Assembly: GCF_003918875.1 (NCBI RefSeq)
Contig: NW_025767547.1
Span: 124,001 to 188,000, forward strand
DNA from: Haliotis rubra
Taxonomy: Eukaryota
Length of the DNA: 64,000 bases
Direction: 5' to 3'
Numbering within the stretch: the stretch's first letter is position 1; each line of letters starts with the position of its first letter. The notes beneath the pieces are model-generated. The model was not told where the DNA came from. It saw only the letters and a list, made by a program, of their open reading frames with translations, and made no database searches. The position numbers and the translations under genes were made by a program. Of the stretch, positions 1-64,000 are shown in pieces.

Positions 1-300
1 TCTGAGTCGAATATTATGGTGAATATGGTAATGGCTAGTGTCAGTCATGCCGTATACGTATATGCACTTGATGTCATGGTCTGATGAATATGCAGATGCG
101 GTCACTTAGCAATCACTTCTTTCACGCTAAATACATTACTGCAATGTGTTTGCTCATGTGTGGACAAATTATGCCTGCAGTTGTTTGTTTTGGGGTGTTT
201 CTGTTGCAAATAAACCTGTCAGTTTGCTCAAACACAATATTCATCGCAGTTGTTTAATCCATGAAAGAAATTAAAGAAATTCTTCCTGTGTGGAGGGAAA

Positions 301-587
301 ACACTACATCGTGGTACCTGTAACACTTCATCGTGGTACCTGTAACACTACATCGTGGTACCTGTAACACTACATCGCGGTACCTGTAACACTACATGGC
401 GACACCTGTAACACTACATCGCGGCACCTGTAACACTACATCGTGGCACCTGTAACACTACATCGTGGCACCTGTAACACTACATCGTGGCACCTGTAAC
501 ACTACATCGTGGCACCTGTAACACTACATCGTGGCACCTGTAACACTACATCGTAGCACCTGTAACACTACATCGTGGTACCTGTAA
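301..587. repeat. 22-bp minisatellite (ACACTACATCGTGGCACCTGTA), about 13 copies, intronic
   Basis: Visible tandem array ending about 20 nt before the acceptor at 606. Confidence 0.95.
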
Positions 588-606
588 TATTTTTGTCCTG
601 TTTCAG

Positions 607-3600
607 GGCTAACGATCACGTAGATGAAAGTCTTACGCTAGTGTATGCAGCATGTTCTATTCCCACGTGGTTGGTGACCCTCATATCCAAAGCTCTTCAA
701 CCTCTGGTGAGTAACCTTAGCACATTTGGGACGATATTTCTCTGTGGCCGATATCAAAGTTGTGTTCCAAATTTGGGATATCACTTTCTTGTTCTCAAGT
801 GGAGATATCACAGTTGTTTTCCTCAGTGGGGGATATCACGGAGTAGTATATCATAGTAGAATTTCTAAGTTCATGGTACTACAAAGTAGTATTTCCAAGT
901 GGTGGATATTATATGTGTTTTCTGGGTGGAGAATATTACAGAGTAGATCTAGTATTCCTAAATGAGGGATATTACAATGTATTTTCTCTAAGTGGGAAAT
1001 ATTACAAAGTATTATTTCTACATGGATGATATTACAGACTAACATGTGCAAATGGGTGATATCATCCAGTCTTATCCATGGGCAATCCATACCACCATAT
1101 TTAATGACAGATGTTGTCCTTTCAGGACCCTGTTTTGGCGAAATCCTTCCAGAAGTTTACAGGAGTGAAGTAGGTTACCTGTTCGTTGTTCTTGGTGGAC
1201 TTTTATGACAATGAGTTGAACATTTATGTAAATGAGAATTGTATGAAATAACTGGAACAGAATAAATACTTTTGTAAATATTTTTCAGGTCAGTGTATGA
1301 CTGGTACAAGGTAGCAGTCAGAATCCAGGTCAGTGATGAGTTGGATGGCATGGATTGTTGTCAGATGGGATTGAGTTGGGTGGCATGGATTGTTGTCAGA
1401 TGGAATCGAGTTGGGTGGCATGGATTGTTGCTAGATGGGATTGAGTTGGGTGGCATGGATTGTTGTCAGATGGGATGGAGTTGGGTGGCATGGATTGTTG
1501 TCAGATGGGACTGAGTTTGGTGGCATGGATTGTTGTCAGATGGGGACTGAGTTGGGTGGCATGGATTGTTGTCAGATGGGGACTGAATTGGGTGGCATGG
1601 ACTGTATTCAGAAGGGATGGAGTTGGGTGGCATGGATTGTTGTCAGATGGGGACTGAGTTGGGTGGCATGGATTGTTGTCAGATGGGACTGAGTTGGGTG
1701 GCATGGATTGTTGTCAGATGGGGATTGAGTTGGATGGCATGGATGGATGTCGAATGGGGACTGAGTTGATGGCATGGATGGATGTCAGATGGGGACTGAG
1801 TTGGGTTGCATGGATTGTTGTCAGATTGGATTGAGTTGGATGGCATGGATTGTTGTCAGATGAGATTGAGTTGGATGACATGGATTGATGTCAGATGGGA
1901 TTGAGTTGGTGGCATGGATTGTTGTCAGATGGGATTGAGTTGGATGACATGGATTGATGTCAGATGGGATTGAGTTGGTGGCAAGGATTGTTGTCAGATG
2001 GGATTGAGTTGGATGGCATGGATTGTTGTCAGATGAGATTGAGTTGGTGGCAAGGATTGGATGGCATGGATTGTTGTCAGATGGGATTGAGTTGGGATGA
2101 TTGTTGCATGGGGAGTTTGATGTGTTGTCAGATGGGGATTGAGTTGGGTGGCATGGATTGATATCAGATGGGGATCGAAAGTTGGTGGGATGGATTGATG
2201 TCAGATGGGATTGAGTCGGTGGGATGGATTGTTGTCAGATGGGAGTTTGATTGGTTGTCAGATGGGATTGAGTTGGTTGGATGGATTGATGTCAGATTGG
2301 GATTGAGTTGGGTGACATGGATTGATGTCAGATTGGGATTGAGTTGGATGACATGGATTGATGTCAGAAGGGGATTGAGTTGGTGGCATGGATTGTTGTC
2401 AGATGGGATTGAGTTTGGTGGCATTGATTGTTGTCAGATGGGGATTGAGTTGGGTGGCATGGATTGATATCAGATGGGGATCGAGTTGGTGGGATGGATT
2501 GTTGTCAGATTGGATTGAGTTGGGTGGCATGGATTGTTGTAAGATGGGATTGAGTTGGTGGGATGGATTGTTGTCAGATTCGATTACAGAGGCCCAGATA
2601 AGCTGCGTATCCGGGTAAAATACGCTTAGAAAATTTCCAATTACGCATTGAAAAGTAATTGTTAAAATTACCAATTCACGCATTGAAAAATGTTAGATAA
2701 TGTTAAAAAGTTTAAAACAAATAAATGCACGGAATATATTTATAAAAATCGCTAGCATAATGAAAAGCCATGGATTGCTATCAAGTTGTACTGTAAGTAG
2801 AGGACTAGTGTTGCACTGTCAGTACAGGATGGATGCAATAATTTCCCTTATATTTAAGTTGGTTTTGATTAGGTATGACATGAGGCAGAACATACCTGCT
2901 TAGTAAACTTACACAATGACATAATACTTAGGTGAGTAAAATGACTGAAATACGCACATATTTGAAAGCAGTGGGTAACAGAAAATGAAATACCCACTCG
3001 ACATTCATAATACCCACTCCAAAAAAATGCATTGGGTACAGTACCCACATGAGCTAAATCTTATCTGGAGCTCTGGGATTAAGTTGGGTGGCATGGATTG
3101 TTGTCAGATGGGATGGATTTGGTTGGCATGGATTGATGTCAGATGGGATTGAGTTGGTGGGATGGATTGTTGTCAGATTGGATTGAGTTGGGTGGCATGG
3201 ATTGTTGTCAGATGGGATTGATTTGGTTGGCATGGATTGATGTCAGATGGGATTGAGTTGGTGGGATGGATTGTTGTCAGATTGGATTGAGTTGGGTGGC
3301 ATGGATTGTTGTCAGATGGGATTGAGTTGGGTGGCATGGATTGTTGTCAGATAGGGTTGAGTTGGATTGCATGGATGGATGTCAGTTGGGGATAGAGTTG
3401 GATGGCATGGATGGATGTCATATTGGATTGAGTTGGGTAGCATGGATTGATGTCAGATGGGGATTGAATTGGTGGGATGGATTGATGTCTGATGATAATT
3501 AATGGAACAGAGGTCGAGGCTGAACACTGATAGAGACAAGAATGACTTTGGATGAACTTGGTCTGCAGCTCAGCAGATGAGAACAAGATGTATGGTCTAA

Positions 3601-5831
3601 GGGTCAATTCAAGGTCGTGACTGATGGGGGGATAGGGGAACTGAGTTCAACCAGGGATGTACATAGGGAGGGTTTGTGGGGTAATGGATTTGGACAGAAT
3701 GATGTGTAGATGGTGGACAGGGTGAAAGTTTGCACTGTATTTAGACTGATTGTGGCAAGAGGAGTTGAGGGAGTGGGTGAAGGCAGTGGGGACAGAAGGA
3801 ACACCCTGATGGATCTGTCTCCAACTGAGGTAGCTGACTGCTGTGCTACACATGATCTGGCACTATAGTTTACCTAGTTGCATTTCTTATCTTAAATCAT
3901 GGATTAATTTCTTTGTTACTTTGGTTACAGAACTACAGAAAGGAGTTTCTGGAGCACTGGCGCAGACAGGACTTGGATGCCGTCATCTGCCCTGTATATC
4001 CATGTCCAGCTGTGGTTCTCAGTAGTGCAGGGAAACTGACGGGTGAGTCAAGTCATCTGTCCAGTTGATTCAGATAGAGCTACATTTCTTAGAAGTGAAG
4101 GGAAAATGACGAGGTTGGCCAAGTTATCAAACAAGGATACCTAATCTAAATCATGTGTTAAACATGTGTCTCCAATCTTAATTAATTTTTGTATGTGTGT
4201 TTGTGTGTGTGACATGTCGAGGTTTTATTTGTAATGTGTTGTTTGAAGCCGGTGGTTCCTACTGCGCCCTCTACAATGTGTTGAGATACTCTGCTGGATC
4301 CATTCCTGTTACAACGGTGACCGAAGCAGACGTACAGGAAGTGGCAGATCCAAAGGTGTACCCAGCTACTACGCTGCTGGAAAAGCTTGTCAAACGGGTG
4401 AGTCTTCATCTCTCACCATAAGTCTTCATCTCTCACAATAAGTCTTCATCTCTCACAATAAGTCTTCATCTCTCACAATTAGTCTTCATCTCTCACAATT
4501 AGTCTTCATCTCTCACAATAAGTCTTCATCTCTCACAATAAGTCTTCATCATCTCTCACAATAAGTCTTCATCTCTCACAGTTAGTCTTCATCTCTCACA
4601 ATAAGTCTTCATCTCTCACAATAAGTCTTCATCAATAAGTCTTCATCTCTCACAATAAGTCTTCATCTCTCACAATAAGTCTTCTGCATCTGTAGGAGGA
4701 ACTTAATCACTGTGTTCAAGTGTGACTGCAGTGTCTTTTCTTACAGGATTATATATTAATTCCGGCTTGTGAGCCTGTCAAAACTTCATGGGTTTGTGGT
4801 AATGGTGGCCCGATTAATTGAAATAATCGAAGATTGGTCGTAGTGACTAAACGACCAAACAATCGATCATAATTTCTCATAATCGAACACAAACAATTCT
4901 GGAACACTTGTTTTCATTAACAATATTTTTCACATGGTTGGTTTTGTCTGTTACATTTCGTAAGCACTACAATCTCGTTTCAAGACATGATTGAATTTAT
5001 CTTAAAAATTCTAAGAAATTTATGTTCCTAACATACTAGTCATCCTTTAAAGATGTGAAATTTTGCCCAAAAAAACCCAAAGAACTACATGTTTTTTCCC
5101 CTTATTTTTATGTGCATTAACAAATTTCATAAATGACATTAACCAATTATTTTCTATGATTGATTGGTGGTAATGAACCAATCATCAATTATGAGATTTG
5201 AACCAATTCCCAACACTAGTTTGTGGACACTCCATCACCAGTAAATATGTTTCTCTTACAGATCCCACAGCATATGTTAATAAAGTATACCCCCCTAGCC
5301 CATTCTCACACCCATTGTCAGCTATTGTAGGAGCCAAAAGGTTAACCATGGACAGTATTCACTAGCAGATTACTAGAATACACAATGCCATTTAGAAAGT
5401 GGTGAAATGTAACATATGTTATATTTGGGATTACAAGTACAGATTCTTGAACATTTATTAGGTTAAGTCCGATCCGGGATTTGAACCCTCACAAATCAGG
5501 CATCTAATTGCACATGCACAAAGTCCGAGATCTGAACCTCTCAGCTTCCACAAAACTGAAGTCAGACAACTTATAGTCAAGATCACAAACTTTGTGTACC
5601 CTTCTGACTGTATTTACTGAGAGGATTACTAATCCATTTATACTTTTGTAAAGCACTATGACTGCTGTACACATTCCTGTACATTTCACACTATGGAATA
5701 TGCTCTTCCGGTTGCAGGGTTCAAAGGGCAGCGAAGGTTTGCCCGTGAGTGTGCAGTGTGTGTGTCTGCCGTACCATGAGGAGCAGGTGCTGAGGGTGAT
5801 GCACGATGTTGAACGAGGACTCAGAACATAG
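607..5831 (+). CDS. FAAH: FAAH/vitamin D3 hydroxylase-associated protein-like amidase, paralog A, 3' part (5' exons lie upstream of the window)
   Basis: Six GT-AG exons in continuous frame: 607-706, 1126-1169, 1289-1328, 3931-4042, 4249-4397, 5718-5831 (TAG). They encode ...SVYDWYKVAVRIQ/NYRKEFLEHWRRQDLDAVICPVYPCPA.../YCALYNVLRYSAGSIPVTTV.../[29 protein letters not shown], the FAAH C-terminal motifs. Sizes and phases mirror exons 12-17 of paralog B. The symbol denotes the family, not proven orthology. Confidence 0.9.
770..1060. repeat. Degenerate tandem repeat of about 30-40 bp (TTTCTAAGTGGGAGATATTACA-like)
   Basis: Recurring ggatatcac/gatattaca and tttctaagt/ttccaagtg motifs. Confidence 0.55.
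1329..3490. repeat. Minisatellite of about 35 bp (GTCAGATGGGATTGAGTTGGGTGGCATGGATTGTT) starting at a splice donor and interrupted by a MITE
   Basis: About 45 copies. The first unit begins at the GTCAGT donor of exon 1289-1328. Confidence 0.95.
2587..3075. mobile_element. Non-autonomous TIR element (hAT-like MITE) inserted into the minisatellite
   Basis: 16-bp TIRs CAGAGGCCCAGATAAG / CTTATCTGGAGCTCTG. Related ends occur at 27209-27540. Confidence 0.75.
4401..4683. repeat. 20-bp minisatellite (AGTCTTCATCTCTCACAATA), about 14 copies, starting inside the donor GTGAGT
   Basis: Visible array. The first unit overlaps donor positions +4 to +6. Confidence 0.95.
4800..5218 (+). mobile_element. hAT-type MITE, family 1
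   Basis: Ends TAATGGTGG...CCCAACACTA with a perfect 8-bp TSD GTTTGTGG. Homologous to 48658-49141, 53136-53563 and 62100-62490. Confidence 0.9.
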
Positions 5832-5959
5832 TACAGCCCACTACCAGCCTCGACATCAGATATAAGTCACAAGATGACCTGAAGACAAAATCAGTAATGA
5901 GTAACTGATCATTATCTATATGTATGCTGGAATGTTTTGTGAAGTTTAGGGCAGGAGGA

Positions 5960-6440
5960 CCTGGGCCCACTTTCACAAAGCAATCTTAGCCTTCATGTGA
6001 TCGTAACTCCAATACACAAACATAGACTTACGATCATCATAGCGCTAAGTTGGCTTTGTTGATGGGTCTGAGTTGATTGTAACTGCAATACACAAACATA
6101 GACTTACAATCATCATAGCTCTAAGATCGTGATGTGGAAGGGTCTGAGGTGACCTTAACTCCATATACTAACAGACTTACGATCATCATAGCACTTAGAT
6201 CATGTTGTGGAAGGGTCTGAGGAGATCGTAACTCCATACATGAACATAGACTTATGATCGTCATAGCACTAAGATCGTGATGTGGTTGGTTGTGAGAAGA
6301 TCGTAACTCCATACACGAACATAGACTTACAAACATCACAGCACTAAGATCGTGTTGTGAAAGGGTCTGAGGAGATTGTAACTCCATACACTAACAGACT
6401 TCGATCATCATAGTGCTAAGATCACTTTCTGGAAGGGTCC
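5960..6440. repeat. Tandem array (unit about 75 bp) derived from a short palindromic MITE, just downstream of the paralog A stop
   Basis: Repeats of GATCGTAACTCCATAC..AACATAGACTTACGATCATCATAGCACTAAGATCG. Single related copies lie at about 54466-54565 and 60010-60300. Confidence 0.75.
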
Positions 6441-8786
6441 TACTGATGACATGGTGAGTGCCTGAGGGGGGTGGTCCAAGTGCTTGAACCTTATTGAACC
6501 ATGGCCATCACCTAAAACCTTGAAACAGCATTGTATTAATAATCTAATTATAAAAGGTATTCAAATGATTACTGTGAATCATCTTTCTTTGACAGATGTG
6601 TTCTTGGAGTCTTCGCACATGCATCTAACTTTTTGCAACATAGACGATGAAATATCCAGTGGAAAGAATATATAGTAAACTAATGAACTCAAAGGAACCA
6701 CTAATTGTAGTATGTTATAACCATAGTTCATCATCGACATTTCAACTAAAATATACATCAAGTGGTCGGGGCAAAGTATATTCATTGGTCTGGTCTGAGC
6801 ATGTTTACTTTACTGTGCAGCTGATACCAGACCAACCTGAACACTTTTGTCAAGTCATGTCAGTAGTCCTTTCCCATAGCAATTAGCTTGACGTTGCCAG
6901 GAAAATAGTACTTAGAAACATAGGATATGCATGTCATTTGTGTAAAAGAAGAAACAGAAATTTTAGATGCTGCATGGACAAGAAAATATTATTATCCTCT
7001 ATCCCTTTCCACCTTCATGTCAGATATCCGAGAGAACATTTTTTTACCAGGCAAGGGCAGGTTACTCTACCATGTCAGTGGCTAGGTGACGACCTTGGAT
7101 TTGCTTTCTGGACATGACAAAGTGTGTCATTCAATCGTAAAACTTTGAAATTAACATGCAGTGTGTGCATGATTATTGTAAAAAGTACATATAGATTATA
7201 TAAATTTGCTTAGTTATAAAAACATCCAATCTAACACAGTTAGAAATAATGTTTGAATTACCTCCCTTTGTGTCTGGGAATTTTTAGAGTTGTCTCCCTT
7301 GATTGGTTACCGTGGAGTCAGGTCTGGTGATCTGTTGTGATGCATATCATGCTCAAGGGGTTCCGATTATATGCTTGCTCAATTTCTGCCAATATTCTTG
7401 CTACCACAATAACCAGATGACTAGAAACTGAATTGTTCTGGACAAAGACTTAGTAGATGTCTCCAGATTCCTGGCGTTCTACCTTAACTGCGGACAAACA
7501 GAGGTCAAATTGTGATAATTTTATTCTTTTCCAAAAGAAAACAATCAAGAATGTCATGAATACAGAGTTTCAAATAATTGTGTGGACAAATGGAATCAGT
7601 ACAAGAATAAAGGACAGAATGTGAAAATCTGTTCCAGTTTGTTTGCATCCTCACATGGCCAGGGTAGTTTATCTAATGCTGTTATGATAGTGAGTGAGTT
7701 AAGTTTTACACCGCACTCAGCAATATTACAGCTATATGGCGACAGAAGATCAATTCTAACCCGGATCTTTACGAGTATGCTGTTATGATTGGTAGCTTGG
7801 AACATTCAGCCCTTTATCTTCCTCTTGAAAGATATATCACTATCTCAATATGTCGTATCAATAATTAAAAAATTTCTACTGCACTTGATTTTGATATTAA
7901 TAGATGTGTATCTAGTTTCTAAATTTACTTGGAACAAAACTCTGATTATGAATTGAATCTGTTATGATAGAATCGACACATAGAATACTTTGGATAATTA
8001 TGGATATATTGCTCTATATGCATGATACTGATTTGAGATATATCTTCTTCATTCAAACAGACATGATTATGGTTTAAACATATTTATTTCCAAAAGAGGA
8101 ACCGGATTAGTAAACAAGCAGTATGGTGCTTATCTGAATACCGCTCCGGAATACAGATATATTATAGATATAATAATCGTATGGAGAAAAACATGATATT
8201 AACAAACGATAAACAATAGCTTTCTGGAAATGTAACAATCATAAACTGTAACATAGCCGCTTTTAACGTTAGAACCATTAGTTTCGGAAAATACTTAATA
8301 GTAAGTGCAATTTCGTTTTTATATTACAACACAAATCTGCCTGACAGTACAATGAAAGAATGGATAGATTCTAATAATTATGATTATTTACAGACCGCTG
8401 GCGTATACATGTAGCTGGAATATTGCTGACTGCAGCATCAAGCAACAAACAAACAAAAAACTTAATTTGTTAACATAATCTTTACAAATTATCAGCATGA
8501 CTGTTAAAATGTTTGAGTTACATGATTCGCACATTTATGCAAATATGTTACCACATATAGTACTGGTTGTTTTTCATGTTATTTAATGGCTGTTCATAAG
8601 CATGTGATAGTTAACTTTTTTTAAACAGACTTTTCAAATATTAAAACTGTTCATAAACAAAAGTTGTTATTTGTTTTTATTGTGACCTAGTAGGGAGGCA
8701 CTTCTTTAAGCTCACATTATGTAATGAAAACACAATGGATCCAGTTCAGTTCAAAAGTGAGGCACATGGAGCAGTCTCTCAAACCA

Positions 8787-9463
8787 GCTCCTTCCTTTCC
8801 TGGCTTTCACTCACGCTCTCTCCTTCCTTTCCTGGCTTCTTTCCTGGCTCTCACCTCTCCTCCTTCCTTTCCTTCCACTCCTCTCTCCTCCTTCCTCCTT
8901 CCTTTCCTGGCTCCTCGCTCTCTCCTTCCTTTCCTGTCTCTCCTGGCTCTCACTCACGCTGTCTCCTTCCTTTCCTGGCTCTCACTCACTCTCCTTCCTC
9001 CTTCTCTTCCTCCTCTCCTCTCTCACTCACGCTGTCTCCTTCCTTTCCTGGCTCTCACTCACGCTCTCTCCTTCCTTTCCTGTCTCTCACTCACGCTGTC
9101 TCCTTCCTTTCCTGGCTCTCACTCACGCTCTCTCCTTCCTTTCCTGTCTCTCCCTCACGCTCTCTCCTTCCTCTCCTGGCTCTCACTCACACTCTCTCCC
9201 TCCTCACCTGGCTCTCTCACGCTCTCTCCTTCCTCTCCTGGCTCTCTCATGCTCTCTCCTTCCTTTCTTGTCTCTCACGCTTTCTCCCTCCTCTCCTGGC
9301 TCTCACTCACACTCTCTCCTTCCTCTCACTCACGCTCTCTCCTTCCTCTCCTGGCTCTCTCTCATGCTCTCTCCTTCCTTTCTTGTCTCTCACGCTCTCT
9401 CCCTCCTCTCCTGGCTCTCACTCACGCTCTCTCCTTCCTCTCCTGGCTCCTTCCTCTCTCTCT
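8787..9463. repeat. Polypyrimidine minisatellite (about 30 bp, TCCTGGCTCTCACTCACGCTCTCTCCTTCCT)
   Basis: Low-complexity CT-rich tandem array that accounts for the S/L/P-rich ORFs. Confidence 0.9.
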
Positions 9464-9534
9464 TGACATTCTCATGTCTGCATTTTAAGCAGCAGGTCAG
9501 ATAGACCTGGAGATGCAACACACAGCTGTCTTTA

Positions 9535-12419
9535 TTACTCAGCTTCTGAAAACAGTACGTCAATGACTAATGTCATGACGTACATGAAACATTTATCTTT
9601 AAATCTTACAGTCCTCATGATATCGCCCATTTGGGGCATAAACAGATTGGGAATCTGTAGCTTTCCAGTGAGCATATGTCTAAAGCATTCAAGACTGCCT
9701 TGAAGCATGTTCAGTGTGTCCTTTATCCTGCCAGAGTGTGTACCCTGATCCCAACTTTTTATCATACATCAGTGTCCACATCAACATCCTTATCGGGTAC
9801 GTCCCCACGCCCAATTTTCCACAGTCTTGGAACAAATGCTCTTTTGTGTACTTTGCTGCTTTAATCAGTTGCTTCGTGACTCTTGTGTTTGTACTAATAG
9901 CTGTGTCGCCTTTGGCGATCTCCTTAGCCCGCTTGATAATTCTTAGGGTGGGCTTCCAGGATTTCTTGTCTGCGTGTTTGGAGAGCATTTTCTCAGCATA
10001 AGTGAAGCTCATCTTCCATTGTAGTGCTTTGTCCCCGGTACATCAGCTTTAACAAACAAACAATCATTTGATGTTGTAGAAAAACATCAGAAAAACATGG
10101 TAATCAATTAATCAATATACCGGTATGTTGTGTGATATGTGCAGCAGAGGAATTCCATTGCAACAGTTCTGGTCATTCAATTAAAATTGTTGTATCATAC
10201 ATTTGTTTAGATTATGAGCATTAGAAAAAAAGGAATATTAATCTGATAAGTGTGCCGCTCTTCAGGATCCTCACCTTTACAATGCTTCATGACTGTAACA
10301 AATCCTTCAGCCATTATCTCTTTAGGATCAATCTCACTGGGCAAATCAGTGGACAATTTCTTCTGTAGATTGTTGGCAAAGGGATAGACTGGCCACTCGT
10401 CAACATGAATGGCTGCAACGAAGTCGATCTCGATGTTCGGCAGCTCTCGCCTTGTCTTGTAGATGACACGGTAAGAAGGACTTTCAGGATATGTGAGATC
10501 CTCTGTAAGGAAAGGTGATTGTATGGTCACAATGAACCACAAGTAAATGAGCAATATTTCCCATATTTCTCAGGGTTTATTTTCGGAGGGAAGAGATGTA
10601 GGGTGAAGGTGTTTCTTGGTATAGTGCTGAGAAAGAGACAAACATGGTGAATCTCGAAATCAAATAATGGCACAAGGATGCATTTTATTTCCATTACCCA
10701 TTTCTTGTTCTTGTCCTTTACTTTTTATTTTTACGTTTTTTATTTGTATGTGTATCAATGACATCAAGTCTTTGAGCTTGACTATCCAATCTATTTTGAT
10801 AACTCTACAACAAGCATGGTTGCCTGGGAAACAATAGCCTGGAAATTTAGTTTTCTGATGAGAAGCATGACAAAAATATCTGTTTGCTCCAGAAGGGTCT
10901 CCGTCAACAGCAATCGCCACGTTTTATAACTGACAATAGTAAAACAGACGTGCTTAATATGTTAATATATCTTAATATCTTAATAATAAAAAAAACACAC
11001 TCTTAATAATTCTCCGAGAGCTTTGAAATTGATCCATTTTGTCAAAGAAGTATCCTCTGAACTTGTCCATATTGATGAATCCTTCATCACAGAGCATGTG
11101 TATTGGATCCTTTCTGTGGTAATTCACCTCCAGCCTACAGTGGCTAGGTTCACATCCTTCATAGATGGGTGTTATTGAGTCATCTAATCTTGGTATAAGT
11201 TGACAGTCCATCTCATTAGGCCTGGATACCTGTAATGGAATGTAACATCTGCTATAATAACTACAGTTTGCACAGTTTTAGAACATAACAATATTGTTAG
11301 GAAGAATGCAAGTTCACTCTCCTATTTGGGGAATAATTCATTTCTTGCTGACTCACTAGTTCATGCTAATGAGTCCATTAGTTTAACTGGTTACCAAATG
11401 CAACATTATATTGCACATAAGCACTTTCCATTCTTTTGAGGGTGTTATTAATTATGTTGTACAATTTGGTTTGTTGCTTCAATTATATCCTTGTTATTTA
11501 TGTTATTTTCTCAAAATTTGAGGGACTGCTATAATTACTTTCATTAGTTTCTCTCTGGTTCAAATGTATTAATGATTAAAATTCAAAATTTCAAGAATAT
11601 AATAGAAATGAGGAGAAAGTAATGAAAACAATGAAAAAACTCTGAAAGCTTAGGAAAACAATAAGCGAAATATCGAGGTCTTCTAGATAAATATAAAATA
11701 TTTATTTTGCTCCCAAACGCAGGGACAAGTAATGCCAAAAAACGGCATCAACCTATATGCTGTCACTGACGGGATCTTAGCACTAAATAGAAGGTTGGTG
11801 TGTTTGTTGTTTAAGGCAGCACTCCGCAATATTCCAGCTACAGTATATGGCAGCGGTCTGTAAATAATCAACTCTGGACCAGACAATCCAGTGATCAACA
11901 GCATGAGCATCAATCTACGCAATTGGAATACGATGATGTGTCAACCAAGTCAGCGAGCCTGACCACCCGATCCCCTTAGTCCCACGGCACCCATAGATTA
12001 CTTAAGACTAATTCTTCACGTGTCCACAATGCTAGTGAAGAATAATAGAAGAATGCTAATAGAAGAGTGCTAAGGTCCCTTCATTAACAGTATATACCAA
12101 GATGCCAGAGGTTTTGCTTTACAAGCTCCTGTGCTCCCAAACTGCACCCTTAGATGCTTGTCTGAAATACCTTGGTTCCATCATAGTAAGATCCTGCTGA
12201 AAATGTCCTCCACGTCCATGGAGTGACCTCGTCAAGATATGAGATCACATCAGACCTCAGTTCATTGAAATTGTCTGCAATTTCACTGATTTCATCCTGG
12301 TCCAAACTGACTTCCATTCCTAAGAAGTCCCGTAGATCAGTCTTTGGTCTTTCCGGGTGATGAATTATGCCTTTTCGCACCATTTCGTTCACAAAAGTGT
12401 GCATCCTCAGTGTATTCAT
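9535..12419 (-). CDS. Mab-21/cGAS-like receptor (cGLR) nucleotidyltransferase, about 400 aa, with 1-2 apparent frameshifts in the last exon
   Basis: Exons 12419-12171, 11229-11001, 10502-10275, 10046-9535 (GT-AG, compatible phases). Motifs: FSAGSYYDGTK/VSRPNEMD, SPSY...IEIDFVAAI..WP, QWKMSFTYAEKML, LRIIK, TYPIRMLMW, IPNLFMP. Frame breaks fall in homopolymers at 10033-10036 and 9756-9760. Confidence 0.85.
11797..12020 (-). mobile_element. SINE family 2 copy in a cGLR intron
   Basis: Shares GGTGGTCAGGCTCGCTGACTTGGTTGACAC...GATCACTGGATTGTCTGGTCCAG...GCTGGAATATTGC with copies at 30203-30416, 42415-42660, 49462-49592 and 63475-63680. Confidence 0.8.
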
Positions 12420-13419
12420 CTGTGAGAAATAACATTATTTTAGTAAGAGATCATGATCAATTCTACTTGGGTCTATATTCATCAAGATCGGTACTTTTGT
12501 GTAGCAGTAGAGATTCTTCCAATTAATTTTCCATGACTGTTGGTTGCAACAAATGATTGAAGAAGAGCCAGTAAAATCAATCAATGCTTCCACTGAATAC
12601 GCAATGCCAAGCAGGCTGTATCAAGCCATTTTTTTAGTGTAAACCCTATAGGTTGCTAAGCTTTTTGTTTATATAGTATTGTGGACTTTCCCAACCTTTT
12701 TAGCAACAATCATGTGTAAGTTTCATAATGGTAGCTACGCCCCTGCCAAGTGGTCAAACTTAATGTAACACGGGGGGTTTAGTGATCAAACTTAATGTAG
12801 CACAGGGGGTTTAGTGATCAAACTTAATGTAACACATGTTATATTTGGGATTACACTTTCTCAGTACAGTACAGATTCTAGTACTTTTGGTGGGTTGAGT
12901 TCCATCAGGGATTCGAACCTACTCCCTCAGAGTCAGGCACCTAATCGCCAGCACACAAAGTTAGTCGCCTGACCCACTCAGCCATCGCAGTGGCTCTATG
13001 GGTTAAGTAGTTGACTAAAGTACTAGAATACTTCCATTGTAAAAAGTTATTAGAATACTACCACCATTACATAATTGCAGTGAATATGCTCTCCTTATGT
13101 CCAAATTAGGATCTTTTGATTCACATTAGAGATCACAGCTTGAAGAAGTGACCGGGACATTAAGATTTCCATGGTATTAACTAAAGGTTATGTTTATTGG
13201 TTTGTTGATCTCTGTTAAAAAAAACCAAAAGGTCAAAAAAGAATTTTTCTTTATATTGAAATATTGCCATCCACATAACAACAGATAAACATTTAAAGTT
13301 ATCTTGAAATATTATACACATATCCATTTCATATCAGTAGCTCACTTGCCAACAAAATTAAAGCATAAACATAATAACTGTAGTCAGCCACTCCCTCATC
13401 AAAAGGCTAACCCACTGAG

Positions 13420-13584
13420 AGAGTGAGTGAGTATGGTTTTATGCCCCTTTTAACAATATTCCAGCACTATCACTGCGGGGGACACCAGAAATGGGTTTCA
13501 CACATTATACCCATGCTGGAATCGAACCCGGATCTTCGGCATGACGAGCAAACGCTTTGGCCACAATTCGACCCCACCGCCGCT
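13420..13584 (-). mobile_element. tRNA-derived SINE family 1 copy
   Basis: Reverse complement of the family consensus, with GGTTCGATTCC B-box and (ACTC)n tail. Confidence 0.8.
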
Positions 13585-15160
13585 CTAACCCGCTGATCCG
13601 ACCGTGTTAGGCTTAAACCTGTTCATGTCGCGATGTTTGTAATGCGACAGAGGAAAGGTATGTACTTACTTTTCAGGTGAAGCGGCTGATAACTGGTGAT
13701 TGTGTTATTAGTTCTGGTTTAATACCCCGCGTCTGGTGCCTGTCAGTTTCTTCTGGAATGTTTATTACGTCATTTAGATCACTATTTTTAGAGCCACATC
13801 AGTTTTGTCAGTATCACCCGATAACGTTTTATCAAAGGTCGCATGCAACCAAAATAAAAACAAACATAATTAAAACACAATTATCGCTTATTCATGACAT
13901 ATAACATACATTGCTGATTATGAAAAAAAGATATATACAAAATTATAAGCGTACGATCGCAAATCAAAAGTGCAATATTTTGTACTTGGGTTTACTTTCC
14001 TCGAAACGAAGCAGCCGGGATACCAAACCCAGTCAGAGCGGGCGTGCACTCAAGTGTAACGAAGACTTTCCTTGCCTGGTTCATTTGCCGATACAATTCA
14101 GGGGTCTTTGTGTGTGTATAGATATGTTGGTACTTGTAAACACATGCTCATTTTTGTGTATAACATTTTGCAATCAACAGACACCATAATATGTCATGTG
14201 TAAAAGTATCACACATGCCTGTCTGTGTAATTACATAATGTGACAGAGACAGAACTCAGGTGCATGAGCCATAAATCAATGTGTTTTGTTTATGGTGTAT
14301 AGCCTGATAGTTGTTACGTTCAAATTGCATATTGTCTGTGATCGAAGTTGTGTATTGCATATTGTGATTAGCAGACAGGCAGCCAGACACATTTTCAATG
14401 CGCATGCGCCATGAACGCAGTGCAGTGCAGCGCAGCACTCCGATTTCGAGGGGGTTTTTTCATCGTGTTATTTTTCAACTTTATAAGTTGAATTTGCATT
14501 TTTGATCATTTGCTACTGTAAATCCATACCAACATTAACAAATCCAAACATGTATCATAATTAATCAGTACGAACACTGCAATTTTCTCCATGAGGAGAT
14601 ACTTCAACATAGACAGAGGTATACACTGAAAGGTATGAATATTGCAACATTGCAAACCCCAAACATGCAATTTATTATATAGGAGACAGCATAAATCCAT
14701 GAAAGGGTGGGCAAGGGCGGGTATTTTCGTCTGCTATGGTTCAAATGTGACCTTGAAACTGTCATGCCTCTTAGCTCATTAACAAAACATAAACAAGGCC
14801 CTTAGCACCTTAATAAAAAGGGTTATCTCCCTTGGACCAGAGGTGAAGGCTGGGGAAATTAAGTTCCCAAGGGTTATGTCCCTTTACCTTCAAATCAAGC
14901 CTAAGTAGGTTAAGCTGTCAGTTTTAATATCAAATAAAATAGTTTTATTTTCAACACTATTATCAGTTTGACATCGTCTTTTCTCAGAGACCGATCCACA
15001 TGGTAGAGACCAGGAAGTAGAAACTGGTGGCATGTAACCGTTAAAGCACTGACGTCTCCTTCAAACATCAACAGAATGGATTCCAGCCGTAGATGATGGA
15101 AACCATGAGGTTGACATGCCAGTTTCGGTAGAGGACCCATGGAACCTATGTGTTCCTTGT

Positions 15161-15500
15161 TGTTAAAACCTTACAGTAACACAGGAGGACTCACTCCTGC
15201 TCAGACCCACTTCAACTATAGGCTCGGATGACATATCAAAAGTACATTTGGGCGTTTCAAATGTCATTGGAGAAGATTTCTGAAAAGAATAGATGTGAAT
15301 GAGGACTTTGTTCCTACACTAGCGTCAGCTGCACAACAGCTCCGAAAATGCAAATGGCGCAGTTCAACCAGAGTTGTTCAATGTTGACAATGATGATCCT
15401 GGCATTGAGCTCCAAATGGAGCAACTGCCACAGAACAATGTCAACGGAGGACAATGTTCCTTCGGGAGGAACTTACTCTGCAGTTTGCTGCAGAAGGGAA
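15161..15500 (+). mobile_element. Degenerate PIF/Harbinger (HARBI1-like) transposase C-terminal relic
   Basis: Translates piecewise to LLKPYSNTGGLTPAQTHFNYRL..IKSTFGRFKCHWRRFLKRIDVNEDFVPTL, which matches the Harbinger KPY...FNYRLSRAR..VE.AFGRLK.RWR.L pattern. Disrupted. Confidence 0.75.
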
Positions 15501-15759
15501 CTAAGCAACAACTGTGTCCAGAAGAGAAGCAGCGACGATACAAACTGAAAGCTTAAAAACATTGTCAGGAACATAAAACTTGATTTCAATACCAAATACA
15601 TACTGGACTCCTCTTTCATTGTGATAATTAAACATAAGTGAATATTCATGTACATAACAACGATCAATTCTTATAAATTGCGCAAACACCACAGGTCAGG
15701 CCGCGCCACAGAGGAGCAGCAGTGAAAAAAGAAAACCATCTGGTTCTCCACTGGATTCT

Positions 15760-16611
15760 GTGCCACCGAAGTCCTCGAAACCACAGGTTCAATCGACACT
15801 ACAGCTTGATTTACCAGAAGTATTTTCGTTTGGATCTTGCAGTACGCCGAGATCAACGACGCAAACCAAGATGGCGACCCCCACACAACAGAGCGGGACA
15901 AGTCACGGCGACCAGAACCAGGACCTCTCCTACCCGTCTACACTGTTTAATTTCATCAGTGATGCTTCCATGGATGTGATCACTACGAAACTGAGTAATG
16001 CACTCATGTTACCAGCTCTACAGCAGAAGTTCAGGGAATCGTTTGTGACTGTCGCTAAAGAAGCGCTGAAAGACATAATACAGGATGTTGTGGCCCCTCT
16101 CAAGCAGGAGATACGTGATTTGAGAGTCGAACTCCACCTCAAGACTGACGAGCTAGAACAGTACAGTCGGAGGAACTCTTTGAGGATATCGGGAATCAAG
16201 GAACCCAAGTGGGGAGAGGAGGGCGAAAATATTGAGGAAGTTGTGCTGGAGGTCCTTAAGGATGTGCACTCGGATATTTCACCCACAGATATTGACAGGT
16301 GCCACCGGGTGGGCAAGAAACAGCGAGAACAGAACAGGAGCATATTGGTGAAGTTTGTGAGTTATTGGGACAGAAACAAAGTGATCAGGAACAAGTTCAA
16401 GCTCAAGGGTAAAAGAGACAATATCTACATCAACGAGGATCTGACAAAGTACAGAAATCATCTGTTCAAGCTCGCCAGAGATCTGAAGAAGGAGCAGAGG
16501 ATCTATTCCACCTGGACATACGATGGCAGGGTTTATATCTGTGAACAGTTGGAAGGACTCATTCGTGTCATTCAAAGTGAGTCTGACCTCGACAAATATA
16601 GGCGTCAGTAG
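15760..16611 (+). CDS. LINE ORF1 (coiled coil + RRM + CTD nucleic-acid chaperone)
   Basis: LEQYSRRNSLRISGI...DIDRCHRVG...RSILVKF...IYINEDLT...TWTYDGRVYI. The first in-frame ATG is at 15871. Confidence 0.9.
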   Translation: MPPKSSKPQVQSTLQLDLPEVFSFGSCSTPRSTTQTKMATPTQQSGTSHGDQNQDLSYPSTLFNFISDASMDVITTKLSNALMLPALQQKFRESFVTVAKEALKDIIQDVVAPLKQEIRDLRVELHLKTDELEQYSRRNSLRISGIKEPKWGEEGENIEEVVLEVLKDVHSDISPTDIDRCHRVGKKQREQNRSILVKFVSYWDRNKVIRNKFKLKGKRDNIYINEDLTKYRNHLFKLARDLKKEQRIYSTWTYDGRVYICEQLEGLIRVIQSESDLDKYRRQ

Positions 16612-16986
16612 TGACTTAAATGTGTTTCACATTCATGCTTGGCTTATATGTTAAAGGTATTCAAATATGTAAGTATGTAAATATTTATTTATTTATTAAT
16701 TGTATGTACCATATAAACACACAACACAGTCTGTCTTTCTTCTTGTTTATGTTTGTATTAAATTGTGTATATACTATTCTTAATCTCACCTTTAAACTTT
16801 ACAACTCTCAAGTTACATTTCCGAGTACACATGTATCCAAAACTGAATCACTGTATATATCCATTTTTCTGTCTTCCTCTTTAGAACAACTGAGAGATTC
16901 TGTATTGCCAATCCATGATATACTATCAAATTCATTATCATGTCTGCAGATAACCCGATCTGGTATCCGCACGTGTATCTACCAAC

Positions 16987-19900
16987 ATGAAATCAACAAG
17001 CCGTATGGGTAATGACATAATGCAACACCGTGCGGCGATCGGGTCATTCAACTGTTTCACGTGTTCTAGTAGCAATAAGAAATGTTCGAAAACCAGTAGC
17101 TTACTTGCTGACAAAAATGTACTAGCCAGGTTCCTATGCATTGAAGCAGAAACTGTGTGTAATTTACTATTGTTGGAATTGAAAGCTTGGTGCGTGTTTT
17201 TGTATTTATGTCTACTTCAATCACAGGCTACAAATGTCAATATCATCCTGATTTTTCTATTGTTACTTCAGCTTGCTGGTGACGTAGAGTCTAACCCAGG
17301 ACCTATTGTTCAGACAGACAACTTACTGTCTATTTTTCACTTGAATGCTAGAAGTATTCGTAATAAGCAATCTTATTTGTCGGAATTTTTATCTGAATAC
17401 GATGTTGTTTGTTTCACGGAGACTCATTTAGACTCAAGTATAGATAATGAAACAGTGGCCTGGGAAAAGTTTCATGACCCGATACGTAGAGATAGAAATG
17501 CTTTTGGGGGTGGTGTTATGATGTATATATCTCGACATTTAACTTTTGACAGACTTTCAAATCTTGAAAATATGTATGATGAATCTGTATGGGTTAAAAT
17601 ATTTCTTCCACAAAAAACCATTAATCATTTGCACAGTTTACAGGCCTGAAAGTAATACTGCCAACTTTTGGAGCAGATTTGACAATAGCATTGAAGGTGC
17701 TTTAGATATTTCAAGTAAAGTTACCCTTGTCGGTGACTTGAATGAAAACTTACTTTCCACATCCAATCTAAACCTAACAGACATCTTACTTAGAAAAAAC
17801 TTACGTAATGTTATAACGGAACCCACAAGGGTGACTAAGACAACTAGCACTCTTTTAGATCCAATAGTTGTTAGTGACGAAGTTGATGTTGTTGAAAGTG
17901 GTGTTGGTGATTTTGATAAAAGTATAAGTGATCACAAAGGCACGTTTGTCAGCCTTGATGTACATGTATCAACTAAAGTTGCATATCCTAGAAAAGTTTG
18001 GTGTTACAATAATGGTGATTATGAAAAACTGAATGCACTTGTTAGCAGTACGGATTGGATGTCACTATTTACTGACTGTTCTAATGTTGAAGATGCTTGC
18101 TGTGTATTTTATGAACGTTTTAACGATTATACCAAACAATGTATTCCTTCTAGAATTGTGATGATACGATCTAATGACAAACCATGGTATGACTCAAATA
18201 TTCGACGTGAAAGTAGGAAGCGGGATCGACTGAGAAAAAAAGCTAGGAGAACACGGAAGGAAACTGATGTTATGAAATACAAAAAACAGCGTAATAAAGT
18301 TAATAATATGAAATGCTATGCTAAAGAACATTTTTATTCAAATCTTGACGAATTTGTATTCAAACTTTATGGTGAAAATAAATCATCATATTGGAAAATG
18401 TTACGCAGTTTGATCAAGACGTCAGGTTCTGCTTCCTTCATTCCAGCTTTGAAAAGAAATGTAGATGAAGGTTGTCCATCAGCTTTTTCAGATTTTGATA
18501 AAGCAAATATGTTAAATGAATATTTTGAGTCTATATCTAATTTAAATGGTGCAGATACCACTTGTTTACCACATTTTGACAAGCGTACCGATGCGGTATT
18601 GGAAAACATTACAATCGAAGTTAATGAGGTTGCAGATATCATTAAATGTCTTACTCTTAAGAAAGCTGCTGGGCCAGACCTGATTAGTCACCAATTACTC
18701 AGAAAAACTGTTAATTCCATCAGTCCAGTCCTGTGCATATTATTTAATATGTCACTAAATTTGTGTGTGTATCCTAGCCAATGGAAGTATGCAAATGTTA
18801 TGCCTTTATTCAAGAAAGGTGACCATTCGGTTGTATCAAACTATCGCCCAATTTCACTTATTAGTTGCGTTGGGAAGTTGTTTGAAAGAGTTGTGTTTAA
18901 GCATGTTTATAATTTCTTTGTGTCAAACGATTTGTTATACAAATATCAGTGTGGCTTCCGGAGAGGTCATTCTACTGTACATCAACTTGTAGAAATTTAT
19001 AATCAAATTTGTACATCACTCGATAACAAAGAATACTATTGTATGGTCTTTTGCGATGTATCAAAGGCCTTTGATAGAGTTTGGCACAGAGGGCTTATGC
19101 TTAAATTAGAGATGTATGGAGTCAGTGGAAAACTCCTTGATTGGTTTAATAGTTATGTAACTGATCGCAATCAATCAGTCTTTGTTAATGGGTCGCTATC
19201 CAAGCCTATGGTGTTGAAAGCAGGAGTTCCCCAGGGATCAGTTTTAGGCCCATTTCTTTTTATTGTGTATGTAAATGAGATAGCTGATAAGCTACATTGC
19301 ATAACTCGGCTTTTCGCTGACGATACTTCACTGGGAACTTTATCAAAGGACAAACAAGTGATGGAAAGAGCCATGAATGAAAATCTAAAAATATTAAACG
19401 ATTGGGCAAAGGTCTGGTTAATTTCCTACAATCCGGAAAAACTGAAGCTATATTATTTACTTTGAAAGATGGCAAAAAAGACATTAATTTGAAGTTTGAT
19501 AACTGCAATATAAAAACAGTCGATTTTCATAAACATCTGGGTTTAATCTTCACGTCTAACGGGAGCTGGCATCATCATATTGAAAACATTATCAAAAAGA
19601 CATCTAAAATGATTGGATCATTTCGGAAATTAAAGTTCTTATTAAATAGAACAACACTAGCGAAAATATATACTGTATTCATAAGGCCACACTTTGAGTA
19701 CGCATGCGAGGTATGGGATGGATGTTTAATTGAACAAGCTAATAGATTAGAAAAACTTCAACTTGAAGCAGCGCGCATAGTTACTGGTCTTCCAAGATAT
19801 GCATCTTCCAGTTCATTGTATTACGAAACGGGATGGGATTTACTTTCTGAGAGAAGGAGAAGACGCAAATTAACATTATTTTATAAAATTAAAAAATGCC

Positions 19901-20481
19901 TGACACCAGTTTTTCTTCAAGATTTACTCCCACCTGTAGTTAGCAACCAGACAAGTTATGAGTTAAGAAACTCAAATAACTTTAGTCAACCATATACAAG
20001 ACTGAGGTACTCAACGTCATCTTTTATTCCATCAACAGTTAAAGTGTGGAATAATATTCCCTTAGCTATTAGAAATTGCGACTCTGTTGCCACGTTTAAA
20101 TCTTATATCCACGTGCAGGAAAAATGTGCACCTATATATTATTCATATGGAATAAGGAAGTTCAATGTTATGCACACTAGATTAAGATATATGACGAGTA
20201 CACTTAATTATGATTTATATAGAATAAATGTAAAAAATGACGCATCATGTCAATGTGGCCATAGATGTGAGAATGTTTTTCATTACTTCCTTGAATGTCC
20301 TTTGTATACTATTCAAAGACATAAACTGTTAAAATCTTTAGAACATATTGTCAAAAATAGAACACTGATTGATATTAATCTTATCTTACAAGGCAATGCA
20401 GGTCTCTCAATCACTGACAACCAGAATGTTTTCAAATATGTACATATCTATATCTCTCAAACAAAACGCTTTCTCAGTTAA
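16987..20481 (+). CDS. LINE ORF2: leader, 2A peptide, APE endonuclease, reverse transcriptase, Cys/His C-terminus; two single-base frameshifts
   Basis: APE: HLNARS, CFTETHL, RRDR..GGGV, VYRP, GDLN, SDH. RT: NYRPISL, DVSKAFDRVWH, GVPQGSVLGP, FADDT. C-terminus: CQCGHRCENVFHYFLECP. Frames switch at A-runs 17612-17617 and 19437-19441. Confidence 0.92.
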
Positions 20482-21621
20482 CATCTGTTGTACATATCCT
20501 AGCCTATGTCTGTCACTTGTGTACTTTGTTGTAAGATGAATTGTGTAATTATCTGGAGAGGGCTTTTCTAAGTTGGATAACTTGTGCCCAATCCTTTTCT
20601 TGAATGAATAAAATATGTTTAAAACAAATTTGCTCCACCTGAACGTGGGCAGAATACCCCTTTGGGCAAGGTTTGACCATTGGGGCAAGTGTGTTTACAT
20701 GATGGAATTTGTCTCCAGGGCAGATTGCCCCAGGAACAAAACATGTAAACTAGGCTAGACGTGTTATCTGATAATATCACCATGACCTCCAACACTATAC
20801 ATAGCGCCACACCAGTTTTGTCAACATCATCCAATAGTGTTTGAATGTTATCTTAAACATATAATCTGATAATGTCACCCTGACCTCTAACTAACTATGC
20901 ACATGTTTCAAGTATGTCAACTGTAAACAATTATATTCGACTTAGCCTGCTCAACAGTTTTCTAGTTCACCCGCACTTCATTTGTATACTGAGACCCGTC
21001 TAATATTTTCAAGAAATTTCGGGATTAAAGTCGCACGGCGAACAGAGATCTGGGAACCAGTTAAGTATTTATGAAATGTTTGTGCGATTTCTGTATCAAC
21101 AACAATATAAAATTGCTGAAATTGTAAATGAATCTGTCGTCATTGTGAGACACTTGGCATGTGACACGTATGTCACTAAATATTATGAAAGTGTTCTTTT
21201 TCTGTTCCGGGTACCACCATAACATATATCTTAAAGATGTGTCGATGTCCAATATCGAAATAAGGTCTGGCGGCCTAATGGGATTTTACGAGATAACCGT
21301 TTGCACGTACACCCCTTGAAAATTGTTCCTCGAGTTTCAAAAAGCCCATTGGCCTTGTAGTAGTTCCCTTGCCTTCTAGTGCGACACATATTACGGATTA
21401 ATCGTTACGTTTAAGTGCCCATAACGTTATTTACGGTGGAATATTCTCTCGTGATTTCTCGTGTGACTGATCTCAGTACAGTATGATAACACGTCTGCGT
21501 GAAGTCATATGTGACGGACAAAACAAATTACATTATGACGTCATGACGTTTATGTATATTTCTATCAGATAGATTATTAAACAAGTAATGATAATATGTT
21601 TTAGTCTCCATATGATATATA

Positions 21622-22860
21622 TAGAGGATACTAAACGACCTTCCGAGTAGTACCATTTTTATTAAACGAGTTAATGATTTGATAAATGATGCTAAATCTT
21701 TCACGAGTTTTATAAAAATGGTATTTCACGGAAGCGAGTTTAGTATTCTGTTTATTACTCTCCAACATAAATTGATAGAAACTGCCTACAGTGTGATGAC
21801 TCTCATTTCTAAGATGCCTAGCGGTTAGAACAATCGAAAAAAAAATACATTATCAGACAATAAAGGTATAGTTTATTGATGACGTAACAATTGAATGACG
21901 TTATCCCGTCACTGCGCCATTCTAGTAAGTGTGCCCCCTCGTAATCGAACCATTTTACATTACGTCACAATGTAAGCGACGTCATGATGCATGTCAGTCG
22001 TCATCGCCTCGTACGGCCTCCTACAGTAAACTACACCGTTGCATCCCCTTTCTTGGTTTGCTGTTGCTTCACGCAGCTAACATCACTGGTGGAAACATTA
22101 CGTTTATGTTTTACGACGGTTAAAATGTGGCATTTCGACTCACAAGTTTTCAGCGACACGGTAACGTTCGTAATGTTTACATTCCCACAATGCAATCTTG
22201 GAATGTCGCTTGACTACTCAACTTCCTCTGGATGTACTGATCTAAACTTACGCTGGTAGTAGAAATGCAACGTTCATATTGCCCCATATGGTTTACGTTA
22301 ATGACAGTTGTAATTAAAATAATTCAGAGAAGATATTTAATCCGAACGTAAACCGTCATCAAACTGTTATCATTTGTTTTTTTCTGGTAACGTTCGTCTT
22401 AACGTAGGGGGCAGACACATCAATAGAACAGCGCGCCAGTTAGCCCTGTGCGAGGATTCTTAATTTAGGTCACCCACACCGTCGTTTGTTTTCTGCCTTA
22501 AATTAATCGTAATTATCTTTAGAAAGTATTAAATTTGGCATCTTAGAAAAGAAATACAGTTCGCCCTACCACCATGTATAGTGTAATAAAACACACTTTT
22601 GCCCTGAACTATTATAGTTAAAGCACGAGGACGCTTGCGTTTTATTACACTATACATGGTGGTAGAGCGAAGTGTATTTCTTAAATCAATTTTCTGCGAG
22701 TCAAGCAAGGTCTCATACCATTGTGACAGGGGCATTAAATTAGCATTGTGACGTCATAACTGTAATCATTATTATTACGTCATATGTCTAGCGGTATTGC
22801 ACTAGTGTAATATTGCCGTAAAAATATTGCACTGCAGTATCTTCCACGGGCGAGTAATAA
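21622..22860 (+). mobile_element. Non-autonomous element with a terminal palindrome (tentatively Crypton-like)
   Basis: Begins TAGAGGATACTAAAC with an imperfect hairpin of about 50 bp per arm followed by TTATTAC, and ends GTAATAA. An inverted partial copy lies at 28911-29760. The superfamily is inferred. Confidence 0.6.
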
Positions 22861-24953
22861 CAAGCCATACGAAGTACGCTATAACAATATATCGTGCGCC
22901 TCGCAATGTGATGCAAGCACTTAGCCTTTGTTGGTGAACGAATGACGTCACAGCCTATTGTTATAGGCCAAAAATGTAGGAGGGTATACCGCTTCGCAAC
23001 TTTTGTGGTGATAAAACTGAGTTTATAACACTAGCGTTTTTATTCAACCAGTTGCAACAGATTACATGACTGATAGAAGAAATATTTCCTTATGGAAATC
23101 AAAGCCGAAACCCTATTGTCTGTCTCACAGTTCCTGAACCATATTATTTCCCCTTCTTCCCAGCCCTTTCGGCAATGCTAAAGAGGTGGTGGGGTAAAAA
23201 TAAACCCATTCTGCAATGCTAAACCCTTACTTTAAGCAGAGACCATATCGAATAAAATATGGCCTTCGCTTTAAGCAAGTCTAGATTTCCCCAGGTTGTG
23301 TGTGTCCAGAGAATAAGCAAGCGTTAGTCTAACACTGTTAACACTGTTGTTTAGCTAGTACGACACATGCGCACTCAGAAAATGCGTGCACTAGTTTACA
23401 AAAACGTATTTACATGGAAATAGTTTCACTGATTAAATGCCACATGTACGCCAATTTTCTTAAAATCAGATATTTTGTCCATATACGTTACCGTTATGCG
23501 AAAGGTAAAAGATGTGTAAATAAATTTGCTTGTATGCCAGATTTATTTTTCTTGCTGTTTATCTTGCCCGATAGATGTGCTATATATTGCAAACTTACTA
23601 GGCTTATGTTGCATGCTAAAGATACTTATATTCATCTGTGAGCAAATTCACATATGGGACTGTTCATAATTTATGGCTTGGGGGGGGGGGGGGGGGGGGA
23701 TTTTTATGGAGAAGCAAGTACAATATGTGAATCCCCTCCCCCCGTCCCCCCCTATAATCTGTGTACAAAATAGGTGACCCCCCTGCATGTCATGTACAAA
23801 ATCAATTAACACCCCACCCACCCCAATTTCTAAGCATAATTTTGAACATATGTTTGACCAGAGACCATATAATAGTCTCTGGTTTGACATCTAGTCAGTC
23901 ATTCAGACCCTGAAACAAATATGTATATCCAAGAAAGTCCATTCAAGTTAGAATATGTGGCAAGTCTAGATTTCCAGTTTCAGAAGATGAAGAAAGTCTC
24001 TGGGCTTCTTTTCATCACATTTTATGATTATTTTTTTTTAACAGTACTTTTCTGTAAAATATGTTCATTTCACAGATTAGATGTTAGTCTAGGGAACATC
24101 GAACAAGGCTCGCAAACATTTTCATCGTTATCTTGAACTGTCCGCGAAGAAAACCCTTTTCGTCTGAAGACGGGCCCGGAGCGCATCCAGCTGCGCGAGA
24201 AACCAGTTTAGCAAGGGTCAAAGGTGTAAGTAGCTGTCGCCAATATTTGTTGCCGCGGGTTACATAATGTTCTGGATACCTGATGACGTAGTAAGTTTTG
24301 CATGGTGCCTGACATGACATGACATGACATTAAACCACAACCACACCCACAAGCCAGTGGTTATAGGCAAAATAACTCGTCCATTGGTGACTGTATACCG
24401 AGCCCGCCTAAACCCAGCCCGGGACTGCATGATCAATGATAAGCAGATAGCAACACGGAAATGGTGTTCGTAACATGGCGACAAATTATTGCCGTGTTAT
24501 AGTGTATGTTATGAAAAATAGTGCACATGGGGACCATTTATGTGTGTGGCGATCTATTTAATCCTCTCGCTGTGTGTTTTAAATCTGTCCTTATATTGCT
24601 TTGATTCAAAACACTTTTCGATGTGGATCTTGAGTTGATATGAGGTACTTTCGATATTGTTAGGTAAATACTTAGCTTAAAACATGGTCGATGATATATT
24701 TAAAATGTGTCTCAGATGTGAGGTCCCATACTCCTTTCAAAGATACAGAACTCAATATTACATCTTATAGTCATACTACACACGCTTCTTCATATTCAGA
24801 CAGATAGCAATCAACATGAGATTCAGGATTTTCATTATCCTCATTTATCATTTTAACAGTATGGGTTGTATATGGTATTTGTATACCAGATGTCCTGGAG
24901 CATTTATGTTTCATCCTTAATGTACAAAATATAAACATTTAACCCTCAATAAG

Positions 24954-25388
24954 GCTGAAGGGGTCGTTGTTGGCACAGGTACTACAGATACGTACCCCAG
25001 GTACCTTTCTGTATACAGATATGTAGTATGTACCCTAAACAAAGTCAAAATACAGAAACGTAGCCGGTACCCTAAAAGGCGGACGAGTCCATATTCCGCA
25101 ATCCAAAAGCGAAACTGTATGTAGTTGTTCCCGTTCAACTGATAGCGAGTGGTATTCATGTGCATCACGAAATATCCGTTACTGTGTATTCTCATTACTT
25201 ACATAACGCTATCAAATGTATCTAACACAACAGTATGACAGTTCCGGTCAAGAATACGACACAATGGGAATGGAATCGTCCTAGGGTACGTTTCTGTGTT
25301 CTCATTATGGCCAAGGTACGTTTCTGTATACAGAAACGTACCTGGGGTACATATCTGTAGTACCCGTGCCGACAACGACCCCTTCAGC
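24954..25388. mobile_element. MULE/Mutator-like MITE
   Basis: TIRs of about 65 bp (GCTGAAGGGGTCGTTG... / ...CAACGACCCCTTCAGC) and a perfect 9-bp TSD CTCAATAAG. Confidence 0.85.
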
Positions 25389-25886
25389 CTCAATAAGATA
25401 CATGTCATCTGTAGCTGGCCTTGGCGTGTACAGTCCGTCTGTATATATTAGAGTGTGTTTTTTTGCTCATGGGCATTTATAAGTGTCGCAGGCCTTGGAG
25501 TTAATCCCTCTGATGACATCTATACCATGTCAGCTTGCTGATGGAGTTAACCTCCTTGGTCATGTGGACAAGGCGTTTGACCTCAGATCAGATGGTCTGT
25601 GGATCAAATCCCACCATGTTACATATGTTAATGCTGTTGTAAATTAATTAATATATTTTAACCCGACTACTACCGAACACTCTGCATTGCACTATTTCCT
25701 GGACGAGTCTCTTCCACACCCCAGAGCATATATCTGGTATGCTTATCCACACCCCAGAACATATGCTTGATATGCTCTGGTGTGGTCATTCACATCCCCC
25801 CAGAGCATATATTTAACATGCTCTGGCATGCCATCCACACCCTTTACAGAGAAATTCAAGATCCCTGCATTGGACCGATTAGACAA

Positions 25887-26525
25887 CTTATCCTTCCCAG
25901 TACACATGACGAGGCAGGACATCAAGGTATTGAGTGTACACTCAGTCTTTTAAGGGATCGTTGTTTCTGGCCAGGCATGTATAAGGATGTGGAGAACTGG
26001 TGCAAAGATTCCACAAGGTGTGCTGTTGCAAAGATGCCACAACCAAAGATTAGACCACCATTTGGCCATCTTCTCGCAACGAGACCCTTAGAAATTGTAG
26101 CCATGGACTTTACTGTTCTGGAGCCCTCTACAAGTGGCAAAGAGAATGTTCCGGTAATCACTGATGCCTTCACATAGTTTACAGTGGCAGTTCCTACGAA
26201 GGACCAAAAAGCAATGACCACAGCTAAGGCATTAGTTTCTGAATGGTTCCACCAATATGAGCCTCCCCAGAGAATTCATTCTGACTAAGATAGGAATTTT
26301 GAGTCAGAGGTAGTAAGCAGTTTATGTTCTCTGTATGGTGTACATGAGAGCCTAACCACTCCATACCACCCTCAAGGAAATGGACAGTGCGAGCGGTTCA
26401 ACAGAACACTACATGAACTGCTTAGAACACTGCCAAAGGATAAAAAGAAGAAATGGCCTGATTATCCTCCGAAATTGTTGTATTATTACTCTACTCCCCA
26501 TTCATCCTCAGGTTTTTCACCATTC
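25887..26525 (+). mobile_element. Ty3/Gypsy integrase relic (pseudogenised)
   Basis: HDEAGHQG...FWPGM...C; PLEIVAMDF; ITDAFT*; RIHSD*DRNFES; TTPYHPQGNGQCERFNRTL. In-frame stops are present. Confidence 0.92.
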
Positions 26526-27208
26526 TGACTTTTATGCAACTCAGAAATGTGCATCCATTATAAACAAATGAATAGAATGGATGCAGAAAAAATATATATT
26601 GCATCCACAGGGTTCACAGTAATATTCATTGAACCAAATTTTCGCCAAGAGCAATCAAGTTCCTGTTGTACCCCCTGTCATGATTTACAGGAGGGTTAAG
26701 TCTAAACAGGATCTGATGAAAACGTCTCAGCAAAACATGTAGGTCACTAACAAATACTAGGTAGCAAGTTGTTGCTACTGTGGGTTTTTTTCAGGTAGCA
26801 AAATAGGATTTTGAATAGCAAATCTGCTACCTCAAAGTGTTAATTTCGAACCCTAACCTCGCATAGATTCTTTGACAGATGTCATAGTCATATAGTTGAT
26901 ATTTTGAGGCATTTCAGAAAGGTTTGTATATTCTCTGGTATCCCTGCAATAATAAATTTATTATTATTTATCCTTTTTTTGTGTTTGTTGTCCCCCAAAC
27001 CCACAGGCAGAAAATTGTTACACATTATTCTTTCATTTTTACTTCAAAACACAAACATTTACAAATATTTTTAACATACATTACAGTGTTTGAAATACCC
27101 CATATATGAGCATGCCATAGCATGGTAAATATTGAAATGTCAGGGATAAAAATATTCTTGCTGCCCTTGCGGAACGCCTAATTGTTTAGGGGCATAACTC
27201 ACCTTTAG

Positions 27209-27540
27209 CAGGGCTCCAGATAAGGGCCGTATCGGCGTATGTACGGATAAAAAATATGCACGATATGGTAGGTTGGAAAACGTAGCAGATACGCACCACG
27301 GCAATGGTGTACAATCTTAGAATCATTTACAGACATATTTATCTGAAAGAGTGTTGTTTTATTGTTCATTGACCTGTTTACACAAGACTAGCAACGTTGT
27401 GGTACATATATGACACGAAACACAAGGTTACTGATGTGCCATTAAATTCCATTCAGTACTCTTAAGATTTTCCCGGTTGTCCTATATTGAAAAAATAAGG
27501 AGTACGTACTCCTGATGTTGAAAAATTATCTGGAGCCCTG
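27209..27540. mobile_element. hAT-like MITE
   Basis: TIRs CAGGGCTCCAGATAA / TTATCTGGAGCCCTG. Confidence 0.75.
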
Positions 27541-28341
27541 TTTAATCATTTAATCCCCAAAACAAAACATGCAAATGACAAACAAGCAAAAACAGTTACT
27601 GACTTTCTCGGCCAGGAAATCACGATGGATGATGTAAAGAAATCTGGTTGTTTGTTTTTTTTAATTTAGAGTGTTGGGAGTTCTGATAGTCCGGTTATTG
27701 AAGAGGAAATTGTGTATGTTAGATATAACGAACAAGTCAACCTGTCACAAAATTCTTAGCTATTAAGGGTGTTGTGAAAGCAGAACAAATGGAGCTTAAG
27801 AAAGCCATCTGAAACAGAAGACATATCAGGGATAACAGAAAATGGGTTACATTTGTTGTTTTCTAACAATAAATTTCAAATGATCATCATCATGGCTACA
27901 GTCATTTATTCTAAAAACTTGATTTCTGAAGGGACATCTAAAGTATTTGTCTAGTGCAATAGGGCACACTTACAAAAACAGTATTTCTATCCCTCTATTA
28001 GCTTCATTTGAATCACATCTGTCAATAGCCAGTGTACACTAATGCCTTGACCTGTTTAGAAAATGTCTGAAAAATAAAATGCCTCCTGCCTCATATTTGG
28101 ATTGAATTATAATTAATTAGTCATCCTCGCCATATTGCAGGTCTTGGGGTCCATGGATGACTCTCATTGTCATGAGACACCCATGTTATAAATAACACGG
28201 AATAAAGGCCAAGTAAAATCAAATTTTCCCTTTTGCATAGCAAAACTGCTTTTTGTGTATCAAAGGAAGAGAGTTTATATGGATGTCAACTTATTTATTA
28301 TGAGGAACACGACGTATATCCTTACTCCTTCATCAGATGAA

Positions 28342-28507
28342 GGGGCGGTGGGGTAGCCTAATGGTTAAAGCGTTGGCTCGTCACGCCGAAGACCCGGGTT
28401 CGAATCCCCACATGGGTACAATGTGTGAAGCCCATTTCTGGTGTTCCCCGCCGTGATGTTGCTGGAATATTGCTAAAAGCGGCGTAAAACCAAACTCAGT
28501 CAGTCAG
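28342..28507 (+). mobile_element. tRNA-derived SINE family 1, young copy
   Basis: A/B boxes (TAGCCTAATGG, GGTTCGAATCC), (CAGT)n tail and a 12-bp TSD TCATCAGATGAA. Confidence 0.9.
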
Positions 28508-28910
28508 TCATCAGATGAATGGATGGCATGAGGCAGGGAGCATGTATGTGTACATGTAAGAACAACAAAAGTCATAAGACAACAAAGATGCAGGCTAAAC
28601 AATGGAAGTCAACATGCAACAGTTAACTGGAGCAATGTGTGATTGGCAAAGGACAAATGGAAGTCAGCACTTACAGTTAATTAGCGCTGAATGGATGCCA
28701 ACACTTAACAGCTAATTAACGCTGAATAGAAGCCAACAGTTAAAAAGTGTCGATAACTGATGGACAGCTGGAAGCCGGATAGTGAATGGATGAAGGGCAG
28801 GTGGGGGGTAGAGAGTAATAGCACCAATAGATAAACGCAACAGAGATTGACAAATTGAGGCCAGAACAAACAAATGGAAGCCAGAAACAAAATAATTAGC
28901 ACCAACATTC

Positions 28911-29760
28911 ATTTAAGAAATACAGTTCGCTCTACCACCATGTATAGTGTAATAAAACACACTTTCGCCCTGAACTATTATAATGTTAAAGTACGAGGAC
29001 GCTTGCGAACTGTATTTCTTTTCTAAGATGCCAAATGTAATACTTTCTAAGGATAATTACGATTAATTTAAGGCCGAAAACAAACGAAGGTGTCGGTGAC
29101 CTAAATTAAGAATCCTGGCACAGGGCTAACTGGCTCGCTGTTCTATTGATGTGTCTGCCCCCCAACGTTAAGACGAACGTTACCAGAAAAAAACAAATGA
29201 TAACAGTTTGATGACGGTTTACGTTCGGATTAAATATCTCCTCTGAATTATTTTAATTACATCTGTCATTAACGTAAACCATATGGGGCAATATGAACGT
29301 CGCATTTCTACTACCAACGTAAGTTTAGATCAGTACATCCAGATGAAGCTGAGTAGTCAAGTGACATTCCACGATTGCATTGTGGGAATGTAAACATTGC
29401 GAACATTACCGTGCCGCTGAAAACTTGTGAGTTAAATTGACACATTTTAACCGTCGTAAAACATAAACGTAATGTTTCCACCAGTGATGTTAGCTGCGTG
29501 AAGCAACTGCAAACCAAGAAAGGGGATGCAACGGAGTAGTTTACTGTAGGAGGCCGTACGAGGCGATGACAACTGACATGCGTCATGACGTCGCTTACAT
29601 TGTGACGTAATGTAAAATGGTTCGATTACGAAGGCGCACACTAGAATGGTGCAGTGACGGGATAACGTCATTAAATTGTTACGTCATCAAAAAACTATAC
29701 ATTTGTTGTCTGATAATGTATTTTATTTTCGATTGTTCTAACAGCTAGGCATCTTAGAAA
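28911..29760 (-). mobile_element. Inverted partial copy of the 21.6-22.9 kb element (matches 21806-22686)
   Basis: About 850 bp of reverse-complement similarity. The ORF track shows near-identical peptides on opposite strands (21984+ vs 29311-). Confidence 0.9.
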
Positions 29761-29943
29761 AAGCAATAAGTACAGACAACAATGAAAGAAGAATGATCAA
29801 AGCAATATAGTCCCAGTCACTGGGCAGGTAAAAACTAATGTACAGTATTGTGAACATACTAGGAAGAAAATGACCTTGTCCACATTTAATGCTGTATTCA
29901 TCCTTCATGCCTCTGTGTTTGTTTCCAGACCCGGTGGGTGAAG

Positions 29944-32900
29944 ATGCAGCTGCCCTGGTTCATCGATGAGTGGGACTCGCTGTTCTGGCAGAAGGTTGCG
30001 GGATTTGCCACCAGTGTTTGTCTTGGCTGGTACATTTTTCACCGGGTCGTGCGGAACAAGAAACTGCACGATCGCATCCAACAGAAACAAAATGAAGTTA
30101 GAAAATCATGTCAGGACTTGGTGGAAAGACTTAGAACAGAAGGGGTGAGATAAAAAATTATTTTAAATGTTGCATGATATCCGGTTGCGTATAATTTGGT
30201 TGGTTGGTTTGTTGTTTAACGCCACGTATAGCTGCGGTCTGAAAATAATCAAATCTGGACCAGACAAACCATTGATCAACTACATGAGCATCAATCTAGG
30301 AAACTGAGATACGATGACATCAAGCAAGTCAGCGAGTCTGACAACCTATCCCGTTAATCACCTTTTACCACAAGCATGGTTCGCTGAAGACCAATTCTAA
30401 CCCGGGTCTTCACAGGTCAATTACATATGAAAGTGATGTTAAACGGTTTACTGCATTGTTCAAGGATAAGAGGAAAGGAAACTTTGAAAGTAATTTTTTT
30501 GGTCATAATTATTGATAGAACTGATCCACAGCAACCCATGCTGGTTGTGAAAGGTGGCTTACTTGATTGTCCCCCACCGCAACGCAGAACGGGGGACTGT
30601 GTATTCAGCAGCGTCCGTCCATACATACGTACATCCCGATTCTTGTTAACGCGATATCTCGTGAACTGTTGTACCCAATGTCTTCAAATTTGGTGACAGT
30701 CTACATTGGGGGATCACACAGACTCCAGTTGATTTGGGTGACCTTGACCTTATTTTCAAGGTCACCATGACGCTGACCACTTTTCAAACTTACATAAACG
30801 CCATATCTCATAAAACGCTTCTATGTTTTCAATTATGTCGACAGCCTACTATTACCTAGACACCAGATATTTCAGGGTGACCTTGACCTTATTTTCAAGG
30901 TCACATGAAACTTTTCAAAATCTTGTCAACGCAATATCTACATCATACAAAAGGTAATCTTCTATGTGACCAAAATATAAAAACTAGTAAATATGTTATA
31001 TTTCATCCTTCTTTAGCAGTGGGGACATTGCCATGTTAGTGGCAGACACTTGTTGAGTGTTGAGATATGGTGGCAAGAACAATTGCCTGTTAGTTTACCT
31101 CAAGGTTGTTGATTGCTGCTCATGATATCAATCACTGGATTATGTGGACCACACAGTTTTCTCTGGCTGCCATTGTACACCTAGAATATGAGAGTGGTGT
31201 AAAACAACCACCATAATAAGTACACCTACCTGAACAGGAATCTAAGTACATGCATCTATAATTACCACATTGTCAGAACCTACATCCAAACATTGCACTC
31301 ACTGTAACAAAGAAGTTGTTCATCCATATATTGTTATCCTTCCTGACTCATGGTTTAGTGATGCATTTTAGGCTGTTTTCTTATCATTTATATGGACAGC
31401 TTTTATAGAGAGTTAGACTTGCAGCAATATTCATGGCAGATAAATAATTATGAATTTCGTTTATTTCCCTGTGATCAGCTGACAGTGCCTCACCGAGAGC
31501 GGATTCTGAGTCTGTCATTGGCTGAACTGCAGGCACAGCTCCAGTCAGGGCAGCTCAAGTGCATGGAGGTGTTACGAGCTTACCAGTCAAAGGTACAAAC
31601 TTCTTGTAATTCTTTCAAAGAGACAATGTTACAATTGAGCTATATTTATAAGAAAACTGTGAAAACCGTATAAGAGCAATTGTTTCTAAAATTTCCAAGT
31701 ATTACATTTGATGCAGTAGTGTGAGACTCAGCATTTGAGCATCTTCCTCCTTCTGATCAGCGATATACAAGTCTCGGTTGCTTAGCCATTAAAATAGTTT
31801 TATCTGTATTAGAATAAATTTGGAACTGTTTTGCTGGTACTTCCTTTCTTGGGGCTGAAAATATATGTCCTAAATATAACAACAAAACCAAAACATAGCT
31901 ATGGATACACAATGCCATTTAGAAAATGGACAAATGTAACATTATATATTTTGGATTTAATTCCTTTGGTTGTTAGAGAAGCATCATGATAATAATACCC
32001 AGCAAGGTGTATAAAAGATATTGAATCGTACTGCGATGTGAGAAAGTTTCCCTCACACAACTACCTTGGAGGTTTTGTAAAATCTGAGATGCAGTTGATT
32101 AATGAGATCGGGTTTTTTGATCAGTCCAAAATGATAATGCCATGTTGTATTTTCTGCTGGGTTTGTCCAGGCGATGGAGATGAACGAGAAGCTGAACTGT
32201 GTGGTTGAGCCGCTGATGGAAGCTGAGGTATGTCACATGATCAAAACTATGTCAATGTCGATGAAGTTGCACAAAGTTCCAGACCACAACTACAATATGA
32301 TATTAACTCAATATCAGAAACTAATTACATTACATTACATTGATATACATTTATGCTAATATCGCATAATGGAATGGTAATTATGGAAATGAACCTTGTT
32401 GTTGCACAAACTAAAAATATATAATTTACATAAAGCTAATATCCAGTCTTAAGAAGACTGCTCAAGAGCTGCTGAACTCTGTCTGCAGTGCTGAACAATT
32501 GAGTTTTTAATCTGGATTTGAAAGTACTGAATGTCTCTACTGATCGAAGAGAGAGGGGTAATTTGTTCAGCAAAGCAGGGCCGACAACCTGAAAAGACCT
32601 TTCACCAAGTGTCCTGGTCCGGCTGACTACTGTCTGGCACATGTGTTGTTGTGATGACCTCAGATGATGTGTTGGTTGATATTATTGCACAAGGTTTGAG
32701 AGATAAACTGGTGCCGTGTTGTGCACCAAAGGCTTTGGAACATCAGTACCAATATTCTGTAATGGATAACGTTGTAGTATTGGTAACCAGTGCAAAGCAG
32801 GGGTTACCCAGATAGGGTGGGTTGTTCAACGTTGGCAATGTTGGCAAAACCATTGCCAACGTTGTGCTTAACGCATCTGAATTATCTGGGTATATGCTCT

Positions 32901-35900
32901 GTTGTTGTTCGGGCAGCTGAGTTCTGGACTCTGTAACTTGCTCAGAAGTATTCTGAATCCCCTGCAGCAGAGCATTGCAATAGTCCAACAGAGATACTAC
33001 ATAGGCTTACATCAATCTTGCAGCAGTTTGCTGAATGATTACTTCCTGATTAAGCTGCATTGCGGATGAAATAGTAGGCATTCTTGCCTAATAGTGCTGT
33101 CAAATATCACCCCAAGATTGCGAGCATGATCAGTGGGTTCAATGATACAACCATTAATTTCGAATTATTGAAGACAACCTGTTGAACTTGAACAGAGAAT
33201 GAGCACTTCTGTTTTGTCTTGATTCAGCTTCAGGAAATGACTGGTCATCCATTTTTTGGATATCAGCAATGCTTTGAATTACCCGAACATGCTGCTCGAG
33301 GATGCGACTGCAGAGGCTTGAAACCAGACTTGGGTATCATTTACAAGTGAAAAGCAAGGTTGTGTGATCGGCTATGTCTCCAAAGAATATAAAATGACAA
33401 ACAGAATCGGACCTGACTGACCCTTGAGGCACTCCAAATTGAAGTTCTTTCTTCTCCGAAATTGTTCCACAACTGACTGATGTCGGTTTGATAAGACCCT
33501 GATCCAATTTTAACTAAAGACTCCTCACTCTCAAATAACCTCCAGTACATATGGATCATATGGGAATAACCCAAATTTATCTAGGGTTCGCAATATTATC
33601 GCAATATGGTGACACAGCCAGAGCAATCATTGAGTTACTAGGAAAGGGAAGTAACTCCTACATGTACAGTCATTAAATCTTATAGTTATTTATCCAGGAT
33701 TCTAAACTGAGTGACCTTCCGAGGCAGAAAAATTGCTATTTTGTTTGAAATTGAAAAATTAACAATATTATTTCACGTTCTTATTTTCTCAGTTTCTTTA
33801 TCTCAATTGCTTGCTAATGTATCTACCCCCATGTATTGCCACAATTTGCTGTGCAGAGTTTTCTCCCTTGAGCAAAAAAGTCTGTTTGTGGCTTCAAATC
33901 CTGCTTGGCCCTGTATATGTTTCTAGGTGTGTCAGGACCATACCCAGTTGTCATTAAATTGTCTGTTTATAACTGGTGTAGTGTTCATAGCGGAATTTCA
34001 CCCAACGCATTCACTCACTCACTCTACGGTGTCAAACAGCAGTCAGTGATTTTTCGTAGGAAAATAGATACATTTGTAAAACGGAGGTTTTGTCTGCAGG
34101 AACAGGCTGCTAAGCTGGATCGTCAGAGGAGCAAGAAAGGACCGCTTCATGGGGTCCCGATCAGCATCAAGGAGGCCTTCTATGTCAAGGTTAGTTTTGT
34201 TTACAGAATTATCTTCTGGATTCAAAAGCCACAACAAATCATTGAAAAGGATGTGAAAATAGTTAAGATTTCATTTTATGAACCATGTGATCCACTTAAA
34301 TAATAAACGCTCCACAGTAGACTAAGAATATGACGAACTCAAAGGAACCACTAATTATGGTTTGTTAATATACTACAAACAAAAAGTATGGGAACACCCT
34401 AAACTTTGATAGTCACATATAAACTTAAACGTGACGAGGTCATTTATACTTTAAAGTAAATGCAACGTTTTGTGTGCTTAATGGGCACTTTGAATGACAT
34501 GTTGGAACATGCAGTGAAGCAACTGATTCAATATTCGTTGAGTTTGAGTGAAATGAAACATTGTCAAAAACAGCGAAAAACAAGGGTGCTGAAACACACC
34601 AGCACCATGTTTGATTCAAACGCCCAAACACAACACTCTAGTGCATGTGGAAGACAGACTTCCCATGCAGCTTGTGGGAACATTTCCTTTAAAAGAAGCT
34701 ACAGATAGTATTGAAGCCTCACAACTTCTTCACCATGCCACAGAGCAGACCGTTAAGCGCCAAAGACAGAAGCAGGGCCATTGCATGGTTACAGGATGGT
34801 GAATCCATAAGAAGTGTTCCTCGCCGTCTTCTGGTATCTCCCTCTGTCATTCACAGACTGAGGACATATTAATATTTTTTACACCTGTCGTATCTGATGG
34901 CCATGTCAACTGCTCCCTTAAGGGAACCATTAAAGGAATATTTGTGTTCCGAGTCTAGTTGAACATTGCTGTATAGAGGTGGTAAAGAAACCAAATTGTT
35001 TCAGAAATTGAAAGCTGACAACTGTTTGGCCCATAAACTTTCATTTAGAATGGCCAGTAGAGTTTACTGATGGTTTCCCTGTCAGGACGTCTTGTGAGGA
35101 ATTTTCAGATCTTTCTACAGAGGGATAACGGAGTGCTGTAAATTATATAACTTTGATGGAATTGTATAGGTCCAATTAACAAGGTCTGCATGTCCACAGG
35201 GATACGACTGTACGGCAGGGATGCAGCACTTCATACACAAGCCTCTGGACCACGATGCTCCTTACATACAGGTCAGCCATTGTACTGAAACACCTTGTTG
35301 CTTTTTGATTATTATCAGATATATATTTAAGTCCATGTCAATAATTGAGGTTTCAGCATCAGGGTGAAGAAAATCAACTGTTGATAACCCTGAACTTTGG
35401 ATGTATATCTATATATGAGAATAGAGATGTCAGTTGTGTGTAACATGGCTATGTACAATTTAAGCAAATTGAATGATTTAATACAGCCATGAATTTTTAA
35501 TTCGTTAGGGGCGCAGAGTGTATTAATTAGTTTCATTTTTTCACTTTATGTATGGAAATGGTTACATTTATGTACATGTATTTCGCACTTATTTTAAGAG
35601 ACTAGGGTTGGGTATTGCCAAAATTTTCGTTTTGCGATATATTGTGACATGTGTTGACATATTGCAACATGTATTGCAATATTTTGTGAAAGTGTAACAC
35701 ATGGTTTAAGGTAATGAAATTACTGTTTCCTTTCTTTTGAAATAATGCCACTGGCCACTGTCAGGACTCAGATGTCATTGTACAAAAAGCGTCTGCAGCG
35801 GCTTATTTGTTGGTTTATCACTACCAATCTATTTTTTTAATTTATGTGGTTTAAAAGTCAAGCAAATGCAATTATATGACCAATAAACATTCTCAAAACT

Positions 35901-38900
35901 ATTAATGCATAAAAATATAAAGGAAATACAAATGTTATTAGTATTTTTGACTACATCACGAAAATTACCAATCATGGTCACGGAAATTGCCGATCGTAAT
36001 GGGGGGAACCAGTTCGCGAAAAGTGTACAACAATATATCGTATTGTAATGTTCGAATTGCAATATACCGGTTAACCAGTATTATCATCCAAAATGTTCCA
36101 CAGGAGATATATCGCTTGTGTGAGATCAAGCGATATCTCCCTAGGAGATATCGTTTTGACAGTAGACTTTGTACAATGCCCTGACAATGCTATGACGTCA
36201 TGTACTTGATGGCGTCACAATGCTATGACATCGCTGCACTGCAAGTCTAATGGCAGTACCATGTCCAGAGATGTACATTTTTCATTGAAAATTAATGAGG
36301 AGTGATTTTGGATGATAAATAGAATCTCACCTCGTAGTGATCTTCTGATATCAAAATATCAACACTCGTTGATAAAGTAAAAATATCCTCGGCAAGCCTG
36401 GGATATTTGTAACTTTATCAACTTCGTGTTGATATAATTGATATCAGAAGACACTTGGGTGAATTCTCTATTTATAGCCAGCCATATAAGAGACTTTGAA
36501 TCTTCTTAAAATCACTGAAAAACAAGTCACAGTCATGATTTGGTTCAGTTGAAGCGACACAATAATATACAAGTAACAATTATATTTGGTTCTCACAGTT
36601 ATTTTTTCTGGAAGATAGAAAATGCTTGAGGGTTAAGTTTCATAAAACAGAAGCGCAGGTGTTTTTTCTAACTGAGAGCTTTCCCACCAAATCTGACAAT
36701 TAAAACATTCATATATATCTGTGTCAAATATAATTTAGAAAAGGGAGTAAAATATTACTTGCTGGTGTACATGTACTTGAAGAGATTCTTAAAAGTAATG
36801 TGAATTCTCAGCACTTCTGTATCATGATTCAGTCAAGGCACTAAAAATACATAGGTTGGATCCATTAGATATAAACAATATATTTGCCGTTGGATTTTTT
36901 ATTATTCTGTCCCATGAACTCCGTCTTCAAATACAAAATAAATCTTTAAGGACATTCACATGTTACCATATCGCTGTAAGAGGTGAGATATTTAATACTG
37001 TTTATGAGATTTAACCCAAATGGCAAACTTAAGGATACCATCACTGTATGTTGAAATAGTTAAGTGAGATGTTTCTGTCTGAATGTTGTGGGTTTGCTGC
37101 AGGTGTTGAAATCTCAAGGCGCCATTCCGTTTGTCCGCACCAACATTCCCCAGACTATGATGACGTGAGTACTGCCCACTTTGGCCGCCCTTCCCCTTAA
37201 GATGTTGCTCATGATATCAATCACTGGTTTGTCTGGCTCAACCTGATTTTTTATGGGTTGCCATCATAAGGCTGGAATATTTCTGAACAATGAATTTTGG
37301 ACTTTTGGATCTTTTGTCTTTGTGCAAGGGTTATCCCCCTTTGTTTTATGTGCCAAACTGATTCATATGATGTTACTGTGGGATTCTGGGTAAGAACATA
37401 AGTCTCAGCATCCAGGACTTGTAATAAGAGATGGATCAGGTCATCTGACTTAGTTGGCGCATGTGTGCTTATCTCATTTGTGTAGATTGAGGCTTATGCC
37501 ATCAATCACCAGATTATCAAGTCCAGATCTGATTATTTACAGACAATATGTACAGCTAAATTGCTGTGAATAGCTGCTAGATAGCTGATGCAGCATTAAC
37601 CAATATTCACTCGCTCACATTAGCTGGAATATTGCCAAGTGCCCCATTAAACAACAAACAAACAAACAAACACATGTATGTTATTTATTTCAGATTCGAC
37701 AGCTCCAATCCTATATATGGGGAGACTCTAAACCCTCACGATCTGTCCCGTAGCCCTGGTGGTTCATCAAGTGGTGAGGGGGCGCTCATTGCGTCAGGGG
37801 GATCCTGTCTGGGTTTGGGGAGCGACATTGGCGGCAGTATCCGTATCCCGTCCCACATGTGTGGTGTGTGTGGCCTCAAACCGACCGTGGAGAGACTAGG
37901 GTAAGCTAGTCATACAATACCGTGGCCTCAATCCGACCGTGGAGAGACTTGGGTAAGCTAGTCATACAATACCGTGGCCTCAATCCGACCGCGGAGAGAC
38001 TTGGGTAAGCTATTCATACAATACCGTGGCCTCAATCCCCGTGAGAGACTGGGTAAGCTTGTCCGCGTGGCCTCAATCCGACCGCGGAGAGACTTGGGTA
38101 AGCTAGTCATACAATACCGTGGCCTCAATCCGACCGTGGAGAGACTTGGGTAAGCTAGTCATACAATACCGTGGCCTCAATCCGACCGTGGAGAGACTTG
38201 GGTAAGCTAGTCATACAATACCGTGGCCTCAATCCGACCGTGGAGAGACTTGGGTAAGCTAGTCATACAATACCGTGGCCTCAATCCGACCGTGGAGAGA
38301 CTTGGGTAAGCTAGTCATACAATACCGTGGCCTCAACCGACCGTGGAGAGACTTGGGTAAGCTTAGTCATACAAACCGCGTGGCCTCAAACCGGCAGCGG
38401 AGAGACTTGGGTAAGCTAGTCATACAATACCGTGGCCTCAAACCGAATCGTGGAGAGACTTGGGTAAGCTAGTCATACAATACCGTGGCCTCAAACCGAC
38501 CGTGGAGAGACTTGGGTAAGCTAGTCATACAATACCGTGGCCTCAAACCGACCGTGGAGAGACTTGGGTAAGCTAGTCATACAATACCGTGGCCTCAAAC
38601 CGACCGTGGGAGAGACTTGGGTAAGCTAGTCATACAATACTGTGGCCTCAAACCGACTGTGGAGAGACTTGGGTAAGCTAGTCATACAATACCGTGGCCT
38701 CAAACCGACCGTGGAGAGACTTGGGTAAGCTAGTCATACAATACCGTGGCCTCAAACCGACTGTGGAGAGACTTGGGTAAGCTAGTCATACAATACCGTG
38801 GCCTCAAACCCGACCGTGGAGAGAGACTTGGGTAAGCTAGTCATACAATACCGTGGCCTCAAACCTCAAACCGACGTGGAGAGACTTGGGTAAGCTAGTC

Positions 38901-41900
38901 ATACAATACCGTGGCCTCAAACCGACTGTGGAGAGACTTGGGTAAGCTAGTCATACAATACCGTGGCCTCAAACCGACCGTGGAGACACTTGGGTAAGCT
39001 AGTCATACAATACCGTGGCCTCAAACCGACCGTGGAGAGACTTTGGGTAAGCTAGTCATACAATACCGTGGCCTCAAACCGACCGTGGAGACACTTGGGT
39101 AAGCTTAGTCATACAATACCGTGGCCTCAAACCGACCGTGGAGAGACTTGGGTAAGCTTAGTCATACAATACCGTGGCCTCAAACCGACCGTGGAGACAC
39201 TTGGGTAAGCTTGTCATACAATACCGTGGCCTCAAACCGACTGTGGAGAGACTTGGGTAAGCTAGTCATACAATACCGTGGCCTCAAACCGACCGTGGAG
39301 AGACTTGGGTAAGCTAGTAGTCATACAATACCGTGGCCTCAAACCGACCGTGGAGAGACTTGGGTAAGCTTAGTCATACAATACCGTGGCCTCAAACCGA
39401 CCGTGGAGAGACTTGGGTAAGCTAGTCATACAATACCGTGGCCTCAAACCGACCGTGGAGACACTTGGGTAAGCTAGTCATACAATACCGTGGCCTCAAA
39501 CCGACCGTGGAGACACTTGGGTAAGCTAGTCATACAATATCGGGCCTCAAACCGACCGTGGAGAGACTTGGGTAAGCTAGTCATACAATACCGTGGCCTC
39601 AAACCGACCGTGGAGAGACTTGGGTAAGCTAGTCATACAATACCGTGGCCTCAAACCGACCGTGGAGAGACTTGGGTAAGCTAGTCATACAATACCGTGG
39701 CCTCAAACCGACCGTGGAGACACTTGGGTAAGCTAGTCATACAATACCGTGGCCTCAAACCGACCGTGGAGAGACTTGGGTAAGCTAGTCATACAATACC
39801 GTGGCCTCAAACCGACCGTGGAGAGACTTGGGTAAGCTAGTCATACAATACCGTGGCCTCAAACCGACCGTGGAGACACTTGGGTAAGCTAGTCATACAA
39901 TACCGTGGCCTCAAACCGACCGTGGGAGACTAGGGTAAGCTTAGTCATACAATACCGTGGCCTCAAACCGACCGTGGAGAGACTTGGGTAAGCTAGTCAT
40001 ACAATACCGTGGAGCCTTGGAAACCATACAATACCGTGGAAACCGACTTGGAGAGACTTGGGTAAGCTAGTCATACAATACCGTTGCCTGAAACCGACCG
40101 TGGAGACACTTGGGTAAGCTAGTCATACAATACCGTGGCCTCAAACCGACCGTGGAGACACTTGGGTAAGCTAGTCATACAATACCGCGTAAGGCCTCAA
40201 ACCCGTGGCCTCAAACCTCAAGCCCGTGGAGACACTTGGGTAAGCTAGTCATACAATACCGTGGCCTCAAACCGACCGTGGAGACACTTGGGTAAGCTAG
40301 TCATACAATACCGTGGCCTCAAACTGACCGTGGAGACACTTGGGTAAGCTAGTCATACAATACTGGTAGTTATTTTGTTCCACTGTCCAGGACAGGTCTG
40401 TATTTTTAAAATAAATAATGCCTCTGGTTTTTAGCCTAAAATATGTGACAAATTTCATACAATTTACTTCACCATTGAAACAAATGATAGCACAAGGATT
40501 GTAGACTTGGAACTCCATGGTATAGTTATGGTGGATAACAATTCATCTAAGTGTTATTTACGTCTATTTTTATGAAAAATAATACCTCTGTTTTTTAGCC
40601 TTGGAATTCTATGGTGTGGTTTTGAGGGATAGCAATTCTTTGGAGTATTATTTACGTCTTCACAAACATAATGTCTCCTTCCCACCCTTCCTGGACTAAC
40701 AAGTGCTTCCACTTTCACTATTAATGTCATTATTTACAGAACTCGAATTTATTTTCAAAGCACAGGGATTTGTAATGCAAAAAACTTGCAGGTATATATT
40801 GTCACTACTGGGGTCTCAACACTATATAAAAGGATGCTAGTCTTTAAATTTTAAAATTACAAGACACTATGGTTCAAAGCTTGTTAAACCAAACTCACTT
40901 ACCGTGTGGAAAATGTGTCTCCATATAAAATAGGGACATTATGAACAGTTCTCTCTATCATTGAATGTTGGTTTGTGAAACTCAAACTCATTGAAATTAT
41001 TGAGTGAAATTGAGAAATGGATTTATTCCCGTTTCTGATTTGTTCACAGGTCATCAGGGATGTTTCCACTGGGCAGTGGTCAAACCTTGGGTAAGATCTG
41101 TATATTTACTACATATGATTGTGGCAGGTATGAAGTAATGTAAGATTTGGTTCATTTGAAGTTGTCATTGTCTATAGTTTTAACGCAAGCAGTATCATTA
41201 TTAAGCGTTAGTCTATGGTTATTTTTAGATCTTGCCTAGTCCATTACGGGTATAAGGGGTGTCAAGAGATTGTGTCATCGCTTGTGTTGTGCCCTTTGAC
41301 TTGCTTGGCCCCTTGTGTCGATTGGTTCTTTTAAAACACTCAACACTAACGGCACGTCAGCCATTGCACTTCACTTCAATCCGATCGCAGTTCAGAGCAC
41401 AAACAACTAACACGTCAGATCTAAAGCAGCAATATATTCATCTTGGAGACGTGGCTCTTCTACACCCCAGTGTCACGCACAGGGGTGTCTGTCAATAAAG
41501 AATAGATCCGACATACCGTAACCAGTGTCTGGTCCTCAGTATTCCCATTCACGTCCCGGTTACATGATTATTTTTTTATGTTGTATGTGTTCCCCCTAGG
41601 ATTCAGAAAGGGCAGGGTAACTTTAAAAAAAAGGGCACTTCATAATCTAAAAGGGCATTTTGGTGAGGATTATTGAAAAAATAACAATAACAAAATGTAT
41701 ATGAAGTCAAATGCTCTTATAATTTTATTTTTAAAGTTCATTTATTACTCTTCTCATTTTGTATTTTAAGATCAAAATTTGGAGAAAAAAAAGCATTTCA
41801 AGGCATTAATCTGTTATCACATTTGTTTACAATTTCACAAAACACGCAAACAACAATTTACAGTCTTCTTTTCTTTCTTGCCAAGTATCTGTTCACAACT

Positions 41901-44900
41901 TTCTTCAAGTCAATGTCTGAAACTGACGATGCATTCAGGCTAATCATGAGAAGTCCGTCCCTAATAAAATCCGGAAAATACACACGGGTTGTTGTAAAAT
42001 CAAGCACAGCTGGAAAAAAAACTGGGATTGAGGCGAAAAGGGCAGGGCGCAAAACAAAAAGGGCAGGGCGCAAAAATCAAAGGGCAGGGCGCAGCGCCCT
42101 CCTAAATGTGCCTAGGGGGAACACTACATACAGCATTGTAGATCCTATTAGTTCCTGTATATTGTTCCAAGTGCAAACGGTAGGTGCCCTGATTACGAGT
42201 GTCTGGACTGATGAGGTTTCAGTGTATGGAGTGTCCTGATGTTGTAGTACAGGTGGCGGCAGGTCCGATGGCTAAAGACGTTGACAGCCTGATGATGTGC
42301 ATGAAGGCTTTACTGGTCCCTGCCCTCAGCAATGCCTGGCCTTTGGTTCAGATTGTGCCCTTTGACACCGAGGTGAGTAGCCCAGGTATTGTGGGTGTTA
42401 AAATCTGCATCTAATGTTGGTTGGTTGGTATGTTGTTTAACGCCACACACAGCAATATTCCAGCTATATGACGGCAGTCTGTAAATAATTGAGGCTGGAC
42501 CAAACAACCCAGGGATCAGCAGCATGAGCATCAATCTACACAATTGGGATATAAAGTTTCAACCAAGTCAGCGAGCCTGACCACCCTATCCCGTTAGTCG
42601 CATCTTCCGACAAGCATGGGTTACTGAAGACGAATTCTTACTTGGATCTTCACGGGTCCTGCATCTCAAGTGTTTCTGTTTGTGAATGTACTTGAATAGA
42701 AAGTCTTTAACAAGGTGATAGTGACGCAGATGGTAAAATGATGGTTTAGTGGATAGAGCATGTACGGAAGGATGGTAGCTCGGTACTTGGGAGGGTCGCG
42801 CCAATCAATCATTGAATGTTACTTCGATCATTCTTGTTAGGTGATAAAACGAGGACTCTCAGCCCCGAGTCTGTGTGCTGTGTCAGAGTGAAGTGTTCAT
42901 GTTATTTTGTGGCAAGTCATGTGTCTGTACAAGCTGACATGTGCATGCCTGATGCTATGCTGTTGTTCCCCCATTTTATTGTTCAGGGGTGGAACTGGTT
43001 CCTATGAATAGCTCAACAATGTGCCCACTTTGAAAGATCATCTGATGGGTGTCCTCATGCCCTGATGGTGTGGGTGACCTGCCTGTATTAATATCCTTTC
43101 ATGTTAACATTGCAGAACACAGCAGGTGTGCAGAGCGGGAGCTTTCCACACAGATAGTCATGCCTAATGAGGTTTTACTGTGTGTCTATTTCAGATTTAT
43201 GAGAGCAGGAAGTCATTACGTATTGGCTACTTTAAAAGCAATGGTTTCCTGGAACCTGTCCCTGCAGTGGAGAGAGGTGTGGACATGGCCGTTGTAGCAC
43301 TGAAGAAGAGAGGTCACACCGTATGTAGTTTGTAGGATCACGCTGTATGTAGTTTGTAGGGCCACACTGGGTGTAGCGTGACAATGGGTGTAGGGTCTCA
43401 CGGTATGTAGTGTCACACTGGGTGTAGTGTGAAGGGTCACACTGGGTGTAGTGTGAAGGGTCACACTAGGTGTAGGGTCAAACTGTGTAGGGTCACACTG
43501 GGTGTAGGGTCAAACTCTGTGTAGGGTCACACTGGGTGAAGGGTCAAACTCTGTGTAGGGTTACACTGTGTATAGGGTCACACTGGGTGAAGGGTAAAAC
43601 TCTGTGTAGGGTTACACTGGGTGAAGGGTCATACCATATGTAGTGTAAAGGGTCGAACCAGGTGTAGGGTCACACTGTGTGTAGGGTCAAACCGGGCGTA
43701 GGATCACCCTGTAGGGTCAAACTGGGCGTACGGTCACACTGTGTAGGGTCAAACTGGGTGTAGGATCACACTGTGTAGGGTCAAACTAGGTGTAGGATCA
43801 CACTGTGTAGGGTCAAACTGGGTGTAGGATCACACTTTGTGTAGGGTCAAACTGGGTGTAGGGTCAAACTGGGTGTAGGATCACACTGTATAGGGTCAAA
43901 CTGGGTGTAGGATCACACTGGGTGTAGGGTCAAACTGGGTGTAGGATCACACTGTAGGGTCAAACTGGGCGTAGGATCACACTGTGTAGGGTCAAACTGG
44001 GTGTAGGATCACACTGTGTGTAGGGTCAAACTGGTTGTAGGGTCAAACTGGGCGTAGGATCACACTGTAGGGTCAAACTGGGTGTAGGATCACACTGTGT
44101 GTAGGGTCAAACTGGGTGTAGGATCACACTGTAGGGTCAAACTGGGCGTGAGATCACACTGTGTAGGGTCAAACTGGGCGTAGGATCACACTGTGTAGGG
44201 TCAAACTGGGTGTAGGATCACACTGTAGGGTCAAACTGGGTGTAGGATCACACTGTGTGTAGGGTCAAACTGGGTGTAGGATTACACTGTAGGGTCAAAC
44301 TGGGTGTAGGATCACACTGTAGGGTCAAACTGGGCGTAGGATCACACTGTGTGTAGGGTCAAACTGGGTGTAGGATCACACTGTGTGTATGGTGAAACTG
44401 GGTGTAGGGTCACACCGGGTGTAGGGTCACACTGTGTGTAGGGTCACACCGGGTGTAGGGTCACACCGGGTGTAGGGTCACACCGTGTGTAGGGTCACAC
44501 TGTGTAGGGTCACACCGGGTGTAGGGTCACACCCGGTGTAGGGTCACACCGTGTGTAGGGTCACACGGTGTGTAGGGTCACACCGGGTGTAGGGTCACAC
44601 TGTGTGTAGGGTCACACTCTACGTTACATTTGACCACATTGTGAAAGGCATAGTGTATTCAAGTTTTTCTATCGTGATTTGCAGTAACAATGGTCCAGCC
44701 AAGCAGTAACTGATAACAATATATGGTCCAGCCAAGCAGTGACTGATAACTCCCACACAAGTCCCTTGTACCCACGGGTGTGTTGATGTTGCAGGTGGTG
44801 AAGTTTGAGCCTCCACGGGTGAGGTACATGTTTAATGACCTCTTTACGAAGGCTGTGTTTGGAGATGGCGGGGCAGAAGCTAACTCCTATCTGTGAGTAG

Positions 44901-47900
44901 CCATTCTTGGAGATTGTTGGACCAAGAATCAGTCATGGATTTTACCATTCCATTAAAACCATGAATGCATAACAGTGATGAACTGTTTACCACATCTATA
45001 TGATTCATCTTTCTCAATCAAAACCTTGAACAAAGTATTCACCTATCAATATATATGGCTGCCGCTCTGCCTTTTGTAATTGGATTTGCATGTTACATTC
45101 ATGTTCTATGTTTAAAGTACATACAATAAATTAACTGTTTATTATCTGTCAATGAAATTACATAAAATCCTTTGGTCATTACCATCATTTGAAAAGATGG
45201 TGAGTGACCTATTGATACGGTCGGGGTCACAGTGAAGGTAATTCTTTTTATGATTTTTAAAAAAAATTGAATACTCATACGTAATAATTGACAATATGAT
45301 AATCAGTAATATGTGACATAATATATGTTGCTGAGGGTTGACCATGAGGAGTTATCTCCCCTTGGCTTGTCTTCCTGTTCCTGTCAAGCACTGACAAATG
45401 GAGGAGTTATCTCCCCTTGGTTTGTCATGTTGTGCCTGTCAGGCACTGAGACCAATGGAGGTGTTATCTCGCTATGGCTCGTCCTACTTGACCTGTCAGG
45501 CACTGAGACCAATGGAGGTGTTATCTCCCTATGGCTTGTCCTACTGGAGTTGTCAGGCACTGAGACCAATGGAGGTGTTATCTCCCTATGGCTTGTCCTA
45601 CTGGAGCTGTCAAGCACTGAGACCAATGGAGGTGTTATCTCCCTATGGCTTGTCGTACTTGACCTGTCAAGCACTGAGACCAATGGAGGTGTTATCTCCC
45701 TATGGCTTGTCCTGCTAGACCTGTCAGGCACTGAGACCAATGGAGGTGTTATATCCCTATGGCTCGTCCTGCTGGACCTGTCAGGCACAGAGACCAATGG
45801 AGGTGTTATCTCCCTATGGCTCGTCCTACTTGACCTGTCAGGCACAGAGACCAATGGAGGTGTTATCTCCCTATGGCTTGTCCTGCTGGAGCTGTCAGGC
45901 ACTGAGACCAATAGAGGTGTCAAATAAGGATGGGATAGAGATCCAGATGACTGACAACTAAAGACATACAGCATCTTACTTTGCTGCTAAGTTCATGAAG
46001 GAGGCACAATAGGACACAATTTATAGATATGATCAATATGCATGAAAGATGAATGTACTGGATAAACAACTGACAATGAGATGTGTATTGTATACTGACC
46101 ATTTACTGTGCTGTTATTGTTGTTCTGGATCGAAGCATAGGTTAGGAAAGAGACCAGTCTTTAAAGGATTGGTGATAAACAACAGTTCCACTGTGAAACA
46201 AAACCATATCATCAGTGTTTGTTTACTGAGGATCAGCTAGGAAGCAATGTCAGATGTTAATCTGGGTTACTGTTTTATCCATATTGTTCTCAGGGACAAT
46301 GATGTGTTGGACCCCAGCTGTCGACTTAGTTACTACGTCCTCAAGATCCCATACTTAGTGAAGCTGCCTCTCAGCCTGCTGGTGCAGCTCATTGTGAGTA
46401 TATGGAGGGGTGCAGCTCATTGTGTGTATATGGAGGGGTGCAGCTTTTTGTGTGTAATTGAAGGGGTGCAGCTCATTGTGTGTATATGAAGGGGTGCAGC
46501 TCATTGTGTGTATATGAAGGGGTGCAGCTCACTGTGTATATGGAGGGGTGCAGCTTTTTGTGTGTAATTGAAGAGGTGCAGCTCATTGTGTCTATATGGA
46601 GGGGTGCAGCTCATTGTGTGTATATGAAGGGGTGCAGCTCATTGTGTGTAATTGAAGGGGTGCAGCCCATTGTGTGTAATTGAAGGGGTGCAGCCCATTG
46701 TGTGTAATTGAAGGGGTGCAGCTCATTGTTTGTAATTGAAGGGGTGCAGCTCATTGTGTGTAATTGAAGGGGTGCAGCCCATTGTGTGTAATTGAAGGGG
46801 TGCAGCTCATTGTGTGTGTATGGAGGGGTGCAGCTCATTGTGTCTATATGGAGGGGTGCAGCTCATTGTGTGTAATTGAAGGGGTGCAGCTCATTGTGTG
46901 TAATTGAAGGGGTGCAGCCCATTGTGTGTAATTGAAGGGGTGCAGCCCATTGTGTGTATGGAGGGGTGCAGCTCATTGTGTGTAATTGAAGGGGTGCAGC
47001 CCATTGTGTGTGTATGGAGGGGTGCAGCCCATTGTGTGTATGGAGGGGTGCAGCTCATTGTGTGTAAATGAAGGGGTGCAGCCCATTGTGTGTAATTGAA
47101 GGGGTGCAGCCCATTGTGTGTGTATGGAGGGGTGCAGCTCATTGTGTGTAATTGAAGGGGTGCAGCTCAATGTGTAGATGGAGGGTTGCAGCTCATTGTT
47201 TGTAATTGAAGGGGTGCAGCTCATTGTGTCTATATGGAGGGGTGCGTCCATTGTGTGTATATGGAGGGGTGCGTCCATTGTGTGTATATGGAGGGCTCCA
47301 GCTCATTGTGTGTATATGGAGGGTTGCAGCTCTGTGTGTAGATGGAGGGGTGCAGCTCATTGTGAGTATATGCTATGTGGAGGGTGCAGCTTGTGACTAT
47401 ATACTGTGTGGAGGGTGCAGCTCATTGTGTGCATAAATAGCGGTGCAGCTCATTGTGTGTATATGCTGTGTGGAGGGTGCAGCTTATTGTGTGTATATGC
47501 TGTGTGGAGGGTGCAGCTCATTGTGTGTATATAGGGGTGCAGCTCATTGTGTGTATATGCTGTGTGGAGCTTATTGTGTGTATATGCTGTGTGGAGGTTG
47601 CAGCTCATTGTGAGTATATACTGTGTGGAGGGTGCAGCTCATTGTGAGTATATACTGTGTGGAGGTTGCAGCTCATTGTGAGTAAATACCGTGTGGAAGG
47701 ATGCCGCTCATTGTGTGTATATATATATAGGGATGCAGCTCATTGTGTGTATATGGAGGGGTGCAGCTCGTGTGTATATGGAGGGGTGCAGCTCAGTGTG
47801 AGTAGATGCTATGAGCAGGTTACAGCTAAATGTGAGTATATTGTGTGTAGAAGGTACAGCTCATTTTGGGTACATGCTTTGTGGAGGTCAGTGTAAGTAT

Positions 47901-50900
47901 ACACTGTTTTGGGAGGGGACTGTTGAAGGTTATTGTGTTTGACACTGGCCTGTTTGATGGAGATGCTAGTGCTACCAAGATGATATCTCTGCTGTTACAG
48001 GATGCAGATGCTGCGGAGACGATCAAACTGAAACAGGAGTAAGACTCAATATTTTACTAATTTTCTTACTGAAATAGGGCACAAGATGGCCGACAGAGCG
48101 GAGCTCACTGTGCTTAGTTACATCTGGTAAAAAAGCCAGCACTTCGCATGTTTCAAACTGGATTTGCCTTTATCTTGATTTTGGAACTGTAACCCTTGAT
48201 TGGACCATGATCTAAATTATCACAAAATTCATATTTGCCTCTGTAAATTTCTTTTCCATTGTTAACCTCTCACGCTGTCACTCACTCACACTCTCTCTCA
48301 CTCACTCACTCACTCACTCACTCACTCACTCACTCACTCACTCACTCACTCACTCATAAGGAGTTGTTGATTAAGGGTATACTCAGTCCAACTATACATC
48401 CTTTTTGTGTCCTCAGTAGTTGAGCTATTCAAGGTTCATATGCTTACGTCTTGAGTTTTTCCGAATCTGTAAATGTCCATTTGAAATCAGATATGTTAGT
48501 GTCAATTTTGAATTGAGCAAATTCAGTAGTTTTGTATTCTGACTAAATTGAACACACAGGTTTGTTTCCATCCTGAGGAACTAAAATATACAAACCCGTC
48601 ATGATCGTGTTCTGCCCTCAGGAAGTCCAAGCACCTCAACGTGCAAGGATGACTTTTTAGTGTGGTGGTCCGATTAATTGAAATAATCGAAGATTGGTCG
48701 CAGTGGCCAAACGACCAAGCAATCGATCACATTTTCTCATAATCGAACACAAACGATTTTGGAACCGCTGTAATAGAGTTTGAAATACTTGATGATTGAA
48801 CATATCTAGGACGTTGTCAGGGCCTGAAAACGTGTTTATTTCTAAGAAAACTCACTTCACTTTCTGAAAAGTCATGACTGAATATTTCTTGAAGAATCTG
48901 GGAAGTTAATGTTACACTGGAACTGAATCATTTTACACTGGATGTGAAATCTGCAAATGTAATTTGTGCAGTTTCTAAAAACAACAACAGAGAACCAAAT
49001 GTTTTTTTCTTTATACTTATCTGCAACTACAACCTGAATAGGAAAATCTAAAAAATGACGCTAACCAATTTTTTTTCGATGATTGGTCGTTGGTATTGAA
49101 CCAATCATCAATTGTGAGATTTCAACCAATTCCCAACACTAGTCGGGCAAGCAAATTTCTGGTCATTATATTCCGATACTTATGATGTCAATCACTGGAT
49201 TGTCTGGTTCAGACTTATTATTACAGTCACCATATTTATCTAGCTGTATACAACACTAATCAACACACAATAAACAGGATTGTCTGCTTACATATGTACA
49301 CTGCTGAACTTGCATCAAATAAGGCTTTGCTGCCATCAAGAGATGATTGGAAAACAAAGGTTAGCCCACAGACTGTTTCATACAGAGCTAAATTTGTCAG
49401 TAAAATCAGTATTTGAATTACTTCTCATCATGTGTTCAAAGAAATTGTTTCTTTCTGTTCATGGTCAGATCAATGCTCATGCTGTTGATCACTGGATTGT
49501 CTGGTCCAGACTCGATTATTTACAGACCGCCGCCATATAGCTGGAATATTGCTGAGTGCAGCGTAAAACTAAACTCACTCACTCACTCACTCATGGTCAG
49601 ATGTAGATTCACTGTGGTTTTATGACAAGTCAGAATACAGGCTAGCTATTCTCGAAATGTCCGTAGCCCAACAAACTTCTTAAGCCCATTCTAAACACAT
49701 TGGCTACGATCAAAGTTAAGCATTCTTAGGGCTACAAACGTTTCGAGAATAAGGGTCCAGGATTCTTCGACATAAAAGTGTACTTACCAGGCGGTGTGGT
49801 TTGGTGCCGGTTTCACGATTGTTTACCATTCCTTGCAGAACCGTGCCACAGTGGTTCAAACTAGCAGAGGATATAGAGGTGAGATGGTGTGAAATATGTC
49901 TGATGAGATAATAGAACTCGCTATCTGCCATAGATGAGAATAGAATAGCAAGGTCTGCCGTCATTGAGCATAAAATAGCGACGTCTATCTGCCATCATTG
50001 AGCATAGAACAGAGAGGTCTATCTGCCATCATTGAGCATAGAACAGAGAGGTCTATCTGCCATCATTGAGCATAGAATAGCGACGTCTATCTGCCATCAT
50101 TGAGTATAGAACAGAGGTCTATCTGCCATCATTGAGTATAGAACAGAGGTCTATCTGCCATCATTGAGCATAGAACAGAGAGGTCTATCTGCCATCATTG
50201 AGCATAGAACAGAGAGGTCTATCTGCCATCATTGAGCATAGAACAGAGAGGTCTATCTGCCGTCATTGAGCATAGAATAGCGACGTCTATCTGCCATCAT
50301 TGAGCATAGAACAGAGAGGTCTATCTGCCATCATTGAGCATAGAACAGAGAGGTCTATCTGCCATCATTGAGCATAGAATAGCGACGTCTATCTGCCATC
50401 ATTGAGTATAGAACAGAGGTCTATCTGCCATCATTGAGCATAGAACAGAGAGGTCTATCTGCCATCATTGAGCATAGAACAGAGAGGTCTATCTGCCATC
50501 ATTGAGCATAGAACAGAGAGGTCTATCTGCCGTCATTGAGCATAGAATAGCGACGTCTATCTGCCATCATTGAGTATAGAACAGAGGTCTATCTGCCATC
50601 GTTGAGCATAGAATAGCAAGGTCTATCTGCCATCATTGAGAATAGAATAGCAAGGTCTGCCATCATTGAGCATAGAACAGAGAGGTCTATCTGCCGTCAT
50701 TGAGCATAGAATAGCGACGTCTATCTGCCATCATTGAGCATAGAACAGAGGTCTATCTGCCATCGTTGAGCATAGAATAGCAAGGTCTATCTGCCATCAT
50801 TGAGCATAGAATAGCAAGGTCTATCTGCCATCATTGAGCATAGAACAGAGAGGACTGTCTGCCATCATTGAGCATAGAACAGAGAGGTCTATCTGCCATC

Positions 50901-53803
50901 ATTGAGCATAGAACAGAGCGGTCTGTCTGCCATCATTGAGCATAGAATAGTAAGGTCTATCTGCCATCATTGAGCATTGAATAGTAAGGTTTATCTGCTA
51001 TATTGAGCATAGAATAGCGACGTCTATCTGCCATCATTGAGCATAGAATAGCAAGGTCTATCTGCCATCATTGAGCATAGAATAGCGACGTCTATCTGCC
51101 ATCATTGATGATAGAATAGAGAGGACTGTCTGCCATCATTGAGCATAGAATAGCAAGGTCTATCTGTCATCATTGAGCATAGAATAGCGACGTCTATCTG
51201 CCATCATTGAGCATAGAATAGCAAGGTCTATCTGCCATCATTGAGCATAGAACAGAGAGGACTGTCTGCCATCATGGAGCATAGAACAGAGAGGTCTATC
51301 TGCCATCATTGAGCATAGAACAGAGCGGTCTGTCTATCTGCCATCATTGAGCATAGAATAGCAAGGTCTATCTGCCATCATTGAGCATAGAATAGCAAGG
51401 TCTATCTGCCATCATTGAGCATAGAATAGCAAGGTCTGCCGTCATTGATGATAGAATAGAGAGGACTGTCTGCCATCATTGAGCATGGAACAGCATGGTT
51501 ACCCATTTTGTTCTTGGAAGTTGGGGATGGAGGGTGTCAGCAATTGTGTACACATGTACTAAGGGGTCAGCAATTTTTGTACACAAAAATATTATAAAAT
51601 TATGCTCTGAAATTATGGGAAGGGAGGGTTGGGGCAATGATTTTGTACATGACATTGGGGGGGGGGGTCATTCACATTGTACATGCTTTTCCTTAAATAT
51701 CATCATCATATCACACACACACCTAGCCATACATTGTGTACAGTCTCTAGATCTATCTGCCATCAGCATAGAGTAGGTACATATGTCTGATATCCCTCAT
51801 CCATGAATTGCATATTTCTGTTTCAGGCTTACAAACTGGAGTTCTTGGCAGCCATGACAAAACAGAAACTTGATGTCATTCTGTCGCCAACAATGGCACT
51901 TCCTGCCATACCCCTTGGCAAGGCAGCTGAGAGCACAGGTAGAACAGATGCTCATTACAACCCCCTCCATAACTTTCAAAATCAATAGATGGCAGTTGCA
52001 ATTTCCTCCTCATGTGTTTCAGCTGCTGTTACGTACACCACCCTCTACAATGTGCTCAACTTTCCTGCTGGCAGTCTGCCTGTAACCAAGGTTACTGAAG
52101 ATGACCAAAAGAAGTTAGAGGAGGTTTATCCAACAAATACCATCCATGAAAAGATGACCAAAAAGGTGAGTACCAATACGGGGGTTAATCAAATTGGTCA
52201 GTGAAATGTAATTGAATAAATAACTACAGTCAGTTCAGATGGGCTACTTACAGAAGAAACAAACTAAGTGCCCTTGGAATGCTTTTTTTGTTATTTTATT
52301 CAAGGTTTTTTTAAGGTCTTAAGGGGGGAACTGTACATGAAAAAATCACAGAAGAACCACACCTATACCTGCACCTTGTGAAGTGAGTCTAATAAGTTTT
52401 AACAAAGTCATTCGTTTATCAGTCAGGCACTGATGATGTCATTTCCAAGGGACATAAACCATGTGTTTATTGTGGACATAGAACTCTCGGTTATTGCGGA
52501 AAATTTGAATATCGATATAACGCAATAAAATAAATTGGTTACTTCAGTTATCTGTTCTGTTTTGGCTGTAAAACTCCTTGACAAACACTTTTTATGATGG
52601 GAAAAACTACAAGAAAAAAAGGTTATTTTTCGTGTAAACTTGCCCTTTAGTGCTTGAATTCAGATATTATTTCAACATTTTTTAAAATGCTGTATATGTT
52701 TTAAAAGAAAAGGTGAAATCTCTGTCTCTTAATTATCAGAGATATCATCAGTTCTAATTTTTGTTTGAGCAAGTTGGAATTCAGAGTTGGTAATTTTGCT
52801 GTAGATATGGAGCTGAATATGGACCTCTGAGCCTTCTAAATCCCTGCCTCATGATGGGCCTTATGTGTAGACACAGTTTTACAGGAATTGTCTGTTTTAA
52901 CTGTGTGACTGAGGCTTTCATAGGCTGAGGTGGTGTGAAGTGAAATGAAGGAATTTAAGTCATGTTACAGATTATTGCAATCATATATGTAGTGGCTTGT
53001 ATGTGTGTGGTGTGGGGGTGGGGGGTGTTTGTTGAGGGAATGATGGGGTGATGTTTATGTGTTGTGTGTAGGTGGTGTGTTTGTGGGGAGAGGGCATGAT
53101 GATTTTGTCTAATGGATGGGAATGTGTGTACATATTAGTGTTGGGAATTGGTTAAAATCTCGTAATTGATGATTGGTTCATTACAACCGATCAATCTTCT
53201 AAAATAATTGGTTAGCGTCATTTATGAAATTTTCCTGGTTATTTTTGTTAATGCACAATAAAATAAAGAAAATACATGCAGTTCCTTGGGGTGATTTTTG
53301 CAAATTGCACATCTTTAAAGGATGACTAGTATGTAGGAACATAAATTTCTTGTCGTCTTTAAATTAAATTCAGTTGTGACTTGGAACGAGCATGTTGTGT
53401 TCATGAAATGTAACAGACAAAACCAACCGTGTGAAAAATATTGTTAATGCAAAAAGTGTTCCAGAATTGTTTGTGTTCGATTATGAGAAAACATGATCGA
53501 TTGCTTGGTCGTTTAGTCACTGCGACCAATCTTCGATTTTTTCAATTAATCGGACCACCACTAGTACATATATGTGGAAGGGAAGGGGGGTGTACTGCGG
53601 TGGTGTTTAGGGGGAGGAGGGGGTGCTGGTATGCGGACTATACGGATTTGAGAGTGATGGCTAATGTTCCCCACTTCATCCTCCAGATGTCTAGAGGAAG
53701 CGATGGCCTGCCAGTCAGTGTCCAGTGTGCAGCCCGGCCCTTCCAGGAGGAGCTCGTTCTGAGAGTTATGAAGGACATCGAACAGGAAGTGAAGTACAAG
53801 TGA
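29944..53803 (+). CDS. FAAH: FAAH/VDHAP-like amidase-signature hydrolase, paralog B, complete (580 aa, 17 coding exons)
   Basis: Exons 29944-30144, 31479-31592, 32171-32227, 34100-34189, 35200-35271, 37103-37164, 37694-37900, 41050-41090, 42248-42372, 43195-43320, 44795-44892, 46294-46393, 48001-48038, 49839-49878, 51827-51938, 52023-52165, 53687-53803 sum to 1743 nt, all GT-AG and in frame. N-terminal TM-like segment, [12 protein letters not shown] (catalytic Lys), [12 protein letters not shown] and [11 protein letters not shown] (cis-Ser and nucleophile Ser). Confidence 0.95.
30203..30416 (-). mobile_element. SINE family 2 copy
   Basis: Homologous to 42415-42660 and 63475-63680. Confidence 0.75.
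30566..31054 (+). mobile_element. HINE/DINE-1-like (Helentron-associated) non-autonomous element
   Basis: Subterminal IR TGTCCCC / GGGGACA, GTCC microsatellite, two internal repeats with TGACCTTGACCTTATTTTCAAGGTCAC, 3' hairpin TGCCA..TGGCA then CACTTGTT. Confidence 0.7.
32440..33500 (-). mobile_element. Degenerate L2-clade LINE 3' fragment
   Basis: [11 protein letters not shown] and [38 protein letters not shown] are typical L2 RT C-terminal motifs. Confidence 0.8.
34371..34865 (+). mobile_element. Truncated Tc1-like element (5' end with transposase HTH start)
   Basis: Starts TACTACAAACAAAAAGTATGGGAACAC. From 34734 it reads [42 protein letters not shown]. Confidence 0.65.
36081..36474 (-). 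mobile_element. Non-autonomous element with terminal palindrome (same architecture as 21622-22860, different sequence)
   Basis: IR TTATCATCCAAAAT / ATTTTGGATGATAA followed by a long hairpin (about 36320-36470) ending TCTCTATTTA. Confidence 0.6.
37870..40363 (+). repeat. 52-bp minisatellite made of the exon-7 3' end and splice donor, about 48 copies
   Basis: Unit CCGTGGCCTCAAACCGACCGTGGAGAGACTTGG|GTAAGCTAGTCATACAATA. The first copy is the real exon/intron junction at 37900/37901. Confidence 0.97.
41585..42126. mobile_element. hAT-like MITE
   Basis: TIRs GTGTTCCCCCTAGG / CCTAGGGGGAACAC and subterminal AAAGGGCA repeats. Confidence 0.75.
42415..42660 (-). mobile_element. SINE family 2 copy
   Basis: Near full-length copy with (CCAA)n tail. 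Confidence 0.8.
43311..44617 (+). repeat. Minisatellite of about 17-35 bp (AGGGTCA(C/A)ACTGGGTGT) seeded at the exon-10 end
   Basis: The exon end AGGTCACACC|GTATGTAG is the first, recognisably related unit. Confidence 0.9.
45345..45915. repeat. 57-bp minisatellite, about 10 copies, mid-intron
   Basis: Unit GGAGGTGTTATCTCCCTATGGCTTGTCCTGCTGGACCTGTCAGGCACTGAGACCAAT. Confidence 0.95.
46381..47830 (+). repeat. Minisatellite of about 28-30 bp containing the exon-12 3' end and donor
   Basis: First unit GGTGCAGCTCATT|GTGAGTATATGGAGG. Later units mostly read GGTGCAGCTCATTGTGTGTA. Confidence 0.95.
48278..48356. repeat. (CACT)n microsatellite
   Basis: Seen directly. Confidence 0.95.
48658..49141 (+). 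mobile_element. hAT-type MITE family 1, diverged copy
   Basis: Same termini as 62100-62490 with a different interior and no clear TSD. Confidence 0.75.
49920..51490. repeat. Minisatellite of about 32-34 bp (TCTATCTGCCATCATTGAGCATAGAACAGAGAGG), about 47 copies
   Basis: Starts about 40 nt after the donor of the 40-bp exon 49839-49878. Confidence 0.95.
53136..53563 (-). mobile_element. hAT-type MITE family 1
   Basis: Reverse orientation with a perfect 8-bp TSD GTACATAT. Confidence 0.9.
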
Positions 53804-55140
53804 ACAGCATTCTGGGAGTAACCTTGCACATGGACTAACACTTTTACACAAGAGATCAAATGAATTCCACAACTAGACTTGTCTAATAGTTGATCACTCA
53901 GTTATCTTAGCGCTAAAGTGATCAGAACTGCAAATACTTTAAAATAAGATTATTGATTGATTTTAGGTTAAAGTATTTAAGATATGATGGTCTTGATCAC
54001 TTCATGGAACAGGACTCAGACCCCGTCTGGTAGTTGACCAGTTGTCGCCATTTTCTTTTAATGTTATTTCTGAAATATTCCGTGTATGGATTTGGCACTT
54101 TTGATAACTAGATTTTTGTCAAATAATCGCAGTTGCATATATTTTTGTCCATGGAAAGTTTGAGTAGAATTTTCTTATAATGCAATGAGACAAAAGCATA
54201 ATGGTGGAAACAGAAATTTCCATTGGACTCTATGTACTAGTTATCGCCATCTCTAAACAGCATGTGATAATGTGCACCGATTCAGTTATATAAACTGAAA
54301 TTTTAATTAAATCTGGTATCACTTCTTTTCAATGAAATGTCAAAGAAATGTTTCAACAATTTGCCGTCTGCCACCTGACATGAACCAAATGCGATCTACG
54401 CATGATACAATGGCAATAACTGGTCCTTAGTTACAACTGGTTGCTAGGTATCTGGGTTAGAGTCCTGGCCCTGTTCCTCAAAGCGATTGTAGCGCTACGA
54501 CAGTCGTAAGTCTATGTTAAAGTGTGGGAGTTAGCTCTATGATTGCTTTGTGGAATGGGCACCTGATCTTTTTTCAGTATTGCGCAAGAATGACAATTGT
54601 AACTGTACTCCGACATCACTTGATGGTGCTAGCTGGCTTGTTTAACAACAGCTTGAGTCTGGCTATGGATGTCTGTTGTATAATCTGTATGGTTCCTCTC
54701 ATGTATTATATTGTTTGCTTGTGTAAATTGGGGGAATGTGACTTAGATGTGTAGAAACCTATAGAAATAGTCATGGTGAGCTTAGTCTCTAGAATTAGTC
54801 CTTGAAGTAGTGAAAAACTACGATTTCTTGCCAAAATGTAGCAAGTGTTACAAAAAACCAAAAGTCTGATATGAACTGTGGTCATGTTGGATATAACACT
54901 AGGTGGCATCTTGTGAGGCTGAATATGAAGGACGTGTCTTGGACACAGGCTCAGGACTATGAAACCTGAGCACCAGTTATTTTTGTTGTCCATAAATACT
55001 TTGTAAATGTCCCGTTTTATCTGTTATCCATGCTTGTTGACTGACATAGTACATAAACTAAGGCCTTCCGAGTTGTGTTTCTCGGTATTCCTGGTAGAAA
55101 AAAAGTCCCAAAACATTCCTGCCAAATCAATTTTGTTTAT

Positions 55141-58100
55141 TTTTTCTTATCCTGACTCATGATCTTTTGCTTATCTTCCTTTTCCTTGCAAATGGTAGTG
55201 GAACACTTGAACCCCTTGAAGTTCCCGAAGCGGACGTAAAAATACACTCACCCACGAGTTACCTCCCTTTTCCCGCGTAAACCGTCATGTGACCAGCCTT
55301 ACTTGTCACTCTCTCCCTTTTCGCTCAAGTGGATGGTTGAGCGAGCACTGGAGTCCCGTATACGGCATTATATCCTATACATTTAGTTCCTATTCTTCAA
55401 AATTACGCTGTGTATGGATTTGGCAATAACTACTATGTATTATATGTAAAAAAATTGTAAAAATTATTTGTATTTGTATACGAATAACCAAGCCTATGGG
55501 CACCTATCTGCAGCATCGAGGTCTACACAGTGCCGGTTATCTGGACGACGGCATACAGGTTCTTCAAAGTGCCAATCAACTCAGACAGCAGCTAAACTTC
55601 ACAATTAAGTTGCTCACGCAACTAGGATGGCTAGTGAACCTGATGAAGTTGGAGTTAGAATCAAACAAGATCTTCAATTGCTGGGAATAAGAATTATCAC
55701 AACACATAAAATCGAATTGTGGTCCCAGAAGATCATTGGGTCAAGATACAAGCCATGATTCCACAAGCAGTCATCTCTCCGTTAACACTACGAACATGGC
55801 AATGTCTACTCGGTCTACTAACCTCGGCGCAGACTTGACTTGCACAGGAAGATTACAACTAAGGCCGCTGCAACAGTTCCTGACAAAACATCTGGACAGC
55901 GTCGACCCTATCTTGCTGCCAGACAATCTTAAGAGGTACCTACTTTGGTGGACCCACAGGTCGAACGTCTGCGGAGGGACCTAATTACAAGAGCCGGCCT
56001 TCAACACACATCTCTACGTAGACGCATCGATACAAGGTTGGGGTGCACATCTCAACAATTAAGTTGCATCAAGGAAGTGGTCCAAACAGAGCAGCATCTT
56101 CACATCAATCTGCTGGAGATGAAAGCTGTGATCAATGCCTTACAACTAAGGTCGAGCTCGCTGATCAACAGAATGCTGATGGTCCACACGGACAACTCTA
56201 CAGTGGCATTCTCCATAAATCGGCAAGGATCTACAAGATCACCAAGCCTACTACAGCTCACATTCCAGTTGTTTGACATCATGGAGGAGGCAAACATCTG
56301 GATAAAGGCGTGTCACATACCCGGAGCCAAGAACATGCTTGCAGACGCTCTCTCCCGACCACTGCACCCCTCACCTACAGAATGGATGCACCATCCAGAA
56401 ACATTTCGGCTCATCATAAGGGAAATAGGATCCCCATGCATAGACCTGTTTGCCACGAGGTTCAACAAACAACTACAGACATTTCTCTCACCAGTTCCAG
56501 ATCCTCAAGCCTGGGCAACAGATGTACTGAACATATCATGGGAAGGACTAAACACTTATGCGTTTCCACCACTGATATTACTACCGAAAGTACTGTTGAA
56601 GATCAAACAGACACAGGCGCTACAACTGACCTTGGTTGCGCCATACTGGCCAGCGAGAATATGGTTCCTAAACCTAATAGAAGATCTCGGAAGTCCTACA
56701 ATCACGTTACCAGATTGGTCGAACCTACTCATACATCCGCACACCAAGCAAGTCCACAGGAACCAAACACTGTTCATTGCGATGAGAGCTACTCATCCTC
56801 AAGTGGCGGAATTCTTGTGTCATCTTAGACAGACCAGACATCTAAAAGGTTCGACATTATGCCTATTTCCATGGTAATCACTGTACTGATGGCGTCGTGG
56901 TATGTAGATAAAGTGGACGAGAGTACCAGAATTACTTGCTCTGCTGAGATCTTTTAAACTAGAGGACCAGCAAAAGAAGTCCAGAGCTCCGGCCTGGGAT
57001 CTGAATGTAATTCTACGTCCTATGATGCCTACGAACCTATAGACCAGACTACACTCGAGCTGCTGACACAGAGGACTCTGTTCCTGCTTGCGCTAGCCAC
57101 GGCAGCTCGGATATCAGAGATACATGCGCTGGACTTTGGTTGAACCAGATTCGACACGGAGCAACATGCTGCAGTTCATCTAGGACTTAGATGGGACTTC
57201 ATTGCCAAGAACCAACTACCTGGTCAGCCAGATAGACAGTTCCACGTACCAGTGCTATCCACAATCCTCGGACCAGAGGATATAGAGGACCTATCCTTGT
57301 GTCCGGTCAGAGCCCTGAAGATATATCTTCAAAGACTAAGACAAGGAGACGAAAATTCAAGCGCCTATTCATCCCATTATCCACAGAGACATCAGCAGAA
57401 GTCTCAAGAACGACCATATCGTTCTGGATGAGAGCCGTCATATTGAGAGCCTATAAAGCAGCAGGATTAGAGCCTCCAAGAGCTTCCAACCCACACGAAG
57501 TCAGAGCATTGGCGTCAACACTAGCTCTGCATGGAAATTGCTCTATATCAGCAATTATGGAGGGCTGCTTTTAGAAGTCGGACATGGTGTTTGCCAACCA
57601 CTACCTCGGAGACATAGCCACTGAAGTCGTCTCAGGCATTCACCAATTTGGGCCTCTCGTTGTAGCACAGCTACTAACGGCTCCACAAAGACGCTGAGTT
57701 GGAAAATCTCACCCTTTATCACGTTGACTTGTTGATAACTTTAACTAAAGAAAAGTATTAGTTTGAAAGTCCATGCGCACAGTCTAGGACAGGCTAGCAT
57801 GAGTGATTAAAGATCCTGTACGGGTAAAGATCTTACCTGTACGTGAAGGGGTCGCAACTCATTTATGATAAAGATCTTATCATAATCTATGGGTTGTTAT
57901 AAGATACCTAGTAATATGAAGATACTAGTTTATCTGAAGCCACATGAATCAAGACGATTCAACTTGTCTGAGATGGAAGTAAGACAAGAAGTGGTCCCCC
58001 CCCGAGTTATAACGGAAGTTGGAAGAATAGGATCACGGAAATGCCGCTATGCAGTTCCCATGGGGGGGATACAGGACGTATCTAAGGACAACTGATGAAT

Positions 58101-58425
58101 CCAGGAAGTGGCTTGACCACCACCAATCCGTTGGATTCTATAAGCAAAAGATCATGAGTCAGGATAAGTAAAAATATGTAATGTTTCAAGTAAAATTGAT
58201 ATTTTTATACTTATCCTGACTCATGAGGTCAAGCCCTCCCTACCTCCCCGCTGGAAACACTTCGGAATGAGGTAAGTCGTGGGTGAGTGTATTTTTACGT
58301 CCGCTTCGGGAACTTCAAGGGATTCAAGTGTTCCACTACCATTCGCAAGGAAAAGGGAGATAAGCAAAAGATTATGAGTCAGGATAAGTATTAAAATATC
58401 AATTTTACTTGAAAAATTACATTTT
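55141..58425 (+). mobile_element. DIRS1-type tyrosine-recombinase retrotransposon, internally deleted and degenerate
   Basis: ITRs at about 55141-55266 and 58269-58390 plus a right extension, and an internal complementary region at about 58141-58226. RT YLDD (about 55538); RNase H DAS..GWGA, HINLLEMKAV, TDN, ADALSR; methyltransferase-like IDLFAT..YAFPP; YR LLALATAARISEIHAL, LCPVRAL, PHEVRA. Stops and frameshifts are present and gag is missing. Confidence 0.93.
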
Positions 58426-58947
58426 TGTTTTTTAAATATTTGTAATTCTATTATTTTATAATTTTTGATAAATCTGACCTTTTTTGCCAAAAATGTGTCC
58501 AAGAAACATTTGTTTTCGAGCCTTAGTGGTTGGTATTTTTGTATTAGAGAATTGTGTTCTGTTGAAATATTGGATTTCTTCTTAAAAGTTGATGCCTATG
58601 ATTTATTGGACATAATATGTTTGGATGACCACATTGTCTATATGATGCACATTGTTGACTCATACTGTTTTACACTCTAGCATCTGCACTTGTTTTAACC
58701 AGATATATGCAACTGTTGTGTTTTTACTGCATATCATTATACTGATGTATGAGTTGTGAATTATGAAACAGCTATTCACATTTATACTGATTCCCTCAGT
58801 TTATGAGTGGTGTGGTGTAACAGTTGTCAAAGAAATCACATTTGGTTGTGCAGAGTAGCCTCCCTTATTCCTACCAGAATTTTGTGATCCTTGGTTTGTC
58901 AAAACCACGTGTTCAAAGCTGTCACTGAAGTTGTGAATATCTACAAC

Positions 58948-59255
58948 CTGTGTGCGAAATAGTTTCGAAATGCCTGAAAGTTACAAGCCCACAGAATAAT
59001 TCACTAGCCAGAAATTTGAATGTAAAAACTAAGCAAAAGGTTACAAAAAGGTAAAATAACATCATTTTTCAGGCCATAATCTTACCTTATTATTTAAAAG
59101 TGTATTATAACTTATCAAGTCGGAGAGAAGGATATATTTAAAAGATGACCCCATGAAAATTCACTAGCCTTTCAGGCCAGTGACTGTAGATTTACTGGCC
59201 TGACTGCATTTTTACTAGCCACAGGCTAGCAGGCCAGTTGCTATTTCGCACACTA
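58948..59255. mobile_element. hAT-type MITE
   Basis: TIR GTGTGCGAAATAG / CTATTTCGCACAC with 8-bp TSD TCTACAAC. Confidence 0.85.
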
Positions 59256-59410
59256 TCTACAACCTGCATCAGTTTGAATCCACATCACTTATTTGTCTCC
59301 CTCATTCGAAGTGTTGCCATGGTGAAGACGATAAGTGTCTGCCAGGTGAGTGGATTCTCAGTTGTGCGATCCTGGCTGCGTTATATCCACAGACGCTAAT
59401 AGAGGGTATA

Positions 59411-59990
59411 CAGTCGAGCACCGTTGTCTCGATATTCATGGGACCAAGAAAAAAATATCAAGTTTTCTGAACTCCGAGACATCCGACCAGGGCATATCGT
59501 CACATATCACTATGAAAGAAAACTAAACGCTTCTCAGTATGTTTTGATTCAAAACTATAATCCGTTATCAGTCGTGTTTAGTCGTAACAGTGAGTACTTC
59601 CTAATTAATTCCTTGTTATTTAATCCTAATTACATAACAAACAAGTGACACCTTCAACTCAATTAGCCCTAATTAGTTTACACTACAGCATCCGTTTGAT
59701 TCATGCCGCACCGTGTGTAAACGTGTGGAAACAACCTCAGTTCAGAGGGATACTTGCCCATGAAAGGTACATGAATATCGAGTTTCTTTGCAAATATCGA
59801 GTTAAAAGGGTAATTTTGCTTGTTGGGACCTTGAAATTATATCGAGATATCCGAAATATCGAGAAAACCGTATCGAGTTAAAAGAGCTTGAATAATGATA
59901 ATTTATGAAGGATTTTGCCGGGACGGAGATGTTATATCGAGACAACCAAGATATTGAGTTATCAGGGTTCAACAAAACGGTGCTCAACTG
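59411..59990. mobile_element. Tc1/mariner (pogo-like) MITE
   Basis: TIRs CAGTCGAGCACCGTT / AACGGTGCTCAACTG flanked by TA. Confidence 0.85.
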
Positions 59991-60065
59991 TATTTTGTTA
60001 CCCCCGCCAGGGCTCTGTTGTGCAAAGTAATCTTAGCACTAAGACTGTCATAAGTCTTTGTTAAG

Positions 60066-60241
60066 GCGGGGCGGTGAGGTAGCCTTGCGGTTAAAGCACC
60101 CACTCGTCATGCGGAGGACCCGGGTTCGAATCCCAACATGGGTACAATGTCTAAAGCCAATTTCTTGTGTCCCCGCCGTGATATTGCTGGAACATTGCTA
60201 AAAGCAGCGTAAAACCAAAGTCACTCACTCACTCACTCACT
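60066..60241 (+). mobile_element. tRNA-derived SINE family 1
   Basis: Family consensus with (ACTC)n tail. It splits a short palindromic MITE. Confidence 0.85.
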
Positions 60242-60506
60242 ATGTAAGCATTGGGAGTTATGGTCACCTTAGCGCTAGTGCCACTTTGTACAACGGCAAC
60301 CTGGTGCTAGGCATTAAGCTGGTAAAACAAGGACTGACTGTCACAGAGGCAGGATGCTGTGTCAATCCAGGTATCCATGTTTTCGTGCGAGGAGCAGCCA
60401 CATGAACACACGTGTGTGCATGTCCACGTGCGAGAACTACAATCTTGAAAGCAATGTTGAACACAATTGACCTCATCTCACCTCTTCTTTATATGTAACA
60501 AGGAAT

Positions 60507-60872
60507 TAGGGCTGGATGTTAAAAATCGATAATAGAAAATATTGTCGATAAGAAAAATACTAATGATTATCATTAGGAAAATAGTTTCATCGATAATATC
60601 GTGCAGAAACTTTTGTTATAGAATAAAGTTTTAGTTTACTCACACAAGACACAAAGTCAGGTTTTTAATCATGGCTGCTTCTAAATTATGTTCAGGAGGC
60701 AGCTTTTTTAGTAGCCCATGCATAAACAGGTCACCGCTTACCAGTGATGTGAAATGTATCCATTTCTTTTGATGTTTTTTTTGTATTGTTTGTCCAAGTA
60801 ACTTCTCTGATATCTATCAATAATCATCGATATTTAGTTAAAGTTTTAATCAATCTCTATTATCCAGCTCTA
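60507..60872. mobile_element. hAT-like MITE
   Basis: TAGGGCTGGAT / ATCCAGCTCTA ends with a degenerate 8-bp TSD CAAGGAAT/CAAGGGCT. Confidence 0.7.
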
Positions 60873-61204
60873 CAAGGGCTATACACCAATTCCATCTTGC
60901 CATAACTTCACCCAATGAAATTGACCCGCATGCTGTTATCCGTTACAGTTGTTCATACAAGGTAACTAATCCGATTGGGTGGTCACTGTTCAGGGTGGAT
61001 TGCATGGTCGATAGCCTATCAGTATCTTAACACTAGGAATCATTGCTCATGATATCAATCGCTGGTTTGTCCAGTTCTTCCTGATTATTCATAGCTTTGA
61101 ATTTTATATTGAATACTGTTAAGTGTGGTTTTTAAAAACAAATAATGACATTGAAACATCCTACTTGGATTATTGACAACAGTGTTCCCTGTTCCTCATA
61201 GCGA

Positions 61205-61373
61205 GGGGCGGTGGGGTAGCGTAATGGTTAAAGCGTTGGCTCTTCACGCCGAAGACCCGGGTTCGAATCCCCACATGGGTACAATGTGTGAAGCCAATTT
61301 CTGGTGTCCCCCGCCGTGATGTTGCTGGAATATTGCTGAAAGCGGCGTAAAACCAAACTCAGTCAAGTCAGTC
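61205..61373 (+). mobile_element. tRNA-derived SINE family 1
   Basis: Nearly identical to 28342-28507, with TSD TCCTCATAGC. Confidence 0.9.
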
Positions 61374-61548
61374 CTCATAGCAATTTTAGTGCTATGATGA
61401 TCAGAACATCATTGTTTTAATGTAAACTTTCGACAGGTCAGCTTGTGAACAATTACTGTTCATCAACCTATATTATCAGCTTAATGTCAAACTATTCTGT
61501 GCTACATGCATATGGTTGAACAGTTCATTATGTTTGTGAATGCAAAGA

Positions 61549-61714
61549 CTGACTGACTGAGTTTGGTTTTACTCGGCTTTTAGCAATATTCCAGCAACAT
61601 CACGGGGGGGACACCAGAAATGGGCTTCACACATTGTACCCATGTGGGGATTCGAACCCGGGTCTTCGGCGTGACGAGCCAACGCTTTAACCACTAGGCT
61701 ACCCCACCGCCCCA
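61549..61714 (-). mobile_element. tRNA-derived SINE family 1
   Basis: Reverse copy with TSD AATGCAAAGA. Confidence 0.9.
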
Positions 61715-61892
61715 TTAATGCAAAGATAACTCATGACTTTTATCACAAGATCTATGCAGGAAAATCCAGAGTCTGTCGGTGACTTTAGCATGCTAGAAAC
61801 CTAGATCAGGTTGTAAATGCTGTTTAGCCCTGGTTCTGCATCTGTGTCTTCACAACCATTCTTGTGCTGCTGGGGTTCTTCTATTCTAATCA

Positions 61893-62060
61893 GTGGGGTA
61901 GCGGCGTGGTTAAGGTGCTTGCTCATCATGCCAAAAACATGGGTTCAAATCCCAACATAGGTACAATGTGTGAAGCCCATTTCTAGTGCCCCGTGTTATA
62001 TTGCTGGAATATTGTGGGAAGGTGCCTAGACCATACTCACACTCATTACTCACTCACTCA
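61893..62060 (+). mobile_element. tRNA-derived SINE family 1, older copy
   Basis: Diverged match to the family. Another copy lies at about 62777-62925. Confidence 0.75.
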
Positions 62061-62099
62061 GTGTTACAGCTATCATCAGTTGTTAGGGGTTGTGAGTTC

Positions 62100-62490
62100 T
62101 AGTGGTGGTCCGATTAATTGAAATAATCGAAGATTGGTCGTAGTGACAAAACGACCAAGCAATCGATCATAATTTCTCATAATCGAACACAAACAATTCT
62201 GGAACACTTGTTTTCATTAACAATATTTTTTACATGTTTGGTTTTGTCTGTTACATTTTGTAAGCACTGCAAGCTCGTTTCTAAGAAATTTATGTTCCTA
62301 ACATACTAGTCATCCTTTAAAGATGTGAAATTTTGTCAAAAAAAACACCTAAAAGAACTACATGTTTTTTTCCTTATTTTTATGTGTATTAACAAATTTC
62401 ATAAATGACGCTAACCAATTATTTTCGATGATTGATCGATAGTGATGAACCAATCATCAATTATGAGCTTTGAACCAATTCCCAACACTA
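62100..62490 (+). mobile_element. hAT-type MITE family 1
   Basis: TAGTGGTGG...CCCAACACTA with a perfect 8-bp TSD GTGAGTTC. Confidence 0.9.
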
Positions 62491-63045
62491 GTGAGTTCCT
62501 ATTATGTACCCACTGAGATCACTGTAAAGGCCAAGATGTATGCTAAATATTGTCCATGTTAATTCACAGTGCATAACATTTATGAGATCTTTACATTTGT
62601 TGACCATATTTTATGATTTTGGGTTTGAGGAATCTATATTATCTATGAACTGAGTGTGTGTCATGTATCCGACTTTATGCAGATGATCTAGTCTGTTTAA
62701 TATTCTGCTGTTTACAGACAGCAAACGGTGCGTGTTGTTCTGTGTGTCAAATACTCAGCTGTATACCAATAATATAGTGGTGGCGAGTTGGCCTAGTGGT
62801 TAAAGCGGTCACATGTCACTCTGAAGGCGCAGGTTCATTTTCCACAATTTGTGAATCCCATTTCTGTTGTCCCCCCGACATGATATTGCTGGAATATTGC
62901 TAAGACTGGCATAAACTAACCACTCGGTGTCGAATCACAAGGCAATGGTGTAGAGGGTTGTTTATCATTAATCCCTATTGGAGGCACTGCTCAGAGAAGT
63001 GCTTTCCTTAGCTCATCGTTGACAAGTGTCTTCATCTGAGCCTTG

Positions 63046-63406
63046 TTATTTGATAATGTGGTAGATGAAAGTATCATGTTTTTTTCCATATTCAGTTTGA
63101 AATATGAAGTTATCATCTTTAGTGTAAGAAAATAAATATTCCTTATGTACAGACCTCTTGATTATGTTCTCTTTTGAAATCTTGGAGGTCCATTTTGTTT
63201 TGTTGGAGGCAATTTTCCAGTCTGCAGCATGTGTAGCTATGTTTGGTGAACGGTTATTCATGCGGCCTTCCATATCCTTTAGTTTGCCTTCCATCTGCGA
63301 TTGCAACTTCTAAAGAACCGCGGCAGCCTTGGCCGCTTGATCAACACCTCACTTTTGGAGCTGACAAACTGTGTCGTCACCACTCATAGACGAATTGTCA
63401 GCCATA
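63046..63406 (-). pseudogene. Exon-like, stop-interrupted coding relic of unknown family
   Basis: Acceptor TTTTTGTTTCAG then ATG at 63405: MADNSSMSGDDTVCQLQK*GVDQAAKAAAVL*KLQSQMEGKLKDMEGRM... A candidate upstream exon lies at about 63812-63883. Confidence 0.35.
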
Positions 63407-63474
63407 CTGAAACAAAAATGCATTTTAATTAAAATCTACCTATTTATCAGCTCTAGTTCTAAAATCAATTATAT

Positions 63475-63680
63475 CTGGGGTAGAATTGATCTTCAGTAAC
63501 CCATGCTTAACGTAAGAGGCCACTAACGGGATCAGGTGGTCAGGCTCGTTCATTTGGTTGACACATGTCATCGGTTTCCATTTGCGTAGATCGATGCTTA
63601 TGCTGTTGATAACTTGATTGTCTGGTCCAGACTCATTGTTTACACACTGCCGCCATATAGCAGGAATATTGCTGAGGGTG
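63475..63680 (+). mobile_element. SINE family 2 copy
   Basis: CCCATGCTTAACGTAAGAGGCCACTAACGGGATC..GGTGGTCAGGCTCG core shared with the other copies. Confidence 0.8.
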
Positions 63681-63723
63681 GCTTTTGAGCAATTAGATTG
63701 ATAAAAAGCGATTTACAAATATT

Positions 63724-63745
63724 TGTATGTATGTATGTATGTATG

Positions 63746-63774
<29 letters not shown>
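63724..63774. repeat. (TATG)n microsatellite
   Basis: Seen directly. Confidence 0.95.
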
Positions 63775-63777
<3 letters not shown>

Positions 63778-64000
63778 ACTAAGCTCACTCACTCTGAAAT
63801 AAATGTTACTTACTTGGATATGTTCACGAGTGTAGTCCAGGTAGTATACTTTGAAAAGCCTATTAATATTCTATTCCATAGTGTCTGAAAAAAATGTTAT
63901 AGTATTTTAAATATATTTATTATATCAATAGCGAGAGTTAATGAGTTGTTTCTTCTATCAGCTAATAATGATAAAAATTCTAACCGCTTTTCATTTTCTT

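What the first reader, a model, noticed from the sequence alone, without database searches (positions are those of the whole stretch)
9535..12419. Divergent cGAS-like receptor nested between two FAAH paralogs
Seen: the spliced minus-strand gene keeps the nucleotidyltransferase signature hxGS-x11-EMD...IEIDF and the Mab-21 C-terminal pattern (W..SF..AEK, LRIIK, IPNLFMP). Established: cGLRs are animal innate sensors that make cyclic dinucleotides and are expanded in molluscs. Unusual here: there is no vertebrate Zn-ribbon, the usual SYHLKT reads TYPIRM, and a basic insert of about 40 aa (RAKEIAKGDT...TKQLIKAAKYTKEHLFQDCGK) follows LRIIK. Inference: the insert may be a distinct ligand-binding surface, implying a new ligand or product specificity. 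The gene is split over five unrelated-looking ORFs and is easily missed.
Basis: partly seen in the sequence, partly recalled or inferred. Interest (0 to 1): 0.72.

Follow-up and report, generated by a model that had tools for sequence, protein, structure and literature searches.

The report
Abalone cGAS-like receptor gene, mis-assembled
This is a real, transcribed abalone gene for a 404-residue cGAS-like immune sensor enzyme that looks broken only because the reference assembly carries three spurious bases; it is a new member of a known family, not a new kind of system.

Summary
On the minus strand at 12419..9535 lies a four-coding-exon Mab-21/cGLR gene with an intact GS...E-x-D...D active site, no zinc ribbon, TYPIRM, and a 43-residue segment after LRIIK. 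It sits between two FAAH-like amidase genes, as it does in H. cracherodii.

Corrections:
- The window is Haliotis rubra. RefSeq calls this gene LOC124262095, a 247-aa "uncharacterized protein".
- There are four coding exons, not five. The last two ORFs are one exon, broken by homopolymer assembly errors (GGGG for GG at 10033-10036, AAA for AA at 9722-9724). Short-read contigs of the same organism lack these bases, and dropping them gives an open 404-aa frame.
- Contigs from probable RNA runs cover only the exons.
- Orthologues in H. cracherodii (72%) and H. asinina (81%) are already named "cGAS-like receptor 1".
- An AF2 model of the H. asinina orthologue matches oyster Cv-cGLR1 (Z 28.1) and cGAS (Z about 27).
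- The segment occurs in every member of a clade found only in Haliotis. Its charge is not conserved and it is weakly constrained, so it is not specific to this gene.

The enzyme's activity, ligand and product were not tested. The scan had already noted other cGLRs in this genome. Verdict: new member of a known kind, modest interest.

The parts
12171..12419 (-). Coding exon 1 (249 nt, residues 1-83). The ATG at 12419 directly follows a canonical acceptor (ttctcacag|ATG), so an untranslated 5' exon lies further upstream, beyond 12600. Contains G76-S77 at 12189-12194.
   Evidence: Identical to RefSeq product P0008. X9 contigs end at 12419 with 27 unmatched letters beyond it (table 8).
11230..12170 (-). 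Intron 1 (941 nt), holding a very high-copy interspersed repeat at about 11754-12074.
   Evidence: table 2: depth is up to 6e7 in the repeat, and zero in X7/X9 elsewhere in the intron. No Rfam or tRNA match.
11001..11229 (-). Coding exon 2 (229 nt, phase 0 to 1). Contains the catalytic E89-M-D91 at 11206-11214.
   Evidence: X7 and X9 contigs lie at 11001..11221 and 11001..11231 (table 8).
10275..10502 (-). Coding exon 3 (228 nt, phase 1 to 1). Contains I183-E-I-D186-F at 10420-10434, the third catalytic acid.
   Evidence: X5/X7/X9 contigs lie at 10276..10481. D186 aligns with the Asp of IDVDL in Cv-cGLR1.
9535..10046 (-). Coding exon 4 (512 nt in the window, 509 nt by the reads), with stop TAA at 9535-9537 and AATAAA at 9531-9536. 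Contains WKMSF, LRIIK (9932-9946), TYPIRM (9785-9802) and IPNLFMP (9634-9654).
   Evidence: The acceptor at 10047-10048 is the one used by the RefSeq model P0008 and by the H. cracherodii orthologue.
10033..10036 (-). Assembly error 1: GGGG in the window, GG in the reads. It shifts the frame 10 bases into exon 4 and causes the 247-aa RefSeq truncation (tail ...ADVPGTKHYNGR*).
   Evidence: table 4: '10033 left out 2' in X1 at 146.6 of 146.6 depth. H. cracherodii reads CCGGAC here. P0008 tail.
9722..9724 (-). Assembly error 2: AAA in the window, AA in the reads.
   Evidence: table 4: one letter left out at 9722 in X1 (146.6/146.6) and at 9723 in X7 (50.7/50.7). Removing it aligns WQDK-DTLNML with both orthologues.
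9803..9931 (-). The 43-residue segment R274-G316 between LRIIK and TYPIRM. In the AF2 model of the orthologue it contributes the end of one helix, a short helix, a second helix and a loop. It is a trait of the whole Haliotis clade.
   Evidence: length 43-44 in 8 proteins, net charge 0 to +5. (helices 270-283, 287-291, 296-309; pLDDT 51-66). (dN/dS 0.35).
5658..5828 (+). Last coding exon of the upstream FAAH-like amidase gene (flank, not part of the cGLR).
   Evidence: matches FAAH1 residues about 501-541, E 6e-7.
37632..37901 (+). Amidase-signature exon of the second FAAH-like gene (flank). By reading only, its first exon appears to start near 29938.
   Evidence: Pfam Amidase, E 5e-32. for the N-terminal ORFs.

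Best explanation
The locus is the Haliotis rubra orthologue of the abalone gene that NCBI names 'cGAS-like receptor 1' in H. cracherodii and H. asinina. It is an intact, transcribed gene with four coding exons. Its product is a 404-residue core-only cGLR: a Mab-21 nucleotidyltransferase lobe plus a helical C-lobe, with no N-terminal extension and no zinc ribbon.

Shown here:
- the gene structure;
- the two frame breaks are assembly errors;
- the catalytic GS and acidic triad are kept;
- purifying selection acts on the gene;
- coverage in probable RNA runs is restricted to the exons;
- a cGLR/cGAS fold for the close orthologue;
- conserved position between two amidase genes.

Inferred from the family:
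- A ligand binds the face opposite the active site. This orders the active site, and the enzyme joins two NTPs into a cyclic dinucleotide that acts as an immune second messenger.
- The ligand and product are unknown. The nearest characterised relative, oyster Cv-cGLR1, is activated by dsDNA and makes 2'3'-cUA.
- The near-neutral charge of this orthogroup (pI 6.3-8.7) makes a nucleic-acid ligand less certain than for its basic paralogues.
For: Gene model:
- Splice sites are canonical.
- Exons 1-3 and the exon 4 acceptor are identical to the RefSeq product P0008.
- The H. cracherodii locus has the same four exons with the same phases.

Assembly errors:
- The X1 contig over 9421..11868 has 0 substitutions and lacks 2 bases at 10033 and 1 at 9722.
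- Dropping them gives an open 404-aa frame that is collinear with both orthologues.

Expression:
- In X7 and X9, exons have depth 20-100 and introns 0-8.
- Contig ends fall at 12419, 12168, 11001 and 10276 (tables 2 and 8).

Family:
- Pfam Mab-21 scores 27.9 bits on P0008, 39.9 on P0007 and 45.1 on P0001, against a cut-off of 24.1.
- phmmer of P0007 against 8gjw gives E 6.8e-24.
- Foldseek gives 8gjw at E 1e-13.
- VIA-align gives Z 28.1, rmsd 2.9 over 328 residues to Cv-cGLR1, and Z about 27 to cGAS.

Active site: AGS-x11-EMDC ... IEIDF.

Selection: dN/dS is 0.18 overall and 0.11 in the NTase lobe.

Synteny: Amidase genes lie on both sides in H. cracherodii and here.

Cv-cGLR1 ligand and product: PMC9980059.
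Against: - No activity, ligand or product was tested.
- The full-length window protein itself could not be handed to Pfam or AF2, because a spliced, corrected sequence has no reference. The fold evidence therefore rests on an 81%-identical orthologue.
- That model is of only middling confidence (mean pLDDT 63.7, 10-sequence alignment).
- The C-lobe of this orthogroup gets no Pfam Mab-21_C hit and evolves fast (dN/dS 0.59).
- The residue before GS is Ala, not the Gln/Thr of the published motif.
- Core pI is 7.6, below the >8.5 reported for nucleic-acid-sensing cGLRs.
- The RNA nature of X7 and X9 is the tool's guess plus my reading of the depth profile. No splice joint was printed, because the table was filled by the intron repeat.
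- A paper reports no STING in the H. rubra protein set (PMC11103948), so the usual downstream receptor may be missing.
Confidence: 0.8

Rival explanations
1. One reading: the segment after LRIIK is a new ligand-binding surface that gives this gene a new ligand or product specificity.
For: - An extra helix plus loop of roughly 23 residues relative to cGAS and Cv-cGLR1 does exist. The model has 377 residues spanned against 346 in 8gjw, with 328 aligned.
- It lies next to the helix that, in the phmmer alignment, corresponds to CRKDIFRLLKK of Cv-cGLR1. From my own knowledge, not tested here, that region contacts DNA in cGAS.
- It is net +5 in this gene.
Against: - It is present at the same length in all clade members, including basic paralogues with zinc-finger arrays, so it cannot define this gene's specificity.
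- Net charge is 0 in the H. cracherodii orthologue.
- dN/dS is 0.35 and few columns within it are invariant.
- pLDDT is 51-66.
- Its position relative to the ligand face could not be measured, because no coordinates were available.
- Product specificity is set in the active-site pocket, not there.
Confidence: 0.12
2. It is an active cGLR whose trigger is not a nucleic acid (or it is constitutively active), and it signals to a receptor other than canonical STING.
For: - Core pI is 7.6 (6.3 and 8.7 in the orthologues), against 8.9-9.6 for paralogue cores.
- Li et al. report pI >8.5 for the dsDNA and dsRNA sensors, and propose non-nucleic-acid ligands for acidic cGLRs.
- STING is reported absent from the H. 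rubra, H. laevigata and H. midae protein sets.
Against: - pI is a crude proxy and varies by 2.4 units among three orthologues.
- The STING absence comes from searches of annotated protein sets built on draft assemblies. This locus shows such sets can be wrong, and I could not search the genome.
- The closest characterised relative senses dsDNA.
Confidence: 0.2
3. It is a non-catalytic Mab-21-like protein (as MAB21L1/2 are), acting as a scaffold or regulator rather than as a synthase.
For: - The C-lobe is divergent, with no Mab-21_C hit.
- Ala replaces [QT] before GS.
- Paralogue P0002 lacks the third-Asp region, so loss of catalysis may occur in this clade.
Against: - GS, E89, D91 and D186 are kept in all three orthologues.
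- The NTase lobe is the most constrained part (dN/dS 0.11).
- The active enzyme Cv-cGLR1 also departs from [QT], having Ser.
Confidence: 0.07
4. It is a true pseudogene in H. rubra: the two frameshifts are real.
For: - The window as assembled has stops after residue 247.
- RefSeq annotates a truncated product.
Against: - Short-read contigs of the same organism, with zero substitutions over 2.4 kb, lack all three bases at full depth.
- A third 2-base homopolymer excess lies in intron 2 at 10988, which is typical of long-read indel error.
- X7 transcript contigs also lack the base at 9722-9723.
- The two shifts sum to 3 bases, and the corrected frame is collinear with the orthologues.
Confidence: 0.03

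Closest known systems
Cv-cGLR1 of the oyster Crassostrea virginica (PDB 8GJW). It is dsDNA-activated and makes 2'3'-cUA (PMC9980059).
   Same: - It is the best sequence and fold match: phmmer E 6.8e-24 over residues 45-286 of the orthologue, and Z 28.1, rmsd 2.9 over 328 residues.
- It has the same GSYYD-x-TK...NE-x-D, ID-x-D and W-x-x-SF-T-x-AEK motifs.
- It has no vertebrate zinc ribbon.
- It is also from a mollusc.
   Different: - Identity is only about 22%.
- The sequence match stops at the helix ending ...EIAKG, and the C-lobe is not recognisable by sequence.
- The abalone protein has about 30 more residues spanned by the structural alignment (377 against 346), including an extra helix and loop.
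- The crystallised Cv-cGLR1 core is residues 288-633 of a longer protein, whereas this one is core only.
- The ligand and product of the abalone protein are unknown.
Vertebrate cGAS
   Same: - Same bilobed Mab-21 NTase fold (Z about 27, 320-333 residues aligned).
- Same GS and E-x-D...D catalytic set.
   Different: - About 16% identity.
- No H-x5-CC-x6-C zinc ribbon.
- No disordered basic N-terminus.
- Near-neutral pI.
Haliotis paralogues: P0002, P0003, P0004, P0005 and P0009/P0010. These include cGLRs fused to zinc-finger arrays or Ser-rich repeats.
   Same: - Same clade. They are the only proteins besides the orthologues that the C-terminal piece finds among 1.84 billion representatives, apart from one unnamed 4090-residue ENA protein (P0006) at E 7e-5 with no listed stretch.
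- Same 43-44-residue segment.
- Same invariant WKP-x-x-R-x-x-KR-x-x-EIAKG helix.
- Two of them lie on the same H. rubra contig.
   Different: - 32-39% identity.
- They have long N-terminal extensions and basic cores (pI 8.9-9.6).
- They keep TYHIRT and score on Pfam Mab-21_C (P0002 excepted, at E <= 0.01). This orthogroup has TYPIRM and does not score.
Drosophila cGLR1 (dsRNA sensor, makes 3'2'-cGAMP; PMC8410604)
   Same: An invertebrate cGLR without a zinc ribbon. By family logic it shares the same mechanism.
   Different: It was not compared directly here. No close sequence match appeared in the PDB search beyond a weak hit to the Mab-21 domain-containing protein 7lt2.

Membership tests
cGLR (criteria of Li et al., PMC9980059) | Catalytic residues: GS, then [DE]h[DE]h, then h[DE]h. 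| tested here: met
   G76-S77, 11 residues, E89-M-D91-C, then I-E184-I and I-D186-F. All are kept in both orthologues. D186 aligns with the Asp of Cv-cGLR1.
cGLR (criteria of Li et al., PMC9980059) | The strict published pattern h[QT]GS X8-20 [DE]h[DE]h X50-90 h[DE]h. | tested here: not met
   The residue before GS is Ala75, not Q or T. The spacing is 90 residues to IEI but 92 to the aligned IDF. The biochemically active Cv-cGLR1 has Ser at the same position, so this position is not decisive.
cGLR (criteria of Li et al., PMC9980059) | Sequence homology in the N-terminal NTase core (Pfam PF03281 above its gathering score). | tested here: met
   The window's own exon 1-3 product (P0008) scores 27.9 bits against a cut-off of 24.1. 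The orthologues score 39.9 and 45.1 bits.
cGLR (criteria of Li et al., PMC9980059) | Sequence homology in the C-terminal helix bundle (Pfam PF20266, Mab-21_C). | tested here: not met
   No hit for the exon 4 pieces or P0007 at E <= 1, nor for P0001 at E <= 0.01. Paralogues P0003-5 and P0009 at 32-33% identity do pass (31.8-36 bits). The C-lobe is covered only by the structural match.
cGLR (criteria of Li et al., PMC9980059) | Predicted structural homology to known cGLRs over both lobes. | tested here: met
   The AF2 model of the 81%-identical orthologue P0007 aligns over residues 29-405 to 8gjw, with Z 28.1 and rmsd 2.9 over 328 residues. Caveat: mean pLDDT is 63.7, and it is not the window's own sequence.
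cGLR | [quoted passage not shown] | not testable with these tools
   This needs recombinant protein and NTP assays.
Vertebrate-type cGAS | Zinc ribbon H-x5-CC-x6-C between the SF-x-x-EK strand and the following helix. | tested here: not met
   That interval holds only H258, H307 and C311.
MAB21L1/2-type non-catalytic Mab-21 proteins | Absence of a complete NTase active site. | tested here: not met
   The active-site residues are complete, so the gene is not filed there.

The most novel reading that the evidence does not exclude
This near-neutral, core-only cGLR orthogroup may sense something other than nucleic acid. It carries a Haliotis-specific helix-loop-helix where cGAS has its zinc thumb and adjacent DNA-contact helix. 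It may also signal without canonical STING, in a lineage reported to lack it. If so, it would give a cGLR pathway with a new trigger and a new receptor.
Probability: 0.1. Interest if true: 0.7.

Novelty: new member of a known kind. Interest (0 to 1): 0.3.

Why it matters
- It corrects a public annotation. H. rubra LOC124262095 is not a 247-aa unknown protein. It is a complete 404-aa cGLR hidden by three spurious homopolymer bases. Such errors can make immune-gene inventories of draft mollusc genomes misleading, and the published claims about cGAS/STING content in abalone rest on such protein sets.
- Abalone suffer a lethal herpesvirus, so a defined, expressed cytosolic sensor candidate is useful for aquaculture immunology.
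- The Haliotis-only clade has an extra helix and very different charge between the core-only orthogroup and the finger-fused paralogues. That makes it a compact natural series for asking how cGLR ligand surfaces diversify.
- None of this changes what is known about how cGLRs work.

Tried and rejected
- Single exon pieces against Pfam and PDB were nearly uninformative. The best results were Mab-21 at E 0.08 on exon 3 and 8gjw at E 0.012 on the exon 4 piece. I therefore spent the one exhaustive protein search on the 101-aa exon 4 piece.
- I first placed the exon 4 acceptor at 10027 to avoid an in-frame stop. I rejected this once the reads showed GG for GGGG, and once the RefSeq product and the H. 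cracherodii gene both used the strong acceptor at 10047-10048.
- A small intron between the fourth and fifth ORFs is rejected. The overlap is 77 bases and offers no GT...AG pair further than 16 bases apart.
- The word-index search with the orthologue, and then with a six-sequence alignment, found only Haliotis proteins. No deeper alignment or family-wide tree could be built.
- The look-up of encoding contigs had no record for P0007.
- Rfam and tRNA scans of the intron 1 repeat found nothing.
- The C-terminal 154 residues of P0007 against PDB gave only chance matches to designed helical repeats.
- The supplement of PMC9980059 lists only H. rufescens (2 cGLR, 1 STING) among Haliotis.
It was used only inside scripts.
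Full report
**What is there**

Reading the minus strand of 9400..12700 and the ORF list gives a gene with four coding exons:

| Exon | Window coordinates | Length |
|---|---|---|
| E1 | 12419..12171 | 249 nt |
| E2 | 11229..11001 | 229 nt |
| E3 | 10502..10275 | 228 nt |
| E4 | 10046..9535 | 512 nt as assembled |

- All introns are GT-AG.
- The ATG at 12419 directly follows an acceptor site, so an untranslated 5' exon must lie upstream.
- AATAAA overlaps the stop codon.
- There is no Cys/His cluster that could form a zinc ribbon.

**The breaks are in the assembly, not in the gene**

- As assembled, the concatenated exons translate cleanly for 243 residues, run out of frame with stops for about 100 codons, then return to frame.
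- I laid four public runs on 9400..12600. Run X1 is DNA of the same organism. It covers 9421..11868 in one contig with zero substitutions.
- That contig has 5 missing letters: two at 10033 (GGGG run), one at 9722 (AAA run), and two at 10988 (intron). Each is missing at full depth.
- X7 also lacks the base at 9722-9723, and half of X5 lacks the two at 10033.
- Dropping the three exonic bases gives an open 1215-nt frame and a 404-residue protein.
- The H. cracherodii gene reads CCGGAC at the start of exon 4.

**Whose gene it is**

- The 101-aa exon 4 piece was searched against 1.84 billion representatives and found six proteins.
- The word-index search with the best hit named them:
  - P0001 is 'cyclic GMP-AMP synthase-like receptor 1' of H. 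cracherodii (406 aa).
  - P0007 is the same name in H. asinina (408 aa).
  - P0008 is 'uncharacterized protein LOC124262095' of H. rubra (247 aa).
- P0008 is identical to the window's exons 1-3. It ends in the frameshifted tail that the extra GG produces.
- The window is therefore H. rubra, and RefSeq's truncation is a consequence of the assembly error.
- The read-supported protein is 81% identical to P0007, 72% to P0001, and 32-39% to the paralogues.

**Transcription**

- X7 and X9 are small runs that the tool guesses to be RNA.
- They cover exons at depth 20-100. Introns 1 and 3 have depth zero outside the repeat, and intron 2 has depth 4-8.
- Their contigs stop at 12419, 12168, 11001 and 10276, which are the exon ends (tables 2 and 8).
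- That pattern is what spliced RNA with a little pre-mRNA gives, and it is not what DNA gives.
- No joint row for these introns was printed, because the joints table was filled by the intron 1 repeat. Splicing is therefore shown indirectly, plus by the RefSeq model.
- These runs are labelled as a different organism (B). They carry two forms of exon 4 at similar depth over 9770..9993. One has 3 differences and the other has 23 differences plus a 3-base insertion at 9822-9823. That is exactly where both orthologues have one more residue.

**Family and fold**

- Exon pieces alone are too short for Pfam.
- The window's own exon 1-3 product passes Pfam Mab-21 (27.9 bits, cut-off 24.1). The orthologues score 39.9 and 45.1 bits.
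- None of the three hits Mab-21_C, although paralogues P0003-P0005 and P0009 do.
- P0007 matches PDB 8gjw at E 6.8e-24 and cGAS chains at 1e-6 to 1e-3.
- 8gjw is the oyster C. virginica cGLR. That enzyme is dsDNA-activated and makes 2'3'-cUA.
- The AF2 model of P0007 used a 10-row alignment and reached pLDDT 63.7 and pTM 0.64.
- That model matches 8gjw at Foldseek E 1e-13, and at Z 28.1, rmsd 2.9 over 328 residues.
- It matches mouse, pig and human cGAS at Z 26-28 over both lobes.
- I could not submit the window's own full protein, because a spliced, corrected sequence has no reference.

**Constraint and synteny**

- Against the H. cracherodii coding sequence, which I rebuilt from L001 and which translates exactly to P0001, dN/dS values are:

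| Region | dN/dS |
|---|---|
| Whole gene | 0.18 |
| NTase lobe | 0.11 |
| WKMSF..LRIIK stretch | 0.04 |
| Segment 276-320 | 0.35 |
| Last 84 residues | 0.59 |

- dS is about 1, so these values are rough.
- In H. cracherodii the gene lies between two Amidase genes on the opposite strand.
- In the window, the C-terminal FAAH exon at 5658..5828 and the amidase-signature exon at 37632..37901 bracket it in the same way. A LINE element lies in between.

**The 'insert'**

- The 43-44 residues between LR(I/T)(I/L)K and TY(P/H)IR are present at the same length in all eight clade members I examined.
- Net charge of the segment runs from 0 to +5.
- In the model they give the end of helix 270-283, a short helix, helix 296-309 and a loop, at pLDDT 51-66.
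- Which helix is extra is ambiguous:
- phmmer aligns the first, invariant helix (WKP..R..KR..EIAKG) with CRKDIFRLLKKIKEVMK of Cv-cGLR1.
  - In the paralogues, Pfam's Mab-21_C profile starts at the second helix. Its spacing to TYHIRT is 18 residues, which from my memory is close to that in cGAS. That would put the invariant helix where vertebrates have the zinc thumb.
- Either way it is a clade trait, and it is not the most conserved element.

**Charge**

- The core pI is 7.6 for this protein, 8.7 for P0007 and 6.3 for P0001. The paralogue cores are 8.9-9.6.
- Li et al. report pI >8.5 for dsDNA- and dsRNA-sensing cGLRs, and suggest other ligands for acidic ones.
- This is a weak hint that the orthogroup's trigger may differ from that of its paralogues.

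**Context from the literature**

- cGLRs number over 3,000 in animals and exceed 200 per genome in some bivalves.
- A survey of abalone immune genes found Mab-21-only 'cGAS' genes in H. laevigata. It found no STING in the H. laevigata, H. rubra or H. midae protein sets, but did find STING in H. rufescens and H. discus hannai.
- Li et al.'s table lists H. rufescens with 2 cGLR and 1 STING.
- I could not test STING absence. This locus shows that protein sets from these assemblies can be wrong.

**Verdict**

The gene is a cGLR and it is intact.
- The 'five ORFs' are four exons plus assembly errors.
- The special role proposed for the insert is not supported by what could be tested.
- It is a new member of a known kind, already named in two sister species.
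- Earlier notes of this scan record other cGLRs in this genome: one with eleven fingers 27 kb before the window, and a decayed cluster elsewhere.

Noticed in passing
window 11754-12074 (intron 1 of the cGLR): A very high-copy interspersed repeat. Summed contig word depth reaches 6e7 in DNA runs and 5e4 in the RNA-like runs, with hundreds of rearranged joints. There is no Rfam family and no tRNA-like structure.
   Followed up: partly
window 8788-9449: A CT-rich minisatellite (32-base unit, about 20 copies, with 115-base higher-order units). It begins about 90 bases downstream of the cGLR stop codon and produces long spurious ORFs on both strands.
   Followed up: partly
window 10988: A third homopolymer excess (2 bases) relative to the same-organism short-read contig, in intron 2. 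There is also a C-to-G difference at 12354 in all four runs, synonymous in Pro22. The assembly has residual indel errors that can break other gene models.
   Followed up: partly
window 9770-9993 (exon 4), runs X5, X7, X9: Organism B carries and expresses two forms at similar depth. One has 3 differences from the window. The other has 23 differences plus a 3-base insertion at 9822-9823, in the variable segment. These could be alleles, hybrid parentage or a recent paralogue, and this was not resolved.
   Followed up: no
window 15760-20481 (+): A LINE element. ORF1 is 15760-16611. The ORF2 region has endonuclease and reverse-transcriptase matches (RVT_1, E 1e-32). A D-V-E-S-N-P-G-P 2A-like motif lies in the ORF at 16987-17649, as another first-stage note says.
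   Followed up: partly
window 1293-3600: Long arrays of a degenerate tandem repeat giving repetitive ORFs on both strands (GMDCCQMG.. / ..NNPCHPTQSPSD..). They lie upstream of the last exon of the first FAAH-like gene.
   Followed up: no
window 25767-26177 (+): An ORF that looks like the zinc-binding and start of the catalytic part of a retrotransposon integrase (..CFWPGM..W C..C..C..). This is by reading only.
   Followed up: no
P0002 (H. cracherodii paralogue), alignment A2 columns 170-203: This finger-array cGLR paralogue, as annotated, lacks the stretch holding the third catalytic Asp. It is either a skipped exon in the gene model or a catalytically dead paralogue.
   Followed up: no
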